From a virus (taxonomy: Duplodnaviria; Caudoviricetes), in the IMG/VR virus record IMGVR_UViG_3300020414_000729, positions 1-43,111 of that record: a stretch of 43,111 nt of DNA; one strand, written 5' to 3'. Both the position numbers and the translations under genes were made by a program. The notes below the pieces were generated by a model that saw only the letters and a program-made list of their open reading frames with translations, was not told the origin of the DNA and ran no database searches. Below are positions 1-43,111 of this stretch, one piece after another; position 1 is the first letter of the stretch, and the number at the start of each line of letters is the position of its first letter.

Positions 1-5
1 TATAT

Positions 6-34
6 AGTATAGGTAGGATGCTAAACGATGCCTA
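6..34 (-). promoter_or_regulatory. Class-1 repeated promoter P1 (TAGGCA-N17-TATACT) within an inverted repeat
   Basis: -10/-35 spacing of 17 nt; inverted repeat AGGATGCTA 15-23 / TAGCATCCT 33-41; same element recurs upstream of many small genes. Confidence 0.8.
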
Positions 35-51
35 GCATCCTCGCTATATTC

Positions 52-453
52 TTAAGCACTAAATGCCCACTTACCTTGGTCAAGAAGGGGTACTTTAAAG
101 TATTCTGTGAGTGCAGACGCACCTAGCGAACCACCGAGGGATAACGCTAAGTAAAAATGCTTGCCACATTTACTATAAGATACTTGTATGATGCTATATG
201 AACCACCGTCTGTGACAGGGAAATAACAGCTATCATAGATAGTATGCCAAGGGGCTAATTGGTCACTCATGACAAACTTATAATGTTCATCATCATGACC
301 GTCACACTCATCGAAATGGAAAAGTATTTTTTCGTCATCACTGACATGACCGAGTACTACATCTAGAATACTTTGAACTCTTGCCTGTTCGGGGTCTGAG
401 TCATCAAAGACACTAGGATCTAGTACGTCTGATTTACTAATAAGATCTAACAT
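52..453 (-). CDS. Hypothetical protein, paralogue of 3703..4083
   Basis: GGAGG RBS; own promoter P2; shared C-terminal motif Y(L/Y)A(L/I)SLxGxxxASALTEY. Confidence 0.8.
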   Translation of the reverse strand: MLDLISKSDVLDPSVFDDSDPEQARVQSILDVVLGHVSDDEKILFHFDECDGHDDEHYKFVMSDQLAPWHTIYDSCYFPVTDGGSYSIIQVSYSKCGKHFYLALSLGGSLGASALTEYFKVPLLDQGKWAFSA

Positions 454-482
454 ATAATCCTCCGTTTTACTTATTAACTACT

Positions 483-511
483 AGTATATAAAGCATCATA
501 AAGGATGCCTA
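483..511 (-). promoter_or_regulatory. Class-1 promoter P2 (TAGGCA-N17-TATACT)
   Basis: Match to the repeated element; followed by AT-rich leader and RBS. Confidence 0.8.
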
Positions 512-535
512 TCTTTCCTCGCTATATTCTTTTAG

Positions 536-1075
536 CTAAAAGAAACTATGCTTGTCTACATTATCTACTAAATAATCTAGACCAAACCCATCAGACAAAA
601 AGCTAAAAGGACGCACTGTATCAGTGGTGACTATTCCCCAGCTGTCAGAAGGTATAAAACCTGAGCCTGTCTGATAATACTGATGCTCCAGCAGGACATA
701 AACCGTATCATCACGAGTTATCTTCCACTCATGTAGACAATCACTAGCCTCTCGATGATACATTCCACTGAATACATCAACGACTTCTTCTGACAACTTT
801 TTACGGTTCTCAGGAGACAGTTCCAGAACTATACGAGCACCTGTTTCTTCACCAAAGCTGGCATACGCTAAAGGTATATCACCAGTAAAGTCTTTGGGAG
901 TAAATTTGCCACCGAATGGATCCATAAAGTCTACAAGATCTTTTTCATCTTGACCAAACAAATCCTCAGGGCTGATCTCATAATAAGTAAGATCGTAAAA
1001 TTGATTATGATTTTCTCTGATAGCTCGCACCACAGGCTTCACATAATCAACATAGTTTTTTAAATTATCAGTCAT
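536..1075 (-). CDS. Hypothetical protein (start revised to MTDNLKN)
   Basis: GGAGG lies just upstream of ATG 1075; acidic 179 aa ORF. Confidence 0.75.
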   Translation of the reverse strand: MTDNLKNYVDYVKPVVRAIRENHNQFYDLTYYEISPEDLFGQDEKDLVDFMDPFGGKFTPKDFTGDIPLAYASFGEETGARIVLELSPENRKKLSEEVVDVFSGMYHREASDCLHEWKITRDDTVYVLLEHQYYQTGSGFIPSDSWGIVTTDTVRPFSFLSDGFGLDYLVDNVDKHSFF

Positions 1076-1105
1076 GATTTCCTCCATTAACTAATTTATA
1101 ACTAA

Positions 1106-1134
1106 AGTATAAGTAAGATCTTAAAGGATGCCTA
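1106..1134 (-). promoter_or_regulatory. Class-1 promoter P3 (TAGGCA-N17-TATACT)
   Basis: Match to the repeated element. Confidence 0.8.
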
Positions 1135-1150
1135 GCATCATCGTTAAGTT

Positions 1151-1354
1151 CTATTTATATTCAGGTCTGTATTTTCTGTTGTAAGCCATTCGGCAACGAT
1201 TGGAACAAAACTTTCTTGAACTTCTTTGAAAAGTCATACGTTCATCACACATCATACAAAACTTTATCTGAGGACATCTTTCCTCCATAAATTTATTATG
1301 ATTTTTTCTGATGGCTAACACCATGGACCTCATGTAATCAACTACTATATTCAT
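1151..1354 (-). CDS. Small zinc-finger protein
   Basis: CMMC...FCSNRCR motif; start overlaps upstream stop (TAATG). Confidence 0.7.
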   Translation of the reverse strand: MNIVVDYMRSMVLAIRKNHNKFMEERCPQIKFCMMCDERMTFQRSSRKFCSNRCRMAYNRKYRPEYK

Positions 1355-1581
1355 TAGCCTATCTCGACTTGGTCAAGAGTAAATCTAGGACCGAGTGACT
1401 CTTTGATATGTTGTACTAGTGTTGACCAGTTTTTTACGTCTTCGCTGGTGATAGTAAAGAAATCTTCTAAACCATTACCTGCTTCATCTTGATAACCGAT
1501 GCTGATTACATCATCGAGAGCAAATTTCCCGTAGCATTCAACATTATCGATTTCTCTATAATGATTATAATTTACATTCAT
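1354..1581 (-). CDS. Hypothetical protein
   Basis: GGAGGAG RBS; promoter P4. Confidence 0.75.
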   Translation of the reverse strand: MNVNYNHYREIDNVECYGKFALDDVISIGYQDEAGNGLEDFFTITSEDVKNWSTLVQHIKESLGPRFTLDQVEIG

Positions 1582-1614
1582 AACTCCTCCGTTCTAAGTA
1601 AATTAATATAATTA

Positions 1615-1643
1615 AGTATAGGTAAGATGCTAAGTGATCCCTA
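1615..1643 (-). promoter_or_regulatory. Class-1 promoter P4 (TAGGGA-N17-TATACT)
   Basis: Match to the element; inverted repeat AAGATGCTA 1624-1632 / TAGCATCTT 1642-1650. Confidence 0.8.
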
Positions 1644-1660
1644 GCATCTTCCCTATATTC

Positions 1661-1996
1661 CTAGGCAGGAATTAACTTGACATGTTCATATGAATACCAG
1701 TAATAATCCCCAGTTTCAAGACATATAAGTAGAGGTTCGAGAGCGAAAGACTCCCAGTTTTCTACAATCCTACTCTCAGTGAGCTTATTAGGACCATGCC
1801 TCTTAGGATTATCCTCGATCAATCTATAATCGGTAAATCTTGGCTCTACGATTTTCTGCCAGAGTTTACTATAAAGATCAAGGATAGGTTCAATATTTTT
1901 GAAATCTGTGACACACACAAATTCTTTATATTGGTAAGGATTTGGTGCTTGTTCATGAGGATGACAGAGCCACATTTCGTATAAACGATCTTCCAT
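1661..1996 (-). CDS. Hypothetical protein
   Basis: AAGGAG RBS; promoter P5. Confidence 0.75.
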   Translation of the reverse strand: MEDRLYEMWLCHPHEQAPNPYQYKEFVCVTDFKNIEPILDLYSKLWQKIVEPRFTDYRLIEDNPKRHGPNKLTESRIVENWESFALEPLLICLETGDYYWYSYEHVKLIPA

Positions 1997-2025
1997 AAGA
2001 CTACTCCTTTATTTATTAATAGCTA

Positions 2026-2054
2026 ATTATAGTAAAGATGCTAGGTGATCCCTA
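2026..2054 (-). promoter_or_regulatory. Class-1 promoter P5 (TAGGGA-N17-TATAAT)
   Basis: Consensus -10; inverted repeats GATGCTAGG/CCTAGCATC and ATTATAGT/ACTATAAT spanning 2026-2070. Confidence 0.8.
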
Positions 2055-2081
2055 GCATCCTCACTATAATGGTTAGTTAGT

Positions 2082-2294
2082 TTATCTTGCTACAAAGTCT
2101 TTATCGATGAGATCATCCGTACCTACTCTTCCCCACAACTCTAAACCTAGCCTGATGTAGACAGACTCGAGCTTTGCGTCGCCGAGAACTTTAGTATAGA
2201 CTTGCTCTTCAGGTGTGCCTTCTTTGTAGACCAGGAACCTAGTAGCAGGGTCGATTGACCAACCCTGCTGTTTGAATCTTTCAGCTTCCCGCAT
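2082..2294 (-). CDS. Hypothetical protein
   Basis: Overlaps upstream ORF end, GGAAG RBS-like sequence. Confidence 0.65.
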   Translation of the reverse strand: MREAERFKQQGWSIDPATRFLVYKEGTPEEQVYTKVLGDAKLESVYIRLGLELWGRVGTDDLIDKDFVAR

Positions 2295-2508
2295 CTTCTT
2301 CCACCTTAGTAGTTAATATCTCTACATCGCCCAGAACGTTTGACACATTGTTGATATGACCCAAATCACTTATAGGTAGGTCATAATCTTTGACAATGGT
2401 GGTAAACTTATCACGAGCGTGCATGATATCGATTAAACATTCCCTTAACTGTTCGCAAATTTTTAACTTCGCTAGGTCAGTTAAACCTTCTTTAAACTCT
2501 TCGTTCAT
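2281..2508 (-). CDS. Hypothetical protein
   Basis: GAGGAGG RBS; promoter P6. Confidence 0.75.
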   Translation of the reverse strand: MNEEFKEGLTDLAKLKICEQLRECLIDIMHARDKFTTIVKDYDLPISDLGHINNVSNVLGDVEILTTKVEEDAGS

Positions 2509-2546
2509 TTTAACCCTCCTCGGTTGTACGTTAAGTTAATAATTAA

Positions 2547-2575
2547 AGTATAGTAAACATCATTTAAGATGCCTA
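2547..2575 (-). promoter_or_regulatory. Class-1 promoter P6 (TAGGCA-N17-TATACT)
   Basis: Match to the element; the TAG of the -35 box is also the stop codon of ORF 2573..2911. Confidence 0.8.
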
Positions 2576-2911
2576 TACTTCGTCGCTATCTTCTTTTAGG
2601 TAAATTTCTACAGTACCGAAGGCACACGTGCCACCAGGAGAGACTACTTCCTCACGGGAATCAACACATAGGAATTTATACCTATTAGTCTCAAAGATGA
2701 GTAAAGTTTTGTTGTCAACACCACCGTCACCATATTTGAACTTACCTAGCTCTTGAGTCATAGTAAGGGTGGCATGTTCATGGAGTGACTCTATGAAGCA
2801 CCCACCGTCCTCACCATCATAAGCGTAAGTTCCGTTATAACTTAAAAGCGTATCACGACCGAAACATACATCTAAATGTTCCTCTAATTGTTTTACATTA
2901 TCAAACCACAT
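2573..2911 (-). CDS. Hypothetical protein
   Basis: AAGGAG RBS; promoter P7. Confidence 0.75.
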   Translation of the reverse strand: MWFDNVKQLEEHLDVCFGRDTLLSYNGTYAYDGEDGGCFIESLHEHATLTMTQELGKFKYGDGGVDNKTLLIFETNRYKFLCVDSREEVVSPGGTCAFGTVEIYLKEDSDEV

Positions 2912-2938
2912 GATTAACTCCTTTATTTAATATAATTT

Positions 2939-2967
2939 AGTATAGTAAACATCATATTCAATCCCTA
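2939..2967 (-). promoter_or_regulatory. Class-1 promoter P7 (TAGGGA-N17-TATACT)
   Basis: Match to the repeated element. Confidence 0.75.
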
Positions 2968-3044
2968 TCTTCTTCTTAAATTTTTTAAGCTAAATCGAGC
3001 CCTTTCGAGCGTAGGAAAATTAAAGGTATAGTTAGGTACTATAA

Positions 3045-3081
3045 ATAAAGAAAAGGCTTAATCGAGCGTTGATTAAGCCTT
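3045..3081 (-). terminator. Intrinsic terminator downstream of 3107..3508
   Basis: 11-bp stem AAGGCTTAATC 3053-3063 / GATTAAGCCTT 3071-3081 followed by a U-rich tract on the minus strand. Confidence 0.7.
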
Positions 3082-3106
3082 ATTCTAACTTGAAGAGTTA
3101 AGCTAC

Positions 3107-3508
3107 CTAGTAGCTATTTAAGAGTTTATTTAGAGCCATGTCGAATTTAGTAGACATCTTCACTTTATCACCTGTATCTTTTTCTAACTGACGCACTTCA
3201 TAAAGATGTTCACTCCTTTGACCATCAGTAAGTTTGAGTAGAACAGATTGATATTGCCTATTATTTTCTTCTGACACTTCGGTGAGTGGGTATAGGTTTA
3301 CAAGACCATAGGTAAGTTTAGCTAGATCATAACCACTATCTATATAACCTCTTTTGATAAGATGTTCCCGTAAGTCTCTCAACTCACTGGCTCTTTCTAA
3401 ATCTACCTCTGAGTCACGGTGCCAATAATAACTATTGACTTCTTCGGCTACTTTCTGCAAGATACCTTGTACAGCGTTTATGTCTGATTGATTATCAAAT
3501 ACTATCAT
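3107..3508 (-). CDS. Hypothetical protein
   Basis: 133 aa ORF, ATGA-coupled to the upstream small ORF. Confidence 0.75.
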   Translation of the reverse strand: MIVFDNQSDINAVQGILQKVAEEVNSYYWHRDSEVDLERASELRDLREHLIKRGYIDSGYDLAKLTYGLVNLYPLTEVSEENNRQYQSVLLKLTDGQRSEHLYEVRQLEKDTGDKVKMSTKFDMALNKLLNSY

Positions 3509-3636
3509 AGCACTTGTCCCAGTTCATGTAGCTCATCGAGAAGTTTCTTTTGAGCAGTCACTGCTTTTTGTATCTTCTTGAGGTTTTTACGATTACCTAC
3601 ATGCTCTATATGTTTGATTATAGTTTCTGTTTTCAT
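3505..3636 (-). CDS. Small hypothetical protein, 43 aa (MKTETIIKHIEHVGNRKNLKK...), not in ORF track
   Basis: AAGGAG RBS, directly downstream of P8, ATGA overlap with next gene. Confidence 0.7.
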   Translation of the reverse strand: MKTETIIKHIEHVGNRKNLKKIQKAVTAQKKLLDELHELGQVL

Positions 3637-3664
3637 ATTGCTCCTTAATAAAATTAATATATAA

Positions 3665-3693
3665 AGTATAGTAAGGATCACTAACGATCCCTA
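3665..3693 (-). promoter_or_regulatory. Class-1 promoter P8 (TAGGGA-N17-TATACT)
   Basis: Match to the element; nearly identical to P9. Confidence 0.8.
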
Positions 3694-3702
3694 GGATAAC
3701 TC

Positions 3703-4083
3703 TTAATGTTCTTTAGACACCCTCACATATTCAGTAAGAGCAGACGCAAAGCTACAACCATGCAGACTAATGGCATAATAAGTATAGTCTTCGGTTGAGG
3801 CAGTTTTAATGATGTTATATTCACCAGACACATAATAGAAATCAAGAGGAGTATAGTAAACATCCCTAAACTTAAGATCCTCTAACTCTTCTGGCTTGTC
3901 ATGCTCATGAATTTCACTAAAGTAATAACCATATCCTCCAGGAATAAATAGTTTAAGCATATCTTGAAGAATATCCTGTTCTAGTTTAGCGTGACCTTCG
4001 TTGTGCATCCAGTTCTCCTTCATGAAGATACCAGTTCTAGAACAGGCAGGTATTATTTCCCAACCATCTATAATTTTATTCAT
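3703..4083 (-). CDS. Hypothetical protein, paralogue of 52..453 (start revised to MNKIIDG)
   Basis: Track start at 4155 lies upstream of promoter P9; GGAGG precedes ATG 4083. Confidence 0.8.
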   Translation of the reverse strand: MNKIIDGWEIIPACSRTGIFMKENWMHNEGHAKLEQDILQDMLKLFIPGGYGYYFSEIHEHDKPEELEDLKFRDVYYTPLDFYYVSGEYNIIKTASTEDYTYYAISLHGCSFASALTEYVRVSKEH

Positions 4084-4116
4084 AATGTTTTCCTCCATTA
4101 AATTATTTATATATAA

Positions 4117-4145
4117 AGTATAGTAGGGATCACTAACGATCCCTA
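4117..4145 (-). promoter_or_regulatory. Class-1 promoter P9 (TAGGGA-N17-TATACT)
   Basis: Match to the element; inverted repeat GTAGGGATC/GATCCCTAC. Confidence 0.8.
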
Positions 4146-4151
4146 CCATGA

Positions 4152-4334
4152 TCAAGTATTTTTATTAAACCTTTGATCATACATGTGGCAGATAATAATG
4201 TTCTCCATGTTTTCCTCTTCTAAAACAGGATAAAGTTTGTTCCTTATCAGATAGAGAGTTTTATCATGAGCAGACATTTTATAGTACTCGTCAAGCACTT
4301 GATCCGCCACTGTATCATTTACTGGGTGTGACAT
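4152..4334 (-). CDS. Hypothetical protein
   Basis: TAATG-coupled to upstream ORF. Confidence 0.65.
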   Translation of the reverse strand: MSHPVNDTVADQVLDEYYKMSAHDKTLYLIRNKLYPVLEEENMENIIICHMYDQRFNKNT

Positions 4335-4501
4335 TATTTAGTATCCTTCCACGCTATGAATATTTTAAGAGCTTCACCTTTTGGCAAGTCAAAGCACTCT
4401 CTTAACATCATAGGGGCTTGGAACATATTTGATCCACCCGAGTCCATCATGTCATCCAAAAAGTCAAAATACTCTTGGTTTTCATTTTTTGATTTACTCA
4501 T
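4334..4501 (-). CDS. Small phage protein, 55 aa (MSKSKNENQEYFDFLDDMMDSGGSNMFQAP...), not in ORF track
   Basis: Fills the gap between two genes exactly; SGxxNMF motif recalls small DUF5049-like phage proteins. Confidence 0.7.
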   Translation of the reverse strand: MSKSKNENQEYFDFLDDMMDSGGSNMFQAPMMLRECFDLPKGEALKIFIAWKDTK

Positions 4502-4502
4502 A

Positions 4503-4913
4503 CTACCACCACGACTCCATTACGCAATTATGCTCTGCTGCCACCTCGAACAAAGTTGCTAGGTCTTTGATTTCTTTGACCCTATAGTCATAAGTGCCTC
4601 TACTACTAGGAGTAGACCACTCAAACCTATGATCATCAGGTAAATCATTTAAACCCTTATCTTCTAAATACTCCCGCAAGAGTAAACTATATACTCGCAA
4701 CTCATCAGTTTGTATAACTTCGTCTTTATCTAAATGCCAGAAACCTGGACTTGACGCAGTTAAATGAGCTACGAACTCTTCATAGCAACCACCTCTAAAC
4801 GAGCCATTACCATGACCACTAAACATCCCTCCTACGAGGGTAAGATCTTCGAGACGTTCGTCTTTAAATACTTCGTCACGATTACCTTTCATTACATAAC
4901 AATCTAAACCCAT
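4503..4913 (-). CDS. Hypothetical phage protein of the 'MGLDxY' type (start revised)
   Basis: AGGAGGT RBS before ATG 4913; N-terminal MGLDCY. Confidence 0.75.
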   Translation of the reverse strand: MGLDCYVMKGNRDEVFKDERLEDLTLVGGMFSGHGNGSFRGGCYEEFVAHLTASSPGFWHLDKDEVIQTDELRVYSLLLREYLEDKGLNDLPDDHRFEWSTPSSRGTYDYRVKEIKDLATLFEVAAEHNCVMESWW

Positions 4914-4921
4914 GATACCTC

Positions 4922-5182
4922 CTACCACTGTGAGCGAACAATCAAAGAATGTTCTTTGTTATCTACTATTTTATAAGCAAAGATGTTAGTACGCTTTTGA
5001 TCATTGTACACAGCATCTTTTGCACCTTGGTGAGTAATTGACGACATGTATAAACTCCAAGGTTCATCATCTCTTGCGTCAGCACCCACATATTGCCTGA
5101 AAACCCTAAACCTAAGTACTGTTTCTAAGTACTCAGTCTCAGGGTCGTGTTCAGGGACTTCTAAATCATCTATATTGACCAT
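4922..5182 (-). CDS. Hypothetical protein (probable start MVNIDDL)
   Basis: ATG 1 nt after the upstream stop; contiguous operon. Confidence 0.7.
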   Translation of the reverse strand: MVNIDDLEVPEHDPETEYLETVLRFRVFRQYVGADARDDEPWSLYMSSITHQGAKDAVYNDQKRTNIFAYKIVDNKEHSLIVRSQW

Positions 5183-5183
5183 A

Positions 5184-5312
5184 TTACTTACCAATATATT
5201 TGATATCTTTTTTAGGGATCACCTGATAAGCTCCCTTATTATACGCAGGGGCAATAGTGTATTGACTACTGATGCGCCTACGCTCCTCAGGTGTTAAAGT
5301 TTTATTTTTCAT
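5184..5312 (-). CDS. Small basic protein, 42 aa (..TIAPAYNKGAYQVI..), not in ORF track
   Basis: GGAG RBS, directly downstream of P10; fills the gap. Confidence 0.7.
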   Translation of the reverse strand: MKNKTLTPEERRRISSQYTIAPAYNKGAYQVIPKKDIKYIGK

Positions 5313-5344
5313 ATCTTCTCCATGTATAAAAAACTAATATATAA

Positions 5345-5373
5345 AGTATATTAATGATCAAGTTTGATGCCTA
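5345..5373 (-). promoter_or_regulatory. Class-1 promoter P10 (TAGGCA-N17-TATACT)
   Basis: Match to the element; overlaps 3' end of ORF 5351..5599. Confidence 0.75.
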
Positions 5374-5599
5374 GGATATTTCCCTTTGATCTTTTACAAC
5401 TTTTACAAGTATGTATCACTGATTCTTTACCTCTATCTATAACTGTATAGCCGTTAGAATATTTGATTTTGATTTTACTTTGATCAGTGAAAAGTTTTTG
5501 ATACTCTGTTTTTAAATTCTTGTGACCTTGATACTCCCCAAAGTTCACTTCCTGTTTGCATTTATCACAAAACTTTACATTGTATTCTTTTGATGACAT
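5351..5599 (-). CDS. Small zinc-ribbon protein
   Basis: CDKC...CKSC; AGGAG RBS. Confidence 0.7.
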   Translation of the reverse strand: MSSKEYNVKFCDKCKQEVNFGEYQGHKNLKTEYQKLFTDQSKIKIKYSNGYTVIDRGKESVIHTCKSCKRSKGNILGIKLDH

Positions 5600-5613
5600 T
5601 TAATTCTCCTATG

Positions 5614-5674
5614 TGTAGAGTGCTGGACGAGGGAGGAGAATCATCTTTTTGGGAGAGATCGTCCAGCACCTACA
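5614..5674 (-). ncRNA. Candidate structured RNA: hairpin with anti-SD loop
   Basis: 11-bp perfect stem 5620-5630/5659-5669 plus 5 bp after a bulge; minus-strand loop contains UCUCUCCC and AUUCUCCUCCC; strand is inferred. Confidence 0.45.
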
Positions 5675-5709
5675 AGTAATATAACTCAACGAGTCATATA
5701 CGACTAGAT

Positions 5710-6027
5710 TTATTTTGAAAGTTTTTCTACTATCTCGATAAATCCACGGTCGACATCGTATTTGATGTCTTGGTAAGCGTACCTGCGTGACTCAAGTGCT
5801 TCACGTACAGTCTTCTTATTGAAGTCTAGCACACGCTCTTGATTATGTGTCACTCTAGGTATTTTACCAGTTGTGACTATAAAGTGGTCAGGATTATACT
5901 TTCCTGGCTTTATAACCTTCTCACCAGACTTAGCAATCTCTGCTAGGTTGGTTGCTACAGCTAACTTCATGTTAGCTACCTTTTTAGTTGCGACAGGCTT
6001 AGCTGTCTTCTTAACACTTTTCTTCAT
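5710..6027 (-). CDS. Basic putative DNA-binding protein
   Basis: Lys-rich N-terminus; C-terminal TVxExL...DIKYDV motif shared with 9279..9839. Confidence 0.7.
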   Translation of the reverse strand: MKKSVKKTAKPVATKKVANMKLAVATNLAEIAKSGEKVIKPGKYNPDHFIVTTGKIPRVTHNQERVLDFNKKTVREALESRRYAYQDIKYDVDRGFIEIVEKLSK

Positions 6028-6069
6028 ATCTGCTCCTAAGTTTTGAGTTATTAATTAAAAAGTTAAGTA

Positions 6070-6098
6070 AGCATAACTTATTGGATATAGAAAGTAAA
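6070..6098 (-). promoter_or_regulatory. Class-2 promoter (TTTACT-N17-TATGCT)
   Basis: Identical hexamers and spacing at 9861-9889 and 24252-24280. Confidence 0.7.
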
Positions 6099-6126
6099 GC
6101 TCGATCATAATATGATGGTTATCTTG

Positions 6127-6213
6127 TTAAACTAAATATATTTCTAGATTATACACCAAGATAATAAGACATATCCCCATAATAAATATGATAACATCTT
6201 TTATATCTATCAT
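6127..6213 (-). CDS. Putative 28 aa single-TM peptide (MIDIKDVIIFIMGICLIILVYNLEIYLV)
   Basis: ATGA-coupled to upstream ORF; hydrophobic. Confidence 0.45.
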   Translation of the reverse strand: MIDIKDVIIFIMGICLIILVYNLEIYLV

Positions 6214-6359
6214 CTTCCTTGCCCTCTATACGCTTTGTAAGACCTTCTCCTATTTTTATTCATAGTCGAGAAAGCTACATTACGTCTTCCTTGTGAAGTT
6301 TTTTTACCACGTGATCCGCACTTCGGCACATGGGCAGTAGTTCCTAATCTTATTTTCAT
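6210..6359 (-). CDS. Arg/Lys-rich 49 aa protein ending KAYRGQGR
   Basis: GAGG RBS, ATGA overlaps at both ends; KKTSQG...YRGQG pattern. Confidence 0.7.
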   Translation of the reverse strand: MKIRLGTTAHVPKCGSRGKKTSQGRRNVAFSTMNKNRRRSYKAYRGQGR

Positions 6360-6502
6360 ATCTCTTCCTCCTCAATCATGATTTCGGTTAGTTCTTTATC
6401 TGAGTAATTATATGCACAGCTCATGCATAATTCAAACCCTGCTTGATTTTGTATTGACCTTTCATCAACACTCTTATGGCACATTTGACATCGATCACTC
6501 AT
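6356..6502 (-). CDS. 48 aa zinc-finger protein (CQMC...CMSC)
   Basis: ATGA overlaps at both ends. Confidence 0.65.
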   Translation of the reverse strand: MSDRCQMCHKSVDERSIQNQAGFELCMSCAYNYSDKELTEIMIEEEEI

Positions 6503-7008
6503 AGGTACTTACTCTTTATAGTATCGGTAGCTGTACATTTTTCACATAGAAACAAGCCATGCTCTTTAACTACAGCTGGTGCGTCACAGTTATCACAGTA
6601 CATTTGGGTGTTGTTCATATAGTCCTCAATACGTTTTACTAGTATTTTAGCACGTTTATTACGACCCCACGCTCCAGTTTTAAAAGGTAAATCTAGAGCT
6701 TTACATATTTCAGTGAGAAATTCCATATTATTTACGGCTATAACTTCATCCATAGGCTTATCATCTTTACCATATATCACACCGTTAAACAGTGCGAACA
6801 TATCGAGATAATTACTTTTGTGAGTTTTCGTGACATGTTCGACAAACCTGTCTGGTACACCTACTTTCCTAAAAAAGCTAGGGTGGAAAAAGCCGTAGCC
6901 ATCAGCTACGACACACTCCTGTGCCCAGTCATAGATAGATCGTTTTACATCACGAGCCATAAAATAATATTCAACATCATCACTAGTATTTAAGTTTTTA
7001 TATTTCAT
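6499..7008 (-). CDS. Hypothetical protein with C-terminal zinc ribbon
   Basis: CDNC...CEKC; AAGGAG RBS. Confidence 0.75.
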   Translation of the reverse strand: MKYKNLNTSDDVEYYFMARDVKRSIYDWAQECVVADGYGFFHPSFFRKVGVPDRFVEHVTKTHKSNYLDMFALFNGVIYGKDDKPMDEVIAVNNMEFLTEICKALDLPFKTGAWGRNKRAKILVKRIEDYMNNTQMYCDNCDAPAVVKEHGLFLCEKCTATDTIKSKYL

Positions 7009-7032
7009 ATTACTCCTTATTAATAAACCTTT

Positions 7033-7061
7033 ATTTTAGTAAACATCAAAATGAGATAAAA
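7033..7061 (-). promoter_or_regulatory. Degenerate class-1-like promoter P11
   Basis: TAAAAT -10 and spacer GTAAACATCA shared with P6/P7; -35 is divergent. Confidence 0.5.
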
Positions 7062-7064
7062 GCA

Positions 7065-7223
7065 TCAATCCTTTTTCTTCATTTTTCTCTTATATTCATC
7101 ACGCATTATCATTGTTATTTCTGTCATGTTTTCAACAGTATATGGTACATCCCCTAAAAATTCATAAGACATATCAGGCAGTTCCGTAGAGCCCCTGTAT
7201 CTTTTATTTCTTGACTTAGCCAT
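7065..7223 (-). CDS. Small hypothetical protein, 52 aa (MAKSRNKRYRGSTELP...), not in ORF track
   Basis: Open frame fills the gap; weak RBS. Confidence 0.55.
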   Translation of the reverse strand: MAKSRNKRYRGSTELPDMSYEFLGDVPYTVENMTEITMIMRDEYKRKMKKKD

Positions 7224-7269
7224 TAGTTGACCTGCTGTGTAAGATTAACTGCCTTATATGTACCCAATT

Positions 7270-7354
7270 AAAAAGGGCGCACCCACACAGTGTCACACAC
7301 ATCTTACTTTTGTTCTCACTCCAGCAGGTAAGAGCAGAGGAGGATTGTAGGTGC
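7270..7354 (-). ncRNA. Candidate structured RNA or terminator with exposed anti-SD
   Basis: Outer stem 7279-7287/7346-7354, inner stem 7311-7319/7328-7336, unpaired AUCCUCCUC, followed by U5. Confidence 0.4.
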
Positions 7355-7908
7355 TACACATTAAACTGTTTATACCTTTCATATAATTCTTCTCTTTCAT
7401 TTACTAATTGTTTATAATCTTTTACTTTGAAATTATCATAGTATTTTGTTTTTTGTAGTTTTCTACTTTCATGCACTAAATCACTGAGCTTCTGCACAAA
7501 GATCATGGGATAGGGTCCAACTTCCTCGTCATTGTATGCATTAGTACCGAACAGCTCAACACCTTCTTCGGTATCATCTGGGTGGCTGCCCATTATAAAT
7601 ATGTCTTGCTTCCATAAGATACATTGATTTTGTTTAGTTATGAAATTATTAAACTCGGTAAATGACCTTTCGTTAAAAGTACTTACGAGTATAAGTATGT
7701 CTTCCTTATGGTGATCAAAGGTAGGAATAAATTTTTCGTAAAAAGACTCAGAAAATAAATTTGTATTTATCTCTATTCTAGCCCTTTCTTCATGTAGTGC
7801 TTTAGCAGCATATGGGCACACAGGCAACCAATCTAATAACTCGTTCGGTTTAGCTAAAAATTCGTAAACCCAGCAATGTATATCTTTTTCAATCTTCGAT
7901 GATAACAT
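7354..7908 (-). CDS. DUF1415-like protein
   Basis: W...CPYA, HP and PYP motifs resemble DUF1415. Confidence 0.55.
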   Translation of the reverse strand: MLSSKIEKDIHCWVYEFLAKPNELLDWLPVCPYAAKALHEERARIEINTNLFSESFYEKFIPTFDHHKEDILILVSTFNERSFTEFNNFITKQNQCILWKQDIFIMGSHPDDTEEGVELFGTNAYNDEEVGPYPMIFVQKLSDLVHESRKLQKTKYYDNFKVKDYKQLVNEREELYERYKQFNV

Positions 7909-8170
7909 CCTCGAGTACTCCTTCCTTATTTACTCGTACACTGTGTGAAAAACCTTTTTTCTCAGGTTTATGCATTGCCATAGCTTTAGAAAACTCAGGA
8001 CTTATATAGCCCTGATTTTCTAGTTGTTGATTGTTTTGTATTACTTGTGCTATGCGTTTAGCATAACTATTGGGGTCAGCTATGTATTGATAAGACTCTT
8101 GATTACCATTTGAATCGTAGCCTATTTCAGTATAACCTTCCTCTGTGACTTCAAATTTATAATATGTCAT
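7889..8170 (-). CDS. Hypothetical protein
   Basis: GGAGG RBS; promoter P12. Confidence 0.75.
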   Translation of the reverse strand: MTYYKFEVTEEGYTEIGYDSNGNQESYQYIADPNSYAKRIAQVIQNNQQLENQGYISPEFSKAMAMHKPEKKGFSHSVRVNKEGVLEDVIIED

Positions 8171-8199
8171 AGGTTCCTCCGTTTAATTATATTTAATAA

Positions 8200-8228
8200 A
8201 GTATAGCTAGGATGTATTATCATCACTA
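8200..8228 (-). promoter_or_regulatory. Class-1 promoter P12 (TAGTGA-N17-TATACT)
   Basis: Match to the element, including phased GATG/CATC boxes; overlaps 3' end of the TerS-like gene. Confidence 0.7.
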
Positions 8229-8725
8229 GCATTTTTCGTTATTATCTTTTGCTCCTCTTCCTCTAATTCTTCAGGTTCTACTTCTATTATTTTACCAGCA
8301 GGTAATACACCACCTGTATCATAATAAAGTTGTTTCATACGTTCTAACACTTCTTCTTTTGACATGGTATCTACTCTGTTTACAGTAAGTTCACTTCTGT
8401 TCACATACAAACCTGCAGCTTTACCACGAGCCACCTCTGCTGTGACTGCTGCAGAGAAAGCATTATTACGCATAGCACCATCACGAATATCTTTCAAATC
8501 TTTTAGATGAGTTCCTAAACTTAATTCTGCCTTGTCTGCAGCTTTTTCTTGCAACTCACTTATTCTCTTTTGAACTAATGGATTATCTTTACTCGTTAGC
8601 ACTGTACCAGCTTTCCCTGCATTCTTCTCGCTGTACCCAGCATCTTTTGCAGCATCTTTCTTGCTCATGCCTTTAGCGACATTTTGAGCAAATTTTTCTT
8701 GCTTTGGTGTTAGCTTATCCGCCAT
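8207..8725 (-). CDS. terS: Terminase small subunit-like HTH protein
   Basis: LTPKQEKFA...AAKDAGYS N-terminal HTH followed by helical oligomerisation region. Confidence 0.7.
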   Translation of the reverse strand: MADKLTPKQEKFAQNVAKGMSKKDAAKDAGYSEKNAGKAGTVLTSKDNPLVQKRISELQEKAADKAELSLGTHLKDLKDIRDGAMRNNAFSAAVTAEVARGKAAGLYVNRSELTVNRVDTMSKEEVLERMKQLYYDTGGVLPAGKIIEVEPEELEEEEQKIITKNASDDNTS

Positions 8726-8946
8726 ACTCTAAACTGTGTCATACCATCTTCAAATACTTTTCTGGTGGTAAACTTTTTATTGTTTCTTCTACAGTATTGA
8801 CTTAAAGCCACTCTCATTTTTTGAACTAACGTAGGCTCAAAAACAACTGCATAACTGTCACCGATTTCCATCTTATGATAATTATACTTGTTATTTCTCG
8901 GACCATCGTAGTTTTCGGGTATAGGTACGTTCTTTTCAAAGTCCAT
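8710..8946 (-). CDS. Small phage protein, possibly DNA-binding
   Basis: EKNVPIP...KY...MEIGDS...F..R......RVWR pattern. Confidence 0.65.
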   Translation of the reverse strand: MDFEKNVPIPENYDGPRNNKYNYHKMEIGDSYAVVFEPTLVQKMRVALSQYCRRNNKKFTTRKVFEDGMTQFRVWRIS

Positions 8947-8947
8947 A

Positions 8948-9277
8948 TTATGCCTCTGCTATATCGAGTTTTTCCCAGCTGTTCCAGTCAACATCAATAA
9001 TAGTCCTCTCATTACCTGTTCCAGGAATATATATTGACGCTCTAATATGTGGAGCAACTTTTTCACCTTGAGCATGCTCATGTATCATAAGGGCAGTCAT
9101 AGGAAACTTAACCTCATTTATATCCATGTGCATTTTATCTAGCTCTTTAACTAAAAAAGGTTTGAGTTTAGTTTCATCGAGTTGTCGATTGTACTCATTC
9201 TCTCTACCCTTTTTAATTATATTTTGTAGCTGTTTAAAGGTTGCTACTTTACCTTTTAGAGACATCGCTCTAGCCAT
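8948..9277 (-). CDS. Hypothetical protein
   Basis: GAGGTG RBS; contiguous operon. Confidence 0.75.
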   Translation of the reverse strand: MARAMSLKGKVATFKQLQNIIKKGRENEYNRQLDETKLKPFLVKELDKMHMDINEVKFPMTALMIHEHAQGEKVAPHIRASIYIPGTGNERTIIDVDWNSWEKLDIAEA

Positions 9278-9278
9278 A

Positions 9279-9839
9279 TCACACCTCTTCTGCGAATTTG
9301 GATTTTACGTCATACTTTATATCACCTAGTTTTAGATCACTGTGTTTTTCTAATAACTCAGCAACGGTTAGTTCACCAGTGTAATAAAGTTGCCTTGTTT
9401 TATTTTTATCAGATGAAGGAACTTTATCAGTAGCTTTCACCTTACTCTCCATATTAATGCTTGACACACGAACCACTTTTTTCTGTATAGGTTTTCTAAA
9501 CGAAGGTTTCTTAACCACGTTTGAGTGAAACGCTACATGATGTGGGTCAAAGTCAGAGTCACTAGGCTCTTTAGCCAGTGGTAGAAGTAATTTATAGAGT
9601 TTTCTGCATGCGTCTTGCTTATCTTTGTACTTAAACTTTTTCAAGTTATGGCACTCGATAATTTTATCTAGATGTTGCACATTGAACCATGAAGGATAGG
9701 CAAATTTATTAGGGTCAGCTAATATAAGTGACCCACCTCTAATCCTGCCTGACTTAACACTATTCACACGTACTACTCTTTTATAAGTAGTACCTTGTGG
9801 TGTATCTAAAACAAATACGACAGCTTCTTCGTCTAACAT
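9279..9839 (-). CDS. Basic putative DNA-binding protein
   Basis: C-terminal TVAELL...DIKYDV motif shared with 5710..6027. Confidence 0.7.
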   Translation of the reverse strand: MLDEEAVVFVLDTPQGTTYKRVVRVNSVKSGRIRGGSLILADPNKFAYPSWFNVQHLDKIIECHNLKKFKYKDKQDACRKLYKLLLPLAKEPSDSDFDPHHVAFHSNVVKKPSFRKPIQKKVVRVSSINMESKVKATDKVPSSDKNKTRQLYYTGELTVAELLEKHSDLKLGDIKYDVKSKFAEEV

Positions 9840-9860
9840 AATTACTTAAAATAAAAGCTA

Positions 9861-9889
9861 AGCATATATAACAATAAGTTAAAAGTAAA
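9861..9889 (-). promoter_or_regulatory. Class-2 promoter (TTTACT-N17-TATGCT)
   Basis: Same hexamers as 6070-6098. Confidence 0.7.
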
Positions 9890-9918
9890 GGATAATCTAA
9901 AATTCTTCGTAAAAAATT

Positions 9919-10209
9919 TTAGTGAAGATTGTCTTCTTCAGTCCTAAACTCAGATCCGAAGTGATAACTCAAAGCAAGATCCATTGCGGAATGCATTACT
10001 TCTCTTAGATTTTCTTCTTCAAATACATGACCACTTGGTACAGTGGTTTCAAAAAATTCTATAGCTGATTGAACAGCAGCAAATAAAAATGCTGCAGGCA
10101 CCACGCTATCTGGTGCTTCCATGTTTTCTGATATGTGTTTAGACTCTTCGACAAGACGTCGGGCTATCTCTTCAGTTAGCTCGGACATCTCGTCGAAAGT
10201 CATAGCCAT
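9919..10209 (-). CDS. Acidic hypothetical protein
   Basis: TAATG-coupled to the DUF932 gene. Confidence 0.7.
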   Translation of the reverse strand: MAMTFDEMSELTEEIARRLVEESKHISENMEAPDSVVPAAFLFAAVQSAIEFFETTVPSGHVFEEENLREVMHSAMDLALSYHFGSEFRTEEDNLH

Positions 10210-11237
10210 TATGCAGCCTTAGCATACTCCAGAGCTTTTGATATAGCTTTCTGCTTAAGTGATGCACGACCACCGAACCACGCATTATGTAATGCTGCGT
10301 CACGGTCATGACCCCACTTATGATCAACTATAAAAGTGACAGCATTAGCAGCACCCCACCAAGTACCCTTAGAGGACTTGAGGTTAGCTCCTGGCTGTTC
10401 TTCTAAAGCCTGATGTACCATTGCTGGTATACGCTTAAACTCATCAACCATTGATTGACGTGTTGCTATAGCTTTTATATCACTCATTTGCTCAATATTC
10501 TTTTGCTGTTCCAATAATTCAGGTTGGAATAGCTCAGATATATATGATACTACATTTTGTGACGTATAGTTCTTAGAACTTAAGAACTCGGCAGACTCTT
10601 TAAAGTCTTTCATACGATCACCAGCGATACCTAGTGCTTCCTCAGCAGACTTAAATACTTCTGCATCAAGAGCCGTTAAATGAGGCATCTTGAAAGAAGG
10701 TCTAGTCTTATCTGCTAAAGCATAGGTAAGAGTGTTATTACAGACAACCCTAATAGGTGTAAACCTAATCTCGTTAGCTTTGCCCCACTTATGAGATACA
10801 GAAACTAGTAAATAACCTAGTACTCTGTCATCTCCAGGAAGCGTAAAACCATCATTGATTTTAGCTAAGCCCCAGACTTGTTCACCACCTTTTAAGGCAC
10901 CAGCTGTATCCATCGACATATCTCCTACGCTAGTAAACTTCTCAAAAAATTTAAAAGCATCGGCATTTTGTGACGGTACAAACTTTGGACCACAAGGACC
11001 AAAGGTTTTGTTATCACTATCTCTTACTAAAACGTAGTAATCGTTCACAGGTATAACCTCTTTACTATTTTCTACGCTTGGCTCAGAGTGTGTGAATAAA
11101 TGCCTTTTACTTACTGTCCAATCAAGTCCAGCAGCAACAAGCATTTCATCAGGAGTAAGGTTATCTTCAACCTTAACACCTAATCCGTGCCAGGGAACTT
11201 CCCCAGCATAAGCCATTGTTTCTACGGCATGAGCCAT
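10209..11237 (-). CDS. DUF932 / TIGR03299 phage-plasmid protein
   Basis: PWHGLG, AGLDW, AGALKGG and TPIRVVCNNTL motifs; AAGGAGGT RBS. Confidence 0.88.
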   Translation of the reverse strand: MAHAVETMAYAGEVPWHGLGVKVEDNLTPDEMLVAAGLDWTVSKRHLFTHSEPSVENSKEVIPVNDYYVLVRDSDNKTFGPCGPKFVPSQNADAFKFFEKFTSVGDMSMDTAGALKGGEQVWGLAKINDGFTLPGDDRVLGYLLVSVSHKWGKANEIRFTPIRVVCNNTLTYALADKTRPSFKMPHLTALDAEVFKSAEEALGIAGDRMKDFKESAEFLSSKNYTSQNVVSYISELFQPELLEQQKNIEQMSDIKAIATRQSMVDEFKRIPAMVHQALEEQPGANLKSSKGTWWGAANAVTFIVDHKWGHDRDAALHNAWFGGRASLKQKAISKALEYAKAA

Positions 11238-11289
11238 AATTACCTCCTTCTAATAAAAGTTAAAAGTTAGGGATACTATAAACTAACGA

Positions 11290-11697
11290 TTACGAGATAA
11301 TAGCATGTTCTTTAAGAACATTAACAAGTAAATCAAGCCAATGATCAAAAGTCATCACGCATTTAATGTCAGAATTTTTATACTTATTATTAATATAATT
11401 AATAGGTGCAACGACTCTTATAGGTTGTCTATCGAACTTATATATAAGTATAGGTATTTGATCCTCAGCAGATTTTTCTACTTGATTCCACCATGCATCT
11501 TTATACCAACTACCTTCTCTATATCTTTTACATTCAATAACGTGTAGGGGAATAGTTAGATCGCCCTTATCTTTTTCTTGATACTGTTCAAGGTTTCTTT
11601 TACAAACATAATCAATGTTATGCTCACTAAGGAAAGCGTTGAGTTTCTTAGCAATGTCACGCTCAAATGAAGCACCTTTGTTTCTTACATTAATCAT
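11290..11697 (-). CDS. Holliday junction resolvase-like PD-(D/E)XK nuclease
   Basis: RNKGASFER, GDL and IECKR motifs. Confidence 0.8.
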   Translation of the reverse strand: MINVRNKGASFERDIAKKLNAFLSEHNIDYVCKRNLEQYQEKDKGDLTIPLHVIECKRYREGSWYKDAWWNQVEKSAEDQIPILIYKFDRQPIRVVAPINYINNKYKNSDIKCVMTFDHWLDLLVNVLKEHAIIS

Positions 11698-11920
11698 TAA
11701 CCACCTCTATATCTGCCGTAGTTTCTATCACAACTCTAGCACCACAGGACAGGATGGGCTTATCATTGCCCCCATACCTGACTGTACTCTCTCCTAGAAT
11801 TTTAACTGCGTGACAGTAAGTATTATTCTTTCCTTCTTTTATAGTAATAACTGGCTCATCAGTGCCGTGTTTCAAGTTAGCTTTGATTTTATGTTGATTG
11901 ACGTGAATGTATTTCTTCAT
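11690..11920 (-). CDS. Conserved phage hypothetical protein
   Basis: IHVNQH...PVITIK...LSCGARV pattern. Confidence 0.7.
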   Translation of the reverse strand: MKKYIHVNQHKIKANLKHGTDEPVITIKEGKNNTYCHAVKILGESTVRYGGNDKPILSCGARVVIETTADIEVVND

Positions 11921-12143
11921 CTTCTATCATCTCCCTTTTCTGTCTTGGCATGTACCCTAAAGCCCAGCAACTTATCACTATAAGTTTTTTCTTTATATCG
12001 TCGTATGAGTTCCAATCTCTTATTTCCTCAGCTGTGCGACCACAACCTTTACAAACCACAGTACCCCATTGAGTGACTGAGCAAGTTCCTATACATGGAG
12101 AGTCAGCTAAGCCTGTTGTTCGATGTAGAGATTTCTGAGCCAT
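11889..12143 (-). CDS. DUF1289 family Cys-rich protein
   Basis: SPCIGTC...CKGCGRTxEEIxxW. Confidence 0.8.
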   Translation of the reverse strand: MAQKSLHRTTGLADSPCIGTCSVTQWGTVVCKGCGRTAEEIRDWNSYDDIKKKLIVISCWALGYMPRQKREMIEDEEIHSRQST

Positions 12144-12423
12144 TCCTGCTTTTTATGAGTCTTATACCATTTTCTCTAAGCCACCCTCTCAACACATCAT
12201 TATGCATATCAGGGTACTTCTCTTTTACTTTTTTACAAACTTCATTATAAACCTTTAATCCCTTGTAGTAATCACTATGCCCTAGCTTACACATACGAAC
12301 TATCTGCCACACCCTCTGTTTTGAAATTTTATATTTCATACCTATCTCTTCTAAAGTAGCGTCAGAATTTTTATACAACATGTATATAGAAAAATACATT
12401 CTCTTTTTATCGTACCTAGTCAT
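12103..12423 (-). CDS. Sigma70 region-4-like HTH protein
   Basis: TLEEIGMKYKISKQRVWQI. Confidence 0.75.
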   Translation of the reverse strand: MTRYDKKRMYFSIYMLYKNSDATLEEIGMKYKISKQRVWQIVRMCKLGHSDYYKGLKVYNEVCKKVKEKYPDMHNDVLRGWLRENGIRLIKSRNGSEISTSNNRLS

Positions 12424-12829
12424 TAATATACCTTTGTCTTAAATCAGTGCTAGAAAATCCATGTTGTCTAGAGTTGTAGTAGATTTCTTTATCAGAGCGT
12501 GGGTTATTAAATTCTGTACAGCCAGTAAATGCTTTTCCTTTATATTCCTCACCTATTATTCTTACATGCCATTTTACCATATTGAGTAAGTTTAATAAAT
12601 CTTGCTCTGTTTCATAACAAATTATTTCGTCCACATATTTACAACCCTTTAATTGTATCTGTCTTTCTATCAAACTTTGTATGGGTTTGCTTTTACTGTC
12701 TCTTTCTAAACTAGGGTCAATATGTAGTCCTACAATTAAATAGTCACAAACACCTTTAGCTTCTTCTAGCATAGCAACATGTCCTGCGTGTAATAAATCA
12801 AAAGCACTAAAAGTAATACCTATCTTCAT
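12416..12829 (-). CDS. Cytidylyltransferase (TagD / glycerol-3-phosphate cytidylyltransferase-like)
   Basis: FDLLHAGH (HxGH) motif, YVDE, and R..GFSST. Confidence 0.85.
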   Translation of the reverse strand: MKIGITFSAFDLLHAGHVAMLEEAKGVCDYLIVGLHIDPSLERDSKSKPIQSLIERQIQLKGCKYVDEIICYETEQDLLNLLNMVKWHVRIIGEEYKGKAFTGCTEFNNPRSDKEIYYNSRQHGFSSTDLRQRYIND

Positions 12830-14697
12830 TTAAAATACTCCAAATAATTTTCTATCTCTCCCCAGCTTTTACCTATCTCAGCATCTACTTTATTAGGTAC
12901 ATTGATTTTTACACAGTCTCTCATAACCTCAATGACTTTTTCACATTCCTGTTTATCTTTAACAGATATATTTAACTCGTCATGCACTTGAGTATGTGCG
13001 AGTATACCTTCTTTATGTAAATCCAGCATAGCTTTTTTAGTCATGTCTGCTGCTGAGCCTTGTATAAGTCGATTCATAGCCTTATATGTAAAAGCCCTTT
13101 TAAGCCCTTTTCCATACGTTTCGAGGGCTTTTTCGTAGGGGTAAGGGGTATCCCTATACGACATAGGTTCGTAAAGGTTAAAGCGACACTTACGTCCTAG
13201 GATAGTCTTTATATAACCTCTATTTGACCCTAGCCTAGCACAAGTATCTCGTAGACCACGGATAAAAGGTACTCGTTCATGATACTGATCAAATAGTATT
13301 TGACCCTCTTCTTCACTAATACCTAATTGACGTATGAGTTTATCTTTACCCATACCATAACTCAAACCTAGATTTATATTCTTAGCTTCCTTACGACTTA
13401 TGTTAGCCATGTCTGCTACTATTTGATGAAAGTCTGCATCATCTGTGTAAGCCTCTGCTGCCTCTTGTGCACCTTCTTGTTTAGTAAGTAGCGAGTAATG
13501 TACTGTAAGTCTAGGCTCTTGTTGAGAGTAATCAAAACAACCCCAGTGACAGTCTTCTTCTGGTATAAATAAACTTCTTATTAAACTGCCTATTTCTGGA
13601 TCACGAGCTGGTACTTGTTGTAAGTTAGGGTTGCTACAACTAAACCTACCAGTGACTGTGCCTCCATCATCTGACCTTAAAGGGTGTAGTTCCCCATGTA
13701 TTCTACCGTCTACCTCGTGGTCTAAAATCATTTTATCTATAAAAGTAGTTCTAGCTTTATTAAGTTTTCTAGCCTGTGCTATCGCTAGTGGTAATTTATG
13801 GTCATGTGCCTCTAACCAAGCAGAAGTAAAACTCGGTGCATTTAGTTTTGGCGATCTAGGGTAATCTAAACCAGCTCTGTCAAATACCTGTGCGACTGAT
13901 GCTGCTGCCCATAGGTCAGGGGTAATACCATACCAATTTTTTATTTGACTTAATATCTTTTGTTCTTTACCCTTTAACTCCTGACTAACTCTATCTGCTT
14001 TATCTAAATCGACTCTTACACCACGTCTCCTCATCTCTATAAGTACCCTTATTAAAGATGACTCAAGTTTATATATTTCACTAACCTCTTCCTCTTTTAT
14101 TTTCTCTTTTAGAGTTTGCCATAATCTATAGGTAAGGTCAGCATCTTGCTCACCATACATGCCAACATATTTGGGTTCTAATTTATACATCTCTGATTTA
14201 GGGTTTAGCCCAAATGCTTCTGCTGCCTCGGTTAAAAGTTTTTCATCTTTTAATTCTCCCATAAACCTTTCGCCTAAACTGTTGAGAGAGTATCTCCTCT
14301 CGTTTTCATTTATCAAAGGTGCAGCAATCATAGTGTCTTGTACAGTACCATTAACAGTAAAGCCCTCATAAGTAAGCCACCCTAAATCATACTGTGCGTT
14401 ATGAAATACTTTATCGTTGTCATGCTCTAACTGTTTAGCTAACCATTTATAGACTACTCCTCTATCTAAATTAGCCCCATAATGATGAGCCACAGGGAAA
14501 TAACCTTTCCAACCTTCTGTAGCTATACCTATCCCAATTATTTCTCCTTGCTTACAAGCCCAGCTCGGACCATGAGTCATAAGCAGTGGGTCTCTAGTTT
14601 CTAAATCAATAGCTATCTCTTTAGCTTGTGTTAAATCAGGGAAACTATCTGGGGGTGTCCAGTCGGACTCAGGTGGAAAGAAACTTTTTTGATCCAT
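12826..14697 (-). CDS. polA: DNA polymerase family A with 3'-5' exonuclease
   Basis: Exo DLET/HNAQYD; TGRFS, motif A DYSQQEPR, motif B RKEAKNINLGLSYG, motif C VHDEL. Confidence 0.95.
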   Translation of the reverse strand: MDQKSFFPPESDWTPPDSFPDLTQAKEIAIDLETRDPLLMTHGPSWACKQGEIIGIGIATEGWKGYFPVAHHYGANLDRGVVYKWLAKQLEHDNDKVFHNAQYDLGWLTYEGFTVNGTVQDTMIAAPLINENERRYSLNSLGERFMGELKDEKLLTEAAEAFGLNPKSEMYKLEPKYVGMYGEQDADLTYRLWQTLKEKIKEEEVSEIYKLESSLIRVLIEMRRRGVRVDLDKADRVSQELKGKEQKILSQIKNWYGITPDLWAAASVAQVFDRAGLDYPRSPKLNAPSFTSAWLEAHDHKLPLAIAQARKLNKARTTFIDKMILDHEVDGRIHGELHPLRSDDGGTVTGRFSCSNPNLQQVPARDPEIGSLIRSLFIPEEDCHWGCFDYSQQEPRLTVHYSLLTKQEGAQEAAEAYTDDADFHQIVADMANISRKEAKNINLGLSYGMGKDKLIRQLGISEEEGQILFDQYHERVPFIRGLRDTCARLGSNRGYIKTILGRKCRFNLYEPMSYRDTPYPYEKALETYGKGLKRAFTYKAMNRLIQGSAADMTKKAMLDLHKEGILAHTQVHDELNISVKDKQECEKVIEVMRDCVKINVPNKVDAEIGKSWGEIENYLEYFK

Positions 14698-14987
14698 TAT
14701 TTTTTATTAGTCATGTGACCTTCTACAAGTAGTAAATACCTTCTTAGGTCTCTTATATCATCAAGTATACCAGTGTTGCTAGGGTCTTCTGTTATAGTTT
14801 TAAATATATCGTAGCCGTTCTTTTTACACTGATTCTCTATCCTATCAAACTTTCTAGCTAACATCATAAATGCACCAACACCACCACGAGAACGCCAACT
14901 GTCACCATAACTGACCTGTGCTTCCTCTAGCTTTTCTACATCATTATGGGCTAGTAATTTAATTAAATCAAAGTTAGATCCATTCAT
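14697..14987 (-). CDS. Nucleotide-modification-associated domain 1 (DUF1599-like) protein
   Basis: YGDSW...G..G...K.DR and D..DL..Y pattern; genomic context. Confidence 0.65.
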   Translation of the reverse strand: MNGSNFDLIKLLAHNDVEKLEEAQVSYGDSWRSRGGVGAFMMLARKFDRIENQCKKNGYDIFKTITEDPSNTGILDDIRDLRRYLLLVEGHMTNKK

Positions 14988-14989
14988 AA

Positions 14990-15676
14990 TTAATACTCCT
15001 CATATTTTTCTCTACACATATTCTGCTTACCAAAATAACACCACTTACACTTCCACTTAGAAGGATTAGCAGGAAACTCTGTAGCCTCAGTCATTTCTAC
15101 AGCTCTTATATGTATCTTATCTCTTTTGATATTTATACTCTCTTGAGTATAGATGTATCTATCTATTTTACCATGATCTAAATACCACATCTCTGTGATA
15201 ATTTTTTCTAACTCAGGGTATCTTTTCAGGGCTATACCACCGTACAGCTCACACTGTTCTTTATGTGCTTCTTGATTGCCTTCGTATCTACCTGTCTTAA
15301 AATCAATTACTCTGGCTTCTTTAGAGTTTCCCTCGTCGTACACAAACGCATCTACTTTAGCTCTGCCCCATGTATCTTCATCAAACCAACCTGTTTGATC
15401 CCAGTCTTTAGTTATAGCCCAGTCACTTTCACATGTCACCTGACCAAGTTCATGTAGTTCTTTTAGTTTTACAAATGCTTCTTCAAACTCTCTTAACTCT
15501 TTCGGTAATTCGTCAAACCTACCACGAATGTACTCCTCACAAAGTTTATGCATATCCTTACCACGATCCATGGCAGGACTTCCAGGCTCTTTTATCTTTT
15601 TAATAAATTTAAACTCAGCTTGTTTAGGACACTTCTCATAACAACTAAGACGACTATAAGACCACTGTTCGATCAT
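14990..15676 (-). CDS. Cas4/RecB-like PD-(D/E)XK exonuclease
   Basis: SYSRL..CP, G..MH, KVD, IDFKTG, Q..LY, CKWC.....C. Confidence 0.88.
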   Translation of the reverse strand: MIEQWSYSRLSCYEKCPKQAEFKFIKKIKEPGSPAMDRGKDMHKLCEEYIRGRFDELPKELREFEEAFVKLKELHELGQVTCESDWAITKDWDQTGWFDEDTWGRAKVDAFVYDEGNSKEARVIDFKTGRYEGNQEAHKEQCELYGGIALKRYPELEKIITEMWYLDHGKIDRYIYTQESINIKRDKIHIRAVEMTEATEFPANPSKWKCKWCYFGKQNMCREKYEEY

Positions 15677-15689
15677 TTGATTCTCCTGT

Positions 15690-16739
15690 TTACTTTATTC
15701 TTCTAGATAACCATCTAAAACAAGCTTCCATCCAGTCATCAGCCTTACAGTGTTGTATTTCTATAAGTGCTTCTTCTTTCATACCTTTCTTAGAAAGATA
15801 CCAAGCATCTTGTATAGGGGCTGCGACCTCAGAGAAAAATGGGTCGTTAAACTCCAACTGCTCAAAAGGTTTTCTAGTAAAAAACATAATTAAGTCAAAT
15901 TCCCAATCACGGAAGCCTACGCTAACCATAGGATAGGGATTTACTTCGTCTAGTTTATACGGATTGTGATTAATTAATAGCTTTATTGTGTAATAATCAA
16001 AAGAATCTATCTGTAGTAGTTTTTCTCTCATAGGCTCGTACACGTTTAAATATGCATGATAATTATTACTTACCTGATAGTACTTACCTATTCGGATACC
16101 TGTTGCTGCAGCTACAAACTCATGCAGCATTGACATGTGCACTACGTTAGCTCCATATGCACCCCAGATAATATCGTTTGACCTATTTGATACTGTCATA
16201 TCGAGACGAGGACTGTAGCCGTCAATGTGTACAGTTTTAAAGTATATAGCCGTATTACAGGGTACGTCAGCTCCATCTCGCCCTAAATCGCCCACAGCGT
16301 CCCACATTTGTAGTACACAGCGTCTGTCATAAATGTCATTTCTAAGTCTATCGATGATAATTCTTATTTGATCTTTGCCAGCAAAATCTTTAAACGTGGG
16401 GTCTTTAAAATAACTACGCCATCTCCATCCATACGCTCCCCACAAAGTATCACCATCATCACTATACCTACTCATGCCTTTATTGTAATGTTCCATAGTG
16501 GCTAAGTCATTAAAACCAGCTAACATCCATAAACCTTCCATAAAATGGAAAAAGGGGTTAGCGTCTCTATCTGGGTCAAATAAAACTCTCTCACGAGGGT
16601 TAGCATAAACTGTAGTGACAGGGTCTTCTACAGTGATAACTTCACCGTTCCTAGTTTTTTCTACGTGACCGTGTGAGTCTAATAAGTCCATGCCTCTCAA
16701 AAAGGCATCGTTCACGTTTCTACATTTTAGTGTGTGCAT
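15690..16739 (-). CDS. Thymidylate synthase homologue, probable dUMP hydroxymethylase
   Basis: GAYGxR, RR, DVPCN (catalytic Cys), RSNDIIWG...N (dUMP-type Asn), HAY; adjacent to a 5-hmdU kinase. Confidence 0.85.
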   Translation of the reverse strand: MHTLKCRNVNDAFLRGMDLLDSHGHVEKTRNGEVITVEDPVTTVYANPRERVLFDPDRDANPFFHFMEGLWMLAGFNDLATMEHYNKGMSRYSDDGDTLWGAYGWRWRSYFKDPTFKDFAGKDQIRIIIDRLRNDIYDRRCVLQMWDAVGDLGRDGADVPCNTAIYFKTVHIDGYSPRLDMTVSNRSNDIIWGAYGANVVHMSMLHEFVAAATGIRIGKYYQVSNNYHAYLNVYEPMREKLLQIDSFDYYTIKLLINHNPYKLDEVNPYPMVSVGFRDWEFDLIMFFTRKPFEQLEFNDPFFSEVAAPIQDAWYLSKKGMKEEALIEIQHCKADDWMEACFRWLSRRIK

Positions 16740-17515
16740 TACTCTCCTACTCCTTCTTTATATGCTTTCTTCCAACCTATGATTACATCCTTACGAGGTA
16801 GTCCGTTCCAAGCAGTTTTAGTTTGTTTCTCTACTACCTTAACACATGTAGGGTGTAAGGAGTGTAGTCTTTCTGCACCTTCATTGTGTACATCAATAGT
16901 TCGCCACTCACTACAACCACCGTCAGCGTTAGATGATTTTTGACCTTGTGCGTAATAGAAACTTACCTTACATGCTTTACCTTTTCTCAGCAGTTGTAGG
17001 GCTATATCAAAATCTTCCATTACCCTAGTCCTACCCCACTCTATATCATCAGGAAACTCGTTTAAGTTATAAGCGAGTACCCTCATGTATCGAGTATTTT
17101 CTACAGATAAATCTTCTACCCTATTATTACCCTCCCTAGCACTTACACCCACGTGGGCATAACCTTGACTGAGCCACTCGTCTAATAAGCCAAACATAGC
17201 AGGATACTCATCAGACTCTAAGTATCGTAAGTGCCAGTCGGTAGGGCTTTTACGAATGTAAAAACGTAAATCATCATCTAGCATAACTATATGGGGGTCA
17301 TCGCTATGCTCTATAATATATTTTCGTTTAGCCCCTATGCCTATACAGTCCTCTGGGACTACCATTTTAGGTGTGTTAGGATATTTAGTATATAAGTGTT
17401 GCTCATCGTGGTCAATGACTAACGTCACGTCTCCATTAACTTGCATCCATTCGGGAAACCATTTTAGAGTTTCTTGATTAGTGGGTCTTCCACGAGTTGG
17501 TATATATATTTTCAT
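16739..17515 (-). CDS. GT-A fold glycosyltransferase (TET-associated / JGT / GREB1-like)
   Basis: IYIPTRGR, R..I, MLDDD, EDFD..LQ...G, GGC motifs. Confidence 0.8.
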   Translation of the reverse strand: MKIYIPTRGRPTNQETLKWFPEWMQVNGDVTLVIDHDEQHLYTKYPNTPKMVVPEDCIGIGAKRKYIIEHSDDPHIVMLDDDLRFYIRKSPTDWHLRYLESDEYPAMFGLLDEWLSQGYAHVGVSAREGNNRVEDLSVENTRYMRVLAYNLNEFPDDIEWGRTRVMEDFDIALQLLRKGKACKVSFYYAQGQKSSNADGGCSEWRTIDVHNEGAERLHSLHPTCVKVVEKQTKTAWNGLPRKDVIIGWKKAYKEGVGE

Positions 17516-18372
17516 AAGTATTGTGCCTCGTTAAAATTAGGGTATTTACTGTAGTTATATTTTGCTCTAGGTCTACCCTCGCCTAACCTAGTTCTCTCAT
17601 ATTTATCAAACTCACATAAACTATGCTCTATCTCTCTCATCTCTAGCTTTGGTACATGTGGCTCTAGATATTTATCTGCTATTTGTAAAAGCTCATACAT
17701 CTCTGCGTTCCAGTCATGTTTATTTGAGTCCCAAGTAAGCGTTCTTAAATTCATTCTATTTAGTCCACGCTTTGCTCCTGGACCTGGATTTGCCCAAGTA
17801 TATATATCACGAGCATTCCTTAATAAATGTGTGTGCCTTAAATCTGTGACAACTTCGTATGACATAAACCCACTAAATCCAGCGTAAGGAAGATAGTTTC
17901 TCCAAGTCTCTTCTAAACTACCAGAAACTATCTCTGGGTGGTTATTATATAAAGGTGTAAGTATTTTGTCTACTGTTTGTTCTATCTTAGTACCACCTAA
18001 AGTACCTGTCAACATATATGCACCTGTGTAAACTTTTTCTCCTCTATCCATTCTATCCTGCATTATGGCTTTTACCTTTTCTGGTTGCCAATCCTCAGGG
18101 AAACCTATCTCTTCTAGGGTGGATGGCCAATTTATTTGACGAGCCACGGACATTGAGAAAGCTAAATTAGGGTGGTCAAAGTAAGGCTCTCTCCAGTTTG
18201 TTCTTACCCATTCTGTGACTGTGTCTAGTTCTCTAAACACATTACAAAAACTATAAGTTTTTAATATCTTATCTTCTGTCCACGGTGGATGAAGACCGTT
18301 TTTTCTCCTTAAATATATTTGGTGTCTTTCATTTATGTAGTTAAAAAACCCTTCTACTTTATCTTGTACCAT
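17512..18372 (-). CDS. 5-hmdU DNA kinase (alpha-glutamyl/putrescinyl thymine pyrophosphorylase clade 1)
   Basis: ER..I, PPWT.D.IL..Y.FCNV.RE.D, F.SYEVV.D, GPGA.RGL, IEH.LCEFDKY.R. Confidence 0.88.
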   Translation of the reverse strand: MVQDKVEGFFNYINERHQIYLRRKNGLHPPWTEDKILKTYSFCNVFRELDTVTEWVRTNWREPYFDHPNLAFSMSVARQINWPSTLEEIGFPEDWQPEKVKAIMQDRMDRGEKVYTGAYMLTGTLGGTKIEQTVDKILTPLYNNHPEIVSGSLEETWRNYLPYAGFSGFMSYEVVTDLRHTHLLRNARDIYTWANPGPGAKRGLNRMNLRTLTWDSNKHDWNAEMYELLQIADKYLEPHVPKLEMREIEHSLCEFDKYERTRLGEGRPRAKYNYSKYPNFNEAQYL

Positions 18373-18821
18373 GATGGTGTACCTCGTTTAGTCCATTTCG
18401 CGAATACTTTTTCGCCTATATAATAGTTTCTATATGCCTCGACTGCATTCCCCTGAACTTTATATTGATCAGGCATGCATTGTGGATGTTCTTGTAGCCC
18501 TTTACTTTTTATCAAAGGGTTGGGCAGTGACATAATAACATCGTAAGATTTATGACATACGTTTTTATTATATCGCCACATAAATTCTTCATTGAGACAA
18601 ATTAACAAGTCCTTTAGCCATAGCCAATTATCTAGACTGGCTGCAGACCATATAGTACAAGGGTGTTTCATATGTACAGGTCTGTAAGGTGCTGTTTGAT
18701 CATGAATCCAAAAACTTGTACAAAGCATTTGAGCTGACTCTAAAATCATTTTAGACACATGTTTGTCACAGTGCATTTCTGCTGCAGTCTGTATATTATT
18801 GTCTAATTTAAAAATATTCAC
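18354..18821 (-). CDS. Pyrimidine-dimer DNA glycosylase (DenV-like family)
   Basis: MNIF.LD, HCDKHV.KMILE.AQML, HPCT.W, AYR.YY; GTG start. Confidence 0.8.
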   Translation of the reverse strand: MNIFKLDNNIQTAAEMHCDKHVSKMILESAQMLCTSFWIHDQTAPYRPVHMKHPCTIWSAASLDNWLWLKDLLICLNEEFMWRYNKNVCHKSYDVIMSLPNPLIKSKGLQEHPQCMPDQYKVQGNAVEAYRNYYIGEKVFAKWTKRGTPSWYKIK

Positions 18822-18866
18822 GTCGATATTTTACTTTACTTGTAAAGTTTAAGTATAGGGATCTTC

Positions 18867-20360
18867 CTAAAAAATAAACTGTTTTCTAGTTTTAGACCTC
18901 ACTATGTGTAGGTTTTCTTTAGTTCTAGTCACACCTACATAAAAGTTTCTACACTCGTTGTCAGGGTTTCTATATAATTCATCGTAAGACTTAGTAGCCA
19001 TATCAGATAATAAAACTACGTTGTCACACTCACCACCTTTAGAAGCATGTATAGTGCTAAGTTTTATCCTTGATGTATTTAAGTTTTCTTTTCTCCTCAA
19101 GCAAGATATTAGGTACTCTCTCTGAGTTATACCTATAAGGTCAAATGATTCATGCCATATACCGTCTACTAATAAACCATAGTCTCTTTTTAAATCTCCC
19201 ATACTCAAAACTGTATCGCCTAATAAACTTTTTAATGTTTTATACCCCTTCTTAACTCCCTTACCAGCCCTCATATACGAGTAGATTTTTCTTATACTGT
19301 CAGCTTCTATTTTCTGACCTTTCCTTAACCTTTCCCAATCTTTTATAGCATTGATTAAAGTATCAGACACAGGAGATTTACCTGCCCTCTGATAAAATCT
19401 ACCAGACTTTTTAAGGTAGTCCTCTACTTGATTCAGTAGATAATTATTTCTAGCTAAAAATAACCATTCACCTTCTGACACATCAATATGTTCAAAATCC
19501 ATATGTATATTTATTTGACCCTCTTCTTCTCTAGGCTCCCATACCTTTTCCTTTCTATTACCTATTCTTTTTACTATTCTTAATGCCACATCGTGTACTT
19601 TTCTAGGTACTCTGTATGATTGTTTTAAATAAATGTTATTACCTTTTAAATTTATAAAATGATTTACATCAGCACCTGCCCATTTATAAATGGCTTGATC
19701 ATCATCACCAGCTATGTACACATGCTTTACACCTTCTGCTAATTTTTCTACACACTTCCACTGTAAAGCTGATAAGTCTTGTGCTTCATCTATAATCAAT
19801 ACGTCTAAATTAGGTTTGGTGTCGTGAGTAAGAAACATCTCTAACATGTCTGTAAAATCGATTAAAAAGTTTTGGCTCTTATACTTAGAATAGTTTTTAC
19901 AAAACCAATTAAAATGCATCCATGTTATATCTAAATCGTTAGCGTTGTTCCATATTTCTTTATAGCCCATTGATTGATTACGAGCCATGTTTTCTAAGAA
20001 CAGCATTCTATCCCCCTTGCTTGATAGTGTCATTATATTTTCACCATCCCACGCAGAGTTTATTCTCTCACCTATAGTCCTACTAAACTCTCTAAGATTA
20101 CTCCTAGCTAATACATCGTTCTTAGTAAAACCTAACCAATGATAACAGAGTGAGTGTAGCGTCCTAAAATAACACAGCTCTTGGCTTGTGTATGAAAACT
20201 TACCCATAGCTCTTGCGAGTGCTTCGTTTGCAGCTTTTTTAGTAAATGCTAAGTAGCCAAGTTTTTCTGGTGGAGTACCTTTCTCAAAATACTCTTCTAC
20301 TTTGTTCAAAAGGTACGTTGTTTTTCCAGTTCCAGGTGGACCAAGAACCACGTTATACAT
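18867..20360 (-). CDS. UvrD/Rep-like SF1 helicase
   Basis: GPPGTGKT, DEAQD, GDDDQAIY, TIHASKGGE, YVGVTR. Confidence 0.93.
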   Translation of the reverse strand: MYNVVLGPPGTGKTTYLLNKVEEYFEKGTPPEKLGYLAFTKKAANEALARAMGKFSYTSQELCYFRTLHSLCYHWLGFTKNDVLARSNLREFSRTIGERINSAWDGENIMTLSSKGDRMLFLENMARNQSMGYKEIWNNANDLDITWMHFNWFCKNYSKYKSQNFLIDFTDMLEMFLTHDTKPNLDVLIIDEAQDLSALQWKCVEKLAEGVKHVYIAGDDDQAIYKWAGADVNHFINLKGNNIYLKQSYRVPRKVHDVALRIVKRIGNRKEKVWEPREEEGQINIHMDFEHIDVSEGEWLFLARNNYLLNQVEDYLKKSGRFYQRAGKSPVSDTLINAIKDWERLRKGQKIEADSIRKIYSYMRAGKGVKKGYKTLKSLLGDTVLSMGDLKRDYGLLVDGIWHESFDLIGITQREYLISCLRRKENLNTSRIKLSTIHASKGGECDNVVLLSDMATKSYDELYRNPDNECRNFYVGVTRTKENLHIVRSKTRKQFIF

Positions 20361-21874
20361 TATAAGTCTGACCCCTCAAAGTTAGTTGGCTCAAGCTCTA
20401 AGTTCTCTACTCCATATTCAAACTCAGGTATAGACCATACATTAACTCCCCTACCTTTTAAGTTTAAAAACTTGTGTTCAGCTTTCATGTCTCTTAGCTT
20501 AGATGCTATTCTGTTAGTATCCATTTCTGTGAACCTGTGTTTTAAAAGGTACTCTTTTAAATCTTTAATTCTAAAAAAGGTACGACTATCTTCTGTGAAA
20601 GGCTTACCTAAAAGTATCTCGTCTCTTGTATTAGCTTGTGCCATATCAGTACAAAAAGATTCGAGTAAATCCATAAACTGCCCCTCTACAGAAATATCAT
20701 CACTTACCTCTATAATCTCCATACCGTTGTCCATTAAGTTTTGTATAAGAGTCTGCCAAGCCCTGTCGTTCATACGCTGTGGCATTATATTTAAAATCTC
20801 CATACACACTCTTTGAAACTTTATTTGATTTTGAAGTTGTTCGGTGCTTAACTCTAATCTTTTATCATCAATAGATAAAAACCAGAGAGGTGGATTACTG
20901 TCTAACTTAGCTAAACTAGAGAATGTAGGAGCCGTGTTCCCGTTGCCGATGCCGTACTTACAGCTCCTACATTTACTTACATTACAGTAAGACTTGATTG
21001 GTTCATCTGAGCATTTATAGTTGTACTCTTTTTTTCTTAATGTACTTATTAAGGTTAAAACTTCTTGAGCAGGTAAAGGTGGTGTCACATATTTTCTGTT
21101 ATACTCTTCTATCTCAGTTTCCCAAGTTTCTGGTATAGCTTTCTTTAAATATACACCCACATTAAATAAACCATTATTTCTTGTGCCTTCTGGAAAACCT
21201 TGTTTAAGTAATACTTGTAGACAAGGTGGACCGTCTTTCATGTCATCTAATAGAGGTACTTCTAACTCTAGTAATTCTTCTAAACTTAACGACCTTTTTT
21301 CTATATGCTCTATAAAGCCGTCTATACTTAGTGCCTCGCCCTTAGTATCGAAAGCGTACCTAAGAGAGTTTTCGCCCTCGAAATAGGGCATATTTAGCCA
21401 TGAGCCTAAGTCTCCCCTATCTACTAATACCTCTCTTTGCTTAGGAAATATCTCTACACCACCATAACCTAGTCCTGCAGATATTTCTCTTAACTTATCT
21501 TGCATATCTCCTGCACTTACTCGCTCTCGAGTAAAACAGTATATGTGAGCTCCACCACTTTTACTTCTACACACTATAAGTGGTAAGCCAAATTCTTCTA
21601 TCTTTAATACTAATTTTTTTAAATCTAATGAGTATTGGTCAACGTCAATGGCACCCCACCGTACCATGTTTTCTTCGTCTATAGGTATAATACCTAGCCC
21701 TGATTTACCACTAAGGTGGTCGTCCCAATGATTTGTAGTAGCCCCTACAGTTTTAATAGTTTTTGCTTTACCTGATTTTTTCTGACCTGTAGTTGCTATG
21801 TCAACAGTAAAAGTACCATGAGCTCTGTTAGAGCCTCTGAATATTTCATTTAATTTATTTGAATAATTCTCCAA
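20360..21874 (-). CDS. AEP-type primase with PriCT domain
   Basis: IDVD, SKSGGAH, PPC, EGTRNNGLF; TTG start with GAGG RBS. Confidence 0.82.
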   Translation of the reverse strand: MENYSNKLNEIFRGSNRAHGTFTVDIATTGQKKSGKAKTIKTVGATTNHWDDHLSGKSGLGIIPIDEENMVRWGAIDVDQYSLDLKKLVLKIEEFGLPLIVCRSKSGGAHIYCFTRERVSAGDMQDKLREISAGLGYGGVEIFPKQREVLVDRGDLGSWLNMPYFEGENSLRYAFDTKGEALSIDGFIEHIEKRSLSLEELLELEVPLLDDMKDGPPCLQVLLKQGFPEGTRNNGLFNVGVYLKKAIPETWETEIEEYNRKYVTPPLPAQEVLTLISTLRKKEYNYKCSDEPIKSYCNVSKCRSCKYGIGNGNTAPTFSSLAKLDSNPPLWFLSIDDKRLELSTEQLQNQIKFQRVCMEILNIMPQRMNDRAWQTLIQNLMDNGMEIIEVSDDISVEGQFMDLLESFCTDMAQANTRDEILLGKPFTEDSRTFFRIKDLKEYLLKHRFTEMDTNRIASKLRDMKAEHKFLNLKGRGVNVWSIPEFEYGVENLELEPTNFEGSDL

Positions 21875-21892
21875 TCTATCCTCAAGTCTTAG

Positions 21893-21923
21893 TCTAGGGT
21901 AAGTACATATAACTTACCCTAGA
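21893..21923. promoter_or_regulatory. Perfect 12-bp hairpin between SSB and primase
   Basis: TCTAGGGTAAGT / ACTTACCCTAGA with 7-nt loop; no U-tract on the minus strand. Confidence 0.55.
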
Positions 21924-21942
21924 ACTGTAATTTAAAAAAGGA

Positions 21943-22758
21943 TTAGAAAGGAGCTTCGTCGTTAGAAGTAGCCATCACAACATTTTCACTACCAATAGTT
22001 TGTGAAAACTGTTTAGCTGCAAGATACATATCTGTTTCTTCTTCTGTGACTGGACCCACCATGTCTACATTCCAACCGAACCATGTACCACGATCATTTG
22101 ACTCCTGTACAGTAGTCAGTTTATATTTGTGGCTATAGGTAGGAGGAGTAAAAACACCACCGTCCGCTTTTTTCACTTTTAGACTAGCCATAACTGCGTT
22201 CCAAGTTCTTGATTTCTTTAACTGTGTTCCAGCCATAGGAATCATAACTTGTTGAAACGAGTCACCGTCTAGTACTAGGCAATAGTGAGTTGCTGATGTC
22301 TGGATATAGTTTCCATTATCGAGGACATCTCTACCATCCCTATCCTTTTTAGTTTGACGTAGTATTTCAGGGTCGAAGTGTTGCGTCACCAACCCTCCAC
22401 CTGTCTCACGTGGCTGCCACTCGAGAAACATACGTCTATAAGAAACTGGTAATACAAAACATCCAACATCTTCTCTAAAGATTTCTTTAGTGACTGTGTT
22501 GGTTATATCACCAGCTACTGCACCCTCAATATATTTACCATCCTTCTTATTTACTTCTGGGCTCATAGCTTGAAGTATTTTAAGACGAGGGATAGTAATA
22601 TCGTCAGAGGTCACATTTTCCAAACCTGACCCAGCATCTTCCTCAAATAATGAGGCAGTGGCTATAGCCGTGTTTGATTTTTTAGCTACTTCTTTTGATG
22701 GCTTAGATTCAGTAGGAGTAGCCTCTACGTCTTCTTTAACAGCTTCGTTAGTTGTCAT
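21943..22758 (-). CDS. ssb: Phage single-stranded DNA-binding protein
   Basis: IPRLKILQ.MSPE motif, acidic C-terminal DEAPF tail, replication context. Confidence 0.65.
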   Translation of the reverse strand: MTTNEAVKEDVEATPTESKPSKEVAKKSNTAIATASLFEEDAGSGLENVTSDDITIPRLKILQAMSPEVNKKDGKYIEGAVAGDITNTVTKEIFREDVGCFVLPVSYRRMFLEWQPRETGGGLVTQHFDPEILRQTKKDRDGRDVLDNGNYIQTSATHYCLVLDGDSFQQVMIPMAGTQLKKSRTWNAVMASLKVKKADGGVFTPPTYSHKYKLTTVQESNDRGTWFGWNVDMVGPVTEEETDMYLAAKQFSQTIGSENVVMATSNDEAPF

Positions 22759-23309
22759 TTTTTCACCTTTATTTTACGACCTACATATACGTTAAAGGTT
22801 TCTAAAGGGAGGTCGCTACCTTTTTCTACCTGCTCTTTAATGACAGCTTTGAGAGTCATAGGCTCTACCCATTTTTTCTGCATGAGTGAGTACCCTTCTT
22901 TCTCTAAGTTAGTCATAAGAGTTTTTGCACTCTCGTCTTCACCTCTACCGAAGTTAGCCGAGACAGTGTTCTTTATAATATCACCAAGACCATTTTCTTC
23001 AAGCCAATGAAAACATTGGTCTCTATTTTCCTCAGTGATACGACCAGAGTAAAACCTGTTTACTGAAATAGAAGTACCATCGCTAAGTTTAAATTCAGAC
23101 ATACCTACTTCTTCTAATTTAGAAGGTAAGTCCTCTTCACTTATTTGACGGTATTTATTTTTAAGATTGTTAAGAACATCTTGCTGTTCTTCTATTTGAG
23201 CTTCTAGGTCTTTCAGGTCTTTAGCTAAAGCAGAAATACTTTTTAAATCTTCAGACTTAATTTCTTTCTCCTCTGCATCTTTTTCCATTTGATCTAATAT
23301 ATTTGTCAT
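22755..23309 (-). CDS. Conserved phage replication-module protein
   Basis: Coiled-coil N-terminus; WL..NG.GDIIK and V.P.TLKA motifs. Confidence 0.75.
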   Translation of the reverse strand: MTNILDQMEKDAEEKEIKSEDLKSISALAKDLKDLEAQIEEQQDVLNNLKNKYRQISEEDLPSKLEEVGMSEFKLSDGTSISVNRFYSGRITEENRDQCFHWLEENGLGDIIKNTVSANFGRGEDESAKTLMTNLEKEGYSLMQKKWVEPMTLKAVIKEQVEKGSDLPLETFNVYVGRKIKVKK

Positions 23310-23350
23310 AATTTTTCCTTAGTTATCACTACTTTTGGTAGTGCGTCTCT

Positions 23351-23379
23351 ATTAAACTATTTTTGGTAATAAAAGTAAA
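23351..23379 (-). promoter_or_regulatory. Class-2-like promoter (TTTACT-N17-TTTAAT)
   Basis: Same -35 and spacing; followed by small hairpin CACTAC/GTAGTG at 23327-23343. Confidence 0.55.
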
Positions 23380-23394
23380 TAGGCTGTTGCGTAT

Positions 23395-23976
23395 TTAAAC
23401 GCCACTTCTAAATGTGAGGTTGATTCTCTCTCCACAACCTTTCATATCTAACACTGCGTGTGTACTTCTCATTTGAGATTTACCGTCAAATATAAAAACA
23501 TCTCCATCTTCCATTAAATAATGTGTCAAACTTTTTTTAGGAATATACTTAGTGTATATTTCACTAGTGTCTACTCTATCTTTTATGTTCTTTTCGTACT
23601 CTAGCCATTCAAATACTCTCGGTGCACCAAGAGACACGGACAAAACTATGTCATTTTTAGTAGGTACTGTATCAGAGTGGTGGGGTATGCCTTTACCTTC
23701 TGGTCCATAATACCCACACAAACAAAAATTAAATTTTACTTTTCTCTTTAACTTCTCACTTACTAAATATTCTGCGTTTAATTTTATAGCAGTCATAGGA
23801 GTGGTCCATGGCTCAGGCTCATATAGTTTACCAGCATAATTAAAAGGGCTATCACCAAATCCACGAGTTGGTCTACCTACTACCTTTTTACCTTTATACA
23901 TGCGAACTCTTGGCTCGTCCCAAGTAGTTATGCCACAATCAAAACCTGTAAATTCTCCTTTTATAAATTCCATCAT
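23395..23976 (-). CDS. AlkB-like 2OG-Fe(II) dioxygenase
   Basis: HSD, SLGA.R.F, distal H and RINLTFR signature. Confidence 0.88.
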   Translation of the reverse strand: MMEFIKGEFTGFDCGITTWDEPRVRMYKGKKVVGRPTRGFGDSPFNYAGKLYEPEPWTTPMTAIKLNAEYLVSEKLKRKVKFNFCLCGYYGPEGKGIPHHSDTVPTKNDIVLSVSLGAPRVFEWLEYEKNIKDRVDTSEIYTKYIPKKSLTHYLMEDGDVFIFDGKSQMRSTHAVLDMKGCGERINLTFRSGV

Positions 23977-23982
23977 AATAAG

Positions 23983-24058
23983 TGATGGTGTGTCTTGTCA
24001 AGTTTATTGTCTTAGGAGGATCATGGAAAATGACAAAACTTATACGGCACCACCATCA
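23983..24058 (-). ncRNA. Candidate hairpin RNA with anti-SD/anti-AUG loop
   Basis: Stems TGATGGTG/CACCATCA, AAGTTT/AAACTT, TGTC/GACA; minus-strand loop AUUUUCCAUGAUCCUCCUAA; just downstream of a promoter. Confidence 0.5.
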
Positions 24059-24061
24059 GTG

Positions 24062-24237
24062 CCTATTAGTACTATTTACTATTAGTAGTATAGGGAGATT
24101 TTATTTTTAGTAAAGGATAAATGTTAATTTTAGCTAATAGGTCAATATGTTCTTAGGTATATCCTTAAATAAATCAATTACTTAAGCTACCTATTAGCTG
24201 ATATATTATCACCCTATTAGCTAGATAGTGCTAATAA
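24062..24237. repeat. CCTATTAGCT repeat cluster (operator or origin candidate)
   Basis: Copies at 24190-24199 and 24213-24222, inverted copy at 24132-24141, partial copies at 24062, 24079 and 24230. Confidence 0.65.
24087..24114 (-). promoter_or_regulatory. Class-2 promoter (TTTACT-N16-TATACT) for the replication operon
   Basis: Hexamer match at the head of the leftward operon. Confidence 0.6.
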
Positions 24238-24251
24238 ATCACGAGCAATCA

Positions 24252-24280
24252 TTTACTTTCTGGTTAAGTATAAATATGCT
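24252..24280 (+). promoter_or_regulatory. Class-2 promoter (TTTACT-N17-TATGCT) for the SNF2 helicase
   Basis: Identical hexamers; ATG begins 9 nt after the -10 box. Confidence 0.7.
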
Positions 24281-24289
24281 ATCCCCTAT

Positions 24290-25732
24290 ATGAGTCAGTT
24301 TATTTATAAAACCACACCGTATGCTCATCAGATAAGTGCATTGAAGATGTCATGTGATAAAGAAGCATTCGCTTTATTTATGGAGATGGGCTGTGGTAAG
24401 TCAAAAGTAGTAATTGACAACTTTGCTAAGTTGTACATAGATAAAAAACTGAACGGTGTACTCATAGTTGCACCCAAAGGTGTATACGATAATTGGTTTA
24501 CATACGAAATACCAACACACTTACCTGACGAAATACCAAGATCGGTAGTCAAATGGTCAAACGCTAATACTAAAAAGAATAAAGAAAACTTAGAAACTCT
24601 GTTTGATAAATCAGATGAGCTAAAGATATTTATTATGAACATAGAAGCATTCAGTACAAAGAAAGGTACTGAGATAGCTTCTAAGTTTTTAATGGAACGT
24701 CAATGTATGTTTATTATAGATGAAAGTACAACTATCAAAAACTACAAAGCTAAGAGAACTGTCAATACTGTAAGACTTGGTAAGTATGCATATTATAAAA
24801 GAATACTGACAGGCTCTCCTGTGACAAAAAGTCCACTAGATTTATTTAGTCAATGTTATTTTCTAGACCCATCACTACTAGGTTTCAGTAGTTATTTTTC
24901 ATTCAGAGCAAGGTTTGCTGACTTAGTAGAACGTTCCATGAACGGTAGGAACTTTAAATTAGTCACAGGCTATAAGAACTTGAACGAATTAAATGAATTA
25001 TTAAGGTCATTTAGTTTCCGTATCTTGAAAAAAGAATGCCTTGACCTTCCTCCAAAAGTGTATATTAAGCGAAAAATAGAGATGACAGACGACCAAAAAC
25101 GCGTCTACAAGGATATTCAACGCAATGCTTTAGCCGTACTGTCAGGCGAAAAGGTCACAATTAACTCTGTAATTACACAAATAGTGAGATTACATCAAAT
25201 ATCTTGTGGTTTTATAAATACTGATGAGGGTACTACGAAAGAGTTAGATTCTAATAGGTTGGAAGAATTATTACAGATAATAGAAGAAGTTCAAGGCAAG
25301 GTTATTATCTGGGCTAACTATAGGCATGACATTAGAAAGATAAATAAAGCCCTCAGTGAGAAATATGGCTCTGACTCAGTAGGTATGTACTTTGGTGACG
25401 TACAACAATCAGAGCGTGAAGGTATTATAAGGGATTTTCAAAACCCTGACAGTAAAATGAGATTTTTTGTAGGTAATACACAGACAGGTGGTTATGGTAT
25501 TACCTTGACTGCTGCAAATACAGTCATATATTATTCTAATAATTATGATTTAGAGAAAAGGCTACAGTCAGAAGATAGAGCTCATCGTATCGGTCAAAAT
25601 GATAAGGTCACATATATTGATATAGTGTGTGAAAAAACTGTTGATGAAAAAATAGTGAAAGCCTTGCGTCAAAAACAAAACATTGCTCAAACTGTGCTTG
25701 GTGAAGAAAAGTGGAAAGACTGGTTAGTTTAG
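24290..25732 (+). CDS. SNF2-family helicase/ATPase
   Basis: MEMGCGKS, IIDES, LTGSP, GYGITL, QSEDRAHRIGQ. Confidence 0.93.
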   Translation: MSQFIYKTTPYAHQISALKMSCDKEAFALFMEMGCGKSKVVIDNFAKLYIDKKLNGVLIVAPKGVYDNWFTYEIPTHLPDEIPRSVVKWSNANTKKNKENLETLFDKSDELKIFIMNIEAFSTKKGTEIASKFLMERQCMFIIDESTTIKNYKAKRTVNTVRLGKYAYYKRILTGSPVTKSPLDLFSQCYFLDPSLLGFSSYFSFRARFADLVERSMNGRNFKLVTGYKNLNELNELLRSFSFRILKKECLDLPPKVYIKRKIEMTDDQKRVYKDIQRNALAVLSGEKVTINSVITQIVRLHQISCGFINTDEGTTKELDSNRLEELLQIIEEVQGKVIIWANYRHDIRKINKALSEKYGSDSVGMYFGDVQQSEREGIIRDFQNPDSKMRFFVGNTQTGGYGITLTAANTVIYYSNNYDLEKRLQSEDRAHRIGQNDKVTYIDIVCEKTVDEKIVKALRQKQNIAQTVLGEEKWKDWLV

Positions 25733-28700
25733 AAATCGTATTTAAGTGGCATAATACTTCTTTTCATGTTTCCAGAAGAAGGTGGACCACCTGATACTTG
25801 GCTGTTTGGTTGAAAATTCAGTTCATCTAAATCTTTTTCTATAGATTTTTCCATTTGATATTGTAGATCATCTTTTAACATCTCTATTCTATCCTCATTA
25901 GACCTACCTTGAGCAGCACCAGTAAGTTCTCCTACCAAATCCCCTGGATGATATATGTATTCCCCTAACAAATAACCTACGTCTCTTCTGACCATATTAG
26001 CTATTGGGTCGTCTAATCCTCTTTGAACCATTAAAGCATCATATAGCAGTTTAGGGTCATTCATTATATCTAATTGTTTTTTACTTCCCCTACTACCAAT
26101 TAACTGGTTTGCAGCAGTTAAGAATCTTCCTGGTCTCGTAAATAGCCCCACATATGCTCTAAGTACAGATTGTGCAGCTTTATAGAGAGGGAGTTTGACA
26201 CCCTCACCAAATCCTTGTCCTTCAGCTGGAAGTAAGACTTTTAATTGCCTTTGGAGTTTAGTTAAACCTTCTACAAAATCGTCACCTAAAAACACACCCA
26301 TCGCTGCACCATGTTCAGATATATATTGACCCATTTTATTTGCGTCAAACACATCTGTGCCTAGCTGTTTTGTAGAAGTTTTTTTCATAAAGTCGTCATA
26401 CATAGCTAATTTAACTTTGTCCATTAACTGTGTGCCACCTGATTGATTATCTGCAGCTTTTACTATTTCAAATAGTTTACTTGGTTTCGTCACATTATTC
26501 GGTTCGAATATTTGACTAAACCAAATTTCTGGTTGGTCTAAGTTATCTTTAGTGATTACATCTATATCGACACTATTTTTCGCTTTTTGTAAGAATAAGT
26601 TTTCAGCTTCTAAATCTTTGTTATATCTTCTAACCAATTGATCAACATTGGCAAAACTGTCTAATTCTTGTTTAGAAAATATTCCATTGCTAGGATCTAA
26701 TAGACTAGCATTGTTATTTTTCCACACTCTAAGTAATTCTTCTCCATTTTCTTTAGGTATGATCTTACCGTCTTTTATATCAAAAACATTTTCAAATAAA
26801 TTATTTTTACCTGCTAATCTGACATCATCTACTAATTTAGCATTATTAGGGTCTAAAAAGATTTCACTTAAATACTTAGGAGAACTGATAACTCCATCAT
26901 CAGTTATAGTAGATCCTGAGTTTATAAATTTTAATAATCTGTTAGAAGCTGAAAGACTATCAGCACTAAGTGAATTCACGACGTTATTGCTTAATCTAGT
27001 TATATCTCCTATTAACCCTGATTTATATTGATTTGTCAATACTTTATATTTGTCTAAAGCATCATCTAGTAATTTAGTGCTTCCTTCACCACCTTGTTCT
27101 ACTAAAGTTTTGTATCTTGTGGCATCATACGTATCTATAACTTTTTCTAATTCCGAGATTAGTTTTCTATTTCTTTGAGGGTTTTGATATGCGTCAAATA
27201 AAATTCCCCTAAGTTCTTCTAAATCTGCGTCAAATGACTCTCTTGATTGAAATTTTTGACCCTTTATTTTATCAGTACCTTTTATTTTGTTTATTGCTCT
27301 TTTTGCTATACCTATTAGTTCTCCTGGAGGGAATATTTGGTCTTTCGATTGTTTAATTATTCCCTCAAAAACTTCGGCAACTTCTGTCATATCAAAAGGT
27401 TTTTTTCTTTTGTCTTTTATAGAATTAAATGCTAAGTCAAAAGCCTCATCTGATTCTTTTTGCCTAGCCATTCTTAAATTATAGAAATCTTCTTGTATAT
27501 TTCTAGTTATAGTTGATGGAGAAACATCTATACCACCGTCCAAAAATTTTGTAAATTCATCTGAGTTTCTCTTTATAAAGTCATCCATATTGTTTTTAGC
27601 AATTATAACATTAGGTGCACTTTCAGTGTAGTCTAGTGTTGCGTCACGCACTTGTGTACCTGTTCTTGACATAGCTATATCTGACCCTTCTTGAAAAGCG
27701 TCTATTTTATTTAAATCTGCACCTGTTTCAAAAATATCGTCTACTGCTCTTTCACCTAATTCTTTTTGATCTTCAAGCTTAATTCTTATATTACTTCCTT
27801 CAATAGAAGTTGCTGCTTTTTCTAATTCTTTTTGTCCTGCTTCAAACGGACTTACAAGTTTTGGTCCACCTTGTGCAGCTTGTATTTCAGCGTATGCTTT
27901 TACAACCTGTGGGGCAGTAAGATTACTAACTGAAATTAAATTAGTGTCCTCTATATTTTTAGACACATATTCAAATGCTTTAATAAATTCATCTTCGTCT
28001 ATGCCGAATGGTAAAGTACCTGCGCCTCTATCTCTTCCACCTTTAAGTCCAGGATCAAGAACTCCACCTCCAGGAATTTTAAATTTTCCTCTTGAGAGTA
28101 TAGCCAGCATAGTGTTGACACTTCCCCCTATACCCATAATTATACCTGCTTCTTTCATAGCGTCTTTTAGTATAGGATAATCCTCAGCTATAATGCCTCT
28201 TTCTTGTAAATTATTTAGAACACTATATTTATAAAGAAATGCTGCAGTTCCTTCTGCTACTATACCACCTGTTATTCCACCAGCTATCGCTCCACCTGGA
28301 CCTCCAGTAGCACCAATAGCCGTTCCACCTGTCGTACCTGCAATACCAGCACCAATCTCAAGTGCTAATTGGCTCACAAAAGGTACAGCTTCCATAAATT
28401 GTAAACCTGGAGGATTTACTGCAGAACGTTTACCGTCTAAATAAGGGTTTTGAAAAGTAAAACCTACTGTACCACTAGGGTCTGACTGTACATCAAAATC
28501 ATAATCTGGAGGAAATTCTTGACCTTCTTTTGCGTACGCATTATTAAATTTTTCTCTTAATAATCTTTCGATTGTTTCTTTACTATTTTGAGTTGGAGTG
28601 TTGATTATTGAGGGTGGTAGATTACTATAGTCGTGTAAAAACCCGAATGGTAAATTATTTTCATAGTCAATTTGAAACATTTCGCCAAGGTCTCGAGGTT

Positions 28701-29094
28701 GTAACCTATCTAGTATTTTTCTTTGGAAAAAATAAGGATCTCCAGCTTTTACACCACGTGCTACAGCACTAGAGTATAGGTTTTGGTCAGCTGTGATAAG
28801 ATCTTCATAGGTTAGTCTAGGATCTTCATAGGTTAGTCTAGGTTTGCCTTCAAGTAAAGACCACGGCTGATTGCTAGCTATATTCCTTTTCTGTCTATAC
28901 TGGTCGGGACCATAACCATATTCAGCTAATTTTTCTACCTCAAGTGCACGTGAAATCTCGTCATCTTGAGTAGAGTACACAGTGGGCAGGTTTTTAAATG
29001 CATCAAATGCTTTAGGGTTGTTTAAAAGACTTTGTAATCTTTGGTTAAGTAAATCGTCTGTTGTGGGTAGATCTATAATATCATCGTTTGCCAT
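25729..29094 (-). CDS. Large putative internal virion (ejection) protein
   Basis: 1121 aa, Gly/Ala-rich hydrophobic segment, last gene of the structural operon. Confidence 0.6.
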   Translation of the reverse strand: MANDDIIDLPTTDDLLNQRLQSLLNNPKAFDAFKNLPTVYSTQDDEISRALEVEKLAEYGYGPDQYRQKRNIASNQPWSLLEGKPRLTYEDPRLTYEDLITADQNLYSSAVARGVKAGDPYFFQRKILDRLQPRDLGEMFQIDYENNLPFGFLHDYSNLPPSIINTPTQNSKETIERLLREKFNNAYAKEGQEFPPDYDFDVQSDPSGTVGFTFQNPYLDGKRSAVNPPGLQFMEAVPFVSQLALEIGAGIAGTTGGTAIGATGGPGGAIAGGITGGIVAEGTAAFLYKYSVLNNLQERGIIAEDYPILKDAMKEAGIIMGIGGSVNTMLAILSRGKFKIPGGGVLDPGLKGGRDRGAGTLPFGIDEDEFIKAFEYVSKNIEDTNLISVSNLTAPQVVKAYAEIQAAQGGPKLVSPFEAGQKELEKAATSIEGSNIRIKLEDQKELGERAVDDIFETGADLNKIDAFQEGSDIAMSRTGTQVRDATLDYTESAPNVIIAKNNMDDFIKRNSDEFTKFLDGGIDVSPSTITRNIQEDFYNLRMARQKESDEAFDLAFNSIKDKRKKPFDMTEVAEVFEGIIKQSKDQIFPPGELIGIAKRAINKIKGTDKIKGQKFQSRESFDADLEELRGILFDAYQNPQRNRKLISELEKVIDTYDATRYKTLVEQGGEGSTKLLDDALDKYKVLTNQYKSGLIGDITRLSNNVVNSLSADSLSASNRLLKFINSGSTITDDGVISSPKYLSEIFLDPNNAKLVDDVRLAGKNNLFENVFDIKDGKIIPKENGEELLRVWKNNNASLLDPSNGIFSKQELDSFANVDQLVRRYNKDLEAENLFLQKAKNSVDIDVITKDNLDQPEIWFSQIFEPNNVTKPSKLFEIVKAADNQSGGTQLMDKVKLAMYDDFMKKTSTKQLGTDVFDANKMGQYISEHGAAMGVFLGDDFVEGLTKLQRQLKVLLPAEGQGFGEGVKLPLYKAAQSVLRAYVGLFTRPGRFLTAANQLIGSRGSKKQLDIMNDPKLLYDALMVQRGLDDPIANMVRRDVGYLLGEYIYHPGDLVGELTGAAQGRSNEDRIEMLKDDLQYQMEKSIEKDLDELNFQPNSQVSGGPPSSGNMKRSIMPLKYDF
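28800..28842. repeat. Perfect 21-nt tandem duplication (PRLTYED x2)
   Basis: GATCTTCATAGGTTAGTCTAG twice. Confidence 0.9.
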
Positions 29095-29095
29095 G

Positions 29096-31495
29096 TTATT
29101 CCGTACCTTCCATAATTTTTTGTATTTCGTCTGCTATGAGAAATTTTTGATCTTGTGGTAAAGTCAATATGTAATTTGTTATATCTTTCACAAACATTTG
29201 TCTAACTGAACTAGACTCGTTGCTAACTTCATTAGCTTTTTTACTTATTCTTTCTAGTATAGCTGAGAAATTATCCTCTCTACCTAAACTTGAGAAGAAA
29301 GGTGTATATCTTGTGCTGTAATTGGGTTGACCTGTACTTGTTTGAGATTGCTGTGTAGTAGTTTGTGATGTGTCATCAGTTTCACTCTCTATGTCTTTAT
29401 AGAGACTTGCAAAAGAAACATCTGGATTAAATGGATCGATTGGGTTTTGTAGTATAGCGTTTAAACCTTCTACGAACTTATCATCTCCTGTTAAATATAC
29501 ATCTGATTCAAGTCCAAATTTAGTTTGATAGAGACTCCTAAGTAGTTGTTTTCTCAATTGGTTATGTCTTGCGACTAAACTTTCTCTATTAGAAGAGTCA
29601 AAACCAGCCGATTTCATAGCGTGTACTAAATCTCTATCTGATAACGCTCTGGCTTCACCTAGCCCCATAGCTTTCGCTAAAGCAACAGCTAAGTTGAAAG
29701 TCAATGCTTGGTATTCTCTATTATTTACATTAGTTCCTAACAACCCAGAGTACTCTTCTGTATTTGTAAAATCAGTAAATAACTGTTGAGCTGTGATAGA
29801 ACTACCGTCTGCACCTTTAAAAGTTGTATCTGTGAAATTTAAAACATCGTTTGTAGCTGTGACAATATTATCAAAACCACTACCTATTGCACCAATCTCA
29901 TCTAAACCTCGTTGCATAAAATTAGAGAATGTTCTAGCACCACCTGGAAGCTGGGCACCTTGATCGACTACTTTCATTATATCATCAAGTAGCGTGTACA
30001 CCTCAGCAATATCTGTGGCTTGTTCTCTAAACTCTTTTGTTCTATTTCTTCTGTCTTTATTTAAAGTTCGTTCACTACCACCAGGACCAGATATAAAAGT
30101 AGTATTTCCTTCACTATCAACAGAGAATGTAAACCCACCTGCGTATTGTTTTTGGTCAGTTTTATAATTTACTTGAGTTTCTGGTACAAGCATAGGCATA
30201 AGTTTACCGTCTATATTTCTAAGAATAGGTATTAAATCAATATCCTTATCACTAAAGTCAACATCAGGAAACTTTTTCCTTAAATTTTCTACTTGACTAT
30301 CAGTTAGATTTGCAAAATTAGGATTACCTTCTAATCTAGATCCTGGAGCTCCTGTGAAACCTTCTGGGTACACTATTTGGTATTGTTTTGTATCTTTATT
30401 TTGATTACCTGAAACTATTTGAAAACCCATGTCTTGATATCCACTTGCTTCACTGTTAGTCAGTAGTGTGGTAATGCTATTGCCGTTTGGGTCAGTTATG
30501 GTATAGTCTGATACTTTTCCATCAAGATCTTTATCGTAAGGTCTTATGTCAACACCTTCTGTGTTACTTAATTTAGAGGCTTCCATAGTGTTCAATATTC
30601 GCATACCTCCGTTCACTATGTATGGTGTGCCTTTTTCAGTAATTTGTGCAGCAGATATTTTTAAATCCTCTAGTGCTAAATTAGTAGCAAACTCATCTTT
30701 ACGTATTCGTTCGTTTAATTTAAATTGTAAGTATTTATCATCAAATTGCCTATCTTCTTGTTTTTTAGTGACTGCGTATTTACTAAAAGCATTAGTCAAA
30801 GCAGTTGTCCAGTCCTCGCCTTCTGCACCTGATTGCATTAAAGACATGCCTGCCACCATGTAAGGTAATGCTTCATCTGGTCTACGAATATATTTTTCTA
30901 AATCATCCCCACCCAACATACTTGCTGCAGCGTTTTTGTATATCTGCATTTTTTCTTTTCTTTCTTCTGGGCTATTACCTAAAAAACTTACTATAGAAGT
31001 ATTGAGTGAAGTTATATCGTTAGCATTTTTTTGTGCTTCCGCTAATTGTTGAGGATCACCACTCGCTTCCGCAGTTTGTACTTTTTCTGCAGCTGAGTTT
31101 ATTTGTGCTGCGACTATTGTGTCTAAGTCATCAGCAGTGTCTTCATCTTTAGTAAGACCCAACATATCCATTTGATCTACCATATGACTCGTCACTATAC
31201 CTAGCTCACCTGTAGGATCGCTTGACATTAACCCTCTGCCTAGAGTAGAAGCTATACCACCACTTTGATCCATACCCATAGTAGCCATAGGTGGCTGTTC
31301 TGGTACGTTAGTCATTTGATCTCTTTGAAGTAGCATAAGCTCATCAGGGCTTAAACCTGTCTGTAATGATACTTCCTGAGGAGACATTCCTGAGTTTAAT
31401 AAACTACTTGCTAAGTTTGCTGGGCTTTGTTGAAATAGACTATCTAAACCACTTAATTGGAAACCTTGTGTTATTGGGTCAAATCTTTGTGCCAT
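29096..31495 (-). CDS. Putative internal virion (ejection) protein
   Basis: 799 aa, helical and low-complexity; position in podovirus-like gene order. Confidence 0.6.
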   Translation of the reverse strand: MAQRFDPITQGFQLSGLDSLFQQSPANLASSLLNSGMSPQEVSLQTGLSPDELMLLQRDQMTNVPEQPPMATMGMDQSGGIASTLGRGLMSSDPTGELGIVTSHMVDQMDMLGLTKDEDTADDLDTIVAAQINSAAEKVQTAEASGDPQQLAEAQKNANDITSLNTSIVSFLGNSPEERKEKMQIYKNAAASMLGGDDLEKYIRRPDEALPYMVAGMSLMQSGAEGEDWTTALTNAFSKYAVTKKQEDRQFDDKYLQFKLNERIRKDEFATNLALEDLKISAAQITEKGTPYIVNGGMRILNTMEASKLSNTEGVDIRPYDKDLDGKVSDYTITDPNGNSITTLLTNSEASGYQDMGFQIVSGNQNKDTKQYQIVYPEGFTGAPGSRLEGNPNFANLTDSQVENLRKKFPDVDFSDKDIDLIPILRNIDGKLMPMLVPETQVNYKTDQKQYAGGFTFSVDSEGNTTFISGPGGSERTLNKDRRNRTKEFREQATDIAEVYTLLDDIMKVVDQGAQLPGGARTFSNFMQRGLDEIGAIGSGFDNIVTATNDVLNFTDTTFKGADGSSITAQQLFTDFTNTEEYSGLLGTNVNNREYQALTFNLAVALAKAMGLGEARALSDRDLVHAMKSAGFDSSNRESLVARHNQLRKQLLRSLYQTKFGLESDVYLTGDDKFVEGLNAILQNPIDPFNPDVSFASLYKDIESETDDTSQTTTQQSQTSTGQPNYSTRYTPFFSSLGREDNFSAILERISKKANEVSNESSSVRQMFVKDITNYILTLPQDQKFLIADEIQKIMEGTE

Positions 31496-31502
31496 TTGTA
31501 TA

Positions 31503-32579
31503 TTAAATTATAGTGTCTTGCATATTATTGTGGTTCAAACCTTTCGCCATTCCGTATAGCTGTAATCCTGTACCTGCTAATTGCATAAATTTATTTGGCT
31601 GTGGCTCAGGGTCATTTACGTCTTCTACTGTTTGGAAAACATTACTGCCCAGTGTCGGAGCAATACCAGATGCTAAGCTACCCACATTCCTAAGGACACT
31701 CATCGGATAATTTATTGAACCAACATAATTACCATAATCAATATCAAGTCCTCTTTGAGCTTGTCCTTGTTGTTGAGCCCCAAGCGAACTTAACCTGTTA
31801 ATATCTCCACCCATTAAATTATATATACCTGTGTTTATATTACCGAGAGCACCTGCACCTCTGCCTACAGTGTTAATTAAATCACCACCACCAGCTATAC
31901 CTATGTTTGCTAAATTACCAGCTAGTGAACCTAGCCCACCAGCTACAGTTCCTCTGCCTTTAAATGCAGCTTGTGCGTTAGCCATAGCATCACTAAAACC
32001 TTGCCTTCTTATACCACCTACAGCTTCTGCTGCACCTTTGCCAAATCTTTCTGCCAAGTCAGCTTGCATTAACCTACCTCTTGACCCACCAAAAGCACCA
32101 GACTGTATAGCTTGATTATTTAGTTGGTTTTGAGTTATATCAAATTGATCTTGAAAGTCTGATAAAGTTTGATCGACTACAGCGTCTTCATAAGGATTGT
32201 AAAACCTAGCTGTATCTGTAGGATCAAATCCACCAGCCATACTTCTTAGAATATTTTGCCCTTCTTGTGTACCTGATATACCTTGCTGAACACCAGTTTG
32301 CATTAAATTAGTGCCTGTATCTAATGCACCACTTAAAAAGTTTTGAGCCGAAGTCATTCCAGGAAGATAACTTCCTACACCTTGTCTAGCTAATTCAAAT
32401 GCTTGAAGTTGGTCAGGTGTGAAGTCTGCTATTCTTTGTCCTTCATAATTATAAGGAGTTGTTCCATCAGTTAATAAGTTTTGAAATTCTTTATTAAGAG
32501 CAGGAAACACTCCTTGACTCATCAATTCACCATAAAATATAGGTGGGGAAGTAGTTGCTTGTGTAGTGTTTATCGCCAT
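31503..32579 (-). CDS. Putative DNA-transfer/pilot protein
   Basis: Gln/Gly/Ala-rich; FYNPYE..V and GAFGGSR motifs. Confidence 0.65.
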   Translation of the reverse strand: MAINTTQATTSPPIFYGELMSQGVFPALNKEFQNLLTDGTTPYNYEGQRIADFTPDQLQAFELARQGVGSYLPGMTSAQNFLSGALDTGTNLMQTGVQQGISGTQEGQNILRSMAGGFDPTDTARFYNPYEDAVVDQTLSDFQDQFDITQNQLNNQAIQSGAFGGSRGRLMQADLAERFGKGAAEAVGGIRRQGFSDAMANAQAAFKGRGTVAGGLGSLAGNLANIGIAGGGDLINTVGRGAGALGNINTGIYNLMGGDINRLSSLGAQQQGQAQRGLDIDYGNYVGSINYPMSVLRNVGSLASGIAPTLGSNVFQTVEDVNDPEPQPNKFMQLAGTGLQLYGMAKGLNHNNMQDTII

Positions 32580-33850
32580 TATACTGTCTCGAAATTAGGG
32601 TAAACTACCTGACTCACTGGTTGAGCTCTCATAGATTCTAAATAATTTAATAAAGCTGAATTTTCTATGCCTGCGTTTAATGGTATTAACCCTGCTGCTT
32701 GATTCCTAGACTGTCTTGCTAATTGTGGACCAGAAGGGAAATCAAAAGATCCTGCCTGACCCATCCCTTTATTCATATAATCTAGTATTTGTGGATTTTG
32801 CATTAAAGTTCTTTCTTGTTCTTCTTGTTCAGGAGTTTTCATGCCACCCATGGCACCCATAGCCCCTAGACCAACTATAGCTTTTTCCATACCACTTAAA
32901 CCTTGAAACGCTGAGCCTATGCCTGTTGCCCCTGGACCAGCAGTGCCAAATATTCCTCTTGCATTAGCCCCTAAGTTTTCTAAAAATCCACCTACTCCAC
33001 CAGAAGTGACTCCACCTGCACCAAAACCTAATTGTGGACCTGCACCAACTAAACCTTGTCCACCAGGACCTAGTACGAAGTTTTGACCTATTGAGTCTGA
33101 AATGACTCCACCTGTTGTGGTCAAATTTCCTACAGGAGTAGCTGAACCCAATGTACCACCTTGTAGCCCTGCACCTTGAGCCATACTACCAAGAGTGTAA
33201 CCTGTTAGTGCCTGTTTTGCAGCATAACCTAAATCACCTTCTTTTACAGCACCACCAATAGCACCACCTATCGCTGCACCTGGAGGTCCAGCTACAGCAA
33301 AACCTACTATGTGTCCGATAGTCGGAGCATTTTTCTTAATGTCTCCCCATAAATCACTTAAAAACCCAAACTCCATGATTCCTGTGTTAGGATTGATTGA
33401 GTTTGCATCGTTGCCCACGGTATATTGATTCATATCAACACCGAATTTGTCGTAGACTTCTTGTAAGGTCTGTAAAAGCTCTGGGTCTTGTGCTAATTTT
33501 TTAGGTATTACGATTTCTCCTGGAGCTAGGTGTCCCATAACTTGATCACCATACCTGCCTTGATCAGCAAGTATTTTTTGGGTCATAGCTTCGGGATCTG
33601 ACTGACCCATCTCCATCATCATTTGTTCCGACATATCGGATGCTATGTTCATTCCAGGTGTTGTGCCCATAAGTTCTTCTGGTAATACAGCAGACATCTG
33701 TGCTGTGACTTTATCTCCCAATAATGGAGAAAGAGGGATATCTTTCAATAAACCCATTTGACCTTTATTTAAAAGACCACTTATTCCACCCAGTTGCGCT
33801 ATGCCACTTTGGAATTGTCCCATAACAGGTAATGATTTTAAAAGATTCAT
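32579..33850 (-). CDS. Putative Gly-rich internal virion protein
   Basis: GRYGD..GH..PGE and SINPNTG..EF motifs followed by a long Gly-rich hydrophobic region. Confidence 0.6.
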   Translation of the reverse strand: MNLLKSLPVMGQFQSGIAQLGGISGLLNKGQMGLLKDIPLSPLLGDKVTAQMSAVLPEELMGTTPGMNIASDMSEQMMMEMGQSDPEAMTQKILADQGRYGDQVMGHLAPGEIVIPKKLAQDPELLQTLQEVYDKFGVDMNQYTVGNDANSINPNTGIMEFGFLSDLWGDIKKNAPTIGHIVGFAVAGPPGAAIGGAIGGAVKEGDLGYAAKQALTGYTLGSMAQGAGLQGGTLGSATPVGNLTTTGGVISDSIGQNFVLGPGGQGLVGAGPQLGFGAGGVTSGGVGGFLENLGANARGIFGTAGPGATGIGSAFQGLSGMEKAIVGLGAMGAMGGMKTPEQEEQERTLMQNPQILDYMNKGMGQAGSFDFPSGPQLARQSRNQAAGLIPLNAGIENSALLNYLESMRAQPVSQVVYPNFETV

Positions 33851-34233
33851 TTCTCTCTTGAGACTCCTTTCATTTTCTCATAAGTTCTAAGACCACCTAA
33901 TCCGAGCATACCCATAAGTATACTAGATAATTGTGAAAACTCAAAGCTCGGTAGATCTATAGCCACACCAGTAGCTATAAGAATAGTCTCTATTATAGGG
34001 GAAACAACAAAGTGATACGCTAAAGCTACACCACAAGTCCATCCCACAAATGGTCGCCAACCAGCTACAAATATGTTTTTATGTGCAGCTTCTTGTTTAT
34101 TTAATTGTATTTGTGCGAGATTAGCGTCATGAAACGCCATAGTCATTTCTTTCTGTAGCTTCATTTTTAGATTTTTATCAGGTATGAATTTACCTAATAC
34201 TTTATCTGCTACTTCTATTACTTGACCTATCAT
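33847..34233 (-). CDS. Holin (GTA 3TM holin family)
   Basis: GWRPFVGW.CG and GMLGLGGLRTYEK; transmembrane segments. Confidence 0.85.
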   Translation of the reverse strand: MIGQVIEVADKVLGKFIPDKNLKMKLQKEMTMAFHDANLAQIQLNKQEAAHKNIFVAGWRPFVGWTCGVALAYHFVVSPIIETILIATGVAIDLPSFEFSQLSSILMGMLGLGGLRTYEKMKGVSREK

Positions 34234-34234
34234 A

Positions 34235-34690
34235 TTATTTATTTAATATCTTATGACCATAAATCTTATCTACCCAGTCGATTAATTCATTTTCTTCTAG
34301 GGTATGCTTGAGTAAGTTTACCTTTTTTGCAACTAGTTGTATATTCTTTCTTACATATAAACCTTTCGGTTTTATCCTATCAATAGAGACGTTTGTGTCC
34401 TCTCCACCGTCACTTTTATTAAAAGTCATAGGTATACCAGATAAAGCACATCTACCGTCCTGCTCGTCCCAGAGCTCGTATAAGTCCTCTGGTATAAGCG
34501 TAAATGTATGTCCTTGTTTTTCTCTTGAATATCTTAGTTGTATAAGCAAATTTTTCATAAACCTATATCTAGAACTAGATATATGTAGTTTTTTAGCTTT
34601 TTGTAAACAAGCACCACATGCTTGAGGTTTATTATTATGCCACCTATCAGTAAATTTATTACAGTAAGGACATCTTTTCTGTTTTGTCAC
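34235..34690 (-). CDS. HNH-like endonuclease with N-terminal zinc finger
   Basis: CPYC...CGAC; Q.G.CALSG, SIDRI....LY...NIQLV...VN. Confidence 0.7.
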   Translation of the reverse strand: MTKQKRCPYCNKFTDRWHNNKPQACGACLQKAKKLHISSSRYRFMKNLLIQLRYSREKQGHTFTLIPEDLYELWDEQDGRCALSGIPMTFNKSDGGEDTNVSIDRIKPKGLYVRKNIQLVAKKVNLLKHTLEENELIDWVDKIYGHKILNK

Positions 34691-35037
34691 AAGTGAATAC
34701 TGGTTGCTCCCTTCGTCAATACTGATACTATACCTAAACTTGCTTGAGCCGATAAGCCATTTTCTGGCGGACCACTAAAAGAAGAAGAGTCAGTTGTATC
34801 GATATTTAACCAGTTATCGCCGTCATAAACTTGTAGTTTATTTAAAGTTGTGTCAAATACTATAGCCCCTTGATTAAATTTATTTTCTAATTTTTCCTGA
34901 GTTGTTATTTGACGAGTGTTATCAGGATCAAATTGACCTAAATTAATTTCAAGAATACGAACTAACCTATTGTACAGATTACCGTCTATACTACCATCCA
35001 TACTTGTAGGTAGTTGTGTTTGTAGAAGTTTACTCAT
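34687..35037 (-). CDS. Putative virion/tail protein
   Basis: G..VFDTT.NKLQVYDG..W motif; structural operon. Confidence 0.6.
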   Translation of the reverse strand: MSKLLQTQLPTSMDGSIDGNLYNRLVRILEINLGQFDPDNTRQITTQEKLENKFNQGAIVFDTTLNKLQVYDGDNWLNIDTTDSSSFSGPPENGLSAQASLGIVSVLTKGATSIHL

Positions 35038-36944
35038 CTTCTCCCGTTAGGTTTTATTTCTATTCTATTATTACCTAATCGCCAACCTGTGTCTGTGTTT
35101 CCTGGATATGAAGCGTCATCATCAGATTCAAAACGCACAGCTATCTGTCTTGATCTTGATCTTAAATCTACTTTAGCTGTATCACCAGCCACTACATTTG
35201 TACTATTTGTAGTTAAAGTTTCTCCTGGAGCATTACGAGTTTTTAATACAAAATTTATTTGACCATCACTAGAGTTGTTTAAAAACCTAACGTCTGGTAT
35301 AAGTTTGCTCACAAAACTAAATTGATCACCATCTTCCATGTCCATATCAGAACTTTCTATAAATACATTAGTCATAGGGCTACCGTCATCATCATAACCA
35401 AACTCATGTTGATATAAATAATTACTACCTGTAGCTCTCGGGTATGGTTCTGTGCCTGCGTCTAACCAAGCTGTTCTGCTTAATTGACCATAAGCCCATG
35501 CATTATTAGCGTAGTTATAAGAAACATATCTATCTATCTCACTCCCACCAGCAGAAGTATAAAACCAACCTACTTCATCAAACTCTTCATTTAAAAAAGC
35601 ATGAAATTTATATGCTTCCGAAATATTCAAATCATTAAATACATAACTTAAAACAGAACAAGGTATTTTTTGTACTGTTCCTGTGTATACATAAAAGTTA
35701 TCAATAGCCATCCAAAAAACACCTTTAGAGGTGACTATTGCTGCATTAGGTCCAATTAATCCTGTTTCTTTATTTATTAAATTTATACCAAATGTAAAAG
35801 GTGGTCCAACAAACTGCATACTATACAAAGCAGTATCAGTCCAAACTAATATCTCTTGCCTAGATTTTTGAGCACCAATAATTATACTTCCTTCTGATAA
35901 AGTTAAAGAACCAGCAGTATTTGTACTTTTAGGTTCCCACTCTGATATATTTTCTTGGTCACAAAATGCTATGAAAAGTGGATCTTGTACTCCTGTTCTT
36001 GCTGTACCTGCAGCATTTAAAGGGTCAGCACCCATAACGATAGCATGCCTATCTACTTGAGAAACTAGGGTCACTAAACCAACAGTTGGAGCTAAATTAG
36101 ATCCTGCTAAATCTGTTAAATTTTTAGCTCTATTATTTGATGGGTTAGTTGCCCAAGATACTCCTGCAGAATTATCCCAATAAAAAACTCCGCCATTTCT
36201 TGGATTGATTAGTAAATCTTCACCAAAATTATCATGAGACCACAGTCTTAATTGATTACCAAAAGCTAGTGGACTAGTAGAACCGAAAGTACTTTCTCCC
36301 CAAGCACCTGCTCCCCAACCTGTACCTGATACATAATTATCAAGACCTATCTGTATTTGATAATAACCTATCACGCTACTTCCACCTTTGCCACTTCCTG
36401 CATCTGAAGCATTTGCTGTCACTGGGACAGTAAATGTATAAGTGTTGACGGTTGGTACAGAAACTACTTCAAAACCAGATTGATTAAGTGAAGTACCTTC
36501 TTGGTTTATAACATCAGCTGTTATATTACCACCAAAAGTTGCTGCACCACTAAAACTTACATAATCTCCTACAGATAACCCATGATTACTGTCCGTAGCA
36601 GTTATTGTGCTTGAGCCATCACTTGCAGCAAAAGTGACATCTCCTGCAGCAGTTGTTTCTCGTAAAGGGGTTATATCGTAAAAACTACCACCTTCTTCTA
36701 CATAGTATTTTACAGTTGTGCCTAAACCTAAAAATTTAGTTCCTACTAAATTTGTCCATCCATGTAAAGCTCTACAGTTGCCTTCAAAAGTATTACTGTT
36801 ATCTTTTCTCCAGCCACCTATTTTTTCAGGGAGACCTTTAGCAAACCTAATTAAATTTCCATCAAACCAACCGTTCTCATTAGAGTAATTTGTGTTTTCT
36901 CTATTGATTCCAGGTCTGAACTGTATAGTTGTAAGTTTTGTCAT
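35034..36944 (-). CDS. Tail tubular / packaged-DNA stabilisation protein (P22 gp10-like)
   Basis: 636 aa, beta-rich; FRPGINRE start, GWGAGAWG motif; position upstream of ejection proteins. Confidence 0.6.
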   Translation of the reverse strand: MTKLTTIQFRPGINRENTNYSNENGWFDGNLIRFAKGLPEKIGGWRKDNSNTFEGNCRALHGWTNLVGTKFLGLGTTVKYYVEEGGSFYDITPLRETTAAGDVTFAASDGSSTITATDSNHGLSVGDYVSFSGAATFGGNITADVINQEGTSLNQSGFEVVSVPTVNTYTFTVPVTANASDAGSGKGGSSVIGYYQIQIGLDNYVSGTGWGAGAWGESTFGSTSPLAFGNQLRLWSHDNFGEDLLINPRNGGVFYWDNSAGVSWATNPSNNRAKNLTDLAGSNLAPTVGLVTLVSQVDRHAIVMGADPLNAAGTARTGVQDPLFIAFCDQENISEWEPKSTNTAGSLTLSEGSIIIGAQKSRQEILVWTDTALYSMQFVGPPFTFGINLINKETGLIGPNAAIVTSKGVFWMAIDNFYVYTGTVQKIPCSVLSYVFNDLNISEAYKFHAFLNEEFDEVGWFYTSAGGSEIDRYVSYNYANNAWAYGQLSRTAWLDAGTEPYPRATGSNYLYQHEFGYDDDGSPMTNVFIESSDMDMEDGDQFSFVSKLIPDVRFLNNSSDGQINFVLKTRNAPGETLTTNSTNVVAGDTAKVDLRSRSRQIAVRFESDDDASYPGNTDTGWRLGNNRIEIKPNGRR

Positions 36945-37411
36945 TCTATAACTCTATATGTTTTACCGTCGTAAGAAAAACTATTTCTTCTATTTTCTTC
37001 TGGTGATACATAACTTACATGTACCCAACCACTGTGTGGATCCACACCGTCATAATATTCGAGAATAATTTGGTCGTAGTCAAGTTTTTCTTTAATGTAA
37101 TGTAAGAGCTCCTCGTTATCTATTCCAGGAAGTTCTATATCTACGGCTTGACCTAGAGTGTGTTGACTAGTGTCACGAGAGCCAAGTTTTCTATTGAGCT
37201 CCAAACAGCGATAGCCAGAATTAGGACTAAAAGGTTTGCCGAAATTATTTCGTATGGGTTCAAGTATTTCTCCACAAAGAGATTTTAAATTATTAAATAT
37301 TGTTTCGTCTTGAACTGTATTATCAATACCATTACGCAAAGCAACTTGAGATTTTTCAAGTTCTCTTAATCTAAAATGTTTTGATAATCTAGTTTCCGAG
37401 GAGAACTTCAT
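36941..37411 (-). CDS. Endolysin, peptidase M15A (start revised to MKFSSE)
   Basis: SGYR, SQH..GQAVD, WVHVS; AGGAG RBS before 37411. Confidence 0.88.
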   Translation of the reverse strand: MKFSSETRLSKHFRLRELEKSQVALRNGIDNTVQDETIFNNLKSLCGEILEPIRNNFGKPFSPNSGYRCLELNRKLGSRDTSQHTLGQAVDIELPGIDNEELLHYIKEKLDYDQIILEYYDGVDPHSGWVHVSYVSPEENRRNSFSYDGKTYRVIE

Positions 37412-37421
37412 TTTCGTTCTC

Positions 37422-37634
37422 CTAAAACAAGGCAAATTTTACTAAAAATCCAATAATAGTTAAAGAAATAGTCACAATAAATATCAAGCCATTCCTAATA
37501 GTTCTATTAATGGAAGAAACACCACTTTCAATAGAGTCAAGTCTGCGATAGTTTTCTTTCCATCGCTGGTCACATGCTGCTTCATGAGCACTTAACCTTT
37601 TATCTAACTCAGTGACTGTTGCTCTTTTTGCCAT
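37422..37634 (-). CDS. Small coiled-coil protein with C-terminal TM (XhlA-like, lysis-associated)
   Basis: HEAAC..RW coiled coil plus hydrophobic tail; next to the endolysin. Confidence 0.6.
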   Translation of the reverse strand: MAKRATVTELDKRLSAHEAACDQRWKENYRRLDSIESGVSSINRTIRNGLIFIVTISLTIIGFLVKFALF

Positions 37635-37635
37635 T

Positions 37636-37770
37636 TTAAAAATGATTTTTTAAATTTTCCCAGTATTCAACAGCTTTTTTATTTACAAACCTGTTGATGT
37701 CTGGTCTTACTGCTTTAAGTATAACTTTTCCTACAATTAAAATTAAAGCTATCCATATTATAATTTCCAT
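37636..37770 (-). CDS. 44 aa membrane peptide (MEIIIWIALILIVGKVIL...), not in ORF track
   Basis: GAGGT RBS; fills the gap; N-terminal TM. Confidence 0.6.
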   Translation of the reverse strand: MEIIIWIALILIVGKVILKAVRPDINRFVNKKAVEYWENLKNHF

Positions 37771-37777
37771 ATTTACC

Positions 37778-38416
37778 TCATGAGAAAGTGACTACGTGAT
37801 TTGGACCTGCCCCACTATAAGCAGTAAAGTAAGTTCCAAAAGTTTGATAACTGGTGGGAGATGGCATGTTCCATGTCCATGAAGTGTACCAGCCAGAAGG
37901 GGCACTGGCATCTTTGACTTGAAGGAAATAATCTGCTCCAGTTCTGCTAAAACTATTAGTTGAACTATTCCAACTTGGACCAGAACAGTTCGTTATTGAT
38001 ATACTGTTCCAATTAGCATTACTCATTTTACCATCTACTTTAAGAGAAACTGCTGTATTACCGAAAAAACCTCCAGAGGAGAGTGATAGTAAAGTTTTAC
38101 CAGAAATACCAGTTATAGAAGTTGCAGTGGTTGTGCCCAAGAGAGTACCACCATTATATGCTTGTTGTTTGTACCCCCATGTGAAGTACTGTTGATAATA
38201 TGCATTTATCGTAAATGTTTGTGCTACTGTTCCTGTTGAAGCTTCTTCTTTCATTGCACCGTAAAAATCTGCAAAATCTGATTGTGCTTCTGAGGATTTG
38301 CCTATTAAATCCCTTATATCTGAATCATTTATGGTACAAGCAGTAGTAGAAGAACCTCCAGCTTCTACGTGGATCTCATTTAAATCTATTGCTCCACTAG
38401 TTGGAAGTTGGGGCAT
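37778..38416 (-). CDS. Putative tail-fibre tip adhesin (copy 1)
   Basis: N-terminus SGAI.L...HVEAGGSS...IND.DIR shared with 41829..42497; follows an S74-capped fibre. Confidence 0.6.
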   Translation of the reverse strand: MPQLPTSGAIDLNEIHVEAGGSSTTACTINDSDIRDLIGKSSEAQSDFADFYGAMKEEASTGTVAQTFTINAYYQQYFTWGYKQQAYNGGTLLGTTTATSITGISGKTLLSLSSGGFFGNTAVSLKVDGKMSNANWNSISITNCSGPSWNSSTNSFSRTGADYFLQVKDASAPSGWYTSWTWNMPSPTSYQTFGTYFTAYSGAGPNHVVTFS

Positions 38417-39710
38417 TTTTTAGTTCCTCTACTTGTTTACTTAAATCTTTTACTGCTTCTATAAGTAGCCCAACGGTATTGGCATATTTCATAGTTTTTA
38501 CTGTCCCCAGTTCTTTGTCTTCATGTTCATCTACTAGCTCTGGCACTATCTTCTCTACTTCGTTAGCTACCACTCCTATTTCTTTTGACTTGTTTGATTT
38601 TTTAGTGAAGTGTACACCTCTTAATTTTTTTACTTTATCTAAAGCGTTTTCAATTTGGTAAATATCTTCTTTAAGTGCCATATCAGAATATGCACCTACA
38701 TTACCTGTGGCTGTAAGATTACCACTGGTATCAAGAGTCAACATAGTAGATCCAGAATTATTGTCAACTCTCCATTGAGTATCAAATTTCATTATAGTGT
38801 TAGCGTTTGTAGTGAAATAAAGTCTATTCCTACCATCAGCAGAACTAATCCAAGCATCATTAGGTAAAGCTGCATTTAATTTAGTACCTAATTGCGTTTG
38901 TATAGCAGAAGTCACACCGTCTAAATACCCTAGTTCTGTAGAAGTGACAGCACTCACCGATACATCACCGTTAGAGTCAGAAACTAAAGCTCTAGATGCA
39001 GTTAGGTCAGCCATTTTACTAAAAGCTATCGCTGCACCAGATGCGACACTTGCGTTTACAACTGCATCACTAGCTAATTGATCTGCACCTACTGCGTCAT
39101 CTGCAACCATAGCCTGCTCCACAGCATCATTCGCTATAGTGACTGCACCACTACTGGCTATAGTCACATCTCCACTCACAGCCACAGGATTGTAATTTGT
39201 ACCGTCTGCAACTAATATATGACCACTGGTATTAGTAGCCATTTTTAAATCATCACCACCGATAGTTAGATCACCACTTATACTTAAATTTTCTAAAGCG
39301 TCTATTACTGCTGCACCAGACCCAGCACCATCTAAAACACAAATTTTAGTAGTACCATTAGGAACAGTGACTGTTGCTCCTGAACCTTGTTTAACTATAA
39401 TCGATTGAGAGCCAGAAGTAGCATTTTCAATAATCTGTACTCTTTTCATAGTATTTGGAGCTATGGTGACTGTACAGGTAGAATCTAAAGTACCAGTGTA
39501 TTTAACATACATGGCTCGTGCTTGATCGGTTGCACCGTCTGCTACTGTTGATAAATGAGCATCTGCGTCAGTGGTTATAGCTTCTGTACCATAACCTAAT
39601 GCTTCTCCTATCAGCTCTAAATTAGTGTTAGTGACTGTCCCCCATGTACCAGATTGGTCTCCAGTACCCATCTCATTTAATCTAAGATTATTAACGTATG
39701 TACTTGCCAT
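38397..39710 (-). CDS. Tail fibre with C-terminal intramolecular chaperone (peptidase S74)
   Basis: AYSD..LKEDI...ALDKV..LRGV.F, GVVANEVE...PE; low-complexity shaft. Confidence 0.85.
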   Translation of the reverse strand: MASTYVNNLRLNEMGTGDQSGTWGTVTNTNLELIGEALGYGTEAITTDADAHLSTVADGATDQARAMYVKYTGTLDSTCTVTIAPNTMKRVQIIENATSGSQSIIVKQGSGATVTVPNGTTKICVLDGAGSGAAVIDALENLSISGDLTIGGDDLKMATNTSGHILVADGTNYNPVAVSGDVTIASSGAVTIANDAVEQAMVADDAVGADQLASDAVVNASVASGAAIAFSKMADLTASRALVSDSNGDVSVSAVTSTELGYLDGVTSAIQTQLGTKLNAALPNDAWISSADGRNRLYFTTNANTIMKFDTQWRVDNNSGSTMLTLDTSGNLTATGNVGAYSDMALKEDIYQIENALDKVKKLRGVHFTKKSNKSKEIGVVANEVEKIVPELVDEHEDKELGTVKTMKYANTVGLLIEAVKDLSKQVEELKNAPTSN

Positions 39711-39737
39711 TGTAAAATTATAATTTAATTAACAGAA

Positions 39738-40706
39738 TTAAGCTACTTCTTCCCAATTAGGTGTTTGACTATCATCTACATTACTATAGCTAGGTGTCTG
39801 ACTATCATTTACATTACTATAGTTAGGTGTTTGACTATCACCCACATCACTATAATTAGGTGTCTGACTATCATTTACACCACTATAGTTAGGTGTTTGA
39901 CTATCATCTACCATACCCCAAATCAGTATTTTTGGTTCACCTGTTGTGCCTACTTGTCCTGCAGGAGTTATATTAGCTTTACCAATAAATGATAAAGAGC
40001 CTACTGATGCTGTACTAGAAACACCAGAAACACTAACTTTATTCTGTGTGGTTATGCTAGGATTATTTAAAGTAGCCTGTAAAGTTTGTCCTGCTACAGA
40101 AACATTAGCTTTACCTGTTATTGAAGATAACGTGCCCAAAGCTGATGTACTCGTTTGACCACTTACACTTACATTAGCTTCTGCGTCTGGAGTTATTGAG
40201 CCTACTGCACCTGTACCTACTTGGCTAGAAGGTGTTATATTTGCCTTACCTATAATAGAGAGTGAGCCTACTGCAGATGTACTAGTTTGACCTGTGACGC
40301 TAACATTAGCATCTGCGTTTGTGCTTACGCTTACAGAACCAACACTACCCGATACTCCAGGAAGAGAAGCTATAGCTTGTGCGTTTACTCCTGCTGTCGG
40401 TGAACCAGAAGTACCAGTTTGCCCAGTCAAAGTTTGATTTGCTTCACCTATTTGTGAAGTTGTGCCTAGTGCACTTGTACTGGCTAAACCTGATAAAGTT
40501 AGATTAGCTTCAGCGTCTGTTGTAATAGTGCCTAAAGCTGAAGTTCCTACTTGAGAAGCAGGGGTTATATTTGCCTTACCTATAGAAGTAAGACTACCTA
40601 CAGCTCCAGTACTTGATTGACCTGTGACACTTACATTTACACTCGCAGAGTCATCTCCAGCTAATGCTGAAAATGGAGTTTCTGAAAATGCACTTATACC
40701 AAACAT
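39738..40706 (-). CDS. Ser/Thr/Gly-rich repetitive virion protein
   Basis: About 19 aa internal repeats (AN....GQ..T.A.G); C-terminal DSQTPNY repeats. Confidence 0.65.
   Translation of the reverse strand: MFGISAFSETPFSALAGDDSASVNVSVTGQSSTGAVGSLTSIGKANITPASQVGTSALGTITTDAEANLTLSGLASTSALGTTSQIGEANQTLTGQTGTSGSPTAGVNAQAIASLPGVSGSVGSVSVSTNADANVSVTGQTSTSAVGSLSIIGKANITPSSQVGTGAVGSITPDAEANVSVSGQTSTSALGTLSSITGKANVSVAGQTLQATLNNPSITTQNKVSVSGVSSTASVGSLSFIGKANITPAGQVGTTGEPKILIWGMVDDSQTPNYSGVNDSQTPNYSDVGDSQTPNYSNVNDSQTPSYSNVDDSQTPNWEEVA
39755..39912. repeat. Five 33-nt tandem repeats encoding DSQTPNYSxVx
   Basis: TAGGTGTyTGACTATCA at 39758, 39791, 39824, 39857 and 39890. Confidence 0.9.
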
Positions 40707-40708
40707 AA

Positions 40709-40813
40709 TTAATTATGAAATTTTTTTCTAAATTCTTTGCGTAATTTCTTTTCTTCCTCTACTTTTTTATAGAATTTTTTATCTATTTCTTTTGTGTTTA
40801 ATTTTAAAGCCAT
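40709..40813 (-). CDS. Possible 34 aa basic peptide (MALKLNTKEIDKK...)
   Basis: Open frame exactly fills the gap; GAGG/AAGG upstream. Confidence 0.4.
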   Translation of the reverse strand: MALKLNTKEIDKKFYKKVEEEKKLRKEFRKKFHN

Positions 40814-41832
40814 TCGCCTTCCTCTGTAGGATAACGAATATATCCTTTAACTTGTTTTATTTCTAAAGTGTTTTTGTCATAAACTAAGCCGTATATCCAA
40901 ATAAAATCATCTTCTCTGCTTTCTGGTATAGGAAAGGTGAGTCCTTTTTTCTCACAAAATTCTTTCATAATATCTTTTGTAGTAGTAAAGAAAACATCAT
41001 ACTCATCTGCTTCTGTACCATCTTCATTAAAAATTTTTGCAAAAAAGAAAGTTCCATGTCGTACAGAATAAACAGGTACTTCTGGTCTAGGTATAAAAGT
41101 GTCAGGATGTTTTTGATAATTACTTGTATATTCATCATCGGATATAACAGCTTTTAATTGTTTTTTACCTGATACGGTATTGTATTTTACAGCGTGCCAT
41201 ATTTTATATGTATACCCAACATCTTTTACTTTAAATTCATCTAACAACTCCTGTGTAGGTTTACTATAAACATTATACCAACTGTAAGTTTTCACATTCG
41301 TGTATGGTGGTCTTAATGGGGCATCATCGTGAGCAGTGTAAGTTCCTAATATATTAAATTTATTTTGTTTCCAATCTTGGTCTTTACCGAAAACTTTTTC
41401 TATTTCTTCTATAAGAGGCTGGGCTTGATGTAAGCCAATATTGTAGTCAGTTCTTACTAATTTTTTATTTACATAAACTTCATCATAAGTGTTGGTGCTT
41501 TTAGGTACACTTGTATTACTTGGTACACCTACTCCTAAATCTCCATCTGAAGGAGCTACTAATGTACTTGTTTCTAAAAAATTGTGATATTCATTTGCTG
41601 CCCATAATTCTTTTAAATACTTAACATCAGCTTCTTTTACATAAGTACCATCTTCTTTTTCTATTAATACATTTTTACTATCAGATTTATTGTATTCCAT
41701 GTATATAGGTTCTTTTGAAACAGGATGTACTACATTAAGCGTTAATTTATTAAAAGGTACGTCTTCATGGTCAATATCTTTACTAGTGCCTACACTCGCT
41801 AAAATTGATTTTTCTAATTTAATCTCACTCAT
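40804..41832 (-). CDS. Hypothetical protein in the tail module
   Basis: 342 aa ORF, ATGA-coupled to the upstream adhesin-like gene. Confidence 0.75.
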   Translation of the reverse strand: MSEIKLEKSILASVGTSKDIDHEDVPFNKLTLNVVHPVSKEPIYMEYNKSDSKNVLIEKEDGTYVKEADVKYLKELWAANEYHNFLETSTLVAPSDGDLGVGVPSNTSVPKSTNTYDEVYVNKKLVRTDYNIGLHQAQPLIEEIEKVFGKDQDWKQNKFNILGTYTAHDDAPLRPPYTNVKTYSWYNVYSKPTQELLDEFKVKDVGYTYKIWHAVKYNTVSGKKQLKAVISDDEYTSNYQKHPDTFIPRPEVPVYSVRHGTFFFAKIFNEDGTEADEYDVFFTTTKDIMKEFCEKKGLTFPIPESREDDFIWIYGLVYDKNTLEIKQVKGYIRYPTEEGEWL

Positions 41833-42497
41833 CTTGACCTACGAAAAGTTATTGTATTACTCGCACCATCCCCTCCAAATGGACCCATGTTTGAACTAGA
41901 GTCAGTTGGAGTTCCTGCTGCACCTGCGTTGCCAGTACCTGAGTTTATTACCCAAAGACTGTATGGTCTATCGGCATTATTATTTTGTGAAAAAGTGCAA
42001 TCACTTCTGTTGTAAGTAAAACCATTTATTACAACACTTTTAAAAGCTGTATCGTTGTTTGTAATAGTGCCATTGTCTCCAATTTGTATACGAACAGCGT
42101 TTGTGGATGTTCCATTTTCTCCTCGAGCATACAAAACATCTATAACAGCGTTAGCAAAATAGTCTGAATCTTGGTTGTCATTTATACTCCCTAATCCATC
42201 ATTTCCTTTAGGTTGGTCACTTCCTTGAAAAGTTGTAGTAGTGTGGAACCCCCTATACCTAGTGACTGTAGTCACATAATCAACAGTAACAGATGTTGTA
42301 GTATCGGCTACTGTCATAGTAAAAGAAAAGTCTGCCGCACGATTATAATAATCATTCCAAGAAGCTGTTGCTCCTGAACTTTTATCTGCAATTAATCGTA
42401 TATCGGCATCGTTTATACTACATTCTGAGCCAGAACTGCCACCTGCTTCAACGTGCATATCATCTAAACTTATGGCACCTGAACTTGGAGTAGCCAT
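41829..42497 (-). CDS. Putative tail-fibre tip adhesin (copy 2)
   Basis: Same N-terminal domain as 37778..38416 with a divergent C-terminus. Confidence 0.6.
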   Translation of the reverse strand: MATPSSGAISLDDMHVEAGGSSGSECSINDADIRLIADKSSGATASWNDYYNRAADFSFTMTVADTTTSVTVDYVTTVTRYRGFHTTTTFQGSDQPKGNDGLGSINDNQDSDYFANAVIDVLYARGENGTSTNAVRIQIGDNGTITNNDTAFKSVVINGFTYNRSDCTFSQNNNADRPYSLWVINSGTGNAGAAGTPTDSSSNMGPFGGDGASNTITFRRSR

Positions 42498-43111
42498 TAT
42501 TTACCCTCTAATTCTTTTACTCTAGCTTCTAATTCTTTTATAGCTTCTACTAATAAACCTACTGTGTTGCCATAACGAATTGCTAAGTGTTCCTCATCTT
42601 CTAAATTTTTTGCTGTGTAAACTGCCTCTGGTAATACTTTTTCTAAATCTTGTGCTATTAACCCTGTAAGTCTATTACCATCAGATTTTAAGTCATAAGT
42701 AATACCTTTAAGTTGTTTTACTTTATCTAAAGCATTATCTATAACTTCTATATTTTCTTTTAGTTTTATATCAGAAGGAGTTCCATAAGCTGTAATGTTT
42801 CCTGTAGCAACTAAATTCCCGCCACTATCAAGCCTCATTCTTTCTGCTAAAGTGCCACCAGAAGCCTGAGTATAAAAACCTAAATCAATAGCGTCTGTTC
42901 CATCCTTTCCAGCTTTTAGTTCTACGACATTACCATTGTTTGCTACAAGTAAATTAGCATCTGAGCTTTCACCAACTCGGATAGAATTATTAAATATTGC
43001 AGCACCTGCTTCAGAGGCATCTATAGTCAATGCTACTATTTCAGAGCCACCATCATTAACTCTAAATATCATGTCTTTATCTGACGTAGAAGCACGAAGT
43101 GTAAAGTTTGC
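42497..43111 (-). CDS. Tail fibre C-terminal part with peptidase S74 chaperone (5' truncated)
   Basis: PSDIKLKENI...ALDKV..LKG, GLIAQD...LPEAV; frame stays open to the window edge. Confidence 0.85.
   Translation of the reverse strand, partial: ANFTLRASTSDKDMIFRVNDGGSEIVALTIDASEAGAAIFNNSIRVGESSDANLLVANNGNVVELKAGKDGTDAIDLGFYTQASGGTLAERMRLDSGGNLVATGNITAYGTPSDIKLKENIEVIDNALDKVKQLKGITYDLKSDGNRLTGLIAQDLEKVLPEAVYTAKNLEDEEHLAIRYGNTVGLLVEAIKELEARVKELEGK

Follow-up and report, generated by a model that had tools for sequence, protein, structure and literature searches.

Gene cluster and genomic context

Do three adjacent phage genes encode an uncharacterised thymine modification, and is one of them a 5-hydroxymethyl-dU (5-hmdU) DNA kinase? 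The original prediction answered both questions positively. We studied this in the window, i.e., the whole analysed stretch of 43,111 nt (72% complete), in which 58 ORFs were scanned against PHROGs and 30 of these also against Pfam. In one metatranscriptome, a fraction of 0.08 of the words was present, which is counted as no expression evidence.

The three minus-strand ORFs are present as described and joined by one ATGA and one TAATG overlap. Based on Pfam profiles, they encode a clade-1 aGPT-Pplase protein (PF18723; 17512-18372, 286 aa), a GT-A glycosyltransferase (GT) of the TAGT family (PF20691; 16739-17515, 258 aa) and a thymidylate synthase (TS) homologue (PF00303; 15690-16739, 349 aa). 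That is, the TAGT and TS families are confirmed, while the first gene is not the proposed kinase. The same set of clade 1, TAGT and TS was seen again in 65/67 GT-anchored loci whose flanks span 4 kb or more, so the cluster is not due to chance. Overall, we uphold the reading as an uncharacterised thymine modification cluster with a GT in place of the amino-acid transferase route.

Neighbouring minus-strand genes encode a 96-aa DUF1599-like protein of the module (14697-14987), a family A DNA polymerase (PolA; 12826-14697), which is closest to HTVC023P-type phages (47-50% identity), and, as an optional neighbour, a cytidylyltransferase-like protein (PF01467; 12416-12829). Relatives of the 96-aa gene are found in 114/130 TAGT loci and a related stretch occurs within the TS of LuckyBarnes; its product is likely a nucleotide-pool enzyme. 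Pfam provides no family for this ORF nor for 18354-18821. The cytidylyltransferase-like gene is present in 43/130 TAGT loci, all from one close-kin cluster, and in 0/40 kinase loci; as a weak lead, it could provide the GT with an activated donor. The one 2OG-Fe(II) gene of the window matches AlkB-type PF13532 and not Tet_JBP. No dCMP deaminase, dNMP kinase, dUTPase or HD nucleotidase was found among the scanned ORFs (58 PHROGs; 30 Pfam), such that hmU substitution may be partial.

The clade-1 gene does not belong to the DNA kinase family

The product of 17512-18372 matches PF18723 ('HMUDK_hel') over nearly its full length (positions 4-277 of 281; E 1.9e-45, 155.9 bits, curated cut-off 25) and is an orthologue of M6 gp55 (41% identity). 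It is not an orthologue of the proven 5-hmdU kinase M6 gp54, which is a P-loop protein of family PF18748 (PMC8989533). This largely refutes its assignment as a 5-hmdU DNA kinase. M6 gp54 has no match in the window, and the clade-1 gene shows no Walker A motif; the sole six-frame match in the window is a UvrD helicase. The predicted clade-1 model is all-helical (pLDDT 95.9) and kinases are absent among its fold matches.

In lysates, M6 gp55 could not substitute for gp54 and was dispensable for glycine transfer, with no adduct from gp55 reported (PMC8989533). The kinase-like Pfam name most likely derives from the kinase fusion in SP10, where the kinase domain is active by itself (PMC8989533). 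The kinase-suggesting label on PF18723 genes is misleading and is corrected here.

Kinases, transferases and the partner slot

Next, we studied whether a kinase or transferase is found elsewhere. PF18748 was detected in 0/8 near-complete relatives and in 1/33 records, namely the M6 control. Neither a Walker A scan of six relatives nor a Pfam scan of 89 representative proteins (at least 90 aa, no window match) yielded a kinase; the unmatched ORFs could conceivably include a very divergent one. About 18.5 kb past the window end are covered by a relative with 79-95% identity, and all genes there are either of morphogenesis type or without a match. The reported absence of clade-2 amino-acid:DNA transferase, PLP and radical SAM enzymes stands: M6 gp51, gp52 and gp53 have no tblastn match in the window (E<=0.5), nor does the clade-2 profile PF18724. 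Genome-wide, the combination of kinase and clade-2 transferase occurs in 0/8 near-complete relatives, and only the M6 control passes. One clade-2 match in phiJL001 was rejected, as it is below the cut-off and inside the clade-1 gene.

In a neighbourhood survey of 414 clade-1 loci, the kinase is found in 90 and TAGT in 210, while no locus has both. The GT thus occupies the slot of the kinase and not, as assumed before, that of the transferase. Elsewhere, the same slot beside clade 1 holds GT-B enzymes or, in 3 clusters, a class-I methyltransferase; neighbour family c11 was tallied separately, its GT-B identity not being established. Some capping-type partner is present in 71/79 cluster-by-slot units with TS, and one unit (L152) has a GT-B gene together with a real kinase. 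On the clade-1 tree (a quick tree with 36/89 branches unresolved), partner type requires 47 changes vs. 48.8 when shuffled, i.e., it is not clustered, which fits a clade-1 substrate that is independent of the partner.

With no kinase, two of the products considered in the original prediction lose their premise, i.e., a sugar-phosphate base and a transfer using pyrophosphoryl-methyl-dU as donor. For the third, a coexistence of base-J-like and phosphorylated hmdU, the base-J-like half survives and the phosphorylated half falls. The kinase family, moreover, was said to pyrophosphorylate hmdU but adds one phosphate (PMC8989533).

Predicted activities of the TS homologue and the GT

The TS homologue (PF00303, E 6.5e-22) carries D158, C161, D189 and N198 at the positions of E. 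coli L143, Cys146, D169 and N177, respectively. N198 is the expected dUMP-type Asn and is found in 18/18 homologues, D158 in 17/18. The published signature of hydroxymethylases is an Asp located three positions ahead of the catalytic Cys (PMC6400193; PMC13326640). The protein is 42-44% identical to M6-group enzymes (43% to M6 gp58) and predicted from its sequence to make 5-hmdUMP. A reading as 5-hydroxy synthase was rejected, since the D169 equivalent (D189) is kept.

The GT is, as proposed, a TAGT/JGT-like GT-A enzyme (PF20691; E 5.6e-24, 85.7 bits, cut-off 27.5). The R...DDD...EDF motif shared by phage DNA GTs and JGT is present (R10, D80-D81-D82, E167-D168-F169). Against the role predicted below, T-even relatives, about 25% identical, add a second sugar and not the first. 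The GT model matches GT-A folds with Z up to 13.8, and its best Foldseek match is TarP (E 8.6e-07), which is also reported as top structural match of phage DNA GTs and JGT (bioRxiv 2023.12.21.572611). Unlike these fold searches, a profile-based sequence search of PDB with the GT returned no significant match.

A 53%-identical GT adjoins ParB and a Tet_JBP oxygenase, and the locus (L480, L475) shows no clade-1 gene, TS or kinase. ParB-linked TET/JBP-type oxygenases convert T to hmU (PMC13229309). The GT beside Tet_JBP without clade 1 therefore favours direct base-J-like glycosylation of hmU. In the complete genome MW202897, TS and GT are present and PF18723 is absent. We predict that the GT glycosylates hmU in DNA at its 5-hydroxymethyl group.

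Fold and putative reaction of the clade-1 protein

In both fold searches, the best match of the clade-1 model is the clade-2 amino-acid:DNA transferase PaMx11 gp46 (8z2m; Z 10.8, rmsd 3.8, 211 aligned), with a small Z margin. Queuine salvage and 8-oxoG glycosylases follow (Z 9.4-9.5), and the close matches beyond the transferase are all helix-hairpin-helix (HhH) glycosylases or a nucleoside hydrolase. The similarity of clade 1 and clade 2 is modest (Foldseek E 0.11, TM 0.40); hhalign of clade 1 vs. M6 gp51 reports 1.3% probability over 16 columns. E249-H250-x-x-C253 of clade 1 aligns with the metal and nucleophile site E-T-x-x-C of clade 2. C253 is kept in 139/139 sequences and a Glu/Gln four residues N-terminal of the invariant Cys in 143/148. 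According to its model, the clade-1 protein is an HhH protein related to amino-acid:DNA transferases; its predicted target is hmU in DNA, with C253 as the acting residue.

Our best guess is that it turns uncapped hmU into T. Virion DNA of M6, ViI, SP10 and phiW-14 contains T plus the modified base with hmdU absent, and the clade-1 gene is found in 4/4 of these phages, while SPO1, which retains hmU in its DNA, is without it. Borohydride reduces the clade-2 methylene intermediate to T. In vitro, the M6 kinase phosphorylates only ~23% of hmdU (PMC8989533), such that most hmU destined for T may be unphosphorylated. Within the clade-1 protein, no cofactor-binding domain was seen and no hydride donor was identified. 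SP10 makes glutamyl-T with clade 1 and without detectable clade 2; a clade-1 protein may thus be a transferase itself. A hidden clade-2 domain in SP10 gp185 was sought with a purpose-built profile and not found. As a further counterpoint, a distantly related clade-1 gene occurs with ThyX in Microbacterium phage Pikmin, with no annotated hydroxymethylase in the stretch examined. One relative (P0212) is fused to an HhH-GPD domain.

A kinase-free pathway and its alternatives

We propose a kinase-free module in which TS provides hmdUMP, the GT sugars part of the hmU and clade 1 restores T elsewhere. We consider this proposal evenly poised between right and wrong. Its reactions are all inferred, starting from the observed gene identities, residues, kinase absence and co-occurrence, and from folds of predicted models. 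Very probably, the TS homologue would convert dUMP and methylene-THF to 5-hmdUMP, and host kinases and then the phage PolA would place 5-hmdUTP into DNA. With good probability, the GT would transfer a sugar from an NDP-sugar to the 5-CH2OH, which gives a base-J-like glycosyl-hmU. The last step is tentative and stays below an even chance: C253 would attack a flipped hmU at its C6, water would depart with the aid of a metal that E249/H250 hold, and a hydride donor would reduce the exocyclic methylene to T. The modification likely serves protection against host nucleases. It is possible, if doubtful, that clade 1 acts as hmU-to-T enzyme on finished DNA in general and anchors modules with one exchangeable capping slot, taken by a kinase, a GT-A or GT-B enzyme or a methyltransferase.

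The presence of clade 1 in 65/67 GT-anchored loci fits a sequential GT/clade-1 pathway equally well. The sugar could be an activating group, i.e., the GT caps hmU as the M6 kinase does, and clade 1 expels the sugar and then reduces or substitutes the methylene. We regard this as unlikely: the mutual exclusion of kinase and TAGT (0/414 loci), the capping-type partners (71/79 units) and the co-occurrence of clade 1 and GT (65/67) agree with it, but the slot holds a methyltransferase in 3 clusters, and methyl ethers leave poorly. Furthermore, partner type is unclustered on the clade-1 tree and related GTs (one 53% identical) exist without clade 1. The latter, namely the GT adjoining Tet_JBP, also argues against clade 1 being a kinase-independent transferase that adds a linker (amino acid, amine or polyol) to be glycosylated by the GT, with a sugar-linker thymine like that of SP-15 or YerA41 as product. 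This is suggested by SP10, which has clade 1 only yet makes glutamyl-T, by the kept catalytic Cys site, by the heavily modified RP13 with clade 1 and no detected kinase (PMC13697223), and by the two GTs of LuckyBarnes and three of phiRSL1. However, M6 gp55 was unneeded for the adduct in lysates with none reported from it, and clade-2 transfer required phosphate (PMC8989533); we judge the linker improbable.

Chances are slim that the base-J-like mark is the work of the GT by itself while clade 1, instead of being a reductase, binds hmU-DNA or acts in its repair or excision. The glycosylase and nucleoside hydrolase fold matches, the HhH-GPD fusion of P0212 and the AlkB-like oxygenase among the neighbouring genes point this way, but the invariant Cys and the Glu/Gln (143/148) match the transferase site and not a glycosylase site. 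The hydroxymethylase signature residue, the family and motif of DNA GTs and the recurrent close linkage with TS and PolA make it very unlikely that the TS homologue produces plain dTMP or that the GT targets protein or host surface instead of DNA, even though GT-A folds are widespread and pool-depleting enzymes of known family were not found in the window. A 5-hmdU kinase, encoded by the first gene or elsewhere, with the GT acting on or with phospho-hmdU, is already largely refuted and has a minute probability. The Pfam name of PF18723, the 72% completeness of the fragment and the kinase/GT-B pair of L152 are in its favour. They are opposed by a clade-1 protein without P-loop, with an all-helical model and no kinase fold match, by the activity of the SP10 kinase domain alone, by PF18748 in 0/8 near-complete relatives and by the gene content of the ~18.5 kb beyond the window end in the 79-95% identical relative.

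Comparison with known systems

The system of M6/YuA, PaMx11, ViI, phiW-14 and SP10 comprises a dUMP hydroxymethylase, 5-HMUDK and the clade-2 AADT (PMC8989533). The M6 type and the window share the TS orthologue (43% to gp58), clade 1 (41% to gp55) and the location beside PolA, while the window is without P-loop kinase, AADT, PLP and radical SAM genes and has the TAGT GT instead. If clade 1 indeed converts hmU to T on DNA, it would fill a step of the phiW-14, SP10, M6 and ViI pathways that lacks an enzyme in the literature examined. Such a reaction would also be a novel type of chemistry for editing DNA.

The cultured phages phiJL001 (gp19/gp22/gp24) and LuckyBarnes (gp38-41) likewise encode clade 1, TAGT and TS, with no kinase or AADT above cut-off in their whole genomes. 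The window's GT is 43% and 31% identical to theirs, respectively. phiJL001 differs by additional Nmad5, HD nucleotidase, DUF3310 and dCMP deaminase, LuckyBarnes by two GTs and a longer TS. In the literature searched, we found no measurement of the modified base's chemistry for these or like phages. Iyer et al. 2013 reportedly named these families and may already describe such a neighbourhood. For HTVC023P-type pelagiphages, the gene set is in print as 'DNA hypermodification' genes and read as M6-like; as far as accessible, that account tests no chemistry and makes no remark on the absent kinase (PMC9599517).

Base J (JBP and JGT) and the phage TET-associated GT-A enzymes share with the window's GT the GT-A fold, the R...DDD...EDF motif, TarP as top PDB match and a predicted hydroxymethylpyrimidine acceptor, although the TET-associated phage GTs tested act on hmC, unlike the hmU predicted here (bioRxiv 2023.12.21.572611). 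In contrast to base J, hmU is here predicted to come from the nucleotide pool and not from an oxygenase (no Tet_JBP in the window), and the module has an extra Cys enzyme, i.e., clade 1. Our results suggest that widespread marine phages make a glycosylated thymine with neither linker nor kinase. If the hmU-to-T reading of clade 1 is true, this phage, from an abundant marine group, would make a base-J-like sugar-thymine by its own route.

Cluster and relatives

The cluster at 15690..18372 (-) consists of three ORFs joined by ATGA and TAATG overlaps, as originally described, i.e., a clade-1 gene (17512-18372), a glycosyltransferase (GT) gene (16739-17515) and a thymidylate synthase (TS) homologue (15690-16739). 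Pfam upholds the families of the latter two (PF20691 TAGT, PF00303). The window comprises an entire IMG/VR-type virus record of 43,111 bases, which is linear, with an estimated completeness of 72% and 36% G+C. Its PolA is closest to those of 023Pt_psg01 and DSL-LC04 (50%), followed by the pelagiphages HTVC023P and HTVC027P (47-48%), and the sequencing runs in which the stretch occurs come from marine, estuary or ballast-water metagenomes. The gene combination is already on record: TS, aG/PT-PPlase1 and a putative glucosyltransferase are listed together for HTVC023P-type genomes (Wittmers et al. 2022, PMC9599517). Within the literature searched, we found neither a measured glycosyl-hmU from a phage with this gene set nor a function assigned to clade 1.

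The three genes are present in 8/8 relatives that are at least 90% complete, and PF18748 (P-loop 5-hmdU DNA kinase, 5-HMUDK) in 0/8. Among 33 records, PF18748 matches only the M6 control, and PF18724 (clade-2 amino-acid:DNA transferase) exceeds its cut-off in M6 only. One relative, G003, shares 79-95% identity in the overlap and runs about 18.5 kb beyond the window's left end. A Pfam scan of 89 representative proteins from six relatives, all without a match in the window, returned genes such as those for terminase, capsid, adaptor and curli, whereas families of kinases, transferases, PLP and radical SAM enzymes were all absent. Curli genes (CsgF/CsgG) occur in relatives together with FecR and a CHASE2 adenylate cyclase (L137:14762-17698, L125:13179-14939), in line with PMC9599517.

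Two further genes lie near the cluster. A conserved 155-aa gene at 18354-18821 (-) overlaps the clade-1 start and is missing in some relatives; it is assigned to phrog_624 ('DNA binding protein'), has no Pfam match, and presumably resembles pyrimidine-dimer glycosylases. An AlkB-type 2OG-Fe(II) oxygenase at 23395-23976 (-) directly adjoins the cluster in many relatives.

The clade-1 gene and the kinase

The original prediction took the first gene for a 5-hmdU kinase. It belongs to PF18723 (HMUDK_hel) and is the relative of M6 gp55 (41% identity, 318 columns), while a search of the window with the M6 kinase gp54 finds nothing at E<=0.5. M6 gp51, gp52 and gp53 are unmatched as well, in agreement with the lack of a clade-2 transferase, PLP or radical SAM enzyme noted originally. 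Pfam assigns gp54 to PF18748, gp55 to PF18723 and gp51 to PF18724. The P-loop proteins are the kinases and add one phosphate, not the pyrophosphate first assumed, and gp54 and gp51 are reported to suffice without gp55 (Lee et al. 2022, PMC8989533). The AlphaFold model of clade 1, built from 139 sequences, is all-helical (pLDDT 95.9). Given gp55 orthology, the unmatched gp54 and this all-helical model, we reject a kinase assignment.

In both fold searches the best match of the model is the clade-2 transferase PaMx11 gp46, weak by Foldseek (E 0.11, TM 0.40) and with Z 10.8 by VIA, followed by a queuine salvage enzyme and HhH glycosylases. The kinase-type name of PF18723 most likely stems, we infer, from SP10 gp186, a fusion of PF18748 (35-193) and PF18723 (313-598) whose kinase domain is active by itself (PMC8989533). 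Labels vary between sources: Table 3 of PMC5889632 gives M6 gp51 as PPlase1 and gp55 as PPlase2, opposite to Pfam and the 2022 paper, and RefSeq labels both M6 gp54 and SP10 gp186 'terminase small subunit'.

TS homologue and nucleotide supply

Residues D158, C161, D189 and N198 of the TS homologue align with L143, C146, D169 and N177 of E. coli ThyA, which bears out the dUMP-type Asn noted originally. Hydroxymethylases are marked by an acidic residue three positions ahead of the Cys (PMC6400193). Selection of dUMP is due to N177, and 5-hydroxy synthases are distinguished by D169N (PMC13326640). Among aligned homologues, D158 is found in 17/18 and N198 in 18/18. Based on the signature residues D158, D189 and N198, 5-hmdUMP is therefore the predicted product.

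Searches of the window revealed neither a dCMP deaminase nor a dNMP kinase, dUTPase or HD nucleotidase, which disfavours full hmU substitution; a dUTPase or HD gene is inserted in the cluster of many relatives. A 96-aa ORF at 14697-14987 is classed as DUF1599-like on the basis of 11-25% of cluster members in a language-model search, which we treat as a lead. It has relatives in 114/130 TAGT loci and matches a stretch within the LuckyBarnes TS.

A swappable slot beside clade 1

We scored kinase and TAGT by profiles of our own in 414 clade-1 loci, a redundant set with many close kin: 90 carry the kinase, 210 TAGT and none both. After collapsing at 60% identity, 86/121 clusters have enough flank (kinase 33, TAGT 25, neither 28), and the mutual exclusion yields a Fisher p of 3e-7, ignoring kinship. 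For the 79 cluster-by-slot units with TS within 5 kb, the place beside clade 1 and TS holds a kinase (23), TAGT (21), GT-B (13), no recognised partner (8), a methyltransferase (3), a family without assignment (3) or a mixture (8). On a quick 92-row clade-1 tree, with the unassigned family pooled with GT-B and 36/89 branches unresolved, the partner label needs 47 changes compared to 48.8 when shuffled; well-supported sister pairs have different partners. Cultured carriers without kinase are phiJL001, LuckyBarnes and phiRSL1, and RP13 is likewise described with clade 1 and without kinase (PMC13697223).

Individual loci fill the slot in various ways. A class-I SAM methyltransferase accompanies clade 1 and a dUMP-hydroxymethylase-type TS in 16 loci from 3 clusters (e.g., L245:9171-10010, L421:9171-9977, L306:9174-10010) and would predict a methoxymethyl-uracil-type base. 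L152:5123-12068 combines a real P-loop kinase and a GT-B-like gene with TS and clade 1, and lacks a clade-2 transferase up to 6 kb away; of the loci found, it comes closest to the original kinase-plus-GT idea. The phiRSL1 genome (ORF230-238, L148) has no 5-HMUDK; beside clade 1 and TS it holds three TAGT-like genes, a nucleotidyltransferase, a phosphotransferase, a sulfotransferase and an APS kinase, which suggests a sulfated oligosaccharide on T. Radical SAM/SPASM genes (39 profile matches) repeatedly stand next to GT-B or TAGT with clade 1 and TS, at L182, L153, L267, L287 and L398, and likely serve further sugar tailoring. In a close relative (L103:10806-13618), a cupin, an FkbM methyltransferase, a GT-B and a dUTPase replace TAGT. 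Two loci (L265, L272) pair two adjoining clade-1 paralogues (350-500 aa) with TS and no recognised capping enzyme.

Possible role of clade 1 and probable acceptor of the glycosyltransferase

The clade-1 motif E249-H250-x-x-C253 aligns with E243-T244-x-x-C247 of gp46 (PMC11472151, PMC13458397). C253 is present in 139/139 sequences, and the position four residues ahead of it holds E or Q in 143/148. Virions of M6, ViI, SP10 and phiW-14 are reported to contain T and the modified base without hmdU (PMC8989533), and all four carry a clade-1 gene (also PMC5889632), which SPO1 lacks. Borohydride reduces the clade-2 intermediate to T, and in vitro, marking by the M6 kinase reached only about 23% of hmdU (PMC8989533). 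The kept clade-2 site, virions without hmdU, reduction to T and partial marking together lead to the prediction that clade 1 would turn uncapped hmU into T, a step we consider possible, if somewhat on the improbable side. Against it count SP10, which makes glutamyl-T without detectable clade 2, Pikmin, whose distant clade-1 gene adjoins ThyX, and the lack of an evident hydride donor. That clade 1 is an hmU-to-T enzyme on finished DNA that anchors modules with a swappable capping slot appears rather unlikely to us. Among 105 GT-anchored loci, 67 have at least 4 kb on each side; 65 of these 67 place clade 1 and TS beside the GT and none has a kinase or transferase. This near-constant pairing fits a sequential path through GT and clade 1 as well as it fits hmU-to-T conversion.

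The modelled GT adopts a GT-A fold with TarP as best Foldseek match. It carries the R...DDD...EDF motif of phage DNA GTs and T. cruzi JGT (bioRxiv 2023.12.21.572611). In the remaining 2/67 loci (L480, L475), the GT follows ParB, a Tet_JBP oxygenase and a cytidylyltransferase-cupin gene; the L480 GT is 53% identical to that of the window. ParB-dependent enzymes of the Tet_JBP class oxidise T to hmU (PMC13229309). The complete genome MW202897 combines TS with GT and lacks clade 1. Since the same GT is found behind two different hmU sources and also occurs where clade 1 is missing, hmU is favoured as its predicted direct acceptor. The kinase-based interpretation of the cluster falls, part of the underlying observation stands, and a sugar on hmU is the likely reading.

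The arrangement of ParB, Tet_JBP, cytidylyltransferase-cupin and TAGT (L480:7714-10777; also L475, L474) has no methyltransferase seen nearby. We propose this type of locus as a candidate for a phage version of the base J pathway.
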